Source of the DNA: Candidatus Dojkabacteria bacterium
GTDB lineage: Bacteria > Patescibacteriota > Dojkabacteria > SC72
Length of the DNA: 55,499 nucleotides
Assembly: GCA_040765985.1 (NCBI GenBank)
Contig: JAXGRK010000005.1
Span: 1 to 55,499, forward strand
Direction: 5' to 3'
Shown: piece by piece, positions 1 to 55,499 of the stretch
Layout: the number at the start of each line of letters is the position of its first letter
Position numbering within the stretch: position 1 is the first letter of the stretch
Made by a program: the position numbers and the translations under genes
Notes under the pieces: model-generated
What the model was told of the DNA's origin: nothing
The model's database searches: none
The model's input: the letters and a program-made list of their open reading frames with translations, nothing else

Positions 1-1238
1 ATCGGAACCAATTAGAAAATCATCAGCCGCGAATGGCTTGTATTCAGGAAATTCAGGGTACCAATCCACAGCCCCTGTTAGATTATTAAAACCACCAAGG
101 TAAAGCGTATCATAGGAGCCAAACTCTATACCACCAGAAATGAAAACATTATCTAAAAAAGATTTAACTCTTCTCGTATTATATCCTCCAAAACTAGTCA
201 GTATATTCTCTGGATCATCCAAATACGGCAACCAATCAGAATCCCAACTACATGTTTCCGTATCTAACCTTACAAGCCCATTAACAGTAACACCCTCGCC
301 TATCCTATCAAATGTACCAGCAACATAAATATAATTTTCCGAAACATTAACTGAATATACGGAAGAAGGAACTCCCCCACCTCCAGCGGGTACATAATAT
401 GTATATATCGGGGGTATGCATTCTTGGTCAATCCGTCCATCAGGAGATATTTTTGCAAATTCTCCAAGGGAATCGTTGATAACATCATGAGTGTTATCAT
501 AAACATAATCAAACCGACCACCAATAAATATGTCCTCCCCATAACTATCTATAGTTTTAACTTCAGTTTCCTCTACACTGTCTCTATAATGGAATTCATA
601 ATATGACCAAGAGTTGTCCATAATACAGGTATCTTTCTGAAGTCGAGCCAAATCACTGGCTGCAGATTCAAACTCATCTTCCATATAGAAATCACCACCC
701 AAATATATGTAATCATCAGTAATCTCAATTGCACTTATATAACCCTCAAAATAACTAAATGGCATACAACTCGAATCTACACTCCCATCATTTTTTAATC
801 TAGCAAAACTACTGACTGAAACCACCTCTGAAGTAACCCCATCCGTTATAGATGTAAATTCTCCAGCAATATAAATATCTTCACCATCAACTGTTATCTC
901 AGTAACTTCATAATTCGCAATAGGATACCAATCGGTAACTGTATAATCATCTGTATCCATCGCAGCCATATACAACCTATCAAAAAGTGTAACCCCTAAT
1001 TCTCCAACTAAATTTCCAGCTTTGGTGAAGTCTCCAATAAGATATATTACCTCCCCATCTTCACTTAATGCCATACCATAAGGTGGTGAATCAAAATCTG
1101 GAAATTCGTCGATATAGTCACCAATGGAAATTACAGATGTTGCTTTAACATCCGATACTAAAAGAAAAGGAAATATTATGATTAACAAAACCTTTATAAA
1201 AGTCTTTATTATAAGAACCTGTTTAATGTTATTACCAT
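1..1238 (-). CDS. Secreted/surface beta-propeller protein, 3'-truncated by the window edge (missing from the ORF track)
   Basis: Manual translation gives an open frame from 1260 past base 1. It has a signal-like segment (KTFIKVLLIIIFPFLLVSDVKA) and ~50-60 aa repeats with a G-x-F core (YLIGDFTKAG, YIAGEFTSI, YLGGDFYM, FIGGRFDYV, YVAGTFDRIG, LYLGGF). The nearest ATG (1238) is out of frame, so the start is uncertain. Confidence 0.75.
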
Positions 1239-1312
1239 ATAATGTAATATAAATTTCAGATCATGTACATAGTCATTTAACTATAACCTAATCCTTACTG
1301 ATATAATATACA

Positions 1313-2088
1313 ATGTTAAATATAATAAATACGGTAAAAAACCATACACAGTATACCTTCTTCACGGTGGACCAGGTGCATGTGGTGAAATGAAACCAGT
1401 AGCTAAACAGTTGTCTAAATATTTCGGTGTAATTGAGAGTATTCAAACTAAATACAGTATTGATGATTTAATCCAAGAGCTTTATCTAACTATTGTTAAA
1501 AATTCTGATAAACCCGTTGTCTTAGTAGGTTACTCTTGGGGCGCCTGGTTAGCCATAATATTTACAAACAAATATCCGAATTTAATTTCTAAATTGATCT
1601 TAATTAGTTCTGGTCCTTTTGAAGAGAAATATATAGCAGAAATGGATAGGGTTATGAATGAAAGATTAAGTAAGGAAGAAAAAACAAAATTATTAGAGTT
1701 AGAAAGTACTTTAAATAAAGAAAACAGTTTTAAAGAGTTTGGGAAGATATTTAATAGGATGGATTCGTATAAATTGATAGATGATTTAAATCAAAATATC
1801 AATTTAGATGTAGATATGTATACTAAAATATGGAATGAAGCAAAAAAGACAAGAAATGATGGGAAGTTAACAAAGATACTAGAAGGTATAACAGTACCAA
1901 TAACTGCTATCCATGGAAAGTATGACAGACATCCATATAAGGGAGTACAAAAACCATTGAAAAAATACTGTAAAAACTCCAAGTTTATATTATTAAATAA
2001 ATGTGGTCATACACCATGGAAAGAGAAATATGCAAAAGATTCTTTTTATAAAGTTTTGGTAGAAGCCATTGATAAATCAAAAGTTTAG
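1313..2088 (+). CDS. Alpha/beta hydrolase (HGGPG, proline iminopeptidase-like); 5' end joined across one missing A
   Basis: GYSWG nucleophile elbow, HGKYD, CGH. The frame upstream of the ORF-track start reads YNKYGKKPYTVYLLHGGPGACGE, and ATG1313 joins it if AAA at 1318-1320 is AAAA. Confidence 0.85.
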
Positions 2089-2126
2089 TTTCTATATTTT
2101 TTCATTTATATAATAAAATATCCAAA

Positions 2127-2179
2127 TGGGTATTGACCCACATCGAAATATGTTGTATATTTGTATGGGTAAATACCCA
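2127..2179 (+). promoter_or_regulatory. Sigma70 promoter flanked by two TGGGT-N4-ACCCA palindromic operators
   Basis: TTGACC 2133-2138, 17-nt spacer, TATATT 2156-2161. Palindromes TGGGTATTGACCCA 2127-2140 and TGGGTAAATACCCA 2166-2179. Confidence 0.75.
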
Positions 2180-2203
2180 AATTAAATTATTATATATATA
2201 ACT

Positions 2204-2437
2204 ATGCCTAATTTAGACGGAACAGGTCCTATGGGACAAGGTCCAGTAGGAAGAGGATTCTTTGGATTTGGAAGAAGACTCTTTGCAAGAAGATCTACTG
2301 GTAAAAGACAGGGTGGAAGTGAACAGTGTGTCTGTCCAAAATGTGGATATACACAACCTCATCAGAGAGGTATTCCCTGTACAGAGATTCTCTGTCCAAA
2401 ATGTAATACTCCAATGAAGGGTAAATTCTGTTCATAA
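2204..2437 (+). CDS. DUF5320-like Gly-rich protein with C-terminal Cys-rich zinc/iron-binding motif
   Basis: N-terminal MPNLDGTGPMGQGP; CVCPKCG...PC...CPKC. Confidence 0.75.
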   Translation: MPNLDGTGPMGQGPVGRGFFGFGRRLFARRSTGKRQGGSEQCVCPKCGYTQPHQRGIPCTEILCPKCNTPMKGKFCS

Positions 2438-2442
2438 AAAAT

Positions 2443-2724
2443 ATGAGAAGAAGATTTAGAAGAAGAGTATCTTTTGATTTTTCTGAAACATACTTTAAAC
2501 CCAGAGGGATTCCCCTCTCCTCTTTGCAGGAAGTTAATATCTCTGATGAAGAGTTAGAAACTTTAAGATTGAGATATATAGAGAATATAGATCAGGAGAA
2601 AGCTGCACAGATGATGGGAATCTCTCAAAGTCAGTATCAGAGAGATTTATCATCGGTACTACAAAAAATATCTTTTGCACTAATAAATGGACAGGCAATT
2701 AATATAAAAAGGCGAGTTGAGTAA
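2443..2724 (+). CDS. DUF134 family HTH DNA-binding protein
   Basis: YFKPRGIP, EELETLRL, QEKAAQMMGISQS, ALINGQAINI are typical DUF134 motifs. Confidence 0.85.
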   Translation: MRRRFRRRVSFDFSETYFKPRGIPLSSLQEVNISDEELETLRLRYIENIDQEKAAQMMGISQSQYQRDLSSVLQKISFALINGQAINIKRRVE

Positions 2725-2759
2725 TTAGTAATACTTGACTCCAAATCTTTTTACATAGT

Positions 2760-2783
2760 ATATTTCAATATACATTGAAATAT
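2760..2783 (+). promoter_or_regulatory. Perfect 10-4-10 inverted repeat, probable ArsR operator
   Basis: ATATTTCAAT-ATAC-ATTGAAATAT ends just before ATG2784; TTGACT (-35-like) at 2735-2740. Confidence 0.7.
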
Positions 2784-3056
2784 ATGAAAGAGAATTCTAA
2801 AAAGAAAGTTAAAGAATTAAAAAAGTTACTTCAAAAAAACCGTATGGACATACTGTCCCTACTCTATAAGCAAGACACCTGTGTATGTCAAATGGTCAAG
2901 AAATTAAATCTTAAACACAACCTAATATCTCATCACCTTAAGACATTGCAGGATATGGAGTATATTTCAAGTCAAAGAAATGGAACACATATAATATATT
3001 CGATGAATAAAGATAAAAAGGAGATAATAAAACAATTATTTAATATATTAAAATAA
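2784..3056 (+). CDS. arsR: ArsR/SmtB family transcriptional repressor
   Basis: NRMDILSLL, CVCQM, ISHHLKTL, SQRNG wHTH pattern. ATG at 2784 preferred over TTG at 2775. Confidence 0.85.
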   Translation: MKENSKKKVKELKKLLQKNRMDILSLLYKQDTCVCQMVKKLNLKHNLISHHLKTLQDMEYISSQRNGTHIIYSMNKDKKEIIKQLFNILK

Positions 3057-3060
3057 ATAT

Positions 3061-4296
3061 ATGAATAAAAAACTGCTCATAGGTATTTCACTCTCTTTAG
3101 GAGTAATACTACTTTTCATATTAGAGTATATATTAATCAATAAATATGTATGTCCCACTAAAGAACCCACACAGGAGAAACATATCCCCCAGGCAATGAT
3201 GCTCCTTATCGAATTTGGTCAAACAGATGGATTAGTGAATATGGTTAACGATATGAAAGAAAGAGATATACACGGTATATTACTAATTAATGGGGATTTC
3301 ATTGAAGAGAATGCAACAGTTATAAAGGAGATATTAAAAACAGGGGTAATTGAGATAGCAACATCATATGATCCAAAACCTTTTTGGGATATGCCATATG
3401 AACAGCAGTATGAAATTATCACAGATATGATTGCTAAATCAGAAGAGTATTTAGGTATAACTCCCAGAATAATTAGCTCTAGATATATGGCATCTGATGA
3501 AACTACAGTTAAAATTGCAGATGAACTTGGTATTGAATATATTACTGCAAGAGGAACGACAGAGTTAGAAAGCATTGTATACAAACCAGATGAGTATGAT
3601 GTTAAGATTATCTCTGTATCAAATATAGATGTACCAGAGTTTAAATACGGTAGTTTCTGTGATTACAGTTTCTATGAAAGAAACGGTACACCCCAGGATA
3701 TGGAAACAGAGTATAAAAGAGCAATACAGGAAGATAAATTTATTGGCACATCTCATACATACATAGGTGGATACAAAGAAAGATGGAATGATATGTGGCA
3801 TAAGTTCTGGGATGAGTATGAGGTGGATTGGGTAGATTTAGATACATTAGGTTCTGTAGATAAGCAGATGCCTATGTGGCAGATTCCAATAAACAAGAAC
3901 GCTCCATATACACCAGAAAAGATTAGACCTCAGATTGCATATGAAGATGAGGCAGATGTTACAAACCCATGTAAGGTTGAAGATTTAAATGGTACAGACT
4001 CTTCTGAGGTGATAATCGATGAAGAAACAGAATTAACAATCTTTCATAACAATCAAGGACCTATGTGTTTAGAACTAATAGATTTCTTAAAAGAAAACAA
4101 TTTAGAATATGAAGAACATCTAACATCAGATACTGACTTTGTATCACAATTAAATGCACATAAAGTTACTAATCCAACTAGTGAGGGAGTATCTGAATCT
4201 TACGGTTACTACCCAATCATATTTATAGATGGAAGATCATTCTCTGGATTCGATGAGAATGTAGAGACAGAATTAAGAGAGATATTAGATATATAG
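3061..4296 (+). CDS. Membrane-anchored protein: degenerate polysaccharide-deacetylase (CE4/NodB-like) domain plus C-terminal glutaredoxin-like domain
   Basis: N-terminal TM helix. Core resembles NodB (EIATS, AKSEEYLGITPRIISSRY, IADELGIEY). C-terminal GPMC...YPIIFIDGRSFSGF is a Grx/NrdH pattern. Confidence 0.6.
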   Translation: MNKKLLIGISLSLGVILLFILEYILINKYVCPTKEPTQEKHIPQAMMLLIEFGQTDGLVNMVNDMKERDIHGILLINGDFIEENATVIKEILKTGVIEIATSYDPKPFWDMPYEQQYEIITDMIAKSEEYLGITPRIISSRYMASDETTVKIADELGIEYITARGTTELESIVYKPDEYDVKIISVSNIDVPEFKYGSFCDYSFYERNGTPQDMETEYKRAIQEDKFIGTSHTYIGGYKERWNDMWHKFWDEYEVDWVDLDTLGSVDKQMPMWQIPINKNAPYTPEKIRPQIAYEDEADVTNPCKVEDLNGTDSSEVIIDEETELTIFHNNQGPMCLELIDFLKENNLEYEEHLTSDTDFVSQLNAHKVTNPTSEGVSESYGYYPIIFIDGRSFSGFDENVETELREILDI

Positions 4297-4363
4297 CCAT
4301 TTACTTAAGAATGCCCATTTGATAACATAGAGTAATATATTTAATATTTTTTTAAACATTAAT

Positions 4364-5092
4364 ATGGAACAAACAACTCAGCCAGAGTATATCCCTATGC
4401 CAAGAATTGGTGATAAAGCACCATCATTTAAAGCAGTTACTACACAGGGAGATATTAATTTCCCAGAGCAATATAAAGGTAAATGGGTAATACTTTTTAG
4501 TCATCCAGCAGATTTTACACCTGTATGTACATCAGAGTTTATGACTTTTGCTAGTATGGATAAACAGTTTAAAGAGTATAACTGTGAATTAGTAGGTCTA
4601 TCTGTAGATGGTCTATACAGTCATATTGCATGGTTAAGAACTATCAAAGAAAAGATTGAGTATAAAGGTATGAAAGATGTAGAGGTTAAATTCCCATTGA
4701 TAGAAGATATTACAATGGAAGTTGCAAATAAATATGGGATGGTACAACCTGGAGAGAGTAATACAAAAGCAGTAAGAGCAGTATTTTTTATAGATCCTAA
4801 AGGTATAATTAGAACAATACTTTACTACCCATTAAGCTGTGGTAGAAACTTTGATGAGATATTAAGAACCTTAATAGCACTACAAACAGCAGATGCATTC
4901 TCAATAGCTACTCCTGCAGACTGGAGACCAGGAGATGATGTAATTGTCCCTACTGCTGGTTCGTGTGGTGTTGCCAAAGAGAGAATGGAAGACAAAAAGA
5001 ATATGAAGTGTTACGATTGGTTTTTCTGTACTAAGAAACTTTTAAAGACAGAAATTGAGAAAAAGATAAAAGGTACTAAGATCAAAAAGTAA
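4364..5092 (+). CDS. Peroxiredoxin, Prx6 subfamily
   Basis: FSHPADFTPVCTSE active site, YYP...GRNFDEILR, PADWRPG, C-terminal CYDWFFC. Confidence 0.95.
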   Translation: MEQTTQPEYIPMPRIGDKAPSFKAVTTQGDINFPEQYKGKWVILFSHPADFTPVCTSEFMTFASMDKQFKEYNCELVGLSVDGLYSHIAWLRTIKEKIEYKGMKDVEVKFPLIEDITMEVANKYGMVQPGESNTKAVRAVFFIDPKGIIRTILYYPLSCGRNFDEILRTLIALQTADAFSIATPADWRPGDDVIVPTAGSCGVAKERMEDKKNMKCYDWFFCTKKLLKTEIEKKIKGTKIKK

Positions 5093-5110
5093 TAGTTTTT
5101 AAATACAAAA

Positions 5111-5638
5111 TTGAACACTCAACAAATACTGTTTTTAATAATAAATATTGTAGGACCACTCGTACTTCTTAGCTATATAATAGGTCTTAAAGCAGGAAAG
5201 AGTGCAGAGATCCTTTGGGGAGGTACACCTAAAAAGATAAGAGGTGTATATACACTATCTATGCTAGTAAGTGCAATATCATTCCTAGTTACAACTGTAT
5301 TCATATTCTTGATATTAAGTAATAACACTGAATTACCCTACTACTTAAATACAAATATATTTAATATACTTTATGCAGTATTACTAATATTTTCTGCGAT
5401 ATGGATACCTTTAGTTAATATAATGGTAAATAAACCATCCAAATTAATATGGCTATATATTAGATTAGGACTAATATTAGTAGGTTTATCAGCATTAGGA
5501 ATATTTATATTACTACTAGGGATAACTCCCCAACCAGCAAGTTTTATCTATTGGATATCAGTAGTTGGAATGGGAATATTTTTTATACACACAGGTATAT
5601 TAGATGCTTTCCTGTGGCCATACTATTGGAAAAAGTAA
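5111..5638 (+). CDS. Integral membrane protein (about 5 TM helices), unknown function
   Basis: Hydrophobic helices throughout; TTG start. Confidence 0.7.
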   Translation: MNTQQILFLIINIVGPLVLLSYIIGLKAGKSAEILWGGTPKKIRGVYTLSMLVSAISFLVTTVFIFLILSNNTELPYYLNTNIFNILYAVLLIFSAIWIPLVNIMVNKPSKLIWLYIRLGLILVGLSALGIFILLLGITPQPASFIYWISVVGMGIFFIHTGILDAFLWPYYWKK

Positions 5639-5660
5639 TATACTGTAAAGATTCTAATTG

Positions 5661-7011
5661 CTATTCATAAAATATCTCATCCCCGTATCTTGAAGCATCA
5701 CCACCAAACTTCCAATATACATCTTTCCCAATTGAAATACTTGGCCTATAATCGCCATCTACCATTCCGAAATCAACAATTGTGAATGTTTCGACCTTAG
5801 GAGTTGATAAAGTTACTTCTTTTTCACCTATAAAGGTACAATCCATCTGATCATTAGTGGGGCAATTGTAGTTTTTAATTATTTGCTTATAGGTAGTAGT
5901 TGTTAAAATATCTCCATTTAAACCCATTTACCAACCTTTTCGATTCTCTCTTCTTCAGCAGACATTGAATTTGGATAGTAATGGAAATTACCTGATGGGA
6001 AGAAATGATATTTTTCAGACCAACCTGCAGCCATAACCTGACTTTTTGCCAAATACCTTGAAGAAGGAAACCATCACAATCAACATCAAAATTATCAGAA
6101 ACAGGATAATCCTTAAATAAAGAACAAGGTGGCTTATCTTGACCACTATATATAACTTTATATGCATTATCCATTTTATAAAAGTACACTATGTGCGAAG
6201 ATCTTCTTCCTGAAACACTTGCGATAGTAATATTTTCACCTTGGCTAACAATATCGACTATTACATCTTGATTTTGTTCTCCAGCATCACCCAAAGCTCT
6301 TAACAAGGGCCGTTGTTCAGCTTCTATTTTTTTTAATTCTGTACTACTAAACGTAATATAAAAACTGGAATTTACATATTCTTGTTCATAGTAATACAAA
6401 TCCGGATTAACAACCACATTACATCTATAATTTTCCTTCTCATAGCTTTCCATATAATCATAGAAAGATTCATCATCAAAACTTTTTGATGAAGTATCAA
6501 CATTTTTAACAAATTTATAATTAGTAAATACTGTTCGAATCTTATCAAGAGTTTCTCTAACAAGTGACTGGTCATCCTTTAGTTGATTATAAGCGTTCAA
6601 AGTTAACATTTCTGCACTGAAATCTGAAGGTAATGACAAACTCGATCCTTCATTATTAACCCACCAAACATATGACATACTTGTCTCTTGGAACAGTGCT
6701 TCCTTCGAAGATATTCTATCTATTATTTCTCTCATTACAGATAAGAACTCTTCGTCAACACTTTCTTCTGCTTCTTCATCAATTTCCTCCTCGGAATTCT
6801 CCTCTGTTTCTTCACTTTCGTCAGGGGTTACTATCGCTTGTTCCGGAGATTCATATTCATCAGAAAATGACACAACAATATCAATAATTGCATATATAAC
6901 TAAGAGAATAATTACTACTAGTGCGAATATCCTTAAAATACGAAAAATTGGATTCTTTGAAATCTTATCTGTCCTATCTTTATTTATATATCTTAAAATA
7001 GTGTTGGACAT
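5661..7011 (-). CDS. Membrane-anchored extracellular hypothetical protein, one gene split by two indels
   Basis: TM helix then acidic linker. Adding one base near 6045 (A run) and one near 5920 (T run) gives ...GIWQKSQVMAAGWSEKYHFFPSGNFHYYPNSM...KWVLNGDIL..., joining ORFs 5887..7011 and 5661..5927. Confidence 0.65.
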
Positions 7012-7060
7012 TATAAAAAGACTTAATTTATTTGATTCTCAAGTTAATTATAATTATTTT

Positions 7061-8350
7061 CTATTCATACCTCAATGCTTTCACAGGATCCAGTCTTGCT
7101 GCTTTCATTGCTGGATATATACCAGCAAGTACGCCTACTAATATACTTCCTAATGTAATATATATTGCGTTAAGAGGTTGGAAGTAAAAGAATTTATCTA
7201 TTGCTGTAAAACCTTGTTCCTTAAGTAAGTCTACTATAAATGGATCTGATACCTGCATTAGTAGAAAGGTAATAGATAACCCTATTACACCCCCTATCAA
7301 GCCAATCAATCCTGATTGTATTAAAAATATTACTAATACTTGAGTATTAGATGCCCCTATCGCCTTAATTATCCCTATCTCTCTAGTTTGCTCATATATA
7401 CTCATTATCATTGTATTGATAATCCCGATAGAGGCAACAACTGCTGATATTGAACCAAATATTATTAAAGCTATTGTTAAACCACTAGTTAGTGTAGATA
7501 TGAAATCAATTATCGTTTTAGATGATATTACATTAAGACCCATATCCTTACTCATATACTCCTCTACATCTGAGGTACTCTGTTCATCTGTAGATACCAA
7601 TAACTGAGAGTATCCAACACTCTTAATATACTCCTCTTTACTCTCAAAACCACCTGTCTCAACTAGTATATCTAAACCCTTAGATGTATTTATCCAAAAA
7701 GCATCATTACTAGTATCAACAATGCCTGCTACAGTAAACACATACTCCCTATTCATCATATTTTTGTTAGTAACAGATAGGAATGATGTATTGGGAGAAC
7801 TCTTTAAATATATCTTCTTACCGATAATGGCATCATTAGAAATTTCAAAAAAGGACGGTACATATGTACTTACAAAAACACCATCATCTTTAAGTATTGG
7901 GTCTGGACCAATAAAAGAGCTATACATACTATGATCCCCTGGTAAATCTACAGACTGAACAAACTGAGTAGGATAGGCACTGTCATCACCCTCTAGATAT
8001 ACCTCAAAACCTGTAAGCATAAACATAGGGTATACATCATTAACACCATCTATACCCTTTATCTCGTCCCTAATACTGTCATCAATAATTATTACTTCTT
8101 TCTCCTGTGTTTCTTTTGTAGGAGCAGACATCATAGAGGAAAATGCCATCATATCTTGAGAAGAAACATATAGATCTGTTGGTTTAAACACTGAACTAAA
8201 TTGAGTTAGTATAGCTCTTTGTAAATCTGTCATACCAAAAAGGATAAAGGTCATAAGCATAACTGCAATAGTAATACCTAAGCTTGTTAGTATAGTTCTT
8301 AACTTTCTTCTTGATATTAAATCTAGTGCATATTTAAACATTTTTACCAT
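7061..8350 (-). CDS. ABC transporter permease, MacB/FtsX family
   Basis: [16 protein letters not shown]-terminus; [24 protein letters not shown]; [18 protein letters not shown]. Confidence 0.93.
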
Positions 8351-8996
8351 CTACTAAAGTAATTACTCTATCTGTTTTTTTAGCAATCTCTTTATCATGA
8401 GTAACTAATATTACTGTAATTTTCTCTTTTTTGTTTAACTCTCTTAAAAGAGAAACAATTGATTCACCAGTTTTACTATCAAGATTTCCTGTTGGCTCAT
8501 CTGCAAGTACAATATTTGGAGTATCAATAAGGGCTCTTGCAATCGCAACCCTTTGTGCCTGACCTCCAGACAGCTCTTTAGGAAGATGCTTTCTTCTATC
8601 CTTTAGACCAACCATATCTAATAAATAATCTAACCTTTTATCAATATCCAGACCCTTACTTCCAGCAAACTTGTATGGAAGTAAAATATTTTCTTCAACA
8701 GAAAGAGAGGGAATGAGATAGAACTGTTGAAAAACAGTTCCCACAATATGTCTTCGATAGAAATTAGGATTGTACTCCTTTATATCCCTATCACTAATCA
8801 GTATCTTACCCGTATATCCCCAATCTAAACCTCCTAATATATTTAGTAGTGTTGATTTTCCTGAGCCAGACGATCCCACTATAGACAAGAATTCACCTTT
8901 CTCTATATCAAAAGAGACTCCTCTTAATGCCTCCACAGAGACCTCTTTACTCATAACATACTTTCTTTTTAAATCTTTAATCTCGATATATGACAT
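8334..8996 (-). CDS. ABC transporter ATP-binding protein, LolD/MacB type
   Basis: [28 protein letters not shown]. Confidence 0.95.
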
Positions 8997-9049
8997 ATAT
9001 ACAAGTATAAACTGAACAGTTCTTAGTATATATTAAATATACTTAAGTG

Positions 9050-10018
9050 TTAAGACAGAATAGATTGCTTAATCTTAATATGCTCCTGACTCATTGTGTT
9101 GTTTAGCACATTAGAAGCAAATCTTTCTATTCCCCACAATCTTACAAGTTTATACCCATACCCTTTTGGAAAGTATCTCTCACATTTATTTAAAGTATAA
9201 ATATATTCATCATATGAGTTACCAGGAGAATTCTGTCTGCCCCAAGGTTCAAATTGTGCTTCAGAAATCTCTAAACCAAACCCCTTTTCTTTCTGTATCC
9301 TATGTAATTTGTTTATACTTAATTCTAAAGGATTAAAAATATTTAATGGGTCTGATTTCAATTTATTAGGTAATCTAAAATAGTAGTTAAAACCTAATAT
9401 TAGATTCTTCTGTTCATATATTTTTTCCTCTTCAAGAGTATTAAAAAGGTTAAGTATCTTTTTTAAATTCTTTTTCCCTGCACTATTTATCATTACTCTG
9501 TTATTTGGGAAATACTCTTTAAGTGTTTTTGCTATCTCTACCATATACTCATTAGACATAGTCATTTTTAATCTCCCAAAATCGTAGAAAGGTTCATTTT
9601 CAAATTGAAATATGACATCATTTAATCTATCCCCATACTCTTTTTTAAAAAGTGTTAATAGTTTAGAAAGATATTCATACGAATCCTTAGCTAACTTGGA
9701 GTCTTTTGTGATTCTGTTTTCTGAAAATTGAATAAGTTCTTGTGGTATATGCTGTTCTGGCCATCTAAATACTTTAATAGGGCCAATATTTAAACATATC
9801 TTACTCTTATTTTTTAACAAATATCTAATATATTTATCATAGTAGTCTAGTGATAACTTCTTATCCTTTTCTACAACATTCCACCTTAAACCTAATCTAA
9901 TATCTTTAATACCGAGTTCTCTATCTACTATCTTTAAAATCTCAATAGGGGTATCAATACCAATATTTTTACAGTACTCTGGAGAAAAAGATGTCCCAAT
10001 TACAATGTCATTTAGCAT
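9050..10018 (-). CDS. Putative clan GH-A glycoside hydrolase (TIM barrel)
   Basis: IRLGLRWN, FQFENEP (acid/base-like), ISEAQFEPW (nucleophile-like), RLWG. Confidence 0.65.
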   Translation of the reverse strand: MLNDIVIGTSFSPEYCKNIGIDTPIEILKIVDRELGIKDIRLGLRWNVVEKDKKLSLDYYDKYIRYLLKNKSKICLNIGPIKVFRWPEQHIPQELIQFSENRITKDSKLAKDSYEYLSKLLTLFKKEYGDRLNDVIFQFENEPFYDFGRLKMTMSNEYMVEIAKTLKEYFPNNRVMINSAGKKNLKKILNLFNTLEEEKIYEQKNLILGFNYYFRLPNKLKSDPLNIFNPLELSINKLHRIQKEKGFGLEISEAQFEPWGRQNSPGNSYDEYIYTLNKCERYFPKGYGYKLVRLWGIERFASNVLNNTMSQEHIKIKQSILS

Positions 10019-10024
10019 ACCCTA

Positions 10025-10480
10025 TTATACACTCTTACTATTTCTTCTAATTACTCTCTCACAATATCGACCATAAAGAGATTTTTTGTCTAAGAATACA
10101 TCTTTTGATTGGTATGTTAAAACATACTCTTGTCCACCAATAAAAAATCCATCACCCTTTAAATCATTTAGATTCTCTACATCCATAGGGGTATCACGGA
10201 CAATCACTCTCGCCTCTTCAATCAATGATTCAAGAAACTCAGGACTATCCATGTCCAATATACTTAAAAGCCTAGCAGATTCATTTTTATTTGGAGTGAT
10301 CGCCATCAATTGAAACAGATAAATATCAGAGCTACCCCTTTTTGCATATCCAAAACATCTATCAGATCCCTGTACTTTTTCTTCATAGTAACATGTGTAA
10401 GGGACTTCTAATTCAACTTCTTGATGTTCTAAAACATCAGTAATTTCCGGTTCTTTTTGACCTAAAGGATCTTGTAACAT
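10025..10480 (-). CDS. Hypothetical protein
   Basis: 151-aa ORF, co-oriented with and abutting its neighbours. Confidence 0.6.
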   Translation of the reverse strand: MLQDPLGQKEPEITDVLEHQEVELEVPYTCYYEEKVQGSDRCFGYAKRGSSDIYLFQLMAITPNKNESARLLSILDMDSPEFLESLIEEARVIVRDTPMDVENLNDLKGDGFFIGGQEYVLTYQSKDVFLDKKSLYGRYCERVIRRNSKSV

Positions 10481-10521
10481 ATTTAGAAAGTAATATTTTA
10501 ATGTATTATTATACCCTATCT

Positions 10522-11193
10522 TTAGCTATTAAAAACAACATATGGAGGGTGATCAAGCCTAGGACGATACACAGGAGCTATCTCTTTCCAATTTGTTTTT
10601 GTTAATTTCATCTCTCCAGTTCTAAGTTTTCCAACTTTTTCTAATACATGTACATATCTATTTACATTCTCTCCCTTAAATATTTTACCTCTAAATGTTG
10701 TTATCTGATTCTTGTAATATTGAGGTAATTCGACTAAAGCAAATATTAGTTGTAAGTAAAGCTCTGTTCTATTAAGAATATCAAACACTCTTTCATCTTG
10801 TCCTTGAATTTTTGTAGAGGGTTCAGATATTAATATCGGTTTTTTTGATACATAGTCAATATCTTTACCCGCAACAACTCTATCAGAAATTACTTCTGCG
10901 ATATTTCCATCAAGAGCAATTCTTGTCATTCTATCAAATCCCACATACTGTTTTTGATACAGAAATGGGTAAATATGAGATATATATGTCTGATGCTTTT
11001 CATCTTTTCCAATGTAAATATTTGCAACCCTGGAATCTTCCTCTGTATAAGTAATACTTAGACCTGTGTTCGTATCTTTTTGAGGTAATTCAATTTTTAA
11101 TATAGGGTCTTCTACAAAAGTGGTATTTATTATATCAACAATATCACAATACTCTACAGTATCTTGCAATTTAGACAATTCTTTTTCAGACAT
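10522..11193 (-). CDS. Hypothetical protein
   Basis: 223-aa ORF with normal composition; no motif recognised. Confidence 0.6.
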   Translation of the reverse strand: MSEKELSKLQDTVEYCDIVDIINTTFVEDPILKIELPQKDTNTGLSITYTEEDSRVANIYIGKDEKHQTYISHIYPFLYQKQYVGFDRMTRIALDGNIAEVISDRVVAGKDIDYVSKKPILISEPSTKIQGQDERVFDILNRTELYLQLIFALVELPQYYKNQITTFRGKIFKGENVNRYVHVLEKVGKLRTGEMKLTKTNWKEIAPVYRPRLDHPPYVVFNS

Positions 11194-11312
11194 ATGCGTA
11201 CAATTTTAAGCTTAGAGCGTTTATTATATTGTAAATATGCCTTTTTAACAAGATAATTGTTAAAAATATTGAATATTTATAACCATTTGATATACTAAAT
11301 TAATTATTGGCA

Positions 11313-11678
11313 TTAGCCACGGCTCCCTCTAATAATAGAGGGAGATAATTTGAATATCTTCAAAACTTCCTTAAAAACTTTTTGACAATCACTTATATCT
11401 AATTCTTCAATTTTGCAGAGAATACGCTTAGTACTATAAATCCAAATCTGTGAAGTTAAAACAGAAATAGTCCTTCCATCTAAAGTAATTTGAATATAAT
11501 ATCTGTTTTCTATTAACACAAAACTATCCCCACTTCCTAATATGGCTTTTAGTAATATTGAAAACAGTTTAAAACAGATAGGGGATAACCTGAACTTAGA
11601 TATAATTGATATGTTTAAATAAAGTTCTTGCTTGATATTTACTTTATAATAAAATAATAGTAGAATTCTGTTATGCAA
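11313..11678 (-). CDS. Possible hypothetical protein
   Basis: 121-aa ORF in an otherwise empty gap; start uncertain. Confidence 0.3.
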   Translation of the reverse strand: MHNRILLLFYYKVNIKQELYLNISIISKFRLSPICFKLFSILLKAILGSGDSFVLIENRYYIQITLDGRTISVLTSQIWIYSTKRILCKIEELDISDCQKVFKEVLKIFKLSPSIIRGSRG

Positions 11679-11783
11679 AATATATTTATAAATACATATT
11701 TCTACTCTCTATGGCATCATACTAGTTGCTTAGGGAGGTATTTGCATCGACACTAGAATTTCAATAAAGAAAATTGTGCATAT

Positions 11784-11806
11784 AACCTCCGAATAGGAGG
11801 TTTTTT
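11784..11806 (+). terminator. Intrinsic terminator hairpin in the leader of the M20 peptidase gene
   Basis: AACCTCC-GAATA-GGAGGTT followed by a T run, 30 nt before ATG11837. Confidence 0.75.
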
Positions 11807-11836
11807 AATATATATAAGTTATTTAAATAATTAAAA

Positions 11837-12919
11837 ATGAATATAGAAAAAATATTAACAGATTTAGTAGAGATTCCATCTATAACATCAGATACTAAAA
11901 ATTGTAAGAACGCTATTGAATATATAGATACTCTTGTTAAGAAAGAAGGCCTTAAAACAAAGATATTTGAAAAAGACAGTGTATACAGTTTACTAATAGC
12001 AAAAGAGATTAAAAATAAATATGAAGTAATACTTAATGGCCACTTAGATGTAGTCCCTGCACCTATAAAAGACTTTAAACCCAGAATTAAAGTAGAGAAA
12101 GGTAAAAAGATAATGTATGGAAGAGGAACTAGTGATATGAAAGGCCCTGCTGTAAGCGTATTAGTAGCCTTTTTAGAAATTCTTAAAGAGGGAGTTAATA
12201 AAGATATGGCATTACTTTTTACAACTGATGAGGAAACAGGAGGGTTTAAAGGTATGAAGAATGTTGTAGACCAAGGTCTTACAGCAGATATTGTATTTAT
12301 ACCTGATGGAGGACAGGATTGGAGCATATGTACCGATGAGAAGGGTGTATTCCACATTAAATTTACTTCAAAGGGTGTAAGTGCACACGGTTCAAGAGTA
12401 TGGTTAGGAGATAACGCTGTTGTTAAATTAATTAAGGTATATACCAATTTACAAAAAGAGTTTACAAAAAGATGGGGAAAAGCAACTAAAAGTGATAACT
12501 GGAAACCAACTCTAAATCTAGGTGCGCTAAATGGTGGTAACTCCGCAAACAAGGTTCCGAATGAAGCACAGAGGTTAATAGATATTAGATATCCTACACC
12601 TGTAACACAAAAGATATTAGAAGAGATAGTAAGAAATAGCATCGTAAAAGATGTGTCATGGGAAACCATATCGACTGGTGCACCATTTCATACTAATTTG
12701 GATAACAGGTATGTTAAAAGTTGGAGTAAGTTAATAAAAAATCCAATCTTTGAGAAAGAACCAGGAGCTTCTGATGCTAGGTTTTTTGCAGAGAAAGGAA
12801 TTAACACCTTAATTACTAAACCAATATCATCAAAGCCCCACATTGATAATGAGTGGGTAGATTTAGATGACTTAGTTATTTTTAAAAACAAGGTTAAAGA
12901 GTGGTTAAAAGAAATCTAA
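11837..12919 (+). CDS. M20 family metallopeptidase (ArgE/DapE-like)
   Basis: NGHLDVVP, GRGTSDMKG, TDEETGG, SAHGS, GASDARFF, HIDNEWV. Confidence 0.93.
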   Translation: MNIEKILTDLVEIPSITSDTKNCKNAIEYIDTLVKKEGLKTKIFEKDSVYSLLIAKEIKNKYEVILNGHLDVVPAPIKDFKPRIKVEKGKKIMYGRGTSDMKGPAVSVLVAFLEILKEGVNKDMALLFTTDEETGGFKGMKNVVDQGLTADIVFIPDGGQDWSICTDEKGVFHIKFTSKGVSAHGSRVWLGDNAVVKLIKVYTNLQKEFTKRWGKATKSDNWKPTLNLGALNGGNSANKVPNEAQRLIDIRYPTPVTQKILEEIVRNSIVKDVSWETISTGAPFHTNLDNRYVKSWSKLIKNPIFEKEPGASDARFFAEKGINTLITKPISSKPHIDNEWVDLDDLVIFKNKVKEWLKEI

Positions 12920-12923
12920 CTAC

Positions 12924-12953
12924 TTGATACTTGCTAATTAAAAAGTATATAAT
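12924..12953 (+). promoter_or_regulatory. Sigma70 promoter for the riboswitch-metK transcript
   Basis: TTGATA 12924-12929, 18-nt spacer, TATAAT 12948-12953; the riboswitch P1 starts 7 nt later. Confidence 0.75.
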
Positions 12954-12959
12954 CTCGTA

Positions 12960-13044
12960 TACATCAAGAGAGGTGGAGGGACTAGCCCTATGATACCTCA
13001 GCAACCAGTAGAAATATATGGTGCTAATTCTAGATAGATGTGAG
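12960..13044 (+). ncRNA. SAM-I (S-box) riboswitch aptamer
   Basis: ACATCAAGAGAGGTGGAGGGACTAGCCCTATGATACCTCAGCAACC...GGTGCTAATTC...AGATGT matches the SAM-I consensus and lies directly upstream of metK. Confidence 0.93.
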
Positions 13045-13053
13045 ATATATACT

Positions 13054-13078
13054 AAGACTCTCACAGAGTCTTTTTTTT
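13054..13078 (+). terminator. Riboswitch-controlled intrinsic terminator
   Basis: AAGACTCT-CAC-AGAGTCTT plus T run. The antiterminator pairs TGTGAGA 13039-13045 with TCTCACA 13059-13065. Confidence 0.9.
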
Positions 13079-13116
13079 ATTCACATCAGTGTATTTAAAT
13101 TTTTAATTTAATAGAT

Positions 13117-14325
13117 GTGAGTAAAACATTTTTAACCTCACCAAAAACATATTTTACATCTGAAAGTGTTACAGAAGGACACCCAGATAAAATGTGTGAT
13201 CAGATTAGTGATGCAGTACTAGATGCATGTTTAAAACAAGATGCCTACTCTCGCGTTGCTTGTGAATGTGCAACTAAGACAGGTTTTGTAGTAGTAATGG
13301 GAGAAATTACTACTAATGCAAACATTAATTTTGATGAACTAATTAGAAAAGTAATATTAGATATTGGATATGATGATAGTTCTAAAAGTTTTGATGGGAA
13401 TACATGTGCTGTACAGGTAGCTATCTCTAAACAGTCTACAGATATATCTATGGGAGTAGATAACGCATTAGAGAAAAGAGACAAACAGAAAAGGGATGAT
13501 ATCGAGAAGATTGGAGCGGGAGACCAAGGTATGATGTTTGGATTTGCATGTGATGAAACACCTGAGTACATGCCCATGCCAATATATCTATCTCATCTTC
13601 TTACTAAACAGTTAGCAAAGGTAAGGAAAGAAAAGAAACTAAATTGGATATATCCTGATGGTAAGAGCCAGGTAATAGTAGAGTATCATAAAGGCAAACC
13701 TATTAGAGTAGATACAATACTAGTAAGTACACAACATAGTGCAGATGTATCTCACGAAGATATTGAGAAAGGTATTAAAAAGTATGTAATATATGAAGTT
13801 ATACCTAAAGAATTAATAGATTCTAAAACAAAAATATATGTTAATCCTACAGGAAGATTTGTAATTGGTGGACCCAAAGGAGATGCAGGGGTTACTGGAA
13901 GAAAAATAATTGTTGATACATACGGAGGAATGAGTAGACATGGTGGAGGAGCATTCAGTGGTAAAGATTGTACAAAGGTAGATAGATCTGCAGCATATAT
14001 GACAAGATATATTGCTAAAAATATTGTAGCTTCAGGATTAGCTTCCCGATGTGAGATACAGATATCATATGCCATTGGTGTTGCAAAACCATTGAGTATA
14101 ATGATGGATACATTTGGTACAGGTAAGATATCTGATGAAAAGATATCTAAGATAATTGATAAAGTGTTTGATTTAAGACCGGGTGCCATTATCAGAGACT
14201 TAGATTTAAGAAAACCCATATTCCAACAGGTAGCATCTTACGGACACTTTGGAAGAGATGATTTAGACTTACCTTGGGAGAGATTAGATAGGGTAAAAGA
14301 GATTAAAAAGATTTCAAAGCAGTAG
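13117..14325 (+). CDS. metK: S-adenosylmethionine synthetase
   Basis: [47 protein letters not shown]; GTG start. Confidence 0.98.
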
Positions 14326-14346
14326 CCTTTCTGATAATCTATAAGT

Positions 14347-15747
14347 ATGGAAGGAAACACTGCCCCAAAAATTGATTTGGTTGATCCAAATGCAGATCAA
14401 TCATCACAAACAAATACAATGTCAAGAAGGGATTTTCTAAAAGTAGCCTTAACACTTGGTGCTGCAGCTACACTAGCTGCCTGCAGTCCAAAAGATGTAA
14501 TAAAAGCTAGTAAATCAGAGAAACAGAATTTTGAAGAAAATATTGAAACACTAAATAACCAATACACTCAAAGAGAACAAGAGAAAGGTCCTTTTAGTTA
14601 TGATAAATATGTAAATGGGTATCCAGGATTTGAGCAGTACATTGAACATATTGATAAAGTAGCACAATTAAGAGAGGAAGAGACAGGCATTAAACAGGAT
14701 GTTATCAAAACATTAACATCCTCAATTATAGCCACCCATTATAATAACTGGGAACAGGTTGATACAAATATTAACATTGCAAGACAAAAGGTTGGACCCA
14801 TGCAGTTTTACCCTGGGGATGTTGAGAAAGTAATAAGAAATAGATATAAAAATGAATTTGAATTTACTCCAGAACGATTACAAAAACCCCTATACAACAT
14901 AAAATTGGGGACAATATCCCTTCTTAACTCCTTAGCTGAAATAGAAAATGATGGCCAGAATAAAGATATGATGCAATTAGTATTAGCTAAATACTACGAT
15001 TCATCCCCTGCTCTAATTAATCTAGTTAAACAGAATAAAAATATTAAAGGTTTTGAATATTCTAATCCTAACTTCATACTTTACCAAAAGAACATACAGA
15101 TACTTGGATCTTCATCAGAACAACAACAAAACACAGAAGAAAAGGAAAGAGGCATAGATACTATATGGAACAATGCAATTGAGTATTGGCCACATACAAA
15201 GATAAAAGAAAATAAAGAGGTATTCTATCAACAGGTAGAAAAATACTACAATGATGAATTAAATAATAATCCTAAATTAAGTAGGAAAGAATTACTTTCA
15301 ATATTTCTATCTGTTGCAATGACAGAAAGTAATGGAGGATTAAAGAAAGAATCCCCTATATCTGGTGCTATAGGTTGGTATCAACTAATACCTAGATGGA
15401 AACATCTTGAAGATTTTAATTCTGCTAACGGTACGCAGTATTCATATCAAGAGCTACATGACAACGATAGGGTAAGTATAGAGGTTGGAATATGGACATT
15501 AATGAGATACAGAAATAGTATGGATTTACATCAAAGTATGAAATTCTTTAAAGGTGGAAATACATTTGGATATAACCCAGATGATGGTATATGGTGGAAC
15601 AGAGTATCTTACTGTACTCAAAATCTTTTAGAGGAAGATAAATTAGGTATGGGATATATGGACTACTACTACAATAATGTTGGCTTTAGTAAAAATGAAT
15701 TCCTACAAAATAGATCTCATATTGCTAATGTGTACATCAATAAGTAG
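14347..15747 (+). CDS. Twin-arginine-motif lipoprotein with tandem lytic transglycosylase (SLT/GH23-like) domains
   Basis: SRRDFLK...LAACS. Domain 1 has GPMQF...PLYNIKLG; domain 2 has VAMTESNG...GAIGWYQL...SIEVGIWTL. Confidence 0.7.
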   Translation: MEGNTAPKIDLVDPNADQSSQTNTMSRRDFLKVALTLGAAATLAACSPKDVIKASKSEKQNFEENIETLNNQYTQREQEKGPFSYDKYVNGYPGFEQYIEHIDKVAQLREEETGIKQDVIKTLTSSIIATHYNNWEQVDTNINIARQKVGPMQFYPGDVEKVIRNRYKNEFEFTPERLQKPLYNIKLGTISLLNSLAEIENDGQNKDMMQLVLAKYYDSSPALINLVKQNKNIKGFEYSNPNFILYQKNIQILGSSSEQQQNTEEKERGIDTIWNNAIEYWPHTKIKENKEVFYQQVEKYYNDELNNNPKLSRKELLSIFLSVAMTESNGGLKKESPISGAIGWYQLIPRWKHLEDFNSANGTQYSYQELHDNDRVSIEVGIWTLMRYRNSMDLHQSMKFFKGGNTFGYNPDDGIWWNRVSYCTQNLLEEDKLGMGYMDYYYNNVGFSKNEFLQNRSHIANVYINK

Positions 15748-15781
15748 AGAGGTGAAGATTTATATATACACCAGACTTTGA

Positions 15782-18271
15782 TTACTCGTACCTTAATGCA
15801 TTTAGAGCAGAAATCTTTTTTGCCCTTTCTGCAGGATACCATCCTGTAATTACTCCTACAATTGCAGATACTATAACCAACCCAATTCCTAAAATAAAAG
15901 GTATGTATGTTACATCCATTGGAGTTCCTCCCTGACTAACCGACAATATAGATATAAATATACTTAATAATTTCCCAACAATAAAACCAAGTATTAAGCC
16001 AAAAACACCTCCCAAAACACTCATAATTAAGGACTCAGCAAGAAAAAGAGTTTTAACTTGAGATGATTTAAGACCCATTGTCTTAAGAAGACCAACCTCT
16101 CTGGTTTTCTCTAACAAAGATACTGTCAAGGTATTAAACATACCTAAAGATGCTACTCCTAAGGCAATTAGTCCTAGTACTAATAATGCTATTCTTAAAG
16201 TATGAAAGAGATTACTTACACTATCAACCGTATCAACAACAGAACTTGTTTGGAAACCCAATCCTTCTAATTTCTCCCTAGCAAGTTGTACATCCTTTGT
16301 ATCTTCAACAATTACTTTCACAGAAGACACATTCTCCAAACCGTCTACCATGATATCTCCAAGTGGAATAAAGAATTTTGGAGATTGATTATCACTTATA
16401 ACTCCAACTATTTCAAATTCTTTTGTTTCAGATTCAACTATATAATTTGAACGATTAAAAAGTCCACTATCAAATATAATTGTAGCTTCAAATTTCTTTT
16501 TTAAAGCTTCGTTAGCTGTAATACCCAAAAGAGTAAGCATAGAGTTATTAACAATTGCTACTCTTTGGGCATCTGCTGGGAACTTCTTAATATCAGTTTG
16601 TATTTCTTGATTTGCCCCAAGCTCAGAAGATATACTAACCCAATCAATACTATCATCTTCTTTAACTAGCTCCTCTAAATCAATAAATGATCCTTTCGTT
16701 GAAGAGTCTTGTTCTCCTAGAACTTTTCCTAATAATCTTTCTTCAACACCTTCATTAAAAACTAAATCGGAACATTTTAGGAATAACTCAACAGTTCTTC
16801 TCTCATAACTCTCATCTTGAGGAGTAGTATAATAGTGAGAACATAAATCACCACAGGATTTTTCTACCCAGAGATCTATTGTAGCTTGAACCCAATAGCT
16901 ATACTCCTTTCCATTACTACTTTTTATTAAATATTTTTCATCCAAACCGTAACGAGAACCATAAACTAATAAACCCTTATAATCTAGAGCTTCATCGATA
17001 CTTAAGACTGGAAGAATAACAGAATCCTCTTTTGGTTCAAGATATGTATTAATAAAATCACCACTATGTATGCCAAAGTTAATCTGTTCAATACCCTTAC
17101 CAGTGTATATCTCCAATGAGCTTCCCACACTAACCCCATATCTTTCAATCACACTATTATCTTCCGTTATATACCCCAATGATACCCTCTGTTGATCAAC
17201 ATCTCTTATGACCTTGTACTCCTCATCAATACAATCGTAATCAGTTAAATAACAGTTCTTCTTTTCCCACAAAAGGAAGTTATCTTTAATCCATCGACTA
17301 TACTCATTACCCTCAACATCTATAGCTGAATAACCCTTATCATTATCACTCCTTTTTCCCCAAACCTCTACAGCTTCCTGTTCACCACTGTCTCTTTTTG
17401 TATATCCAATTATTGTAGAACCTTCATCTGCTTTAGAGTAAACTGGTTTCCAAACTAAAGGATTAATTGAATATCTAACCTTTGAAATTTCCTCCCCAAA
17501 GCTCTTCTTGGTAATTAGTATAGAACTTAAACCTGCTACCTCCCCAGGAGTATCCTCGGATGATTCTACTTTAATATTATCCCTACTCTCTTCAAAAATA
17601 TTTCCAAAAAGAGGTTGCATACCACTCTCTTTAAGAAAATCACTTGAGACACCGTATACTATTACATCTGATACCGCATTATTGTAAGTAATCTTTGAAA
17701 CCGATGTAACAATTGGCATTACTAAATCGATCTTATCAATTTGTGATATCTCTTCAATTGTATCAGCATTAAAAACCAAAGGAGAACCCTTTGAAACATT
17801 AACATCAATCTGCTTCATCTCTGACAGACTAGCAATTTGGGATACTACTAACTTCTCGAATCCATAACCAGTTGATAACAGGAGAATAATCGCCCCAAAC
17901 CCAATAGCCATTCCCCCTATGGTAACAACGGTTCTGTTTTTTTTCATTGACAGATTCTTCATTGCTAAAAGGATAAGGTCTGAGTTTTTTATATCAGAGT
18001 TACCCTTAGAATCAAAAAGCTTTAAGATATAAGTATATATCCTGTCATATTTCTTATTAATGATATTTGAACTTGAATTCCCTTTCTTATTCGGTTTGTT
18101 AAGTTTCCTCTTTGGTGAACGAGTAAGAATATATTTTATAGAAACAAAGAATAGAAGAATGAAAAATTTAAAAAGAAATATACTCTCTAAAAAGAATGTT
18201 TTTAGAAATACTGCAATCCCTATTATTATCTCCTTAAGAGTCTTTTTTTGTTTCTTCTGCTTGTTCTTCAT
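15782..18271 (-). CDS. Large MacB/FtsX-family ABC permease (829 aa) with an expanded extracellular domain
   Basis: KNRTVVTIGGMAIG; FNTLTVSLLEKTREVGLLKTMG; YPAERAKKISALNALRYE. Confidence 0.92.
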   Translation of the reverse strand: MKNKQKKQKKTLKEIIIGIAVFLKTFFLESIFLFKFFILLFFVSIKYILTRSPKRKLNKPNKKGNSSSNIINKKYDRIYTYILKLFDSKGNSDIKNSDLILLAMKNLSMKKNRTVVTIGGMAIGFGAIILLLSTGYGFEKLVVSQIASLSEMKQIDVNVSKGSPLVFNADTIEEISQIDKIDLVMPIVTSVSKITYNNAVSDVIVYGVSSDFLKESGMQPLFGNIFEESRDNIKVESSEDTPGEVAGLSSILITKKSFGEEISKVRYSINPLVWKPVYSKADEGSTIIGYTKRDSGEQEAVEVWGKRSDNDKGYSAIDVEGNEYSRWIKDNFLLWEKKNCYLTDYDCIDEEYKVIRDVDQQRVSLGYITEDNSVIERYGVSVGSSLEIYTGKGIEQINFGIHSGDFINTYLEPKEDSVILPVLSIDEALDYKGLLVYGSRYGLDEKYLIKSSNGKEYSYWVQATIDLWVEKSCGDLCSHYYTTPQDESYERRTVELFLKCSDLVFNEGVEERLLGKVLGEQDSSTKGSFIDLEELVKEDDSIDWVSISSELGANQEIQTDIKKFPADAQRVAIVNNSMLTLLGITANEALKKKFEATIIFDSGLFNRSNYIVESETKEFEIVGVISDNQSPKFFIPLGDIMVDGLENVSSVKVIVEDTKDVQLAREKLEGLGFQTSSVVDTVDSVSNLFHTLRIALLVLGLIALGVASLGMFNTLTVSLLEKTREVGLLKTMGLKSSQVKTLFLAESLIMSVLGGVFGLILGFIVGKLLSIFISILSVSQGGTPMDVTYIPFILGIGLVIVSAIVGVITGWYPAERAKKISALNALRYE

Positions 18272-19025
18272 ACAAAACTTTTGCTGTAATCATCTTAAAT
18301 CTTTCTAGCTCCTTATCTCCTGCAAGATACTCTTTAATAATAACACCATCTGACATATTTAATGATCTTGTTGCAAATGGTAGAAACCCAAGATCATGAG
18401 TAACCATTATTATTGTATTTCCTTTACTGTTATACTCCTTAAATAGATTCATTAAAGATTCGCTAGATTTAGAATCCAGATTCCCAGTAGGTTCATCAGC
18501 AACTAATAATACAGGACTCGATATTAAAGCCCTTGCAAATGAAACCTTTTGTTGCTGCCCAGAAGAGAGTTCTGTTGGAACTTGATCTGAAGAACCTTCC
18601 ATTCCTACCATTCTAAGTAACTCTAGTGCTTTCTCATTTCTCTCCATCTCGTTGTATCCTCTTAATGTTAGAGGAAAGGCAACATTCTCTAAAACATTTA
18701 AGGATTTAATCCAATTCTGTTGTTGATATATTAAACCAACCTCCTCTTTCCTTATCTGTGATCTATCATCTTCGGAGAAAGAATAGATTTCCTTTCCAAT
18801 AAAGTTTACAGTTCCCTCTGTAGGAACTTCTAGACCTAACAAAATATTTAATAATGTACTTTTACCACATCCTGAAGAGCCAAAAAGTATAACAAATTCA
18901 CCCTTTCTTATTGTCACATTAACACCCTTGATAACCTCAACAAAGGTGTTTCCTACTTTAAAGATTTTTACAATATCTTTTCCCTCGAGAATTTTATCAT
19001 TACTCCTATATTTAGAATCCTTCAT
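18234..19025 (-). CDS. ABC transporter ATP-binding protein, LolD/MacB type
   Basis: [30 protein letters not shown]; ATG at 19025 preferred. Confidence 0.95.
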   Translation of the reverse strand: MKDSKYRSNDKILEGKDIVKIFKVGNTFVEVIKGVNVTIRKGEFVILFGSSGCGKSTLLNILLGLEVPTEGTVNFIGKEIYSFSEDDRSQIRKEEVGLIYQQQNWIKSLNVLENVAFPLTLRGYNEMERNEKALELLRMVGMEGSSDQVPTELSSGQQQKVSFARALISSPVLLVADEPTGNLDSKSSESLMNLFKEYNSKGNTIIMVTHDLGFLPFATRSLNMSDGVIIKEYLAGDKELERFKMITAKVLYEEQAEETKKDS

Positions 19026-19416
19026 CTGTATTACTATCATACTTTATATATTCAACAGAAGGGAGAACTAGGAAGCTATCTGATTCGTTTACTTTTCTAA
19101 TATAGACACCCTCTTTAGGAATATTCTCTAGAAACACCACATGTATTTCTCCCTCTTCACTACTGGTTTGTAATACTGTTTCACTTTTACCAAATCTTTT
19201 ATCACCATATTTAACATAGCCAAGTGTACTATCCTTTGACTTCCAAAAGATAATTACATCCGTAGGAGTAACAAAAGTAATCTCAGTGTATTTATCCATC
19301 TTACGAGCCGATATATTTATTAAAAGTATTGGTATTAACAAGGCTGCTATAAATACCACAACTGTTAAACAAATATATATATCCCTTCTCTTAATTTTTT
19401 TATTAAATATTTTCAT
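19012..19416 (-). CDS. Small N-anchored membrane protein with one FN3-like domain
   Basis: TM helix, then VTPTDVIIFWKS...GYVKYG...IHVVFLENI, resembling the C-terminal FN3 repeats of the upstream giant protein. Confidence 0.7.
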   Translation of the reverse strand: MKIFNKKIKRRDIYICLTVVVFIAALLIPILLINISARKMDKYTEITFVTPTDVIIFWKSKDSTLGYVKYGDKRFGKSETVLQTSSEEGEIHVVFLENIPKEGVYIRKVNESDSFLVLPSVEYIKYDSNTDEGF

Positions 19417-22400
19417 TATTTTTTACCTAAAAATGAGAAAATAGAGATTAGATTGTCTATTGCAAGATCAAAGGCGTTTTCTGATGAAGAAGATGAAACA
19501 ATTACCTTATCAATTGAATAACCTAAATTCCCCTCTTCGTCTTTTGATACTGCCCTTAGATGATACACCTTTGATGGGGTAAGTCCTGAAATTATAACGA
19601 TATGGTTATTAGACAGTATTGTATCTTCTTGAGACTTCTGAGAGTAAGTACTCCCCGTACCCTCTCCATATTCTATTTGAGCACTTGTAGGTTCATCAGT
19701 TTTGTATGATACAACCAACTGTGCGCTAGCTTCATCTCCAGATCCAATAATCTCAGAGGATACCTCTAAATCATATATCTGAGGAGGTCTGGTATCAACA
19801 GCTGTTGTGAAATTAATTATCCCACTATTAGCCTCATTACCTATAAAGTCCTTTCCGGAAATTATTATAGAATACTGCGTATTAGGTAAGAGATTAAGTA
19901 TTACTGCTCTATGTTTCCCCGCTTTAAGTGCTACATTAACCTCATCTAACGCCTGTTCTGGAGAGGAACTGGGGAAATACGTTACTACAGAAGAAATCGC
20001 TGTATTAGAGACCCACTCTACTAACAACGTTGTATATGCAGCACCAGAAACTTGGTATACCTTAGAATCGATAATTTTTGGTCTGGGCAGTGTCTCAAAG
20101 GAGTGCATCTCCCCTTCGTACTCAGATCCATCAATATCAAAGGTATTAATTTTGTAAAAATACTTCGTTCCATCTTTAATATCATTTAATTCAACACTAT
20201 GCGTTCCTTCCTGAGTACCAGTAAATACTTCTACCATACCTCCAAAAGAGCTGGTTTCTCCATACAATACTCGGACCTTAATTGCACCTTTGGTTGTAAA
20301 CTCTATTAACGCAGAATTTAGACTTACCCTTTTAACAATTGGTTCCTGTATTGATGGAGGGGGAGATGTTGTAAATGCATCCTCTTCAGATATACCAATA
20401 TTACCATCTTCATCTGTCCACTTAACTACATAGAAGTACTTTGTACCAGGAGTTAGATTGTTTATTGTAAGTATATGATCTGCAACCTGTTCAGAATTAG
20501 AAACCTCTTCTTCAAAATATACCCCCGATTCAGTTCCATACGCTACTCTTGAATCAGCTGTACGTGATGTTACCCAAGACACTGTTGCTTTCTTAGGAGT
20601 TACATCCGAAACAATTGGTGTAACGAGTAAAGGTGCAGGTTCAATATATCTTCCATCTGGATAAAGAGATACTATCTCTGAAAAAGCACCACAGTTGTTA
20701 GTACTATCACAAGCTCTTATTTTGTAATAATAGGTGGTTTGATTCAATTTGCTATCTACCAATGAAGCTCCACTAGTAAATGAGTGCTTTGAAAAGTTAT
20801 TTCCATTTGTAGATCTATATACCTCATAACCGGCGACACCACTTCCTTCATTATCCGGAGGATCCCATGATACAGCTAATCTCCAACTTGATGTACTTTT
20901 GACAGATACATCTGCTATCTCAATATTAAGCGGTATTCCAGGAGCAATCGTATTTGCATAGAAAGAAACTGATGTATAATCACCATAATTAACATTTCCT
21001 GCTTCATCTTTTGATACAATGTAGAAGATATTTTCTCCTGGTAAAGTTGCATATGCACCTGCATTAAGACTACGAAGACTAGTTTGAGAAACACTGTACT
21101 CTGTTGGAAGTGCATTAATACTATACAGATATGAAAGGTTTGATTGAGAACCATAGTAAGTTCCCTCTAGAGGCGGATCCCACTCAAATCCAAAGGAATT
21201 AGTAGTACTACTAGTTGGTGTAACTGTAAGATTTGTTGGAGGTGCAGGGGCATTTGCCGAATCAACATAGAAATAGTAACCATTTAAATACTCACTATAA
21301 TTTCCTGCAGCATCCTTAGCCCTAACCTTAAATACGTTTGTCCCAACCTTGTAAGAAGGTACATCTTCAACAGATGTTTCTTCTATACACTGGTCAACTG
21401 AATAAGCACCTGAAACAGCTCCAGTTCTATAACAGTAAGAAACCACAGGTGCACCAACTGTACTTGTGGGATCCCAATCAAATGAGAAACTGTTATTTGC
21501 AGTATACCCTGCAGGATCAACAGAAAGATTATCGACAACGACTGGTGCTGATACATCATATTTATATATAAAGGGCTGCCATGTTTCGACAGAATAGTTA
21601 CCAGCATCATCAACTGTACGAATTCTAAGATAATAGGTAGAAGAGTCTTCTAGAGTTGAGGGTACAAAAGAATTACCTTCTTGGAATACTCCATCTTGTG
21701 CAGGATCTGCACTTGAATTCGTACCCCAATATACATTATATCCAACAACTCCCGAACCGTTTATTCCATCATTTGCTCCAAATTCCTCTCCAACCTCTTC
21801 CCACTCAAAGTAAGGACTCTGATAGCCATACCAATTGTTAGTCATCAGTGCTATCTCTCCACCATCTTGGTTAAGAGATATGAAACCAGAAAGGCTTGGA
21901 TTTGTAGGTTCCAAAATATCTTGATAGTAGTCTATTGTATATCCCAAAAGAGTTGGAGTATATATACCATCACCGGTAGAGAAACTAAATCTTATCTTTA
22001 AATACCTACCTACAACAGAATTGATTTTGTACTCAAACATACTGTTACTCTTTTTTTCTCTTGACACAGAGGCCCAATCACTCCATTCTAAGCTATCTTG
22101 AGACGAACTAGTTTCAATTATTAATTGAGTATTTTCAACATCCTGATAATTAACTTTTAAATTACCCCATTTGTATACACTTGTTAAGTCATGTATTTGA
22201 GATTCGTATACCCCTTCTCTTAAAAACCCTGAACTATTGGTTTCTTGTATGTATGTATAGACAGCATCTTGATATGTATTTGTACCACTCCCAGCTAATA
22301 CATATATAGAATTTTCTAGATTACTTTCTCCCGCACCACCAGCATATATCTGTCCAGGAAAGTTTGGAAGAGTACTCCAACTTTCTGAAACTAAAGAGTA

Positions 22401-25400
22401 TTTGTAAAACTCGCTGGTGTTTGCACCCCTTGCAGCATAGAAATTACCATCATTACCATCAACTAAAAATCCATCATTGTATATATTAGCATTCAGAGAT
22501 GTTAATGATGACCATGTATCACTTTGGATAGTATATTTATAAAAGGGGTTTGGATTAGCACTAGCACCTCTTAATGTATATATCTCTCCATCTTTAAAAA
22601 GAAGCTCCGAACCATAGTATAGAGTACTAGTAACATTTGTTAAAGTAGACCACTTTGATCCACTAACCCCTTGAGTATCAAATCTATAAAAAGTGTTGGT
22701 ATTACCCCCTCTACTTAGATATATATACCTAGAACCATCATATACCATTGAAGAACCACTATTAGTAACCACAGGAGTTTGATCTTGAGTTTCTTCTATC
22801 CAAGTATTTGTATCAATATCGTAAACGAAAAATCCGTTATAGTAGATTCCACCCGTAAGATATATTTTGTTCTGAACAGAATCATAAACTATGCTTGAAC
22901 CTAAATATGCACCAATTGGTAAACTAGAAAGATGTGTTATCTCTCCAGTCACCTCGTTCCAACGGACAAATTCGTCACCGTAGTTTCCTCTTGTAATATA
23001 GAAATTATTATCATCTCCCTTTAGAATATCTGCACCGTAATTCATATTGAATGTGCTAACTCCCTCATACTCTCTTTCAAATAGACCTCTTGTAGGTATC
23101 TCCCATGAATCACTCTCAATGTGATATTTGTAGAATAGATTTGAACTCCCACCCCTAATAGCATAAAGATACTCACCTACAGGGTAGAGTCCTGATCCAT
23201 AATTAAATCCCGAAGGTGCAGATTGAAGTTGTGTCCACTCTTGTGTATCTAAAGAGTACTTATACATATACGGAGTACCATTTCCCGGCATATAGTACAG
23301 AGAATTAGATGCCTGATAATATGTAATAGAGGCACCTAAGTAGGCAAGAGCTGGCAGTTCACCTAATACACTCCACTGATTAGTATTTATATTGTAAACA
23401 GAAAAAGCACTAGAATAGTTACCCTGTGTAACATAAATTAATTGATTTGTAATATCTATTGCCATACTACCCCCCATATACACATTGTTATTAATCTGAG
23501 TTTGAGGAGCACTGAAATCGGGTCGTTCAAGACTTTCCCATACATCTAAAGCGGTATCATATCTCCAGAAGAAATCAGCATTATTTCCTCTAAGTACATA
23601 AATATATTCAGACCCATCATAAACAACAGAGCTTCCGTAACCAATTGTAAGTGGTAGACTAGACACATCACTATACCAGCTATTACTTCCAATATTATAC
23701 CTCCAAAAATTAGTAGTATTCCCCCCATAACACCATATAGATACCCATCAGGACCCTCCCACCATACCACCACCGTAATAGAATGCCCCTGGTGCACTAG
23801 ACAGTTCACTCCAAGAATCTGTAGATATATCATACTCAAACACCCTATTACTGTTCACTCCCAAAGGAACATAGATTTTACCCAAACTCTCAATATATAC
23901 AGAACCCTTAGACGCATATCCCAAGCTAACTGGTGCGTATGTTAATCTATTCTGTAACCAGAATCCTCCAGAAACATTATCAAGTTTTATACTCTCATCT
24001 GTTAATTGGACATCATTAAAAGTTCCTACAAAATTATCATGACCTATATCCAAAGAAATAACTGGTGCAACACCATCATAATCGTATATGAATAGCGTTA
24101 CAGGTTCACTCCTGTTCCCTAAAATGTCTTCAGTAACCAATCTAAGATAATTTAAACCGGTTGAAAGACCCTTATGAACTGTATATGTCAAATCTGTTTG
24201 GAAAGATCCTAACTCAACTGGATTTGCATTAATTACTGACCCAAAATATACATAATAACCAGAAACGGATGTCTCTAAATCATCCCCCTCTTCCCATGTA
24301 AACGAAGGATTAGTGTATACATATTTCTCTTCACTTGTTAATTGAGTACCCCCAATCTCTTGAGACAAAGCAACAACATTTATAGGATTTGATGGCGGAT
24401 TAATATCAGATACATACGAGAATCCAATACTATCAACCACAGGAGTTTCAGAACCATCTGTAGACGACAAAAGTGTAATCTTTATCTGTAAGTATCTATT
24501 CGTTGGAGAAGCTATTTCATTCGAGACAACCTCTTCCCAAGAACTCCAAGTAATTGAATCTACACTAGTACGTGTTTCAACAAGGACATCTGAATCAGAA
24601 GGGTAATTACCATTTAAAGACATCTGACCCCAACTAGACACATACTTTAAATCCTGTATCTGAGATATCCAGGTTCCAAAACTCTTGTAGTCTGATAAAC
24701 CATATGAGTATATCAACATATCCAATCTACCACCACCTCTTGTAATAAATATGTCCCCTAGCTCATTTGAAACTATAGAAGCTCCTGTCCAAGAACCAAT
24801 ATTTGTTGGATTGTATGGTGCGTAAGATCCTAATCTCTTCCAAGTATCTGTTGATATGTTGTATTCCCAGAGGTCTGATTTATAATTCCCTGCAATAGCT
24901 ACTATCTTTCCATTACCATCATAAACTGCATCTGTTCCATACAATGGAGAGTAAGGTAAAGCTGATAGTTCCGTCCAAGTATCCGAAGATATTACATATT
25001 TAAACATTCTCTTTACCCCAATCCCTCCCGTAAAGTATATGTCTGTACCATCAGATAGTAGTGTTGTCCCATATGAAGCTATAACAGCTGTAGGTAAGTT
25101 TGAGACTGTTTGATCCCATGTATTAGAAACAAAATCATATCTCCAGAAAGCGCTTGTATTTGCACCTTGTGTAACATACAGATAGTTACCTGTACCTGGA
25201 TACGCAAGTGCTGCTCCATATCTTGTTATAGCAGGAGAATTTGCCAATGACTCCCAAACAGCACCCGATATATTATACCTAACAAAAGATGCTGTACCAC
25301 TACCTGTTAAAAAATATATATACCCATTAGCTAAAACACCATTAGTATAATCATTAAATGTTACTGGGCTATCAGGCAGTGTAGTCCATAGATTGTTTGA

Positions 25401-26519
25401 TACATCATATCTATAGAAAGTTGCAGTATTTGTACCTCTTAGAAAATATATATAGTTATTGTAAAAGATACCATCAGAACCTGTGCTCAAAGTACTCGGT
25501 GCCTCTGAAGGACCTATAAACTCTTCAAGAGTAATATCAAATTTCCAGAATCTATAATCACCATTACCTCTAAAAAAATATATATATCCATCACTACTGA
25601 GATACTGTACCCCAGCATACCTAGAAGTTAAAGGAGCATTTACCAAGGTACTCCAACTTCCACTACTAATATTATATTTATAAAAGAGAGTGGTATTGTT
25701 CTGTGCTGCTAGGTAAATATTTCCATTGGCACTAGTAATATCAACATCATCATTAACATTTCCAGGAATGTTACTTAATGTACTCCACGTTTTTGATACT
25801 AAGCTATAAGCATAGAAAGTGTTAGTGTTTAATCCCCTTGGAGTATAAATATAATCACCAACTCTTTCCAAATCGGCACCTGATCGTAAAGTATTTGGAG
25901 TACTTGCTAATATACTCCAACTATTTGTAGCTACAGTATATTTATAAAAGTTTTGTGTTGAGTTCCCCGTTATAGCATAAATATTTGTCCCATCTGTAGT
26001 CATACTAGCTCCCTGGAAGACAAGATCTGGATAATTTGGAAGCATCTCCCAACTATCCTCTACAACAGAATACCTAGCAAAAGTCTGTTGATATCCACCA
26101 AACAGTGCATATATATACCCATTAAGATATTGAATATCTGAACCAAAATATGCACCCCTGGGGAGATTTTCTAAAGTAACCCAACTATCACTTTCGGCTC
26201 TATATTTCCAAAAAAGAACATCTCCCAACCCTCTAACAACATATATATTACTACCATCAGATGTAAAAGCAGCACCAACACTTAACACCTTGTCTGGTGT
26301 TTTCCAAGTTAGAGCTCCCCAACTACCACCTGTTTCTAATTCAATACCTACCCCAGAACTTACAGGTCTTGTACCACTTAGACTACCACCGTTCCAATCC
26401 TCAATAGAAGATATATTTATATCCGCAGAAAACACTTTTGAAAAAGAAAGGACACAGAAAAGGATTGATAATAGACTTACACTTATTTTTCTTGTATTAG
26501 ACAGTTTTTTGTTTCTCAT
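19416..26519 (-). CDS. Giant (~2,367 aa) secreted Kelch-repeat / FN3-Ig surface protein; one gene interrupted by a compensating indel pair near 23720-23755
   Basis: ORFs 23748..26519 and 19416..23666 are in the same frame. The intervening shifted frame reads EGPDGYLYGVMGG, a normal Kelch blade. Signal peptide, many GG...W Kelch blades, FN3-like repeats. Confidence 0.85.
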
Positions 26520-26758
26520 ATTACCTCTTATCCTTACAATAGATACCTATCTAATTATGGTACCACTTAACAATACAGAAATAAATATCTGACAAGAAAA
26601 TCTATCAAATATATAGCTCTAAGAAAATTCCTTATATATTTTCTTTACAAAATAAAAAACATTTAAGTGTATATACTAACAAGGAGTAATTTTTCCCTTG
26701 TTATTTATACCAAAATGATATATAGTGCATAGCCATTTAAACTTAGTAAATAATAACT

Positions 26759-27313
26759 GTGGGAAGATTTGGAAATAATAATAGAAGATCTGGAAGTGGA
26801 AGAAGTTTTGATAGAAGACCAACTGAAATGTATCCAGCTGTATGTGATAAATGTGGTAGAGAGTGTAAAGTACCATTTAAACCATCTAATGATAAACCAA
26901 TATACTGTAGTGACTGTTTTGAACAACAGGGTGGAGGAAGAGATGATAGAAGAGACAGCAGAAGAGATAGTGGAAGAAGAAACTTTTCTGATTCAAGAGA
27001 CAGAGGTGATAGAGAGATGTTTTCTGCAATATGTGATGACTGTGGTAAGGAGTGTAAAGTACCATTTAAACCTAGCTCAGATAAACCAATATACTGTAGT
27101 AAATGTTTTGAAAACAGAGATAACTCACATGATAGAGATAGTAAGAGTAAGAACTTTAGTGGAAATAGTGAACAGTTAGATTTGATTATCTCTAAATTAG
27201 ATATGATAATATCAGCACTAGAAGCTAAAAAGAGCTCTGTTGTTAAGAAAGAAGTAAAAAAGAGAGTAGAAAAGAAAGAACCTGTTAAGAAAGAAGTTAA
27301 AGAAAACAGTTAA
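26759..27313 (+). CDS. CxxC-x17-CxxC domain protein (two tandem copies)
   Basis: CDKCGRECKVPFKPSNDKPIYCSDCF and CDDCGKECKVPFKPSSDKPIYCSKCF with Arg/Gly/Asp-rich linkers; also visible as a DNA direct repeat (~26862-26922 and ~27053-27113). Confidence 0.92.
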   Translation: MGRFGNNNRRSGSGRSFDRRPTEMYPAVCDKCGRECKVPFKPSNDKPIYCSDCFEQQGGGRDDRRDSRRDSGRRNFSDSRDRGDREMFSAICDDCGKECKVPFKPSSDKPIYCSKCFENRDNSHDRDSKSKNFSGNSEQLDLIISKLDMIISALEAKKSSVVKKEVKKRVEKKEPVKKEVKENS

Positions 27314-27318
27314 GAAAG

Positions 27319-28020
27319 CTAAGAAGGAGTAATTAACTCTGTATAACTCTCAATTACGAAATTAGATAGTTGATATACAAAATCATCATTCCATCCCCTA
27401 TTCATTATCCCTATGGAAAATAACCCTGCTCCTTTAGCAGATTGTAAACCGTAAAATGAGTCTTCAAACGCTATACACTCATCAACCTTTAATCCAAGAT
27501 ACTCAATACCCTTTAGAAAACCCTCTGGTGCAGGTTTACCCCTAACTACAGAGTACCTATCAAATACTTTTTCAAAATGTTTGAATATTTTGTAATGTGT
27601 AAGCATTCTCTTAACATGTTCTTCTCTTGAAGATGTAACAATTATCTTCCTTTTATCTTTGTTACCCTCAAACTCTAAAAACTCCTTAATACCAGGTAAA
27701 AGATATATCTCATCATCAATCTCTTCTTCAATGAATCTCTTTTTATGAATGTAAAACTGTTTATTAATCTCCTCTGGAGAGAAATCTTTAATACCCTTGG
27801 TACCTAAGTACTCTACTAAACCGTTCTTTGCACCCCTTCCTGATATATATGTCATAAAGTCATCTTTAGTAAACTCTAGATTAAACATATCCTTTAAAAC
27901 CAATGCAAATGAATCTACATTAAGCTTATCTAAATTTACTAATGTCCCATCAAAATCAAAAAGAAAGCCTTTAGCTTCTCTAACTTTTTTCTTAACATCT
28001 TCAATATCTATTCTATTCAT
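27319..28020 (-). CDS. HAD-family phosphatase (beta-phosphoglucomutase-like)
   Basis: FDFDGTLVN, VTSS, GKPAPE, FEDSFYG. Confidence 0.92.
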   Translation of the reverse strand: MNRIDIEDVKKKVREAKGFLFDFDGTLVNLDKLNVDSFALVLKDMFNLEFTKDDFMTYISGRGAKNGLVEYLGTKGIKDFSPEEINKQFYIHKKRFIEEEIDDEIYLLPGIKEFLEFEGNKDKRKIIVTSSREEHVKRMLTHYKIFKHFEKVFDRYSVVRGKPAPEGFLKGIEYLGLKVDECIAFEDSFYGLQSAKGAGLFSIGIMNRGWNDDFVYQLSNFVIESYTELITPS

Positions 28021-28053
28021 ACTTTATAGATTCTATCAGCTTTATATATATAT

Positions 28054-28082
28054 TTGTCAAAAAACGGTATCTATTGTATAAT
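28054..28082 (+). promoter_or_regulatory. Near-consensus sigma70 promoter
   Basis: TTGTCA 28054-28059, 17-nt spacer, TATAAT 28077-28082. Confidence 0.75.
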
Positions 28083-28116
28083 GTCAACGTTTTTTAATAT
28101 TTAATAAAAACTAAAC

Positions 28117-28410
28117 ATGGCTATATACATGAGAAGAGATGGACGAACAGAGTGGTGTCCAGATTGTGCAGAACAAAAACAAAACAAATTATTTATTAAT
28201 CCAGGCTATCGTAACGAAGAAAAACAGTTTATTGGAACTGTTGACTCAACTGCAAGAATGCTAAATATGCTTGCAAGAGAACAGTTATCTCAAGAAGAAT
28301 TTAATAAAGCTTTGGATAAGAATGCAAATCATATTGGAGTAGATACAGATCTGTTATTATCTCTAGCAGAACAAACTCTCCAAGAGAAAGAGAGTCCGAA
28401 AGAAGCTTAA
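28117..28410 (+). CDS. Small hypothetical protein with an N-terminal CxxC
   Basis: WCPDCAE; sits downstream of a strong promoter. Confidence 0.65.
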   Translation: MAIYMRRDGRTEWCPDCAEQKQNKLFINPGYRNEEKQFIGTVDSTARMLNMLAREQLSQEEFNKALDKNANHIGVDTDLLLSLAEQTLQEKESPKEA

Positions 28411-28493
28411 TAGAAAAAGGTTTTTTAAAACAATTTGACCATTTAATATTTTTAGTCTAGAATTTAATTCCAAGTAGATAACCATATACACAC

Positions 28494-29417
28494 ATGAATA
28501 TTACTTGGAAAAATACGTCCTCTGCTCAGATTAATACCCCCTACTCTTCAACCCCAATTAATTATAAAGTTTTTAAGGCAGATACAGATATTGATATCTA
28601 TGTTATTCAATCTGAAGAGACTAAATCCCTAGTTATTGCCCATCAAAAAAATGGTAAATTAATACCAGCTAGATTACATTTAGGTATGGAAAGAGCAAAA
28701 GAACTTTGCTCTGCTACATTTACAATAGCTAGTACAGAGGAATTTAAAAAAGCAATTAATCATAAATATATACCTGCGAAAGATGCAATCAGTGCAATGC
28801 TAATTAGAGAACCAATTGCTCAATCCCCCTTTATTAATACATATATGGGAAGTGGTTTTGAATCAAGACTATACGGTATATTAGATGTACATCATGTAGA
28901 GGATAAAGATGGCATTAAGGGACTCAGTGGAAAGGTATGTACATACAGAATAGATATCCCTGAAGAAAAATCAGAAGAGATACACAGAGATATTAAATTA
29001 GGAATACTCTATGACTCTATAGCTGGAGGAAGGAATTTAATAGCTGCTATTGATAACCTTAAGAATAGGTTTAAGAATATTGAGAAGTTTGTAATTCTTT
29101 CAGTATATGCATCATATCAAGGATCTAAAAGAATATATGACAGATGTAATGAATTAGGTGTTAAATGTGAATTCTTCTGTATGCATGAATTACTTAATGC
29201 AAGTCCACTTAACGAGTATGACTGCTTCTACCCGTTATGGAATATATGCAAAGAAGATGAAGAGATACTTAAAACTTTTTACAAAGAGAAATACAGAGAT
29301 ATATGTTTAGGAGGTGATTGGACAGCTAATACCCTAGGATATGAACAAGCCCAGAGTGTATTTAAATCCCAAATGTATGAATTGGGTTTAAGTGAATTTT
29401 TTAACAAGATATCTTAA
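28494..29417 (+). CDS. Divergent type I phosphoribosyltransferase, uracil-PRTase-like
   Basis: LIRE, ILYDSIAGGRNL (PRPP-loop-like) and LSVYASYQG occur in the order of the UPRTase motifs ILRAG, DPMLATGGS and AxxEG. Confidence 0.5.
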   Translation: MNITWKNTSSAQINTPYSSTPINYKVFKADTDIDIYVIQSEETKSLVIAHQKNGKLIPARLHLGMERAKELCSATFTIASTEEFKKAINHKYIPAKDAISAMLIREPIAQSPFINTYMGSGFESRLYGILDVHHVEDKDGIKGLSGKVCTYRIDIPEEKSEEIHRDIKLGILYDSIAGGRNLIAAIDNLKNRFKNIEKFVILSVYASYQGSKRIYDRCNELGVKCEFFCMHELLNASPLNEYDCFYPLWNICKEDEEILKTFYKEKYRDICLGGDWTANTLGYEQAQSVFKSQMYELGLSEFFNKIS

Positions 29418-30131
29418 GGAAGACACAGAGATATCTAAACCAGAGCAACCTGTTTGATTTGAAAAACGTGAGTTGTGTAAAAAGTAATTCACATTTTTTA
29501 CATAAAGTTCCACATTCTTAAAATCTTCTGATAATCTTTTTTGTATTTGTTCTTCATTCTCCCCACCCCTTTTTAAAATAGAGGTATATACCTGTTCCCA
29601 AGAGTCAGGTACTACTCCTACTGATATAGGTTGAAAACCGTATTTTGGTAAAAGATTAGTAAGTGTAATAGCCCCATTAATATCTACCCTAGCTACTGGT
29701 ATACCATTTCCCTCTCTTAAGAAGATTCCTTGGGTAAGCCATAAAGATAACCGTAATGAAAATCATTTTCTATCAGAGAGTACTCATCCATTAATGCTTT
29801 AAAATATTCATCCCTTGTTTCATTTTCCAATTGTTGTCTCATCCATATATATGCACTTTCTGGTTCACAATTACCTACTCTTCTTTCTCTTGAGGTAGCA
29901 GTTACAACATGGTATGCCTCGTGTGAAGATAGTAATGGAGAAAGAAGCACAATCTTTTCCACTTCCCGATAACCCAGTTAAAACTATTACAGCTTTTCTG
30001 TTAAAATCTTTCTCAATTGGGATATTTATGTAAAGCCCTGGATACTCCATCTCCAAATTCTCATAAACACTTTTAATTGGATATTGAATATCAAGACTCT
30101 CTAAATCGATTTTCTCTTCTTTTTCAAACAT
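29388..30131 (-). CDS. Guanylate kinase-like protein, split by at least two indels
   Basis: P-loop GLSGSGKD, HVVTATSRERR, HYGYLYG, VDING; rejoined across ~29950 and ~29720 to a TAA at 29388. Confidence 0.7.
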
Positions 30132-30137
30132 ATACTA

Positions 30138-31142
30138 TTATATATATTCTAAAGACATAGCTTTTCTAACCTGAGCAATACTTTCTTTGGCGTTCTCTTT
30201 TGCAATACTTTTTCCTTTTTCAATAATATCTTGTACATAAGAATCAGGAATTTTTGATTTTTTCTCTTGGAAATCTTTTAGATATCTTTCTAATGAGATA
30301 CTAATTACACTCTTTAATTCCCCCATTACATTTTCTCCATTCATATGCCTATCCATAATCTCATCAATCTTCTTTTTCTCATCTTCGTTTGATACGAACT
30401 TTCCAACAGATATAAGAGATTCCAATGAATCAGTCATCTCTTTGGCAAAAGCGGTTTGTGCTTTTTTACTTTAGATAGTGAAATATCAATGGCATCATCA
30501 AGCAAAATTGCTCCAGATGGACTACTCTTACTCATCTTCCCATCCCCATTTAAGATTTAATTCTAACGGGTTTACCCAATGAAAGAACATTAGGAACAGG
30601 GATGGTTTCTCCATATGCCTTGTTAAACTTTCTTGCTAAATACCTTGCCATCTCTACATGAGCAACTTGGTCATCACCAACTGGAACATATTTTGATTTC
30701 TGAAGTAATATGTCAGAGCTCATCATAACTGGATACATAGCTAAGAGTAATGATGCATTTGATACATCAATATCCTTTTTAATCTTCTCCTTAAGTGTTG
30801 GTACTCTTAATATTTCAGATATTGTTACTAATCTTGAAAGATACAGATTTAATTCTGAGATTTCCTCAATTAATTGAACTGAACAAATATATCACAGTTA
30901 TCTGGATTCAAACCAAGAGCTATGTAATCTTTTACTACATCTAAAACATATTTTTGAGTGTCCTTTGGCTCAGCATCAGTTAAGGCATGTAAATCTGCAA
31001 CAAACACCATAGGCCTCCTATCTCTTTCTCATTTTGTAACGTTACAATAGTGTGTACAAGAACCAATAACATTAGCTATTGTCAGACCACCAGTTGGCCT
31101 TATCCCTGTAAACACATCTACTTTGTACTCTATGTTTTTCAT
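30138..31142 (-). CDS. trpS: Tryptophan--tRNA ligase, split by several indels
   Basis: FTGIRPTGGLTIAN, FVADLHALT, YPVMMSSDILL, VPVGDDQVAHVE and GKMSKS found in successive frames; ORF 30138..30437 is its C-terminal domain. Confidence 0.92.
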
Positions 31143-31245
31143 ATATTTAAAATACAATTAACTTCTGTAATTATCACTATCATATGCTAGATAATATATA
31201 ATTAGAAGAATGAATATACAGGATTTTAAAACTTAAAACAGATAC

Positions 31246-31844
31246 ATGAATACTTTTGCAGTACATAATACATGTAAATTAAAAGATACTGCTACACAGC
31301 CAGTATATGAAATAGAGCCACCTAAATCAGGCATTGTATTTATAGGGGAAGCACCTGGAAGAAATGAAGATTTACAAGGAAGACCCTTTGTTGGTGCTGC
31401 TGGTAAATTTTTAGATGAACTACTCAGAGGTATTGGATATACAAGAGAGGATGTATATGTAACTAATGTTGTTAAGTACAGGCCACCAGATAACAGAGAT
31501 CCTCTACCTGAAGAAAAAATGCTTGTAGAGTATGGGTAAATGCTGAATTAATATTTCTTAAACCTAAAGTAATAATACCGTTGGGAAGACATGCATTAGA
31601 GACCTTTGTTCCTGATCAACAGATATCATTAGTACATGGGAAAGCGTATACACATAGTAGTGGTATTCCTGTCTTTGCAATGTATCATCCTGCTGCAGCT
31701 TTGTATAATCCTAATTTAAGACAGATTTTAGCTAAGGATTTTCAAATTCTAAAAGACTTTTCTAGATGGAAAGAATATCTCCTCAAGAAACAGATACTCT
31801 TGCTTCTGAGAAAGAAGTTAATCAAAAGGAAAAACAAACTGTAA
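31246..31844 (+). CDS. udg: Uracil-DNA glycosylase, family 4-like; one missing A near 31520
   Basis: FIGEAPGRNED.QGRPFVG.AG, TNVVKYRPPDNRDP, LGRHA, MYHPAAALY; the repair gives EEKNACRVWVNAELIFLKPKVII. Confidence 0.9.
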
Positions 31845-31870
31845 TAGATGAGATATTAAAAATGTAATAT

Positions 31871-32466
31871 CTATCCAGACCAGCCTACATCATAAAAGAT
31901 TTTTCTGCTGCTGTTTCGTATTCAGATATTTCTGTTGTATTAAACCATAGTCCAATCTCTCTTTGGGCATTCTCTTCACTATCTGATGCATGAAGCATAG
32001 ATCAGGTTACCCTACCCTGCTCATCTGCAAGAGCAAAAGAATCTAATGAAAAATCTGCACGTATTGTACCGACATCACCATCTGCAGGACTTGTACTACC
32101 TAACATCTTTCTTACACCTGAAATAACTCCAAAGCCCTGAAGAACAATAGCTACTACTGGACCACATGTTAAATAGTTAATATTAGATTCTCTAATCCAT
32201 TTACCTCTTTCAAGTGAGTTCCAATTTGATGTGTCCTCTCCTCTTGCTTCTGCACCTTTCTTTGCTTTATCCCCTGTTTCTTTCAAATATTTTGGTTCAT
32301 CTTCGTAATGCTTACCAACTTGCTCTTTACTTGGAACAAGCATTTTCATTGCAACTAACTTAAAACCTTTTCTCTCAAACCTCGATATTATTTCCCCCAC
32401 AATCTGTCTTTGTAATACATCTGGTTTAAAAATAACCAATGTCTTCTCTTTGTTTTTCGCTAGCAT
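31871..32466 (-). CDS. ndk: Nucleoside diphosphate kinase with an in-frame TGA and a 3' indel
   Basis: EKTLVIFKPDVLQRQIVGEIISRFE, GTIRADF. Past TGA(32002-32004) the same frame reads SMLHASDSEENAQREIGLWF, which includes the catalytic His. Confidence 0.9.
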
Positions 32467-32517
32467 GTTCTACCTCTATTCAAGTTAATACGGTATTTTA
32501 CCATATTCTCAACCCAA

Positions 32518-32537
32518 GGTCAGACCCAGGTCTGACC
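32518..32537. repeat. REP-like palindrome pair GGTCAGACC-CA-GGTCTGACC
   Basis: Two odd palindromes that are reverse complements of each other; related GGGACAGA copies at 32656-32663 and 32667-32674. Confidence 0.55.
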
Positions 32538-32698
32538 CCCGAATTTGTACAAATCACGAGCTTTCTCAAACATTCGTGGGCTGTTTTCGGTTGGGACAAG
32601 CAGAAAAAAACAGGTTGTAAAATGCGAATATGGTTTGGAATATCAACTTTTGTTGGGGACAGAGGTGGGACAGACCTTCTGTGTGGGGTATAAGTGGA

Positions 32699-33925
32699 AT
32701 GGGAAAAATATATGACACGATAATAATAGGCGGTGGAGCTGCAGGGTTAATCTGCGCTGTTGAGTGTAAACGGTTGAATCAAGATATCCTCGTTATCGAA
32801 CGAAATCCTCGACCGGGGAAGAAAATTGCAATAACAGGAAAAGGGAGATGTAATGTAACAACCCTAAATCATGAGTTAAAAGATTTAATATCCAAATACC
32901 AAAGAAATGGGAAGTTTCTATACGGTGCTTTTTCTAGATTCACTGTTAAGGATACAATGAGATATTTTGAAAATACTCTGAAAATACCTCTTAAGGTTGA
33001 AAGAGGAAATAGAGTATTTCCCAAAAGTAACAACGCTGTAGATATAATATATGCACTACAGAAAGAAATCATTGACGATATATTGCCCAATACCTCTGTT
33101 TTAAGTTTTAAAATGGATGGCAATAGGATTGTATCGGCAATTACATACAAAGGTGAGTTTAAAGCTAAAAGATATATATTAGCTACTGGAGGAAAATCAT
33201 ATCCAATTACTGGCTCTAATGGAGATGGATATATATTGGCACAATCAGTTGGTCATACAATCATTGAACCAAAACCTGCACTTGTTCCCGTAATATGTAA
33301 AGAAAGATGGTTAAAAGAATTAGAAGGTCTCTCACTTCTTAATGTTAAAATTACTGCATATCAAGAAGGTAAACAGATAGTAAATAGGTTTGGTGAAGCG
33401 CTCTTCACACATCACGGTATGACTGGCCCAATAGTAATCGATATGTCTAGATATATAGGAGATGCACTAGAGAAAGGTGATGTACAACTTAGTATTGATT
33501 TTAAACCTGCATTAACAAAAGATGTACTCGATAAAAGGGTCATTTTAGATTTCCATATTTACAGAAACAAAGTATTTAAGAACTCTCTTAAGAAATTACT
33601 CCCCTCCTCTCTAATTCCAGTGGTTGTAGAATTGAGTGGTATTGACCCTGAGAAGAAAGTCGCAGAGATATCTAAAAATGAAAGAGAGAAATTAGTAAAC
33701 CTGCTAAAAGATTTTAGACTAACCGTATTAAAATTAGACTCATGGGAGAAAGCCATAGTAACAGCTGGGGGAGTAAATATTAAAGAAATAGATTCTACTA
33801 CCATGAAATCTAAGATTGTTGAGAATCTCTACTTTGCTGGAGAGATGATTGATGTTTACGGTCCAACAGGTGGATATAACCTACAGATATGCTGGAGTAC
33901 AGGTATTCTAGCTGCAAGGTCATAA
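32699..33925 (+). CDS. NAD(P)/FAD-dependent oxidoreductase, HI0933/YhiN family
   Basis: IIIGGGAAG, GKKIAITGKGRCNVT, ATGGKSYPITGSNGDG, FTHHGMTGP, VTAGGV, GGYNLQ; ATG at 32699 preferred. Confidence 0.93.
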   Translation: MGKIYDTIIIGGGAAGLICAVECKRLNQDILVIERNPRPGKKIAITGKGRCNVTTLNHELKDLISKYQRNGKFLYGAFSRFTVKDTMRYFENTLKIPLKVERGNRVFPKSNNAVDIIYALQKEIIDDILPNTSVLSFKMDGNRIVSAITYKGEFKAKRYILATGGKSYPITGSNGDGYILAQSVGHTIIEPKPALVPVICKERWLKELEGLSLLNVKITAYQEGKQIVNRFGEALFTHHGMTGPIVIDMSRYIGDALEKGDVQLSIDFKPALTKDVLDKRVILDFHIYRNKVFKNSLKKLLPSSLIPVVVELSGIDPEKKVAEISKNEREKLVNLLKDFRLTVLKLDSWEKAIVTAGGVNIKEIDSTTMKSKIVENLYFAGEMIDVYGPTGGYNLQICWSTGILAARS

Positions 33926-33929
33926 ATAT

Positions 33930-35524
33930 ATGAATGATTTTAAAGAAATATTCCAAAAGATAGAGGAGATAAAGGTATGGAGAGAAAATACTCTTCAAAC
34001 CATATTAAAGAAATACCCTAAAGAGGGAAAAGGGTTATACAGACATGACGAGTTGGTAAAAGAGTATAAAGATATGGTTAGAAACAATGATATTCAACCT
34101 AACAAACTAATAGAGGAAAGGATAAGGATGAAACCTACTAGAACTCACTCTGGAGTAGCTACTGTAACAGTGCTAATGAAGCCCTTCACATGCCCAGGGA
34201 AGTGTATATTCTGTCCTAATGAACCCAATATGCCAAAATCATATATATCCTCTGAGCCAGGTGCTCAAAGGGCTTTGAAAAACAATTTTGATCCGTACTT
34301 ACAAACATACAACAGAATTAAAGCGTTACAAAATATTGGGCATAACACAGATAAAATTGAATTGATAATACTGGGCGGTACATGCTCAACATATCCAGAG
34401 GAATATATCATCTGGTTTGTAAAAAGATGTTTTGAGGCAATGAATAGCTTTGGCAATATTAAATATTCTAAAGATGATGGTATTGACAATATATCTTGGG
34501 AAGATCTGTATAAAGCACAAAAGGTAAATGAAAATACCGTATGTAGAAATGTTGGGTTAGTATTAGAAACTAGACCTGATTACATTACAAAAGAGGAAGT
34601 AATTAGATTAAGAAAGTTAGGAGCTACTAAGATACAGATAGGTATACAGAGTTTAGATGATAATATTCTTAAACTAAATATGAGAGGACACGGTGTCAAA
34701 GAAAGTAAAGAAGCTTTCGAATTACTTCGGCTTGCTGGTTTTAAAATACATGTTCATTGGATGCCCAATCTCTACGGTTCTACTGTTAAAAAAGATGTTA
34801 AAGATTTTAAGAAACTTTGGGGAAAAGATTTTCAACCAGATGAATTAAAAATATATCCTACATCTGTAATAAAAAATACACTCTTAGAGAGATATTTTAA
34901 TGAGGGTAAATACACACCATATACCCATGAACAGTTACTTAAACTGTTTGTACATATTCTTCCTACTACACCTAGATACGCTAGATTAACAAGAATCGTA
35001 AGAGATATACCCTCTAATGAGATACTTGGTGGTAACAAGAGTACAAACTTTAGACAGATCGCAGAAAGAGAGATACTCAGACAAAACAAAAAGATTCAAG
35101 ATATTAGGAGTAAGAGATAAAAAGTGAAAAGATATCTTGTAATGACTTAGAGTTAGAGATAATGAAATACAAAACTTCTGTATCTAAAGAATATTTCATA
35201 TCTTACAAAACAAAAGATACAGACAGGATATGTTCTTTTTTAAGACTATCTATTCCATTAAAAGAAACATACATTGATGAATTAAAGGATTCTTCAATCA
35301 TTAGAGAGGTACATGTATATGGAAATGTTGTAAATATTGGAGATGATAGCTTGGGGGAATCTCAACACTTAGGATTAGGTAAAAAGATGATAGATATTGC
35401 ACAAGAGATATCTATTAAAGAAGGTTTGAAGAAAATTTCAGTAATATCAGCAATTGGTACAAAAGAGTATTACAAGAAAAGAGGGTTTAATAGTAATACA
35501 CTGTATATGTTAAAACCTATTTGA
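33930..35524 (+). CDS. elp3: Elp3-type radical SAM / GNAT tRNA U34 acetyltransferase; one deletion near 35110
   Basis: RTHSGV, CPGKCIFCP, LETRPD, HWMPNL, LKIYP, RDIP; second ORF has IREVHVYG, QHLGLGK, SAIGTKEYY. The repair gives IRSREIKSEK. Confidence 0.92.
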
Positions 35525-36281
35525 TAAGAATATTTTCTATAATATCATCCATAGTCCCAATAGCTCCCTTATACTCCTGACTATCAATACTAATCACTTG
35601 GTCGCCCTCATATAAATATTTTATTAAGTAATTCTCTTTCCCCAACTCTAAAGATGGCGTAGAAATATTACTATCTAAAGATGAGAAGACAGAGCCCCCA
35701 AATACATTCTCTAAATCAGTATCTTTAATAATATCTTTAGGTAATACATGTGTCACCTTATTAACAGATACTCCATTTATCACTAAAGGAGAAACCAAAG
35801 TCTCATAATTTCCAACTCCATCATACATAAATCCCCACCCACCACCTGTGACTATTGGATCTTTGATAATATATATTGAGAAAAAACCATTAGTAATTAC
35901 ACTAGCATAATTTATATCTTCATTTATAGTCCATCCCTCTGGCAAACTTAATTGGAATACTTTATCATCACCACCTGATTCACTTGGAACTAAAATCTCA
36001 GTTAACAAATCATCACTTCCCTCTTCCTGGGTTTCATTATTTATTTCCGTATCTAAATCCTCTACTGTTGTACTGACCTCCTCCTTAGCAAAATACTCTT
36101 TATATACATAGTATCCACCCATACCTAGTATTAAAACCAAAAGTATTCCTACAATTACTGGAAATACCTTACTTTTTTCTGTTTTTGGTTTCTCTCCTAA
36201 ATCCTCTGCAGATATATTTGGTGCATCTACCTGTTCAACAGAAGATATGAAATCAGATAACGGTCTTTGATTCTCAGCCAT
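35517..36281 (-). CDS. Membrane-anchored hypothetical protein
   Basis: Single TM helix, acidic linker, FQLSLPEGW-type extracellular domain. Confidence 0.7.
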   Translation of the reverse strand: MAENQRPLSDFISSVEQVDAPNISAEDLGEKPKTEKSKVFPVIVGILLVLILGMGGYYVYKEYFAKEEVSTTVEDLDTEINNETQEEGSDDLLTEILVPSESGGDDKVFQLSLPEGWTINEDINYASVITNGFFSIYIIKDPIVTGGGWGFMYDGVGNYETLVSPLVINGVSVNKVTHVLPKDIIKDTDLENVFGGSVFSSLDSNISTPSLELGKENYLIKYLYEGDQVISIDSQEYKGAIGTMDDIIENILIK

Positions 36282-36435
36282 TATGTTTAAAATGATAATT
36301 TAACATACTTGATATATATTAGATATACATTACATCTGTCAGAAATAATTGTAAAGGATTGAGGGTTGATGTATATAAAGAAATCACATCAACTGTAATG
36401 TATAATTTTAAAATAACTTTAACAAAAAGTAATAA

Positions 36436-36807
36436 ATGGATCTTTTCAAAGGTAGTAAATTAAACATGAGCCCATTCCAACCACAAACGCTTCATCCGGA
36501 TGATTTTCATAAATTCCCACAACCAGTTCCCAGTAGTGTAATATTTGCTTCTGAATCAGAAACTAAGGCAAAAATATTTGCAACCTTCTCTGGAATTATC
36601 TCCTTTGGAACATCCTCTACTTCCAAAAAACCTGGTATAACAGTAACTCTAGAAGATGAAATAGTACCAGAAACAAAAGAATGGTACAACACACAGGAAC
36701 AAATACCCATAGAGATGAAAGAATATACCAGAGAAGATTTATACAAAGAGTTAAAGGAAAACAAAGAGATAACCTTTGAAGAAAAAGAAAGATTCCCTAT
36801 TAGTTAA
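36436..36807 (+). CDS. Hypothetical protein
   Basis: 123-aa ORF rich in Pro, Glu and Lys. Confidence 0.55.
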   Translation: MDLFKGSKLNMSPFQPQTLHPDDFHKFPQPVPSSVIFASESETKAKIFATFSGIISFGTSSTSKKPGITVTLEDEIVPETKEWYNTQEQIPIEMKEYTREDLYKELKENKEITFEEKERFPIS

Positions 36808-36891
36808 CAATATAGATCTTCAAACCAAAATTAAATATCTTAAGAATCTAAATCATCAATGACTTACATCGAACACTATAAGTTAGCGGGA

Positions 36892-36964
36892 TGGGTGTAC
36901 AGGGGCTCGAACCCTGAACCTAACGATTAAGAGTCGTTTGCTCTACCAATTGAGCTATACACCC
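36892..36964 (-). tRNA. tRNA-Lys(CTT), CCA not encoded
   Basis: Reverse complement GGGTGTATAGCTCAATTGGTAGAGC-AACGA-CTCTTAA-TCGTT-AGGTTCAGGGTTCGAGCCCCTGTACACCC-A forms a cloverleaf. Confidence 0.96.
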
Positions 36965-37017
36965 ATATATATGTATAAACAAAGAATAATACCAGTAGAA
37001 TACATATTTTTCAATAT

Positions 37018-39091
37018 TTACCCTTCTCTATCTCTGAAATAACAATATCTTTTACAATCCACTCCTGTTTCTTTTCAATCAATATCTCACTATCCCCCTC
37101 TATACTCTCCACCTTATACCCTGTGTCTAATACCTCTCAATCTATACCTACCCCCATTAACTAACATCCTATATCTACCCCTTGAATCAGTTACCCTCTT
37201 ATTCACTAATCTTTCAAACTCCATTTCTCTTAATCCAACAATGATCCCTTCTATTGGATTTTGTCTAAGTCAGTTACAATTCCGTATCTATCTCTTTTAA
37301 GAAATATCCCTCTCATCATTAAGAAGAAAGAAGATATGTAAAGTATCAATATTAGGAATGTTAACCAAAGTATGGATTTTTAGAAAACAGATATACTGCT
37401 AATGTAAAACCAACCACAAATATCAATACATGCAAAATATTTATTAAGATTTTAACCCTACCCCATACAATCTCTCTGAAAATCTTAAACCTTGAAGCTT
37501 CCTTTGGATCAAGAGGAATTGCAATATTAAGTTCTCTATCACCCCTATTCAGAAAATACTCACCATGATATACATTGATTAAAGGGTAATCCTTCTTTGC
37601 CAGAGACAATATTCGACGGGAATGAGTAATCTTGAGCCCTAACCTCTATTCTGTATTTCCCATCCTCCAACCGAGCGACAAAATATCCATTAGAATCGGT
37701 TACATCAGACCAAACAATCTTTCCACTTTCATCATATATTCTAATAATTGCCTGGGGTACGGGCTCTTTAGTTAGCGCATTATATACATATCCCAAAGGT
37801 CTTGCCCCTGCTCTAAATCCTAACCAAGAGAGAAGATTGATGATGAATTGAAGTATGAAGTAAGGGAGATTAAGAAGGGTTCCAATTGTAATAAAGAAAC
37901 CAGTAGTAATTGTAACTAAACTTGTTGTAGCTGTACTTCTCTCCAAATCTACAATCTCTAACTGACCAACTGTGTCGTCTAAACGATTTCCAATATCCTC
38001 TACCACCTTTTCAACCTGATCAATAATGGATGGTTTTGTTGGAACAATTTCTCCCTTAGTAATAGTTAACTGGATATTACACTCCCTTGTTATATTTCCT
38101 GCCGAATCTCTTGCCTCAACACAAAATTCATAACTCTCTCTCAAATATGCACCCGATACTCTCTCTAAATCTCCTAACCTTATTTTAACGACAAGGTTAT
38201 CACCCTCCATAATGTAATCAGAACTACACTGATATGTTTCATCCTTAGAATTTACACACAAAAAAGTTACCTGATCTAATTCTAGGTTATCTGTAACCTT
38301 AAATATCATCTCTACAACGTAATTAGAATCCCAATCAACGGTATCATTCTCTCCAACACTCCCAATATCTACAATCTCTATAACTGGTGGCTGGGCATCT
38401 TGTACACTAAATACACTGTTTGACCAAGCACTTTGACCACCATAGATATTCTTTGCCTTAACTCTATAGAAATACATTTTCTCATCCTCTAAATTTGTGA
38501 ATTGATTTGATGTATTTGATATCCAACCAGAATTTGCTGTAATACTTGAAAAATTTGGATCCTCACTTACCTCTACGTAGTATTGATAACCAGAGCCCAA
38601 ATTGTTCCAAAGTACTGTATTTGTAGTACCCTTTGTGATAGTAGGGCTCTGGTAAAAACGCAGGAACTGCAACAGGAACTACATATAGTGTTTTACAATT
38701 TTGAATAGTAATGTCATAGCCAAGTGTTGTATCTTTTGCACAGACAAGATATGTTCCAGGAGTTGTAGCATACACACTACCAGTTGATATACCATTAGAA
38801 TCGGTAACTGCACTCGGTTGTGTAATATGTAGATTAGGATTTACGATAACTACTGTTCTACCAGATATTCCCGTACCCGAAGGGGAAGTATTTTAATCGT
38901 CACAATACTGGGCTGATATACCTCAACTGTTACAGGAGTTAAATTAACTACGGAATATATATCTACGGTAATTTGTCCTGTGACAGTAACCATCTCTGAA
39001 TCTGCAGGATACATCTGCTGAGAGTATGCAGAGCTTACGAAGAGAAAAACAACAAACAGTATTGTACCATTATGGCAGTTTTAAACCTCAT
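37018..39091 (-). CDS. Surface protein with Ig/FN3 domains, TM segments and two carboxypeptidase-regulatory-like domains; split by multiple indels
   Basis: Rejoined frames give VTDSNGIST (Big_1-like), YFYRVKAKN (FN3), GYVYNALTKEPVPQAIIRIYD...VTDSNGYF, a TM hairpin, then GIVTDLDKNPIEG...VTDSRGRYRML to TAA37018. Confidence 0.7.
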
Positions 39092-39093
39092 TT

Positions 39094-39710
39094 TTAAATT
39101 TCTTCTATTACTTTTTTAATATATCTATCTAAAACCATGAGTAAATTCTTTCTCAATATACGGATTGCTTCCTAATCTAACAGCTTTCCTCTTTTTACTG
39201 TAACAGTTTTTACACAGAAGAGCAAAAGAATCCAAATCAATATATTCTAAGTCTTTTTTACTACCATACATCACAAGAAGAGAAATCTCCAAGATATCCC
39301 ATCTCTTTAAGAAATATTACTCTAAACCTATTTATGCTCTCAATATCAAAATTCTTTCTACATACACTCTCTAGCATATTAAAAACTTTCTCATTAGGAT
39401 CACCTTCTTGAAGTATTTTATTTAGTATATCTAAGACCCTCTTAATATCAGTAATTCTATTTTTTAGTACATCAGTATCAGCCGAGTATGTAAGTTGTGA
39501 CTCTGTAAGTAATGGTAATCCCTTCCCTTCGTAGAACGATATATCACAAATATTTAAGGTTTGCATATTACCCCTATTCTTGCTATTTATCTTTCTTAAA
39601 CTTCTTGCAAAAAGAGTAAACTTCCCTGTATGTTTACCAAATACGGTTAATATCTTATCAGCTTCTGAGTAGTTGATAGATTTTAAAACGATAACATTAT
39701 CCCTAGCCAT
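39094..39710 (-). CDS. recO: DNA repair protein RecO; 2-nt deletion near 39262
   Basis: VLKSINYSEADKILTVF...GK...ARSLRKINSK; the repair restores the CDVCG...LCKNC zinc finger. Confidence 0.9.
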
Positions 39711-40891
39711 TAATCTTTTTTCCCTTGTAATATATCTTCAACATACCTTCTAGTTTTGTATTGGAAAATCTCTACTGCAAAATTAGCCGCCTGTTTTCTA
39801 CACCCATCTGGTTGAAAATTTTTCTCATTAAATTTCTTTAATATCTTTGACAACTCTTTGTAATCATACTTGTCAAAAAATACTCCAGTTTTAGGATTAC
39901 CATCAGAAATTGTTTCAAGAACGCCCCCATCTTTATAGGCAATGACAGCGGTACCAGCAGCGTTGGCTTCAACAGGAACTATTCCAAAATCTTCTCCTTT
40001 TACTGGAAATACTAATGCTTTGGCCCTACCCAGTAATCCTGGTTTCTCTTCATCAGAGTAATATCCCAAAAATTTTACATAACCCTTTGCATTTAATGTT
40101 CTAACTAACTCTTTCATTCTATCTAAATCCCCACCAATACCTGCAATTTTAAGAGGTACTTTTGCCTCACAAGCTGCTCTAACCGCTAGTTCTACCCCTT
40201 TATATGTTTCTACTCTACCTAAGTATAGATACCAGTTCTCCTTTTTAAACTTTTTAGTCTCACTACCTATCTCTTTGACTTCAACGGGTGGATATATTAC
40301 ATCTGCATCTATATCGTAATATTTTTTAATTCTTTCTTTAACTACGTTAGATATTGCAATCATTGCATCAACCTTTCTTGCAGCGTTTCTATCCCATTTT
40401 TTCCATATATCTTCTAAGAAAGTATCCATAAAAAAGGCATAGAACTTAAAAAGAGCTCTGTTTATTCCTTTTAACTGTTGATGATCTTTTAAGCTTCTAC
40501 CTCTTTTCTCCCAAAAGAACTTAGGTGGAGACATACAGATGTTTACATGAGGTATATTACCCCTAACAAATTTTGCGAAACTAATAGATATGGATACTAT
40601 ACCGTCATACCCTTTAAATCTAAAAGATCTGTAAGCTAATGGTAGGAAAAGATTGTAAAAATGTTTTAATTGAAATTTCCATGGTAAATACTGCATAAAA
40701 GATGTTTTAATATCAATGCCTGGGAACTCCTTTTTAACGAAATCTCTATCACAGTATGCAGTAAAAAGTGTCTTCTTATCAAATGTTTTAAGCAAAAAAC
40801 CTAAATGATTTTCGGCTCCCCCCTTTTTGTACAAAGGATCAGAAACAACTGCGATGTTATACACCCCTTTCTCTTGCATCTTCTTATCCAA
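39710..40891 (-). CDS. Glycosyltransferase family 4
   Basis: GGAE, GRVETYKG, EDFGIVPVEANAAGTAVIAY..GG..ET. Confidence 0.92.
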   Translation of the reverse strand: MDKKMQEKGVYNIAVVSDPLYKKGGAENHLGFLLKTFDKKTLFTAYCDRDFVKKEFPGIDIKTSFMQYLPWKFQLKHFYNLFLPLAYRSFRFKGYDGIVSISISFAKFVRGNIPHVNICMSPPKFFWEKRGRSLKDHQQLKGINRALFKFYAFFMDTFLEDIWKKWDRNAARKVDAMIAISNVVKERIKKYYDIDADVIYPPVEVKEIGSETKKFKKENWYLYLGRVETYKGVELAVRAACEAKVPLKIAGIGGDLDRMKELVRTLNAKGYVKFLGYYSDEEKPGLLGRAKALVFPVKGEDFGIVPVEANAAGTAVIAYKDGGVLETISDGNPKTGVFFDKYDYKELSKILKKFNEKNFQPDGCRKQAANFAVEIFQYKTRRYVEDILQGKKD

Positions 40892-40920
40892 GAATATTAT
40901 ATATAAGCTAATTATATCTC

Positions 40921-41454
40921 TTATTTATCTACACAGTAAGTACTTTGAAAAACTTTAACGATATTAAAGTTCAGGAAGACCCTCATCTCAAAATCATCCA
41001 TAGAGAAATCATCATCCTCTTTATCTAACTCAGCAACAATATCGTCCAAATCAGATAGATCTTCATCATGTTGAGTTGTTTTTGTATCCGAATCTGAATC
41101 GTCTGGAAAAATTTCATCTAAAGAATCGACATCTTCAACTTCTGTATCAGTTACAAAGTGTTCATCTTCTCCTAGTACAATTACATTAGATTCCTCTTCT
41201 TGATCAACATCTATATTGCCATTCTTACTTTCAGAGCTACTTCCATTTGCTAATCTCTCTTCTACCTTTTTGATAAATTCTTCTGCATCATCCCCAAATT
41301 TCTCTACTACATCAATTACTCTCATTGGTTTACCACAATCAGGACAGAATTGGATATGCTCTATTTCTTCACCACAGTTTTCGCATGAGAAGAATACTAC
41401 ATGTACACTATTTCTCTGAGGAACTATTTTTTTGGTCTCTTGTTTTTTGGTCAT
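40921..41454 (-). CDS. Zinc-ribbon protein with a highly acidic C-terminal half
   Basis: CENCG...CPDCG followed by a D/E-rich region. Confidence 0.65.
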   Translation of the reverse strand: MTKKQETKKIVPQRNSVHVVFFSCENCGEEIEHIQFCPDCGKPMRVIDVVEKFGDDAEEFIKKVEERLANGSSSESKNGNIDVDQEEESNVIVLGEDEHFVTDTEVEDVDSLDEIFPDDSDSDTKTTQHDEDLSDLDDIVAELDKEDDDFSMDDFEMRVFLNFNIVKVFQSTYCVDK

Positions 41455-41691
41455 GGTAATTGTTAATTACAGTATTCTAGAATATTACAATTTAGCAACA
41501 TAGGTCAATGAACCTATAATATATCCTATATTAAGATGGGAGAAATACCATTTGTACATAAAGATATACTCTTGATTAGTATATGATATATTTAGGTATG
41601 ATAAAGAAAGTAATAAGATTTCTAAACTCTTTAATTCATAAAGAGGAAAAGCCAGAAAAAGAGAGTGGGAGTAAGGGCGGTTCTTGGTAAA

Positions 41692-44631
41692 CTACCCATA
41701 TTTAGGATAGCAACACTTTTTGTATTTCTTACCACTACCACAAGGACATGGATCATTCCTACCTACTTTCGTACTACTTCTTTTTACAGTAGTCTGTTTC
41801 TCTACTTTACCCGGCCTGTTATCTGTTAAACTCTTTACTTCCTCTTTCTCTGTTCTAACAGGTGCTCTAAGTTGATCCTCTCTTCTTACAACTCTTACTT
41901 TAAAGAATCTGTTTACTGTATTTTGATCTACATTTACTAACATCTGATCAAAAAGTTGAAAACCCTCATTCTTGTACTCTACCAATGGATCTCTTTGAGC
42001 TAAGTTTCGAAGTGATATACCCTCTCTTAGGTCTTGCATATTATCCAAATGCTCCATCCAGTATCTATCAATACTCTGAAGAATTAATACCTTAGATAGC
42101 TCACTCATTGGGAGTGGCCCTATACCATAAATATGTTCTACAAAGGATATGAGGATTAATCTCTTTAACTCTTTAGTTCTCTCTACTACACTCTTTTCAT
42201 CTAAATTCCTAAAGTAATCTATACTACTTTTGAATTTGAATCTTTTAATAGCTTTTTCAAATATCTCCTCTGTAAGTAAGTTTTTAATCTGAACATACAG
42301 ATTTCTCTCCTCAATATTGTCTATCTCCATATCACCATCTAATTGAGATTGAACAAGGAAATCTACATGCTCTAATACTTTTTTAAGTATGAATATATCT
42401 AAGGGAGAGAGCTTAAACTTTAATTCTGTACTTAATTCAATTTCCCAAGTCTCTTTTTTAGTTAATGCAAATCCATCAAATATGTCTTGAAGCTCTTCGA
42501 TATCTAATCCCAAACAGTACTTAATATCTTTCTCTAAATCTAGTTTACTCTCAACATACTCCTGATTAGATATCTCTAGTATCTTTGTTCTAAGGTCATA
42601 TATTATATTTCTTTGTTGATTTAATACATCATCATATTCTACTAATCTTTTACGTATATCATAGTTATGTGATTCTACTCTCTTTTGTGCATTCTCTATT
42701 GTTTTACCAAGTATACCCATAGATATGGGTGTATCATCATCTAACCCCACCTGTGTCATTATGGTTTGCATTCTATCTCCACCAAAGAGTCGCATTAATT
42801 CATCTTCGAAAGATACAAAGAATTTGGATGATCCAGGATCTCCCTGTCTTCCCGATCTACCTCTTAACTGGTTATCAATTCTTCTTGATTCATGTCTCTC
42901 AGAGCCAATGATATACAAACCACCTAACTCTTTAACACCATCTCCTAGTGCAATGTCTGTTCCTCTTCCTGCCATGTTCGTAGCTATAGTTACAGAGCCC
43001 TTCTGACCGGCTCCAGACACTATCTTGGCCTCTCTTTCATGCTGTTTGGCATTTAACACCTCGTGGGTAATACCCTCCTTAGAAAGCATTGTAGAGAGGA
43101 CCTCAGATTTTTCTACAGAGGTAGTACCAACTAGTACAGGTTGTCCCTTCTTATTATGCTCTCTAATATCCTCCACTATTGCTCTAAACTTACCCATTTG
43201 TGTTCTATACACAACATCGTTAAAGTCTTGCCTTACAACGGGCTTGTTCGTAGGAACAACGATAGTGTCGAGATAGTAGATAGATGAGAACTCCTCTGCT
43301 TCTGTTAGTGCAGTACCCGTCATACCTGATAGATATGAGTACAACCTAAAGTAGTTCTGAAGTGTAATTGTTGCCATTGTTCTACTTTCTCTTTTAACCT
43401 CAACACCCTCCTTTGCTTCAATTGCCTGATGTAACCCTTCGCTATACCTTCTTCCAGACATAGCTCTTCCAGTAAACTCATCAATGATGAGTACCTCTCC
43501 ATCTCTTACCATATATTCATCATCTCTTTTGTAAAGCTCTTTAGCCTTAAGTGCGTTATCCAAATGGTATGCTAACTGAGCATCTTCATATACATTCTTA
43601 ACCTTAAGAATCTTCTCCACCTTATCAATTCCTTCATCTGTAAGAGATACTGAATTACTCTTTTCATCTACTGCGTAATCTTTCTCTACACTTAAGGTAT
43701 TTACTAAATTAGCAAACTGTTTATACATCTCATTAGATGCCTGTGCACTAGTGGAGATGATAAGGGGGGTTCTTGCTTCATCAATTAAAATGGAGTCTGC
43801 TTCATCTACGATTGCAAAGTATCTAGGTCCCTGTACCCTATCTTCTAACTTGCTTACCATATTATCTCTAAGGTAGTCAAAACCGTATTCATTGTTAGTT
43901 CCATATATTACATCACACTCGTATGCTTCTTTCTTTGAACATTCAATGAGATTAACCCCACTCATGTGATCATATTTTAGACGTCCTGACAACTTAGCTT
44001 TCTGATCTCTTTCTTTAATTAGCTCCTTTGCCTCATCACCCTTAAGTTTAATAGCTTGCTCATCAGTGATAAATTTGAATTGTGTACCTGAGTTAATAGC
44101 TGCAACATTCATACCCAAACTATTAAGTATATGTCCTGTCCACTCTGCATCTCTTTTAGCAAGGTAATCATTAACTGTAACTAAGTGTGCACCTCTACCT
44201 GTTAATGCGTAAAGATACAAAGGTAGGTTAGCTGCCAATGTTTTTCCCTCACCTGTAAACAACTCCGCTATCTTGTTATCAAACAGTACATATCCAGCCA
44301 TTACCTGTACATCAAAGTGTCTATGGTTAGCAACTCTTTTAGATGCTTCTCTTACTACTGCAAAAGCTTGGGGTAATATCTCTTTTAATTTGTTTTTTTC
44401 ATCTTCCAAAATTTTCTTTAATTCAATGTTGTTGTAGTTATTAAACTCTTTTCTACATGTTTCTAAATCAACACCTAACTCTTTTCTAAACATTAGTGTT
44501 TTATCCCTTAACTCTACATCTGAAAGTTTGCTAATCTCATCTTCTAAAGAGGATATCTCATCTACAACCTTTTGAATTTTGTTTATCTGTTTTTCGTTAG
44601 AGTCAAACAGTCCTTCGAATATATTTTTCAT
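41692..44631 (-). CDS. secA: Preprotein translocase ATPase SecA
   Basis: [60 protein letters not shown] motif [18 protein letters not shown]. Confidence 0.98.
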
Positions 44632-44713
44632 AGCTTCTGATTATATCAATTATTTAATCTAGCACAAACTAAGTTAAGTATTTTTTCATTTCTAATGTCT
44701 ACAATGTATATAT

Positions 44714-46239
44714 ATGATATCACCTCTACTACTGTTTACTCTTTTAACAGTTACTCCTGTATGGACTAGCAAGGAGATATTTACTAGTTGGATGGATAAG
44801 GGGCAGGGATATGAGTACATCTTAGAAATATATACAGATAGGGGTTTAATACCCTCTACCTTTCTAAAGAGCCAACTACAAAGATATATACATATACCAC
44901 CTACTACGATACTAATCTTTACTTCCAAAGAGTAAAATATTACCCAGCTACCTCTCCAGAGAGTTATGAATATATGGATTTGGGACAGTTCTATTTAAAC
45001 CTAGAATACGGTATTTACAGTGAAGATATACCTGATATATTTCCTACAACCCCAACTCCTCCCCAACCCCCTGCGGAACCTCAACCTGAACCCGAAGAGA
45101 ACATCCCTGATCCAGTTATAGAAGAAGATATTCCAGAAGATGTTTTAGATATACCAACAGAGAAGGTATTTACTCTTTCTCAAAACACAGATTACAGAGA
45201 AGATATTTTAAGTAACTCACAAACAGCAGTACTGGGTACAAGTACTCAAAATACAGAAATATGTAATATCTCTTTACTTAGAGACGATGAAATTAAAATT
45301 AAATCATGGGAGTGTCCTTTGGATATACAGATATCTAAAGTTGAATATCTAAATTGGGATGATTACAAGTCATTAGAGATACACGGTACATATCCTAATT
45401 ACATTAATTCAGATATTAAGATATATGGATGTAAAAAGTTTACTCTTTTTGAACCTAAAACATGGTTTGGATGTAAAGAGATTCTAGTAGATACATACAA
45501 AGGTGATATTAAATTAATATATTCTGGGAATATATATATTGATGGGGGTGTGCTAAAGGGTAGTAACTTCGGATTCATGGATACATCTTTTTACTTAGGT
45601 AACAGAGTAAAAGATGATATTTCTAAAAGTAAGGTACAGATATATTTAAATATATATTCCCAATTTAAGAGTAAAGAGTGGATAGATATACAGTATACAA
45701 TTAAAAAAGATGTAACTCTCCCTCAACTAAAAGAAACAGTTGTTAAAAAACCATTCTCATTTCCAATAGATAGGTTAATTGGGGTTACACAGTGGCATGG
45801 ATGTACACAGTATCAGTGTCCTCATAAAGGGATAGATTTTGGTGCTAGTCTAAACAAAGTAATATCAATTGGAGATGGTAGCGTAACTAAGGTTGGGTAT
45901 GATATGTATGGTGGAGAGTGTAATCAGGGTGGTAACTATGTAATTGTTAAACATACCAATGGTATGTACTCTACTTACTTTCATTTAGATTCTTACAGTG
46001 TAAGTGTAGGTACAAAGGTTAGTAAGGGAACATTAATCGGTATATCTGGTAACAGTGGCAAAAAGAACTGTCAGCCATTGAAATATCATTTACATTTTGA
46101 AACTAGAAATGGTTCTAGTTCTTCTACTCATGTTAATCCTGTTGAGTATATTGATGTTGATTGGAATTTAATTCCTACTCTTGGATATATTCAATATCCT
46201 GGTAGACTAACAGGGGATAACCCCCATCCTAATTTTTAG
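44714..46239 (+). CDS. Secreted M23 family peptidase; 5' part joined across one indel near 44860
   Basis: HKGIDF, GNYVIVKH, STYFHL, GISGNSG, HLHFE, VNP. Signal-like MISPLLLFTLL; the main frame is open upstream (EPTTKIYTYTTYYDTN). Confidence 0.85.
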
Positions 46240-46248
46240 TTTTTTAAT

Positions 46249-46833
46249 ATGTTTAAAGAGATTCTTTTTTACATTCTTTCTTTAATATTTTCTAAACAGG
46301 AAGATATATATATTAAAGAGTATATGATTGATACTAAGTATGTTCCTCAATATATATATTGGATAGATGATATTAATGTTTTACTTTCATCATATGGGTA
46401 TACAGAGATTTTTAATACATACAACAGAAAGAGTAATGCCATTGATACATGTAAAAACTGTATTTATGGGTATGACAAGGGGTTTGTATATTGTAAGTAT
46501 GAAAACAGAGATATATCTAGTATGAAAGAGTTTAGTACAACAATTGAGGTATATGATATTAAAAACAATTTAATATTTTCTAAGGATATATTTCCTACAG
46601 TAGCACCAATTGTATGTAAAAGAGATTACATAGTACTTAAGACAAATGATCCTAATCTAGAAGAGAATACATATGTTTTTGATATTAAGAAGGATATTTT
46701 TGAGATATATGAGGAAAGGATTGAGAACAAAGAGTGGTATTCAAAAGATATGAGGAGGAGGGTTGTAATAGATGAGTATTATAGACTATGGTTTTATGAA
46801 AGAAAATCTAATATGAAACATCTATCTTTTTAA
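46249..46833 (+). CDS. Hypothetical, possibly exported protein
   Basis: 194-aa Tyr/Ile-rich ORF directly downstream of the M23 gene. Confidence 0.6.
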   Translation: MFKEILFYILSLIFSKQEDIYIKEYMIDTKYVPQYIYWIDDINVLLSSYGYTEIFNTYNRKSNAIDTCKNCIYGYDKGFVYCKYENRDISSMKEFSTTIEVYDIKNNLIFSKDIFPTVAPIVCKRDYIVLKTNDPNLEENTYVFDIKKDIFEIYEERIENKEWYSKDMRRRVVIDEYYRLWFYERKSNMKHLSF

Positions 46834-49026
46834 TCCAAGTTTTTGGAATCTATCTACCTCATCTGCAGGATCAATCTTTTGACCGTTATACTTAGGTAGT
46901 GTAAATGTAAATGTACTACCCTCTCCGACTTTACTTTTTACATCAACCGTACCACCCATAAGTCTTACTAATCCAAATGTAATGTACAGACCTAGTCCTG
47001 TTCCTCCTGGTCTTACTATCTCTGATTCTAAGTAGTTATCTACTCTATAGAATTTTTCTCCTAGTTTAGATAAATATTCTTGAGGAATCCCCTTCCCTGT
47101 ATCTTTAACACTTACAATAACATTGTTATCTCCTGATGTTGCAGATACTGTAATACTTCCCTTCTCTGTGTATTTAATAGCGTTACCAAGCAAATTATTC
47201 AATACCTCTGCTACTCTAATTCTGTCTGCATATGCGTATGGTAAATTAGGTTGTACATTTTTTGTAAAAGAAATTCCTGCTTTAAGGTCTTTCTCATGTC
47301 CATGCATAGACATCTCTATCTCTTCTTGTATGTTTACTTTCTCATGTTTAATCTCTACTTTATCTCCTTCTAATTTAGCAGATGTAAGTAGGGTATTTAT
47401 TAATCCTATTTCTGTTTCTACTGCATTACTTATTCTTTCTATATATTTTTTAAAGTCTGCAGGATTACTATCTATATATTTTTGTAATAGACCGATATTT
47501 AATTTAACAACAGTAGCAGGAGTTCTTAGTTCATGTCCCATTATATCTATCATATCTGCTTCTTTTCTTCTTGCTTCTTGTAATTCTAATACTTTGATAC
47601 CCAATTCTTTCGTTTTATCCTCTACCTGGCGCTGAAGAGTATCATTAAAAGTTTCGACCTCTTGGTACAGTATTGCTCTTTCAAACAAAACCTTGATTGT
47701 ATTTTTAATTCTACTTAAAAAATACAAGTCTTCAGCAATATACATCTCATCTTTTTCTTTGGGGCCTAATAGCAAAACGGCCATAGAGTCATTTCTTAAA
47801 GAGATTGGAACTATAATATCGACTATCCATTTTTGCATATACTCTATCAAAGATAAAAATCTCTTATATCTCCAAATATTTTGTTCTTCTATACTTGAAA
47901 CCTGTAAATGTTTTAATTCTTGAATTACTACTAATTTTTCTAAATCTTTGTAATAACTTCCATAAGAAATTACATCTAAAATGGGAAAAAGTATATTGTT
48001 TACTTGATCATTGTTGAATGAAAAAACATTATTTCTCTCTTTGTCAAAAAGTAAAATGTTAAAAGATTTTGGATTTAATGCTGTATCCAATAAAGAAGAA
48101 ATCTCTTTACAAATATCTTCCAATCCCAAAACCGTAGACATCCTATTAGAGAAATCGTCTGTTTGATCTTTATCTTTTAATATTCTTTTTTTAAGAAATA
48201 GAATGGACTAAAAAGAAAGCAGAAAGATTAACATAACAACGGCAAGATTTTTTATTGATATCGTAATATTAAATAATAGAATCGTTATAGATCCTATGAA
48301 AAATGATGGCAGAATAGCATAACTACAAAATGATAATATTTTATTGAGTATAGTTTTAAAAGCACCAAATCTTAAAGTAATTACGCTATAACTAATAAAA
48401 CCAATCATAAAGAAACCCATAATAGGCCCAACCCAGATATATTCATAGATTCCAATATATGGAAGAATAATATTTGTTGGCGTCATACCTAACCCAGCTA
48501 TGATGAGTCCAACTACAAGATAAATTGATTGTCTTTTTTCAATCTCTGTAATGTTACCAAGGTTTTTTCCTAATTCATAAATTCTCGATCCAATAATATA
48601 TGCAAACCAGAAGACCCAAAAAATGTATGGATATCCAAACCCAGGTGTTTTTTCATTACTTAAAGATACAACGAAATTATTCGTTAACCACACCTCGTAA
48701 AGAATAATTATTGCTGGGACATAGAGAAGAAATTTTTCATAAAGCCGGCTTTGAGTTTTATAAGGAAATATCTTAGTAAAAAAGAAGGTCAAAATAGCAG
48801 TTAGAATTGAAACTGTATATATTAAATTAAGTGCTATTCTTGCAATATTAATATCTTCAGTTTGAAAAAAGATATAGATACTAATAGCCCAAAAAGGTCC
48901 CGTAACAATAGCCATTAGAAGCAACAACCTACTTTTATTTGAATTGGTATTCCTATTTAGAACAATTATTGGACCAACTAATGTTAGGAAACCCACGAAT
49001 AGGATAAGCAGTTTGATTATATCCAT
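46822..49026 (-). CDS. Multi-TM (7TM-like) sensor histidine kinase with GAF-like domain; one gene with an internal TAG, probably from compensating indels
   Basis: MGHELRTP, NNLLGNAIKYT, DTGKGI, GGTGLGL. ORFs 48208..49026 and 46822..48141 are in the same frame; the shifted frame reads LSFSPFYFLKKRIL. Confidence 0.88.
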
Positions 49027-49049
49027 ATCTTATTTTACCATACTAAACT

Positions 49050-50349
49050 TTAACCTCAATTACATCACAAGGAGACCCAACGATTCTGGGATATGATGAG
49101 ATACTGTCTTTGGGAATTTCATAAATTTCTGAGATTGAATTAACAACTTCATTTACTGGGGATAATATCTCATCTTTTAAGTACTTCGCGTTTTGTTGTT
49201 TTTAATCTTCATTGGCATTAACAAAACAGAAAGTCTTTTTTCAAAAATTAAACGCATAAATTCTATCTGCCTACCAGTTTCAATAGTCAGCTGCTTTTAC
49301 GAATTTTCCCCATCTTTAGAGATTTCGTACTGTGACTTACCATTTTCAATTCGGGATAAATACGATAAAAAGGATTTTTTATCTCCAGTAAGTATTTCTC
49401 CAATCAAGAAAGTCTTGGATAGCTTAACAGTCAACTTGGGGTTTAAAGATGACAGGTATATTCCGGCATCTTTTTGTAAATGATTTTTCGTATCTTTAAG
49501 AACTTTCATGTTTGGTTGAGAAAAATATGAAATACCGTTATCAGATACAACTTCATTGTATAAAATATCCTTATCTATATCCGCCATATACCCCTCAGCA
49601 TCAGCATAAATCAATACAATCCCATCATAATCTTCAGGTATTGTACCAAGATAGCTTGAATCTTTTAATAAAGTACATGGGATATTTTGAGTTTGAAATA
49701 GAAGATATGATACAGACAATGATTCAACAGAGTTATCTATTCCATGAATCTGTACATTTTTTATCCCCTTCTTTTTAATTCTAAATAAATTTTTGATGAT
49801 GTTATACCTGCACCTGAGCACAAATCACATATTTTAATGAGTTCGTTATTAGTAGTTTTCTCTGATATCTTTTGAGCAATCCAGGTAGAGTATTTAGTTG
49901 ATTCTTCAAGAAGAGATTTTGCGAGAATTGATAAAATAGGGCTAGCTTCCCATACTCTGGTTTTATCACCTAATTCAAGACTTTGAGCAACCTTATTTGT
50001 AAAACTGGGAAGTATTTTTTCAATTTCAAAAAACATCCTAGGAGTTAAAACAAAAGCTTTTTCTTCTGGATCCATGGCTAATTGGACTCTCTTATAATCG
50101 TTAAAGTATTCAATATCTTTTTTAACCGGAGATAGTTCTTTCTGTTCGTCTGTTGAAATTAGTGAGTTAGAAGTTATTACGCTTTTTGGGATAGTTCTTT
50201 CAGATATTTTCCCAAATTCGCGTGTTTCCTCAATATCTGGGGTATTTTGTTGAATTTCTTTAGATCCTGTTTCAGAGATACCCGTTTCAGATTTGGCTAT
50301 TCACTTTTTTCGGGTCTTGAATAAGGTAAAACAGAGGAAATTTCCTCAT
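49050..50349 (-). CDS. Putative class I SAM-dependent methyltransferase, fragmented
   Basis: ICDLCSGAG (motif I), IHGIDNS (motif II), YADAEGY, VSDNGISYF. The frame is open upstream of 50075 to ~50300 and coding-like sequence continues to ~49050; both ends approximate. Confidence 0.55.
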
Positions 50350-50507
50350 ATATCTAGTACTTATATCACCTTGTATACCGAACTCTGGTCCTTTTTCCAT
50401 TTTTTCATTAAATGTTTAAATAATATACAATATTACTTGACCCCGTAATAAAAGTAAATCTCAAAATATCAGAGTAAGTATATATATAATCATTCCTATA
50501 CTAAACC

Positions 50508-50942
50508 CTACCTTAATACAATACTAACTAATACTCCAATAAAAGAACCAATACCTGCTCTTAAACTCTGTTTAAAATCTTTTTTAGCAAATATTAATTC
50601 AAAAATAGTTGCACCAACTAAAGAACCTATAAACATACCTGGAATATTCCCAACTAACATACCAATAATTACACCCACTATTGCCCCTATCATACCCCAT
50701 TTACTACCTCCTAATTTCTTAGCACCTAATGCTATTACGATATTATCTATGAATGTAGATAGAATACATAGAATGAAAAGTATAATTAATATTGTTGGAG
50801 TAATAACTACAAACTTACCCATTAAAGCAAGTATAAATACAGAGAGATATACCAACCATACACCTGGTAAAGAAAGTAATGTAAGCACTACGCCTGTTAA
50901 GGCCAATATACTTAATACAATATACATTACTATTTCAAACAT
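50508..50942 (-). CDS. DUF456 family membrane protein
   Basis: LSLPGVWL, GAKKLGGSKWGMIGAIVG, GSLVGATIFEL; 3' end probably frameshifted. Confidence 0.85.
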   Translation of the reverse strand: MFEIVMYIVLSILALTGVVLTLLSLPGVWLVYLSVFILALMGKFVVITPTILIILFILCILSTFIDNIVIALGAKKLGGSKWGMIGAIVGVIIGMLVGNIPGMFIGSLVGATIFELIFAKKDFKQSLRAGIGSFIGVLVSIVLR

Positions 50943-50988
50943 ACTGTATTATACTATTTTTATTAAAAAATAAGGTATACTCATAAAT

Positions 50989-52458
50989 ATGAAAAAAATC
51001 ATATATATACTAATTCCCATAACACTCTTTATTATCTTTATATGCACTTTAAATATTGATAAACAGTATATGTGGAGTGATGAGATATTCTCATTTCATG
51101 CTGCAGAAAGAATATTAGAAACAGGGAAACCAATATATGAATCAGGATTAGATTATGGAAGATCTGGTATATACCACTACCTATTAGCATTCGCCATGAA
51201 GCTCTTTGGTAATAACGAATTAGGAAGTAGGATACTTAATATCCCATTTGTCTTTGGTATATGGGTAGTAATATCCATATTTATATACTCACTACTTAAC
51301 AAATTAAAAAATATTAATCATAGGATACTAATATCCTATACAGGTGGATTACTCTACTTTATTAGTAACTTCTCTATTGCTATGCTTCGGGAAACCCGAA
51401 TGTATTCTATGAGTACATTCTTTTTAATGCTCTCAATATATTTAATATACAAAGCAATAGTGCAACCAAAAAAGTATATCTATATTAAATGGCTTGATAT
51501 TAAAATTGACCTTAGATATGCACTACCTGCAATACCAGTATTGATAGTTGCACTCCAAACCCAACCTATCAATTTAATACTGGGTGTTGGTTTAATTCTA
51601 TTCTTTACACTTGCAAGTGTATTTTACAAAAACAAAAGATACTTACTCATTTCCCTAATCCTTATTATCTTAGCAATACTTCTTGTATATATTGAATTTG
51701 ATACTTTAAATATGTTAGTTGTGTATAACAGCTTGTCACCTGATTGGGCATTAAACTCCTCTCCTTTGTATTACGCCGTTCTTACTGTTAGAAATCTTCC
51801 ATTTGTAGTATTTACAGCTTTACTAGCAGTATACTTTCTTTTTAAAAAGGGAAATATTCATATTCTCTTTCTATCATCGATAATTCTTGGCTTCCTTTCA
51901 TTCCTTTCATTCCAATATGCTCAACATGAAAGATATTGGCAAGCAGTAATACCAATACTCTTTCTAATATCTGTGTATTCAATCTATCTTTTATTAAAAA
52001 ACATTAATACCAAAAAATTAAAATATGTATTAACTTCAGTAGTATTACTCTTTGTTGGATTTCATATATATCTATCAATAAAGGAGGTAAAAGAGATTGA
52101 TACATATACTCCACACTCCCTTTCAATTCATAAAAAGTTGGAATTTGAAAAAACATATCAATATTTAAATATAAATGATACTGATAACACACTTGTTATT
52201 GGAGATTTCCACTCTGTATACACGCTATATGAAAAAGGAGTAAATATAGATTATCTATTACTTACAGATACAGATGTTAATTGGGATTGGGGATATCAAG
52301 ATCTTTACTTTAAGATACCCCTAATCAATATAACTGCATTACATTTACTTTCTCAAACCTCTGACGGATATCTTGTTGTAAGGGATAGTAATAGATTTGA
52401 GAAGGTTCCTTTTGAAAAAATAGAGGGATTTAATAGACCAGTAATATACCAATTTTAG
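50989..52458 (+). CDS. GT-C fold membrane glycosyltransferase (PMT/ArnT-like)
   Basis: MWSDEIF loop, RETRMYS, ERYW; about 11 TM helices. Confidence 0.8.
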   Translation: MKKIIYILIPITLFIIFICTLNIDKQYMWSDEIFSFHAAERILETGKPIYESGLDYGRSGIYHYLLAFAMKLFGNNELGSRILNIPFVFGIWVVISIFIYSLLNKLKNINHRILISYTGGLLYFISNFSIAMLRETRMYSMSTFFLMLSIYLIYKAIVQPKKYIYIKWLDIKIDLRYALPAIPVLIVALQTQPINLILGVGLILFFTLASVFYKNKRYLLISLILIILAILLVYIEFDTLNMLVVYNSLSPDWALNSSPLYYAVLTVRNLPFVVFTALLAVYFLFKKGNIHILFLSSIILGFLSFLSFQYAQHERYWQAVIPILFLISVYSIYLLLKNINTKKLKYVLTSVVLLFVGFHIYLSIKEVKEIDTYTPHSLSIHKKLEFEKTYQYLNINDTDNTLVIGDFHSVYTLYEKGVNIDYLLLTDTDVNWDWGYQDLYFKIPLINITALHLLSQTSDGYLVVRDSNRFEKVPFEKIEGFNRPVIYQF

Positions 52459-53423
52459 ACATTAAATATATTCCTAAGATATCTTTTAAATCTTTTTGCT
52501 AAGGAAACAAAATTCCCTCCTAAGCATGAATCAATTAAATAGATAAATCTTTTAACATTAAGACCGTAGGTTTTCACTATATCAAGAATTTCTTTTCTTG
52601 CTTTTTTGTAATCTCCCTGTGTATATGATTTCAAAAAATATAGAGTATCAAGTTCATCTTTGGGAAATATTTCATACATATATTCTCTGTTAACTTCATT
52701 ATATGAATCTTTTCCTGTTTTAAGATACTGTTTAGCTAGTTTTTGCATTGTGTGAGAAAACACTATCTGATCAATCAAGTAATCACCATACTCAATATCT
52801 CTCTTTGTACTGTAACCAACTAAGATATTAGGAAGAACATGAATCTTTTTTTTATGAGCAACAATTTGTAGGTATAGATCGTAATCCTGTGCTCTCGGGA
52901 ATTTATCTCTATAGAAGAACACTTTTTCATTTCTAAACATTACAGAGGAATGAACAAGAACATTTTTTTCTAAAAGAAGTTGGGTTACATCCACTGGATC
53001 TTTTTTCCCCCAAGATATCCCTATTCTTTTTCCGCTTTCTTCTAATACATTTGCTCTACTACCAACTAAATATACATTTAGGTTGTTTTCTAAATACTCT
53101 AACTCTCTTTCAATTCTATGAGGGTATGAGATATCATCTGCATCATTTATAGCTACATATTTCCCTTTACTATTTTCTAATGCAATATTTCTACTTAAAC
53201 ATTTACCCAAGTTTTTCTTGTTTGTAATAACCTTAATTCTTTGATCTTTCCTCTTATATTCCTCTAATATATTCCCTGTCTTATCCTTAGATCCATCATT
53301 GACAACAACGATTTCAATATTTGAATATGTTTGAACAAGAAGAGAATCTAATACCTTTGGTAATGTTTTGGCACCATCTTTAACAGCTAATATTACAGAT
53401 ACTAATGGTCTACTTGGTTTCAT
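52455..53423 (-). CDS. Glycosyltransferase family 2
   Basis: VSVIL, EIVVVNDGSKD, SRNIAL, NDADDISYPHRIE, QDYDL. Confidence 0.93.
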   Translation of the reverse strand: MKPSRPLVSVILAVKDGAKTLPKVLDSLLVQTYSNIEIVVVNDGSKDKTGNILEEYKRKDQRIKVITNKKNLGKCLSRNIALENSKGKYVAINDADDISYPHRIERELEYLENNLNVYLVGSRANVLEESGKRIGISWGKKDPVDVTQLLLEKNVLVHSSVMFRNEKVFFYRDKFPRAQDYDLYLQIVAHKKKIHVLPNILVGYSTKRDIEYGDYLIDQIVFSHTMQKLAKQYLKTGKDSYNEVNREYMYEIFPKDELDTLYFLKSYTQGDYKKARKEILDIVKTYGLNVKRFIYLIDSCLGGNFVSLAKRFKRYLRNIFNV

Positions 53424-54688
53424 CAGAGTAACTTTTCAACTTAGAGTAATATGTTAAATACAGAATTACTAATGAGATGAGTTGGATGAAAAAGGTAACC
53501 CATACTACACCCATGTATCCATACTCTTTTACGACTATCATATTTAATACGACATTTATAACCCCTGATATGAGATTTTGGACTGCCATAATCCCTGCAT
53601 GTCCTGTTGATGTGATGAGTCCAGAGTTAATTGCTGCACCTGGAATCATTTTGGGCATAGGTTAATGATATTGGGAATAGCAGCTAAGAGTATTCCATTT
53701 GAATACTGCGGAAGGAGAAAATCTATACTTATTTTTGTTAAAAACATTGAAACTGGTATAAAGAGTAAACCCCAGTAGGGAGAGAAAGAGAAGTATTTTT
53801 TTGAATAGGTTACAAATAAACAGATATTTCCTCTGATAGAATGATTCAACTACCAAAGGTGCTAATACCTGTCCAAATACTGTTATTGGAATTAAATATA
53901 CTGTATATATTTTGTTGAGTAATTCATAAGTAGCAATCTCTTCTAGCATATCGTATTTACCTAGTATTAGGATATTTACTTTAGAAAAAAGATAAAATCC
54001 CAAAGATGCCATTCCAAAGGAGAGAGAGTATCCACCGATATCTTTTAATATCTTCTTATCTAACTTAAACTCATCCTTTATGTAATATTAAAAGTGAGAT
54101 TGTATATGTTAAAAAGAATACACTTTGTGATAATATTGCTCCTGCTAGACCGTAAAAGTGAATAAGAAGATATGATACTCCTATACCAATGAATCCATTA
54201 CACAACGATACTATGGAAAGTATTTTAAACTTCTTTAACCCTCTGTATATTCCATCAACCAAAGAAGAAAGTGGTGAGACTACGATTAGTGGTAAGGCAA
54301 AAATTATATATTCATAATATTTTGAAATAGCTGTTTACCCCAAAAGAAGTGTGATTAAAGAGACCAGAATCGATATCCCAAAGATGATCAACCCAGAATT
54401 AAACAGTACTCTATTAACCTTCTCCTTATCTACCGTGTTGTATTGAGTAATGTATTTTGATGTGGCAGTAGATATTCCAAAATCTGAAAATATTACCAAC
54501 AGAGATAGAGCAGAGAATACATAGTTATATATTCCCATATCTTCCTTTGCCAGAAAGAATGTAGCAATGAAAAACATTACAGCGCTTGTTCCCTGTTTAC
54601 CAAGTACTTGTACTAATCTCCAAACGAAAAATTTAGAGAACTCTTTATTTTTCTTAAATTTCTGTATAATTAAATCTTTAAGATTCAT
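53410..54688 (-). CDS. Wzx-like polysaccharide flippase, split by several indels
   Basis: Fragments 54335..54688, 54071..54262, 53662..54012 and 53410..53658 are hydrophobic and contain DFGISTATSKY, YGLAGA, LGKYDMLEEIATY, YGYMGVVW. Confidence 0.8.
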
Positions 54689-55499
54689 AATCAGGTTGTT
54701 TTAAACTCAGTATATATTTATCTGATACTTCTCTATGAGATTGTACTCCTTTTCTTTTCTTTAATGTGTCTGATATATCCCTAAGAAAGAGAATCTTAGA
54801 GTATATGAATGAGAAGAATATACCGATATATCGTAATGTAAATGAATGATATATTGCTTCTATAAATGCTTTAAAGGTAAATAAGGGAAGCATATATATT
54901 ACTGTTGATATTTCAAAATTTTTTAATATTGCCTTTGCTTTACCACTGTAATATGTTCTTTCATTCCATGCATATCTGTATTTATCTTTCCTTTTACTTA
55001 ATCCTAAATGAACAATATACTCTTTGTTATAAAGATAGTTTTTGTATCCATATATATTTGCTCTTGTAGATATATCATCATCATCTAGGTTAAACTTTTG
55101 AGACTCATCAAAGCCACCTAGTTCATTCCAGATATCCTTTTTAATATACATAGCTCCCCCTTGGTTAATTGCTATCTCTATTGGTTTACCATATTCAATT
55201 ATTTTACTGTAATGTATTTTTCTCTTTTTCTTTTTAATACCAAATGGATAGTAGTATGTACCATATGTAGCTGTAAGTCCTGTACCTAGTTCTTCTTTAT
55301 CTAGAAAGAATGGCATAAGGAATGCTGGGTTATCTAGGGTATTGTAATATTCAGATATGTTAGTAAGGAAATTAGGATTCTCTATTAACATATCATCATC
55401 CAGAAGTAAGAGGTATTCTCCGCTAGCTTGTTTTACCCCTATATTTTTAGCAATACTTATTCCTAAGTTTTTACCATTTTCAATGAGTTTGATACTTTT
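54678..55499 (-). CDS. Glycosyltransferase family 2, 5'-truncated by the window edge
   Basis: The frame is open to the window end: KNLGISIAKNIGVKQASGEYLLLLDDD; GGFDE...DDDISTR. Confidence 0.85.
   Translation of the reverse strand, partial: KSIKLIENGKNLGISIAKNIGVKQASGEYLLLLDDDMLIENPNFLTNISEYYNTLDNPAFLMPFFLDKEELGTGLTATYGTYYYPFGIKKKKRKIHYSKIIEYGKPIEIAINQGGAMYIKKDIWNELGGFDESQKFNLDDDDISTRANIYGYKNYLYNKEYIVHLGLSKRKDKYRYAWNERTYYSGKAKAILKNFEISTVIYMLPLFTFKAFIEAIYHSFTLRYIGIFFSFIYSKILFLRDISDTLKKRKGVQSHREVSDKYILSLKQPDYES

What the first reader, a model, noticed from the sequence alone, without database searches (positions are those of the whole stretch)
11711..11806. Unassigned attenuator-like leader before the M20 peptidase
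A clear terminator (11784-11806) lies 30 nt before the gene. Its 5' arm ACCTCC can instead pair with an upstream GGAGGT (11734-11739), extended by TGCA 11743-11746 / TGCA 11777-11780. This is an antiterminator. A third, mutually exclusive fold (CTAGT 11722-11726 / ACTAG 11752-11756 with TGC/GCA) could act as the anti-antiterminator. A 4-codon ORF, ATG GCA TCA TAC TAG (11711-11725), overlaps the start. I cannot match it to a known riboswitch, so it is a candidate new cis-regulatory RNA next to the SAM-regulated metK.
Basis: partly seen in the sequence, partly recalled or inferred. Interest (0 to 1): 0.65.

Follow-up and report, generated by a model that had tools for sequence, protein, structure and literature searches.

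The report
Leader-peptide attenuator before M20 peptidase
The hairpins in front of this peptidase gene are most likely a classical ribosome-operated on/off switch: a 27-codon mini-gene rich in histidine and aromatic codons decides whether transcription stops; the mechanism is textbook, but I found no paper describing it in these tiny uncultured (Dojkabacteria, CPR) bacteria.

Summary
The terminator (11784-11806) and the competing GGAGGU/ACCUCC antiterminator are real and are conserved in all 17 recovered leaders of M20 orthologs with 55% or more protein identity.

The key part was missed. A conserved promoter (TTTACT-17-TAGAAT) places transcription start on the ATG at 11673, which opens a leaderless 27-codon ORF, MQNIFINTYFYSLWHHTSCLGRYLHRH. 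This ORF stays open in every ortholog, runs through region 2, and stops 9-15 nt after GGAGG.

Its peptides carry 9.4 times more His than the proteome, and are also enriched in Tyr and Trp. Nucleotide conservation is confined to the pairing regions, and GGAGG is read in two different frames.

The same GGAGG...CCUCC...GGAGG-U unit occurs in 47 of 199 Dojkabacteria genomes and never in a reversed-pattern control. There it follows mini-ORFs rich in the cognate codons before pheS, pheA, leuS, metG, hisS and cysS. The base flanking the invariant core covaries in both helices.

Verdict: a ribosome-mediated transcription attenuator, probably sensing charged tRNA-His and aromatic tRNAs. It is not a riboswitch and matches no Rfam family. 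No transcript data could be obtained.

The parts
11638..11643 (+). -35 box TTTACT of the leader promoter
   Evidence: Found by the promoter scan. A TTGACA-like hexamer sits 17 nt before the -10 box in the aligned upstream regions of the leaders.
11661..11666 (+). -10 box TAGAAT, ending 6 nt before the ATG, so the predicted transcript starts at the A of AUG (leaderless)
   Evidence: A TAnnnT hexamer lies 5-8 nt before the leader ATG in 15 of 16 leaders. Genome-wide, -10-like hexamers peak at -12 from start codons, about 30 against a background of about 8. No experimental transcription start site is available.
11673..11756 (+). Leader ORF of 27 codons plus TAG: MQNIFINTYFYSLWHHTSCLGRYLHRH
   Evidence: Translation. 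The frame stays open at 24-28 codons in all 17 orthologous leaders, including one with an in-frame 3-nt indel. The other two frames carry 0-7 stops, at least one between them in every leader.
11697..11720 (+). Putative sensing codons Y F Y S L W H H. The two His codons CAT CAT (11715-11720) start 19 and 16 nt before GGAGG.
   Evidence: His is 9.4 times the proteome level, Trp 3.5 times and Tyr 2.9 times in 12 non-redundant leader peptides. Each 11-codon window holds 1-2 His and 1-4 Tyr. The codon runs of the cognate leaders end 14-17 nt before GGAGG (my reading of the stop offsets).
11705..11716 (+). Region 1 (CUCUCUAUGGCA): 5' arm of the anti-antiterminator hairpin
   Evidence: Pairs with 11727-11737 in the minimum-free-energy fold. 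The inner stem GGCA/UGCU becomes GACA/UGUC in L054, a compensatory change. In the nascent transcript GGAGG is paired with probability 0.8-1.0 in 13 of 15 leaders, though the excess over codon shuffles is modest.
11727..11747 (+). Region 2 (UGCUUAGGGAGGUAUUUGCAU). It pairs either with region 1 or with region 3.
   Evidence: The 39-nt core is 87-100% identical between orthologs, while synonymous sites of the M20 gene are 55-68% identical. GGAGG is read as GGG AGG in some leaders and as GGA GGT in others.
11776..11790 (+). Region 3 (GUGCAUAUAACCUCC). It pairs either with region 2 (antiterminator) or with region 4 (terminator).
   Evidence: Across 59 units, the base 3' of CCUCC covaries with the base 5' of GGAGG in region 2 and in region 4.
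11796..11806 (+). Region 4 (GGAGGUU) and the U tract: 3' arm of the intrinsic terminator
   Evidence: The stem is conserved and the loops differ among orthologs: GAAUA, CUAACA, CAAAA, AAAU.
11837..12919 (+). Regulated gene: M20A (ArgE/DapE-like) metallopeptidase or deacylase of 360 aa, substrate unknown
   Evidence: NCBIfam and Pfam hits. The closest solved structure is the uncharacterised M20 protein 2rb7. There is no SD sequence, and in this genome no -10-like hexamer at leaderless distance between the terminator and the ATG.

Best explanation
This is a ribosome-mediated (leader-peptide) transcription attenuator that controls the M20 peptidase gene.

Proposed sequence of events:
- Transcription starts at the A of the ATG at 11673, so the RNA is a leaderless mRNA for a 27-codon leader peptide.
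- If no ribosome is engaged, region 1 (11705-11716) pairs with region 2 (11727-11737). Region 3 is then free to pair with region 4, and the terminator (11784-11806) stops RNA polymerase 30 nt before the gene.
- If the ribosome translates smoothly to the TAG at 11754, it covers region 2 (GGGAGGU lies 15 nt before the stop). The terminator again forms.
- If the ribosome stalls in the aromatic and His codon cluster (Y F Y S L W H H, 11697-11720) because charged tRNA is scarce, it masks region 1 and leaves region 2 free. Region 2 then pairs with region 3 (11734-11747 with 11776-11790), the terminator cannot form, and transcription runs into the M20 gene.
- The most likely signal is shortage of charged tRNA-His, possibly also tRNA-Tyr and tRNA-Trp. 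The enzyme would then be made when these amino acids must be released from peptides or acyl-amino acids.

Shown by computation: the parts, their conservation, the alternative folds, and the analogy with cognate-codon leaders. Inferred: the transcription start site, translation of the ORF, which amino acid is sensed, and the in vivo response.
For: Anatomy in the window:
- The promoter, ORF, three alternative helices and terminator are present.
- The full leader folds as the 1:2 hairpin plus the terminator. Removing region 1 turns the minimum-free-energy fold into the 2:3 antiterminator.

Conservation:
- All 17 leaders found through M20 protein homology (55-100% identity) show the same plan. This search was blind to the RNA.
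- The plan is a -10 box 6-7 nt before ATG, an open frame of 24-28 codons, GG(A/G)GG 9-15 nt before the stop, and a CCUCC-type terminator 23-33 nt before the M20 ATG.
- One genome carries two such leaders in tandem.
- More distant orthologs (47% identity or less) have no leader.

The 5' half behaves as coding sequence and the 3' half as RNA:
- The 5' half diverges down to 53% nucleotide identity but stays open. The core is 87-100% identical, against 55-68% at synonymous sites of the gene.
- GGAGG is read in two different frames.

Codon bias: His is 11.0% of leader residues against 1.2% in the proteome. Trp and Tyr are also enriched and are concentrated in the window where a stalled ribosome would free region 2.

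Leaderless translation fits this genome: there is no SD enrichment before genes, and -10 boxes peak at -12 from start codons.

The same RNA unit elsewhere:
- It occurs in 47 of 199 genomes of the class and 0 times in the reversed-pattern control.
- It follows FNFFFF before pheS, FFFF before pheA, LLSLLL and LLLL before leuS, MMEMMM and MMVMMM before metG, HHHLH before hisS, CCCLC before cysS, and HHH before an amino-acid binding protein.
- Pfam confirms the pheS, pheA, hisS, cysS and binding-protein identities. I read leuS and metG from the protein sequences.

Covariation: the position flanking the core covaries in both the antiterminator and the terminator, and no shuffle out of 500 reached the observed covariation score.

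No conserved promoter lies between the terminator and the M20 ATG.
Against: - There are no transcript or translation data.
- The codon bias is mixed (His, Tyr, Trp, Phe, Asn) rather than a clean run. Two leader types have only one His in the window.
- The 1:2 pairing is only modestly better than codon-shuffled controls: mean z is -1.8 for fold energy, and GGAGG pairing probability is not significantly above shuffles.
- For the close orthologs, the fold truncated before region 4 already prefers the antiterminator. Control would therefore depend on co-transcriptional kinetics.
- The core pairs never vary, so they carry no covariation information. For most non-M20 units they were fixed by the search pattern.
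- Six of 16 orthologs have a loose TAnnnT at leaderless distance before the M20 ATG, so some independent transcription cannot be excluded.
- The substrate of the enzyme is unknown, so the link between the sensed amino acid and the gene is a guess.
Confidence: 0.78

Rival explanations
1. It is the same attenuator hardware, but the signal is not charging of one tRNA. The leader would act as a general translation-pace sensor, or the nascent aromatic and His-rich peptide would stall the ribosome in response to a small molecule, as TnaC does with tryptophan.
For: - The codon cluster is mixed rather than a run of one codon.
- Several peptide features recur across subgroups: YN..Y/H, a Trp, and a C-terminal L-H. 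In L065 the C-terminal Leu-His is kept through synonymous changes, TTA CAC against TTG CAT.
- Leaders before MFS transporters and before unknown 493-aa genes have conserved peptides without obvious codon runs.
Against: - His is enriched 9.4-fold, and it sits at -16 and -19 from GGAGG. The His run of the hisS leader sits in the same register, by my reading.
- The N-terminal halves of the peptides are not conserved in sequence.
- The C-terminal residues are encoded by nucleotides that are constrained as RNA.
- A ribosome stalled at the stop codon would cover region 2 and favour termination rather than relieve it.
Confidence: 0.12
2. It is a stand-alone small gene (a 27-aa peptide) or small RNA with its own promoter and terminator. 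The M20 gene would be transcribed separately from a weak promoter that overlaps the terminator.
For: - A complete promoter-ORF-terminator unit exists.
- The spacer after the terminator is AT-rich, and 6 of 16 orthologs have a loose -10-like hexamer at leaderless distance.
- Attenuator-derived RNAs and leader peptides acting in trans are known in Sinorhizobium (abstracts of PMC6614838 and PMC7298713, listed).
Against: - The unit is always found 23-33 nt before an M20 ortholog, although the genomic neighbours differ.
- There is no -10-like hexamer at leaderless distance before the M20 ATG in this genome or in its closest relatives.
- Peptide sequence is poorly conserved, and GGAGG is read in two frames.
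- One genome has a tandem duplication of the unit directly before the gene.
- The same unit sits before synthetase genes, behind cognate-codon ORFs.
Confidence: 0.06
3. It is a riboswitch or a protein-binding leader. A metabolite or an RNA-binding protein would stabilise the antiterminator or the 5' hairpin, and the ORF would be incidental.
For: - The alternative terminator and antiterminator folds are conserved.
- A 39-nt block is highly conserved at the nucleotide level.
- The leader has three UAG triplets (sequence).
Against: - No Rfam family matches.
- The 5' half has no nucleotide conservation that could make an aptamer, yet it always keeps one open frame starting at leaderless distance from a -10 box.
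- The conserved block consists of the pairing regions themselves.
- Cognate-codon ORFs in sister units point to the ribosome as the sensor.
Confidence: 0.04

Closest known systems
his operon leader (hisL) and trp operon leader (trpL) attenuators of Escherichia coli and Salmonella
   Same: - A short leader ORF carries codons of the sensed amino acid.
- Regions 1-4 form 1:2, 2:3 or 3:4 pairings.
- An intrinsic terminator lies just before the first gene.
- The stop codon is placed so that a terminating ribosome masks region 2. The mechanism is established knowledge, summarised in PMC4007540.
   Different: - Here the ORF is predicted to be leaderless, with no SD.
- The His run is short (two codons) and is mixed with Tyr, Trp and Phe codons.
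- The regulated gene is a peptidase or deacylase, not a biosynthetic operon.
- There is no match to Rfam His_leader or any other leader family.
- The helix cores are the fixed words GGAGG and CCUCC.
pheM-pheST attenuator of E. coli (leader peptide before a synthetase gene)
   Same: In the same bacterial family, G016 has rplT, then the leader MKNTNTFNFFFFTIS, then a terminator, then pheS. Its RNA unit is the same as the one in the window. This links the window's unit to a textbook attenuator.
   Different: The window's copy controls an M20 hydrolase. Its ORF runs through region 2 instead of stopping just before it. In this genome the rplT-pheS spacer has no such leader.
Leaderless leader peptides and short ORFs: 14 predicted in Deinococcus deserti (PMC4007540) and the polycysteine short ORFs of mycobacteria (bioRxiv 10.1101/834739). 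Actinobacterial attenuators were predicted in PMC1262725.
   Same: The transcript starts at the AUG of a short sensory ORF, and ribosome stalling at codons of one amino acid controls the downstream genes. Several operons share one design, which the mycobacterial paper calls a 'ribulon'.
   Different: - The lineage is different (CPR/Patescibacteria, class Dojkabacteria), and my searches found no paper on attenuation there.
- The mycobacterial case controls translation by hiding a ribosome-binding site. Here an intrinsic terminator is controlled.
- The helix words mimic the SD and anti-SD sequences.
T-box leaders and SAM-type riboswitches
   Same: They are cis-acting terminator/antiterminator switches before amino-acid related genes. 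A SAM-I riboswitch controls the neighbouring metK.
   Different: There is no tRNA-binding or ligand-binding architecture and no Rfam match. The sensor is a translating ribosome.

Membership tests
Ribosome-mediated (leader-peptide) transcription attenuators | A promoter followed by a short ORF that can be translated while the leader is being transcribed | tested here: met
   The promoter is TTTACT-17-TAGAAT and the ATG lies 6 nt after the -10 box. The same geometry holds in 15 of 16 leaders and in this genome's leaderless genes. The start site and translation are predicted, not measured.
Ribosome-mediated (leader-peptide) transcription attenuators | Leader ORF enriched in codons of the regulatory amino acid or acids | tested here: met
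   His is 9.4 times, Trp 3.5 times and Tyr 2.9 times the proteome level in 12 non-redundant peptides. They are concentrated 13-45 nt before GGAGG. The cluster is mixed, not a single-codon run.
Ribosome-mediated (leader-peptide) transcription attenuators | An intrinsic terminator between the leader ORF and the structural gene | tested here: met
   The terminator is at 11784-11806. One is present in all 17 orthologous leaders, 23-33 nt before the M20 ATG.
Ribosome-mediated (leader-peptide) transcription attenuators | An antiterminator pairing (2:3) that excludes the terminator (3:4) | tested here: met
   Both helices use ACCUCC at 11785-11790. Masking the 5' part gives the 2:3 fold in 12 of 17 leaders. 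The flanking pair covaries in both helices across 59 units.
Ribosome-mediated (leader-peptide) transcription attenuators | An upstream pairing (1:2) that overlaps the sensing codons, so that a stalled ribosome frees region 2 | tested here: inconclusive
   It is present in the minimum-free-energy folds, and L054 has one compensatory change. Against codon shuffles the support is only moderate.
Ribosome-mediated (leader-peptide) transcription attenuators | Stop codon placed so that a terminating ribosome covers region 2 | tested here: met
   The stop lies 9-15 nt after GGAGG in all M20 leaders. In the cognate-codon leaders it begins between 10 nt before and 21 nt after the first base of GGAGG.
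Ribosome-mediated (leader-peptide) transcription attenuators | Read-through rises when the cognate charged tRNA is scarce | not testable with these tools
   This needs expression data or reporter assays.
Rfam leader families (His_leader RF00514, Phe_leader RF01859, Trp, Leu and Thr leaders) | A match to the family covariance model at its gathering score | tested here: not met
   Only Phe_leader gave a match, at 19.4 bits against a gathering score of 55 (E = 1.5). His_leader gave no match at E up to 10. Eleven related loci gave no leader family either.
Riboswitches | A conserved ligand-binding aptamer upstream of the expression platform | tested here: not met
   There is no Rfam match. The 5' half is conserved as an open frame, not as nucleotides (53-72% identity in the more distant orthologs).
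T-box leaders | Specifier loop and T-box sequence (Rfam RF00230) | tested here: not met
   No match even at E up to 10. The leader is only about 135 nt long.
Dojkabacteria GGAGG/CCUCC/GGAGG-U attenuator unit (defined here) | A short ORF ending near a GGAGG, then 18-48 nt, then a CCUCC-loop-GGAGG-U4 terminator just before a gene | tested here: met
   The window's unit matches the pattern. The pattern is found in 47 of 199 genomes of the class and 0 times in the reversed control.

The most novel reading that the evidence does not exclude
The invariant words may be more than helix-forming sequence.
- Region 2 (GGAGGU) is a Shine-Dalgarno look-alike.
- Region 3 ((U/A)ACCUCC) copies the 3' end of the 16S rRNA, which reads UUACCUCCUUUC in a member of the genus.
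- These genomes hardly use SD sequences for initiation.
- The stop codon lies 9-15 nt after GGAGG. A ribosome finishing the leader ORF could therefore hold region 2 with its own anti-SD, in direct competition with the anti-SD mimic in region 3.

If so, the unit would be a re-codable, protein-free regulatory cassette in which the ribosome reads both the codons and the switch RNA. Dojkabacteria would use it as a class-wide 'ribulon' for synthetases, transporters and scavenging peptidases, in place of T-boxes and repressors.
Probability: 0.2. Interest if true: 0.75.

Novelty: new member of a known kind. Interest (0 to 1): 0.5.

Why it matters
CPR/Patescibacteria have tiny genomes, few recognisable regulators and no amino-acid biosynthesis. 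How they match gene expression to nutrient supply is poorly known.

This locus suggests a peptide or acyl-amino-acid hydrolase switched on by a protein-free sensor of tRNA charging. The sensor is one copy of a unit that the class re-uses before synthetase, transporter and peptidase genes.

Three uses follow:
- It gives a testable handle on the unknown substrate of this M20 enzyme: something that yields His or aromatic amino acids.
- It adds computational evidence that leaderless translation is common in the lineage.
- It corrects the annotation: a missed 27-codon ORF, and not a riboswitch.

The mechanism itself is textbook.

Tried and rejected
- Rfam at gathering scores and at E up to 10: nothing but sub-threshold chance hits, STnc220 and Phe_leader.
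- The antisense 121-aa ORF at 11313-11678: no family match and low-complexity sequence, so treated as spurious.
- A generic terminator type: rejected, because there is only one such hairpin in the assembly.
- An M20 promoter after the terminator: no conserved -10 box. The weak hit at 11747-11774 is not conserved in G010.
- A MAFFT alignment of whole leaders misaligned the terminator. I replaced it with anchor-based 47-nt segments.
- Duplex-energy tests of 1:2 against codon shuffles gave only weak significance.
- The 16S rRNA 3' end is absent from this assembly, so it was taken from a member of the genus.
- The closest solved structure gave no clue to the substrate.
- Literature searches found no paper on attenuators or leaderless translation in Dojkabacteria or CPR.
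Full report
**What is at the coordinates**

The window comes from a 633-kb, 33% GC, 65%-complete assembly. Names attached to homologs of its M20 protein place it in Candidatus Dojkabacteria, a CPR/Patescibacteria lineage.

It reads AACCUCC-GAAUA-GGAGGUU plus a U tract, at 11784-11806, 30 nt before the ATG of a 360-aa ArgE/DapE-like M20 hydrolase at 11837-12919. It is the only CCTCC-loop-GGAGG-T4 hairpin in the whole assembly, so it is not a generic terminator type.

The upstream genes lie on the other strand. The hairpin therefore does not end an upstream coding operon. Rfam finds the SAM riboswitch before metK but nothing for this leader, even at E up to 10.

**The part that was missed**

Upstream regions of M20 orthologs in the same genus are conserved. 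They show a promoter: TTTACT at 11638-11643, a 17-nt spacer, and TAGAAT at 11661-11666. The -10 box ends 6 nt before an ATG at 11673.

That ATG opens a 27-codon frame, MQNIFINTYFYSLWHHTSCLGRYLHRH, ending at TAG 11754-11756. In a crude set of 450 long ORFs of this genome, SD-like words are not enriched before start codons. Instead, -10-like TAnnnAT hexamers peak at -12, about 30 against a background of about 8. This is the signature of leaderless mRNAs, and the small ORF has exactly this geometry.

**Conservation**

I collected M20 orthologs by protein similarity, which is blind to the RNA. The sources were relatives' genomes, a metagenome scan and look-ups of encoding contigs.

All 17 leaders recovered from orthologs with 55-100% identity have the same plan:
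- a -35/-10 promoter;
- an ATG 6-7 nt after the -10 box;
- an open frame of 24-28 codons;
- GG(A/G)GG inside the frame, 9-15 nt before its stop;
- an AU-rich spacer;
- an (A)CCUCC(C)-loop-(G)GGAGGU-U tract terminator 23-33 nt before the M20 ATG.

G040 carries two complete units in tandem. Orthologs at 47% identity or less have a -10 box directly before their ATG and no leader. The frame from the ATG never contains a stop. The other two frames contain 0-7 stops, at least one between them in every leader.

**Coding in the 5' half, RNA in the 3' half**

I compared this genome with G010, G005 and L054:

| Segment | Identity to G010 | to G005 | to L054 |
|---|---|---|---|
| 39-nt core (His codons to UGCAUCGA) | 100% | 90% | 87% |
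| Synonymous sites of the M20 gene | 68% | 59% | 55% |
| 5' part of the leader ORF | 97% | 72% | 53% |

The 5' part diverges yet stays open. GGAGG is read as GGG AGG (Gly-Arg) in some leaders and as GGA GGT (Gly-Gly) in others. It is therefore conserved as RNA, not as peptide.

The peptides are poorly conserved in sequence but strongly biased in content. In 12 non-redundant leaders, His makes up 11.0% of residues against 1.2% in the proteome (9.4-fold). Trp is 3.5-fold enriched, Tyr 2.9-fold and Cys 3.8-fold. These residues sit mainly in the 11 codons that start 13-45 nt before GGAGG. In the window this stretch is Y F Y S L W H H, with the two His codons starting 19 and 16 nt before GGAGG.

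**Alternative folds**

- The full leader (11673-11808) folds as a 5' hairpin, 11705-11716 with 11727-11737, plus the terminator. Its z-score against shuffles is -2.4.
- Without region 1 (11727-11808), the minimum-free-energy fold is the antiterminator, 11734-11747 with 11776-11790, even though the terminator's 3' arm is present.
- The same behaviour appears across orthologs. The full-length fold gives 1:2 plus the terminator in most leaders. Masking the 5' part gives 2:3 in 12 of 17.
- In the nascent transcript, GGAGG is paired with probability 0.8-1.0 in 13 of 15 leaders. Codon-shuffled controls already reach 0.55-0.84, so the 1:2 helix is supported only moderately (mean z of fold energy -1.8).
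- One clean compensatory change supports its inner stem: GGCA/UGCU becomes GACA/UGUC in L054.

**The same unit elsewhere identifies the mechanism**

The pattern GGAGG-N18-48-CCTCC-N3-9-GGAGGTTTT is found in 18 of 118 genomes of the order and in 47 of 199 genomes of the class. The same pattern read backwards gives no hit at all.

In front of genes whose function points to one amino acid, the unit follows a short ORF rich in exactly that amino acid's codons:

| Leader peptide | Downstream gene | Genome |
|---|---|---|
| MKNTNTFNFFFFTIS | pheS (between rplT and pheS, as with pheM in E. coli) | G016 |
| MRTKVANKNFFFFANLLFGR | prephenate dehydratase (pheA) | G194 |
| MTTSTFYSLLSLLLAQ | leuS | G114 |
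| MIDTAGIAKLGLLLLRS | leuS | G035 |
| MTIRKLTNSMMEMMMSNLLGRPVG | metG | G027 |
| MKTLNNSKLMMVMMMQNL | metG | G038 |
| MMKNSIAFTNHHHLH | hisS | G181 |
| MNTKFNTKKVQFCCCLCNLYLGGC | cysS | G160 |
| MNILSLTKLVFHHHLPLRR | family-3 amino-acid binding protein | G132 |

Pfam confirmed pheS, pheA, hisS, cysS and the binding protein. I read leuS and metG from the protein sequences. In these leaders the codon runs end 14-17 nt before GGAGG. This is the register of the two His codons in the window, by my reading of the stop offsets.

Other copies precede MFS transporters, a second M20 subfamily, an M20-like gene with an Ile-rich leader, and unknown genes. None matches an Rfam family.

**Covariation**

I cut 59 distinct units into gap-free segments anchored on the three fixed words. 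The core pairs never vary, and for most non-M20 units the search pattern fixed them.

The base just 3' of CCUCC does vary, and it covaries with two partners:
- with the base 5' of region 2's GGAGG: GC 29, UA 9, AU 2, GU 2, UG 2, CG 1, unpaired 14;
- with the base 5' of region 4's GGAGG: CG 28, AU 7, UG 3, UA 2, GC 1, GU 1, unpaired 17.

The covariation scores are 0.151 against 0.097 in shuffles, and 0.099 against 0.066. No shuffle out of 500 reached the observed score, and all slid registers scored lower (a smaller test is). The sequences are related to one another, so these counts are not probabilities. They do support both competing helices.

**Most likely mechanism**

The element is a classical ribosome-mediated attenuator with a leaderless leader peptide.
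- With no ribosome engaged, 1:2 and 3:4 form and transcription stops.
- With a ribosome that reaches the stop codon, region 2 is covered, 3:4 forms and transcription stops.
- With a ribosome stalled in the His and aromatic codon cluster, region 1 is masked and region 2 is free. The 2:3 pairing forms and RNA polymerase reads into the M20 gene.

No conserved promoter lies between the terminator and the gene. In this genome there is no -10-like hexamer at leaderless distance. The gene has no SD, which is normal for this genome.

The signal is most likely charged tRNA-His, with Tyr and Trp perhaps contributing. Attenuation by several amino acids at once is established for the E. coli thr and ilv leaders (my own knowledge).

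The enzyme's substrate is unknown; the closest solved structure is uncharacterised. I infer that the enzyme releases His or aromatic amino acids from peptides or acyl-amino acids. These organisms are reported to have extensive biosynthetic deficits (PMC6851277 abstract).

**Status of each step**

- Shown by computation: the parts, their conservation, the alternative folds, the covariation, the codon bias, and the analogy with cognate-codon leaders.
- Inferred: the transcription start site, translation of the ORF, the identity of the signal, and the in vivo response.

**Comparison with what is known**

Leader-peptide attenuation is a textbook mechanism. Leaderless leader ORFs are described or predicted in Deinococcus deserti (PMC4007540) and in mycobacteria (bioRxiv 10.1101/834739). 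Actinobacterial leader-peptide attenuators were predicted in PMC1262725.

My literature searches found nothing on attenuators or leaderless translation in Dojkabacteria or CPR. The locus is therefore a new member of a known kind.

Its particular traits are these:
- a leaderless start;
- a scavenging hydrolase as the target;
- a mixed His and aromatic codon cluster;
- helix words that mimic the SD and anti-SD. The 16S rRNA 3' end of a genus member reads UUACCUCCUUUC.

Whether the ribosome's own anti-SD takes part in the switch is the boldest reading left open.

**Earlier notes of this scan**

Earlier notes of this scan (read, after my own analysis) report similar attenuators before hisS, leuS, serS, trpS, rel and MFS genes in other Dojkabacteria genomes. 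They agree with what I found independently. They are not independent evidence.

Noticed in passing
window 11542-11622 (+): A 26-aa ORF, MAFSNIENSLKQIGDNLNLDIIDMFK, ends 15 nt before the leader's -35 box. It is conserved in G010 as MDLSGIQDSLKQIGDSLNIGVFDMFR. It may be an unannotated small protein gene.
   Followed up: partly
window 11323-11344: A perfect 8-bp hairpin, CTCCCTCT-AATAAT-AGAGGGAG, lies in the divergent intergenic spacer. It has no clear U tract on either strand.
   Followed up: no
whole genome G000; 16S rRNA of G008, L084: SD-like words are not enriched before start codons, while -10-like hexamers peak at -12. This suggests many leaderless mRNAs. A member of the genus nevertheless keeps the anti-SD, ACCUCCUU, at the 3' end of its 16S rRNA.
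   Followed up: partly
L057 (G040:C49), about 160 and about 320 nt upstream of the M20 ATG: Two complete leader units lie in tandem before one M20 gene: MSLIICKYNFHHYWYLSTLGGFLHI and MCKQMITRGNCHHCYWYLSTLGGYIHR. Each has its own terminator.
   Followed up: partly
L023 (G016), L086, L087, L088, L089, L091, L107, L118, L121, L099: Units of the same design, with cognate-codon leaders, precede pheS, leuS, metG, cysS, hisS, pheA and an SBP_bac_3 binding protein in other Dojkabacteria.
   Followed up: yes
L073, L074, L076, L079, L081 (MFS transporter genes): ORFs of 37-38 codons with a conserved KPSMC/W motif are followed by the same unit. A second structured segment and an SD-bearing MFS gene come next.
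   Followed up: partly
L101, L102, L109, L115; L095 and L096; L116: Leaders with a conserved hydrophobic-Val-Trp stretch (IFVWA, IIVWP, LFVWA) precede unknown 493-aa proteins. YYY leaders precede a GCS2-like protein. An Ile-rich leader precedes another M20-like gene.
   Followed up: partly
G000:C1:174-460 (rplT-pheS spacer, outside the window): This genome has no Phe leader before pheS. The spacer instead holds a GC-rich inverted repeat, GGTGACAGACCC...GGGTCTGACCCC, which is unusual in a 33% GC genome.
   Followed up: no
L063: 868-1287 (+) and 3490-3611 (-): A tmRNA gene lies directly upstream of the M20 leader, and a LOOT RNA lies downstream, in one metagenomic relative.
   Followed up: no
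window 11808-11836 and the orthologous spacers: A conserved AT-rich word, (T)ATATAA-N-TTATTTA, lies between the U tract and the SD-less M20 ATG. It may help SD-independent initiation on read-through transcripts.
   Followed up: no

Follow-up and report, generated by a model that had tools for sequence, protein, structure and literature searches.

A metK leader from Candidatus Dojkabacteria with a P4-less SAM-I aptamer, an intrinsic terminator and a putative SAM-coupled start-codon hairpin

The metK Locus and Its Leader

The window analyzed here is a stretch of 55,499 nucleotides from a Dojkabacteria genome (CPR; 633 kb in 12 contigs), and the close relatives of its MetK protein are also named Candidatus Dojkabacteria. 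Within it, positions 12924-13126 of the forward strand make up the leader of metK, the gene for S-adenosylmethionine synthetase (Table 1). Homologues of the encoded protein with the domains PF00438, PF02772 and PF02773 were found, the N-terminus V/M-SKTF is kept among them, and the GTG at 13117-13119 is the first start codon of the MetK open reading frame. The TATAAT of the promoter-like element is found in relatives at an equal spacing from ACATCAAGAG. The transcript is predicted to start near 12959-12961, which would place the P1 5′ strand at the extreme 5′ end of the mRNA. All energies reported here are nearest-neighbor predictions.

Table 1. Features of the metK leader and gene, in coordinates of the window; pairings and energies are predicted.
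Feature	Positions	Strand	Remarks
Promoter-like TTGATA-18-TATAAT	12924-12953	+	11/12 matches
SAM-I (S-box) aptamer, P4-less	12958-13044	+	RF00162 match
Upstream copy of ATAGATGTGAG: J4/1 and P1 3′ strand (X1)	13034-13044	+	
Antiterminator, UGUGAGA (13039-13045) : UCUCACA (13059-13065)	13039-13065	+	-7.1 kcal/mol
Intrinsic terminator, 8-bp stem AAGACUCU/AGAGUCUU, loop CAC, then U8	13054-13078	+	-7.8 kcal/mol
Putative sequestor, 5′ arm of the start hairpin (Y2)	13075-13087	+	13080-13087 alternatively pairs with X1 at 13037-13044
Loop of the start hairpin, A/U-rich, 26 nt	13088-13113	+	Differs among close relatives, stems invariant
Downstream 11-mer copy (13111-13121) and 3′ arm of the start hairpin (X2, 13114-13126)	13111-13126	+	Holds the GTG at 13117-13119
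metK (S-adenosylmethionine synthetase), 402 aa	13117-14325	+	GTG start

For comparison, a close set was assembled by exact-protein look-ups; it consists of contigs from many independent samples whose MetK is 85-96% identical to that of the window. Scans of genome and metagenome collections for close relatives returned only MetK of at most 71% identity. Six more distant lineages of the same MetK clade (L171, L172, L185, L188, L189 and L205; 75-84% identical) have diverged leaders and, with the window, form the seven lineages compared below. An RF00162 match was obtained in all six except L189, in which the aptamer is cut by the contig end.

The Aptamer and the Terminator

The aptamer matches the RF00162 covariance model over its complete length (model positions 1-108) with 69.4 bits against a gathering threshold of 44.4 (E 3.4e-14), and 13 relatives score 63-90 bits. 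Seventeen model positions are deleted, so that P4 is missing and the P1-P4 four-way junction is not formed. P4 is also absent from the rest of the window clade, L171 and L205, and it is present in L172, L185 and L188; because these sister lineages retain P4, its loss would have happened inside this metK clade. Natural P4-less SAM-I aptamers have been reported to be functional and represent a known but uncommon variant (PMC12714719), so the absence of P4 here is compatible with SAM-I membership. The pseudoknot between the P2 loop and J3/4 is formed by CUAG (P2 loop) and CUAG (13030-13033), and it reads CUGG:CCAG in the P4-bearing relatives, so the pair covaries. We infer that the P4-less aptamer binds SAM.

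Downstream of the aptamer, the leader has the organization of a transcriptional platform. The P1 3′ strand GAUGUGAG (13037-13044, hereafter X1) doubles as the 5′ strand of the antiterminator, which competes for X1 and occupies the loop and 5′ arm of the terminator, making the terminator exclusive with the helix formed by the P1 3′ strand. The terminator stem-loop itself spans 13054-13072, with the T8 tract adjoining its 3′ side. An RNAalifold consensus of nine close relatives likewise contains the antiterminator, together with the start hairpin described below; in this consensus the stems are invariant and the loops vary. In L172, the antiterminator carries one compensatory change from G-C to A-U.

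Genomic Context and Origin of metK

SAM-I aptamers are patchily distributed in the class, with matches in 14 of 219 genomes. A search of 34 other genomes of the family yielded no MetK, although the metK leader is present at contig ends in two genomes (G010 and G159). The closest MetK proteins from beyond this clade share about 70% identity and belong to Anaerolineae/Chloroflexota, where donor-like Anaerolineae leaders combine a SAM-I aptamer and a terminator with a clear GGAGG near the start. The metK gene thus looks like a horizontal acquisition that subsequently lost its Shine-Dalgarno sequence and changed its start from ATG to GTG. The long open reading frames of the window are mostly without a Shine-Dalgarno motif, being preceded by A/U-rich sequence with nothing resembling GGAGG, and the genome appears to initiate translation largely without Shine-Dalgarno pairing. 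If so, an accessible start region should be important for initiation.

Two further observations concern the surroundings of metK in other genomes. In L205, whose MetK is 77% identical, a heliorhodopsin gene (PF18761; 1710-2426) follows immediately downstream of metK, encoded on the other strand. Elsewhere in the same class, L192, L193, L197 and L198 carry a SAM-I aptamer before a different type of MetK (MNISLDMYSIESVTNGHPDK); these leaders lack a terminator, and their P1 3′ strand takes part in a local helix, GAAGAUAA:UUAUCUUC. Such platforms are probably purely translational.

A Repeated 11-mer and Its Shared Partner

A preliminary description of this DNA drew attention to an 11-mer, ATAGATGTGAG, that occurs at the P1 3′ strand and again across the metK start. 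The repeat is exact, both copies lie on the forward strand at 13034-13044 and 13111-13121, and there is no third exact copy. Each copy is otherwise constrained, the upstream one by P1 and the antiterminator and the downstream one by coding. The intervening segment ATTCACATC (13079-13087) had been described as complementary to both copies, which holds for 13080-13087: positions 13081-13087 form seven Watson-Crick pairs with the GATGTGA of either copy, and U13080 adds a G·U pair. The remaining base, A13079, fits the start copy only, where it pairs with U13122; the base facing it upstream is A13045, and no pair is formed. An extension missed in the preliminary description lengthens the pairing with the start copy to 13 bp (13075-13087 : 13114-13126). 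The resulting start hairpin has a predicted energy of -13.0 kcal/mol, contains the GUG and is part of the minimum free energy (MFE) fold.

Consequently, the leader also has, by prediction, the parts of a translational OFF platform, namely a sequestor helix over the initiation region and an anti-sequestor (13037-13044 : 13080-13087) that is exclusive with both P1 and the sequestor. The start hairpin overlaps neither the terminator nor the antiterminator. Other roles for elements of this region were considered and set aside. The start hairpin does not look like a second terminator, since no U-tract lies directly 3′ of its stem, either here or in relatives. Opening of the hairpin by translation of an upstream open reading frame is not suggested by the candidate starts, as the ATG at 13019 is located inside the aptamer in a frame that is not conserved, and the GTG at 13089 is absent in relatives.

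Conservation in Close Relatives

In all close relatives, GATGTGAG is kept at both places, as are TTCACATC after the T-tract and the GTG start. The repeat was thus found to persist at the level of this 8-mer in every close relative, a point on which the preliminary description had made its proposal depend. At the start copy, the first three bases of the 11-mer vary: they are ATA in the window, ACA in L176 and AAA in L182. The same description had raised the concern that the GTG might be an assembly error for ATG AGT. This doubt was not borne out, as contigs assembled independently from many samples carry the same GATGTGAGT and the corresponding JGI gene calls begin with V. Covariation, which had been proposed as a further check, gave a divided answer: there is none in the close clade, where the stems are invariant, but some compensatory changes are seen across the seven lineages.

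Dual Complementarity Across Seven Lineages

The TTCACAT block directly 3′ of the T-tract is kept across lineages. In all seven, the extended P1 3′ strand finds a complement that begins 0-9 nt after the terminator tail, with predicted energies of -9.6 to -15.4 kcal/mol. Compared with random 16-mers of the same locus, this X1:Y2 complementarity has p values of 0.003-0.02 per lineage; when the comparison is made with shuffled X1 instead, six lineages give p values of 0.0002-0.023 and L171 gives 0.10. As the lineages share ancestry, combined p values would overstate their independence. The partner sequences differ by lineage, being GGAAGAUGUG:CACAUCUUCU in L185, UGAGAG/UGUGAG:CUCAUA/CUCUCA in L188 and GAAAGAUG..GAG:CUC..CAU.CUUUC in L189. 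Exchanges in the extensions are partly compensatory, for example from A-U to G-C and from G-C to A-U.

In each of the seven lineages, the initiation region also pairs with an overlapping 6-15 nt of the same post-terminator segment. The start codon falls within this pairing in the window, L171, L172, L188 and L189; in L185 and L205, positions -15 to -5 are covered. Because both pairings fall on a shared segment, they are mutually exclusive in all seven lineages. In L205, the competing helices share only a few pairs; L205 was also considered as a clean, translation-only version of the device, and for the same reason it is ambiguous in this respect. As a control, 42 SAM-I metK leaders from Anaerolineae/Chloroflexota and Firmicutes were analyzed in the same way. 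Their p values were uniform (median 0.54, with 1 of 42 below 0.025). Since these leaders are without the feature, the sequence comparison indicates that dual complementarity is specific to this CPR clade and is not general to S-box leaders.

Predicted Energetics and Order of Folding

In the window, exposing positions -4 to +11 of metK is predicted to cost 11.8 kcal/mol when X1 is locked, as it would be in P1, versus 5.0 kcal/mol when X1 is free. At 11.8 kcal/mol, the start is the most buried of the 40 long-ORF starts in the window (median 3.3 kcal/mol). When X1 was shuffled, the mean cost was 10.0 kcal/mol, and 3 of 300 shuffles matched the native value. The cost is higher with X1 locked in all seven lineages, by 1.8-7.5 kcal/mol, the coupling being small in L171 (1.8 kcal/mol). 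In L172 and L185, the MFE structure with X1 free is the X1:Y2 helix around the terminator, and part of the start is released.

Folds of the complete leader are less favorable to switching. When 40 nt of coding sequence are included, the start hairpin is present with or without X1, the start codon has a probability of approximately 0 of being unpaired, and the free P1 3′ strand prefers a helix with codons 12-15 (13149-13161). The absence of switching from these equilibrium folds is, in part, a modeling artifact, because translating ribosomes would disrupt the helix between P1 and codons 12-15; shorter transcripts and opening-cost calculations are more informative. Without the coding stretch, the full-length leader still favors the hairpin fold by 2-3 kcal/mol over the fold with X1:Y2 around the terminator, and the ensemble probabilities are 0.77-0.86 for the start hairpin versus 0.06-0.10 for X1:Y2. 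The former has 13 bp, whereas the upstream helix has 8-10 bp. Any ON state would hence have to be kinetic or ribosome-assisted.

The nascent RNA behaves differently in these predictions. For SAM-free transcripts ending at 13090-13120, the MFE structure is X1:Y2 plus the terminator, at -36.6 kcal/mol versus -28.2 kcal/mol for the antiterminator fold. According to findpath, passing from the antiterminator to this ON fold requires crossing a barrier of 7.6 kcal/mol, and leaving the ON fold for the hairpin fold one of 11.4 kcal/mol; with Y2 free, the hairpin forms over a barrier of 4.5 kcal/mol. The kinetic argument is thus built from MFE structures by transcript length and heuristic barriers rather than from a folding simulation. 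The idea that the upstream copy titrates the segment in the absence of SAM fares accordingly: it agrees with the nascent RNA, in which X1:Y2 is the MFE pairing until the start is transcribed, but not with the full-length equilibrium. The same division appears in the co-transcriptional folding check that had been suggested, carried out here as MFE by length, with X1:Y2 prevailing until the start emerges and the hairpin winning at full length.

A Model With Two Output Layers

Taken together, the comparative and folding data favor a SAM-coupled start-codon hairpin. In the proposed model, the leader would be a SAM-I riboswitch in which a single sensor strand serves two output layers, with X1, Y2 and X2 as the participating strands. 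The first layer would be that of an ordinary S-box: SAM would hold X1 in P1, allowing the terminator to form, and without SAM, X1 would pair with 13059-13065 as the antiterminator, so that RNA polymerase would read through. The second layer would act on RNA that extends beyond the terminator. Here, Y2 could form the 13-bp hairpin with X2 that buries the start codon or, alternatively, the 8-10-bp helix with X1, inside which the terminator hairpin would have formed again. In the SAM-bound state, X1 would be unavailable, Y2 would be left with X2 alone and translation would be blocked; the block would affect transcripts that leak through the terminator and perhaps also completed mRNAs to which SAM binds afterwards.

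Without SAM, X1 would move from the antiterminator to Y2 once Y2 has been made, X2 would emerge unpaired and ribosomes could load. Because the hairpin is predicted to be 2-3 kcal/mol more stable at full length, the ON fold would be metastable in this clade: the start would remain unpaired for a while, whereas SAM-bound read-through RNA would close the hairpin at once. Both the folding order and any effect on translation are model-based. The core of the earlier proposal, that in the SAM-bound state the post-terminator segment is free to hide the start, gains support from the dual, exclusive complementarity in seven lineages, from its absence in the 42 controls and from the predicted opening costs of 11.8 and 5.0 kcal/mol. 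On the strength of the sequence comparisons and folding predictions, we judge it somewhat probable that SAM gates metK translation through the start hairpin.

A broader scenario can be drawn for the history of the leader. A SAM-I aptamer and metK may have passed from a Chloroflexota-like donor into a CPR bacterium without Shine-Dalgarno sites, where the GGAGG was lost and a second, translational output was acquired. In this scenario, the single P1 3′ strand would work first in the antiterminator and would later switch partners by strand exchange to become the anti-sequestor. The loop of the latter would hold the terminator hairpin, and the masked element would be the start codon itself. A kinetic transcription checkpoint and a SAM-sensitive translation checkpoint would thereby be combined in a leader of about 170 nt. 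We regard the chances for and against this composite scenario as evenly balanced.

Alternative Explanations

The start hairpin could instead be constitutive, lowering or stabilizing metK translation or protecting the mRNA equally with and without SAM. The terminator would then be the sole SAM-responsive layer, and the likeness between X1 and X2 would be a by-product of pairing with ACAUC-type strands. A constitutive hairpin would fit its predominance in the predicted full-length folds of both states, its lack of overlap with terminator and antiterminator, and the close-clade stems, which are invariant and show no covariation. It leaves unexplained, however, why the complementarity between the post-terminator segment and the P1 3′ strand recurs in seven of seven lineages with compensatory changes and not in the 42 controls, why two pairings constantly overlap on that segment and why they are coupled by 5-7 kcal/mol; we consider it rather unlikely. 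Another possibility is that the X1:Y2 helix has a non-translational role, such as locking the aptamer open in the read-through mRNA or providing an RNase-stable 5′ UTR, and that the start hairpin is independent of it. The helix is conserved across lineages, and in nascent RNA its combination with the terminator is favored over the antiterminator alone by about 8 kcal/mol. An independent role, however, needs no overlap, and the X1-pairing and start-pairing segments overlap in every lineage; moreover, there is no known need to lock an aptamer once its sole output has been decided. This explanation appears improbable.

The repeat might, finally, be due to chance or be a functionless relic of a small duplication in an A/T-rich region, where the P1 3′ strand (GAUGNGAG) is by coincidence similar to a start encoding Met/Val-Ser (AUG/GUG AGU). 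The ATGAGT starts of other lineages resemble the SAM-I P1 3′ consensus anyway, and conservation of the 11-mer at the start copy does not extend to its ATA. In addition, copies of the 11-mer with one mismatch are not clearly enriched in the window (five versus 2.1 expected, with 6 of 100 shuffles reaching five). Nonetheless, only 18 of 3000 dinucleotide shuffles of the 183-nt leader (0.6%) contain an exact direct repeat of at least 11 nt, the repeat is conserved across many samples, the start that it spans is the most buried in the window and the complementarity is specific to this clade. A chance origin therefore seems highly improbable.

Comparison With Known Riboswitches

Riboswitches are usually classified as either transcriptional or translational, and the SAM-coupled start hairpin proposed here would draw on both types. 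With the terminator/antiterminator S-boxes of Bacillus and Clostridia met genes (RF00162), the leader shares the aptamer core, a K-turn-type P2, the P2-loop/J3-4 pseudoknot, the use of the P1 3′ strand as antiterminator strand, an intrinsic terminator with a U-tract and a metK gene under OFF logic. Unlike these S-boxes, it has no P4, its P1 is very short and predicted to lie at the transcript 5′ end, and the start is predicted to be buried in a further conserved hairpin that follows the terminator and whose 5′ arm is complementary to the P1 3′ strand. A class of leaders with dual transcription and translation attenuation was described by Barrick and Breaker in 2007, in which the ribosome-binding site is located in the terminator 3′ arm and the terminator ends at most 10 nt from the start (PMC2258182). 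The present leader falls outside this class: its terminator stem ends at 13072 and the start lies at 13117, with 44 nt between them. Rather than the terminator, a separate hairpin would hide the start, and the terminator would be nested in the loop of the proposed anti-sequestor.

The thiM leader of Escherichia coli is a translational OFF riboswitch with a sequestor and an anti-sequestor. Corresponding helices have been described for the translational OFF SAM-I riboswitches of Xanthomonas (PMC7270179). The metK leader shares with both a three-strand logic involving the P1 3′ strand as anti-sequestor, the sequestor and the initiation region; under this logic, the anti-sequestor and the initiation region come to look alike, as the 11-mer repeat illustrates. 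The Xanthomonas and thiM leaders hide a Shine-Dalgarno sequence, whereas here it is the GUG itself that would be masked, in a genome whose genes mostly lack Shine-Dalgarno sites. The metK leader further differs in having an intrinsic terminator and in a predicted ON state that is metastable and not the fold favored at equilibrium. The lysC and thiC leaders of E. coli are dual-acting, with translation coupled to Rho termination or RNase E decay (PMC5234074). As proposed for metK, a single ligand-binding event affects two expression steps in these leaders; in lysC and thiC, however, translation is primary and transcription or decay follows, whereas the metK terminator and start hairpin would each be directly controlled by RNA pairing. 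A literature search returned the dual class and the P4-less aptamers and no account of the present arrangement, which is a failure to find and not proof of absence.

If the model is correct, handing the sensor strand from antiterminator to anti-sequestor, with the terminator nested inside, would be a compact means of leak suppression, and finished mRNAs might stay responsive to SAM. It would also illustrate the conversion of a riboswitch platform to start-codon masking in an organism that initiates without Shine-Dalgarno pairing. Few regulatory RNAs can be traced in CPR bacteria, for which inducible control elements are wanted (PMC11665869), and this leader is among them.

Additional Features of the 5′ Coding Region

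Several minor features were observed at and beyond the metK start. Positions 13036-13048, containing the P1 3′ strand, are complementary to the codons at 13149-13161, which encode the conserved Y-F-T-S, through 12 pairs including 2 G·U; this long-range helix between P1 and the coding region appears in the full-length MFE folds of the window, L171, L172, L182 and L183. The sequestor sequence TTCACATC is identical to the F-T-S codons of L171, which may be a coincidence or may indicate that the sequestor originated as a duplicate of 5′ coding sequence. In the window clade, a one-codon start-stop, AUGUGA (13115-13120), overlaps the GUG start; it is absent in L171. The first codons also contain a 21-nt direct repeat (13123-13139 and 13144-13160; KTFLTSP / KTYFTSE). 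L182 and L183 are without one 21-nt unit, and their proteins of 395 and 394 aa start with MSKIFFTSES. Because the long form resembles the N-terminus of Anaerolineae MetK, the short form probably reflects a deletion between the repeats.
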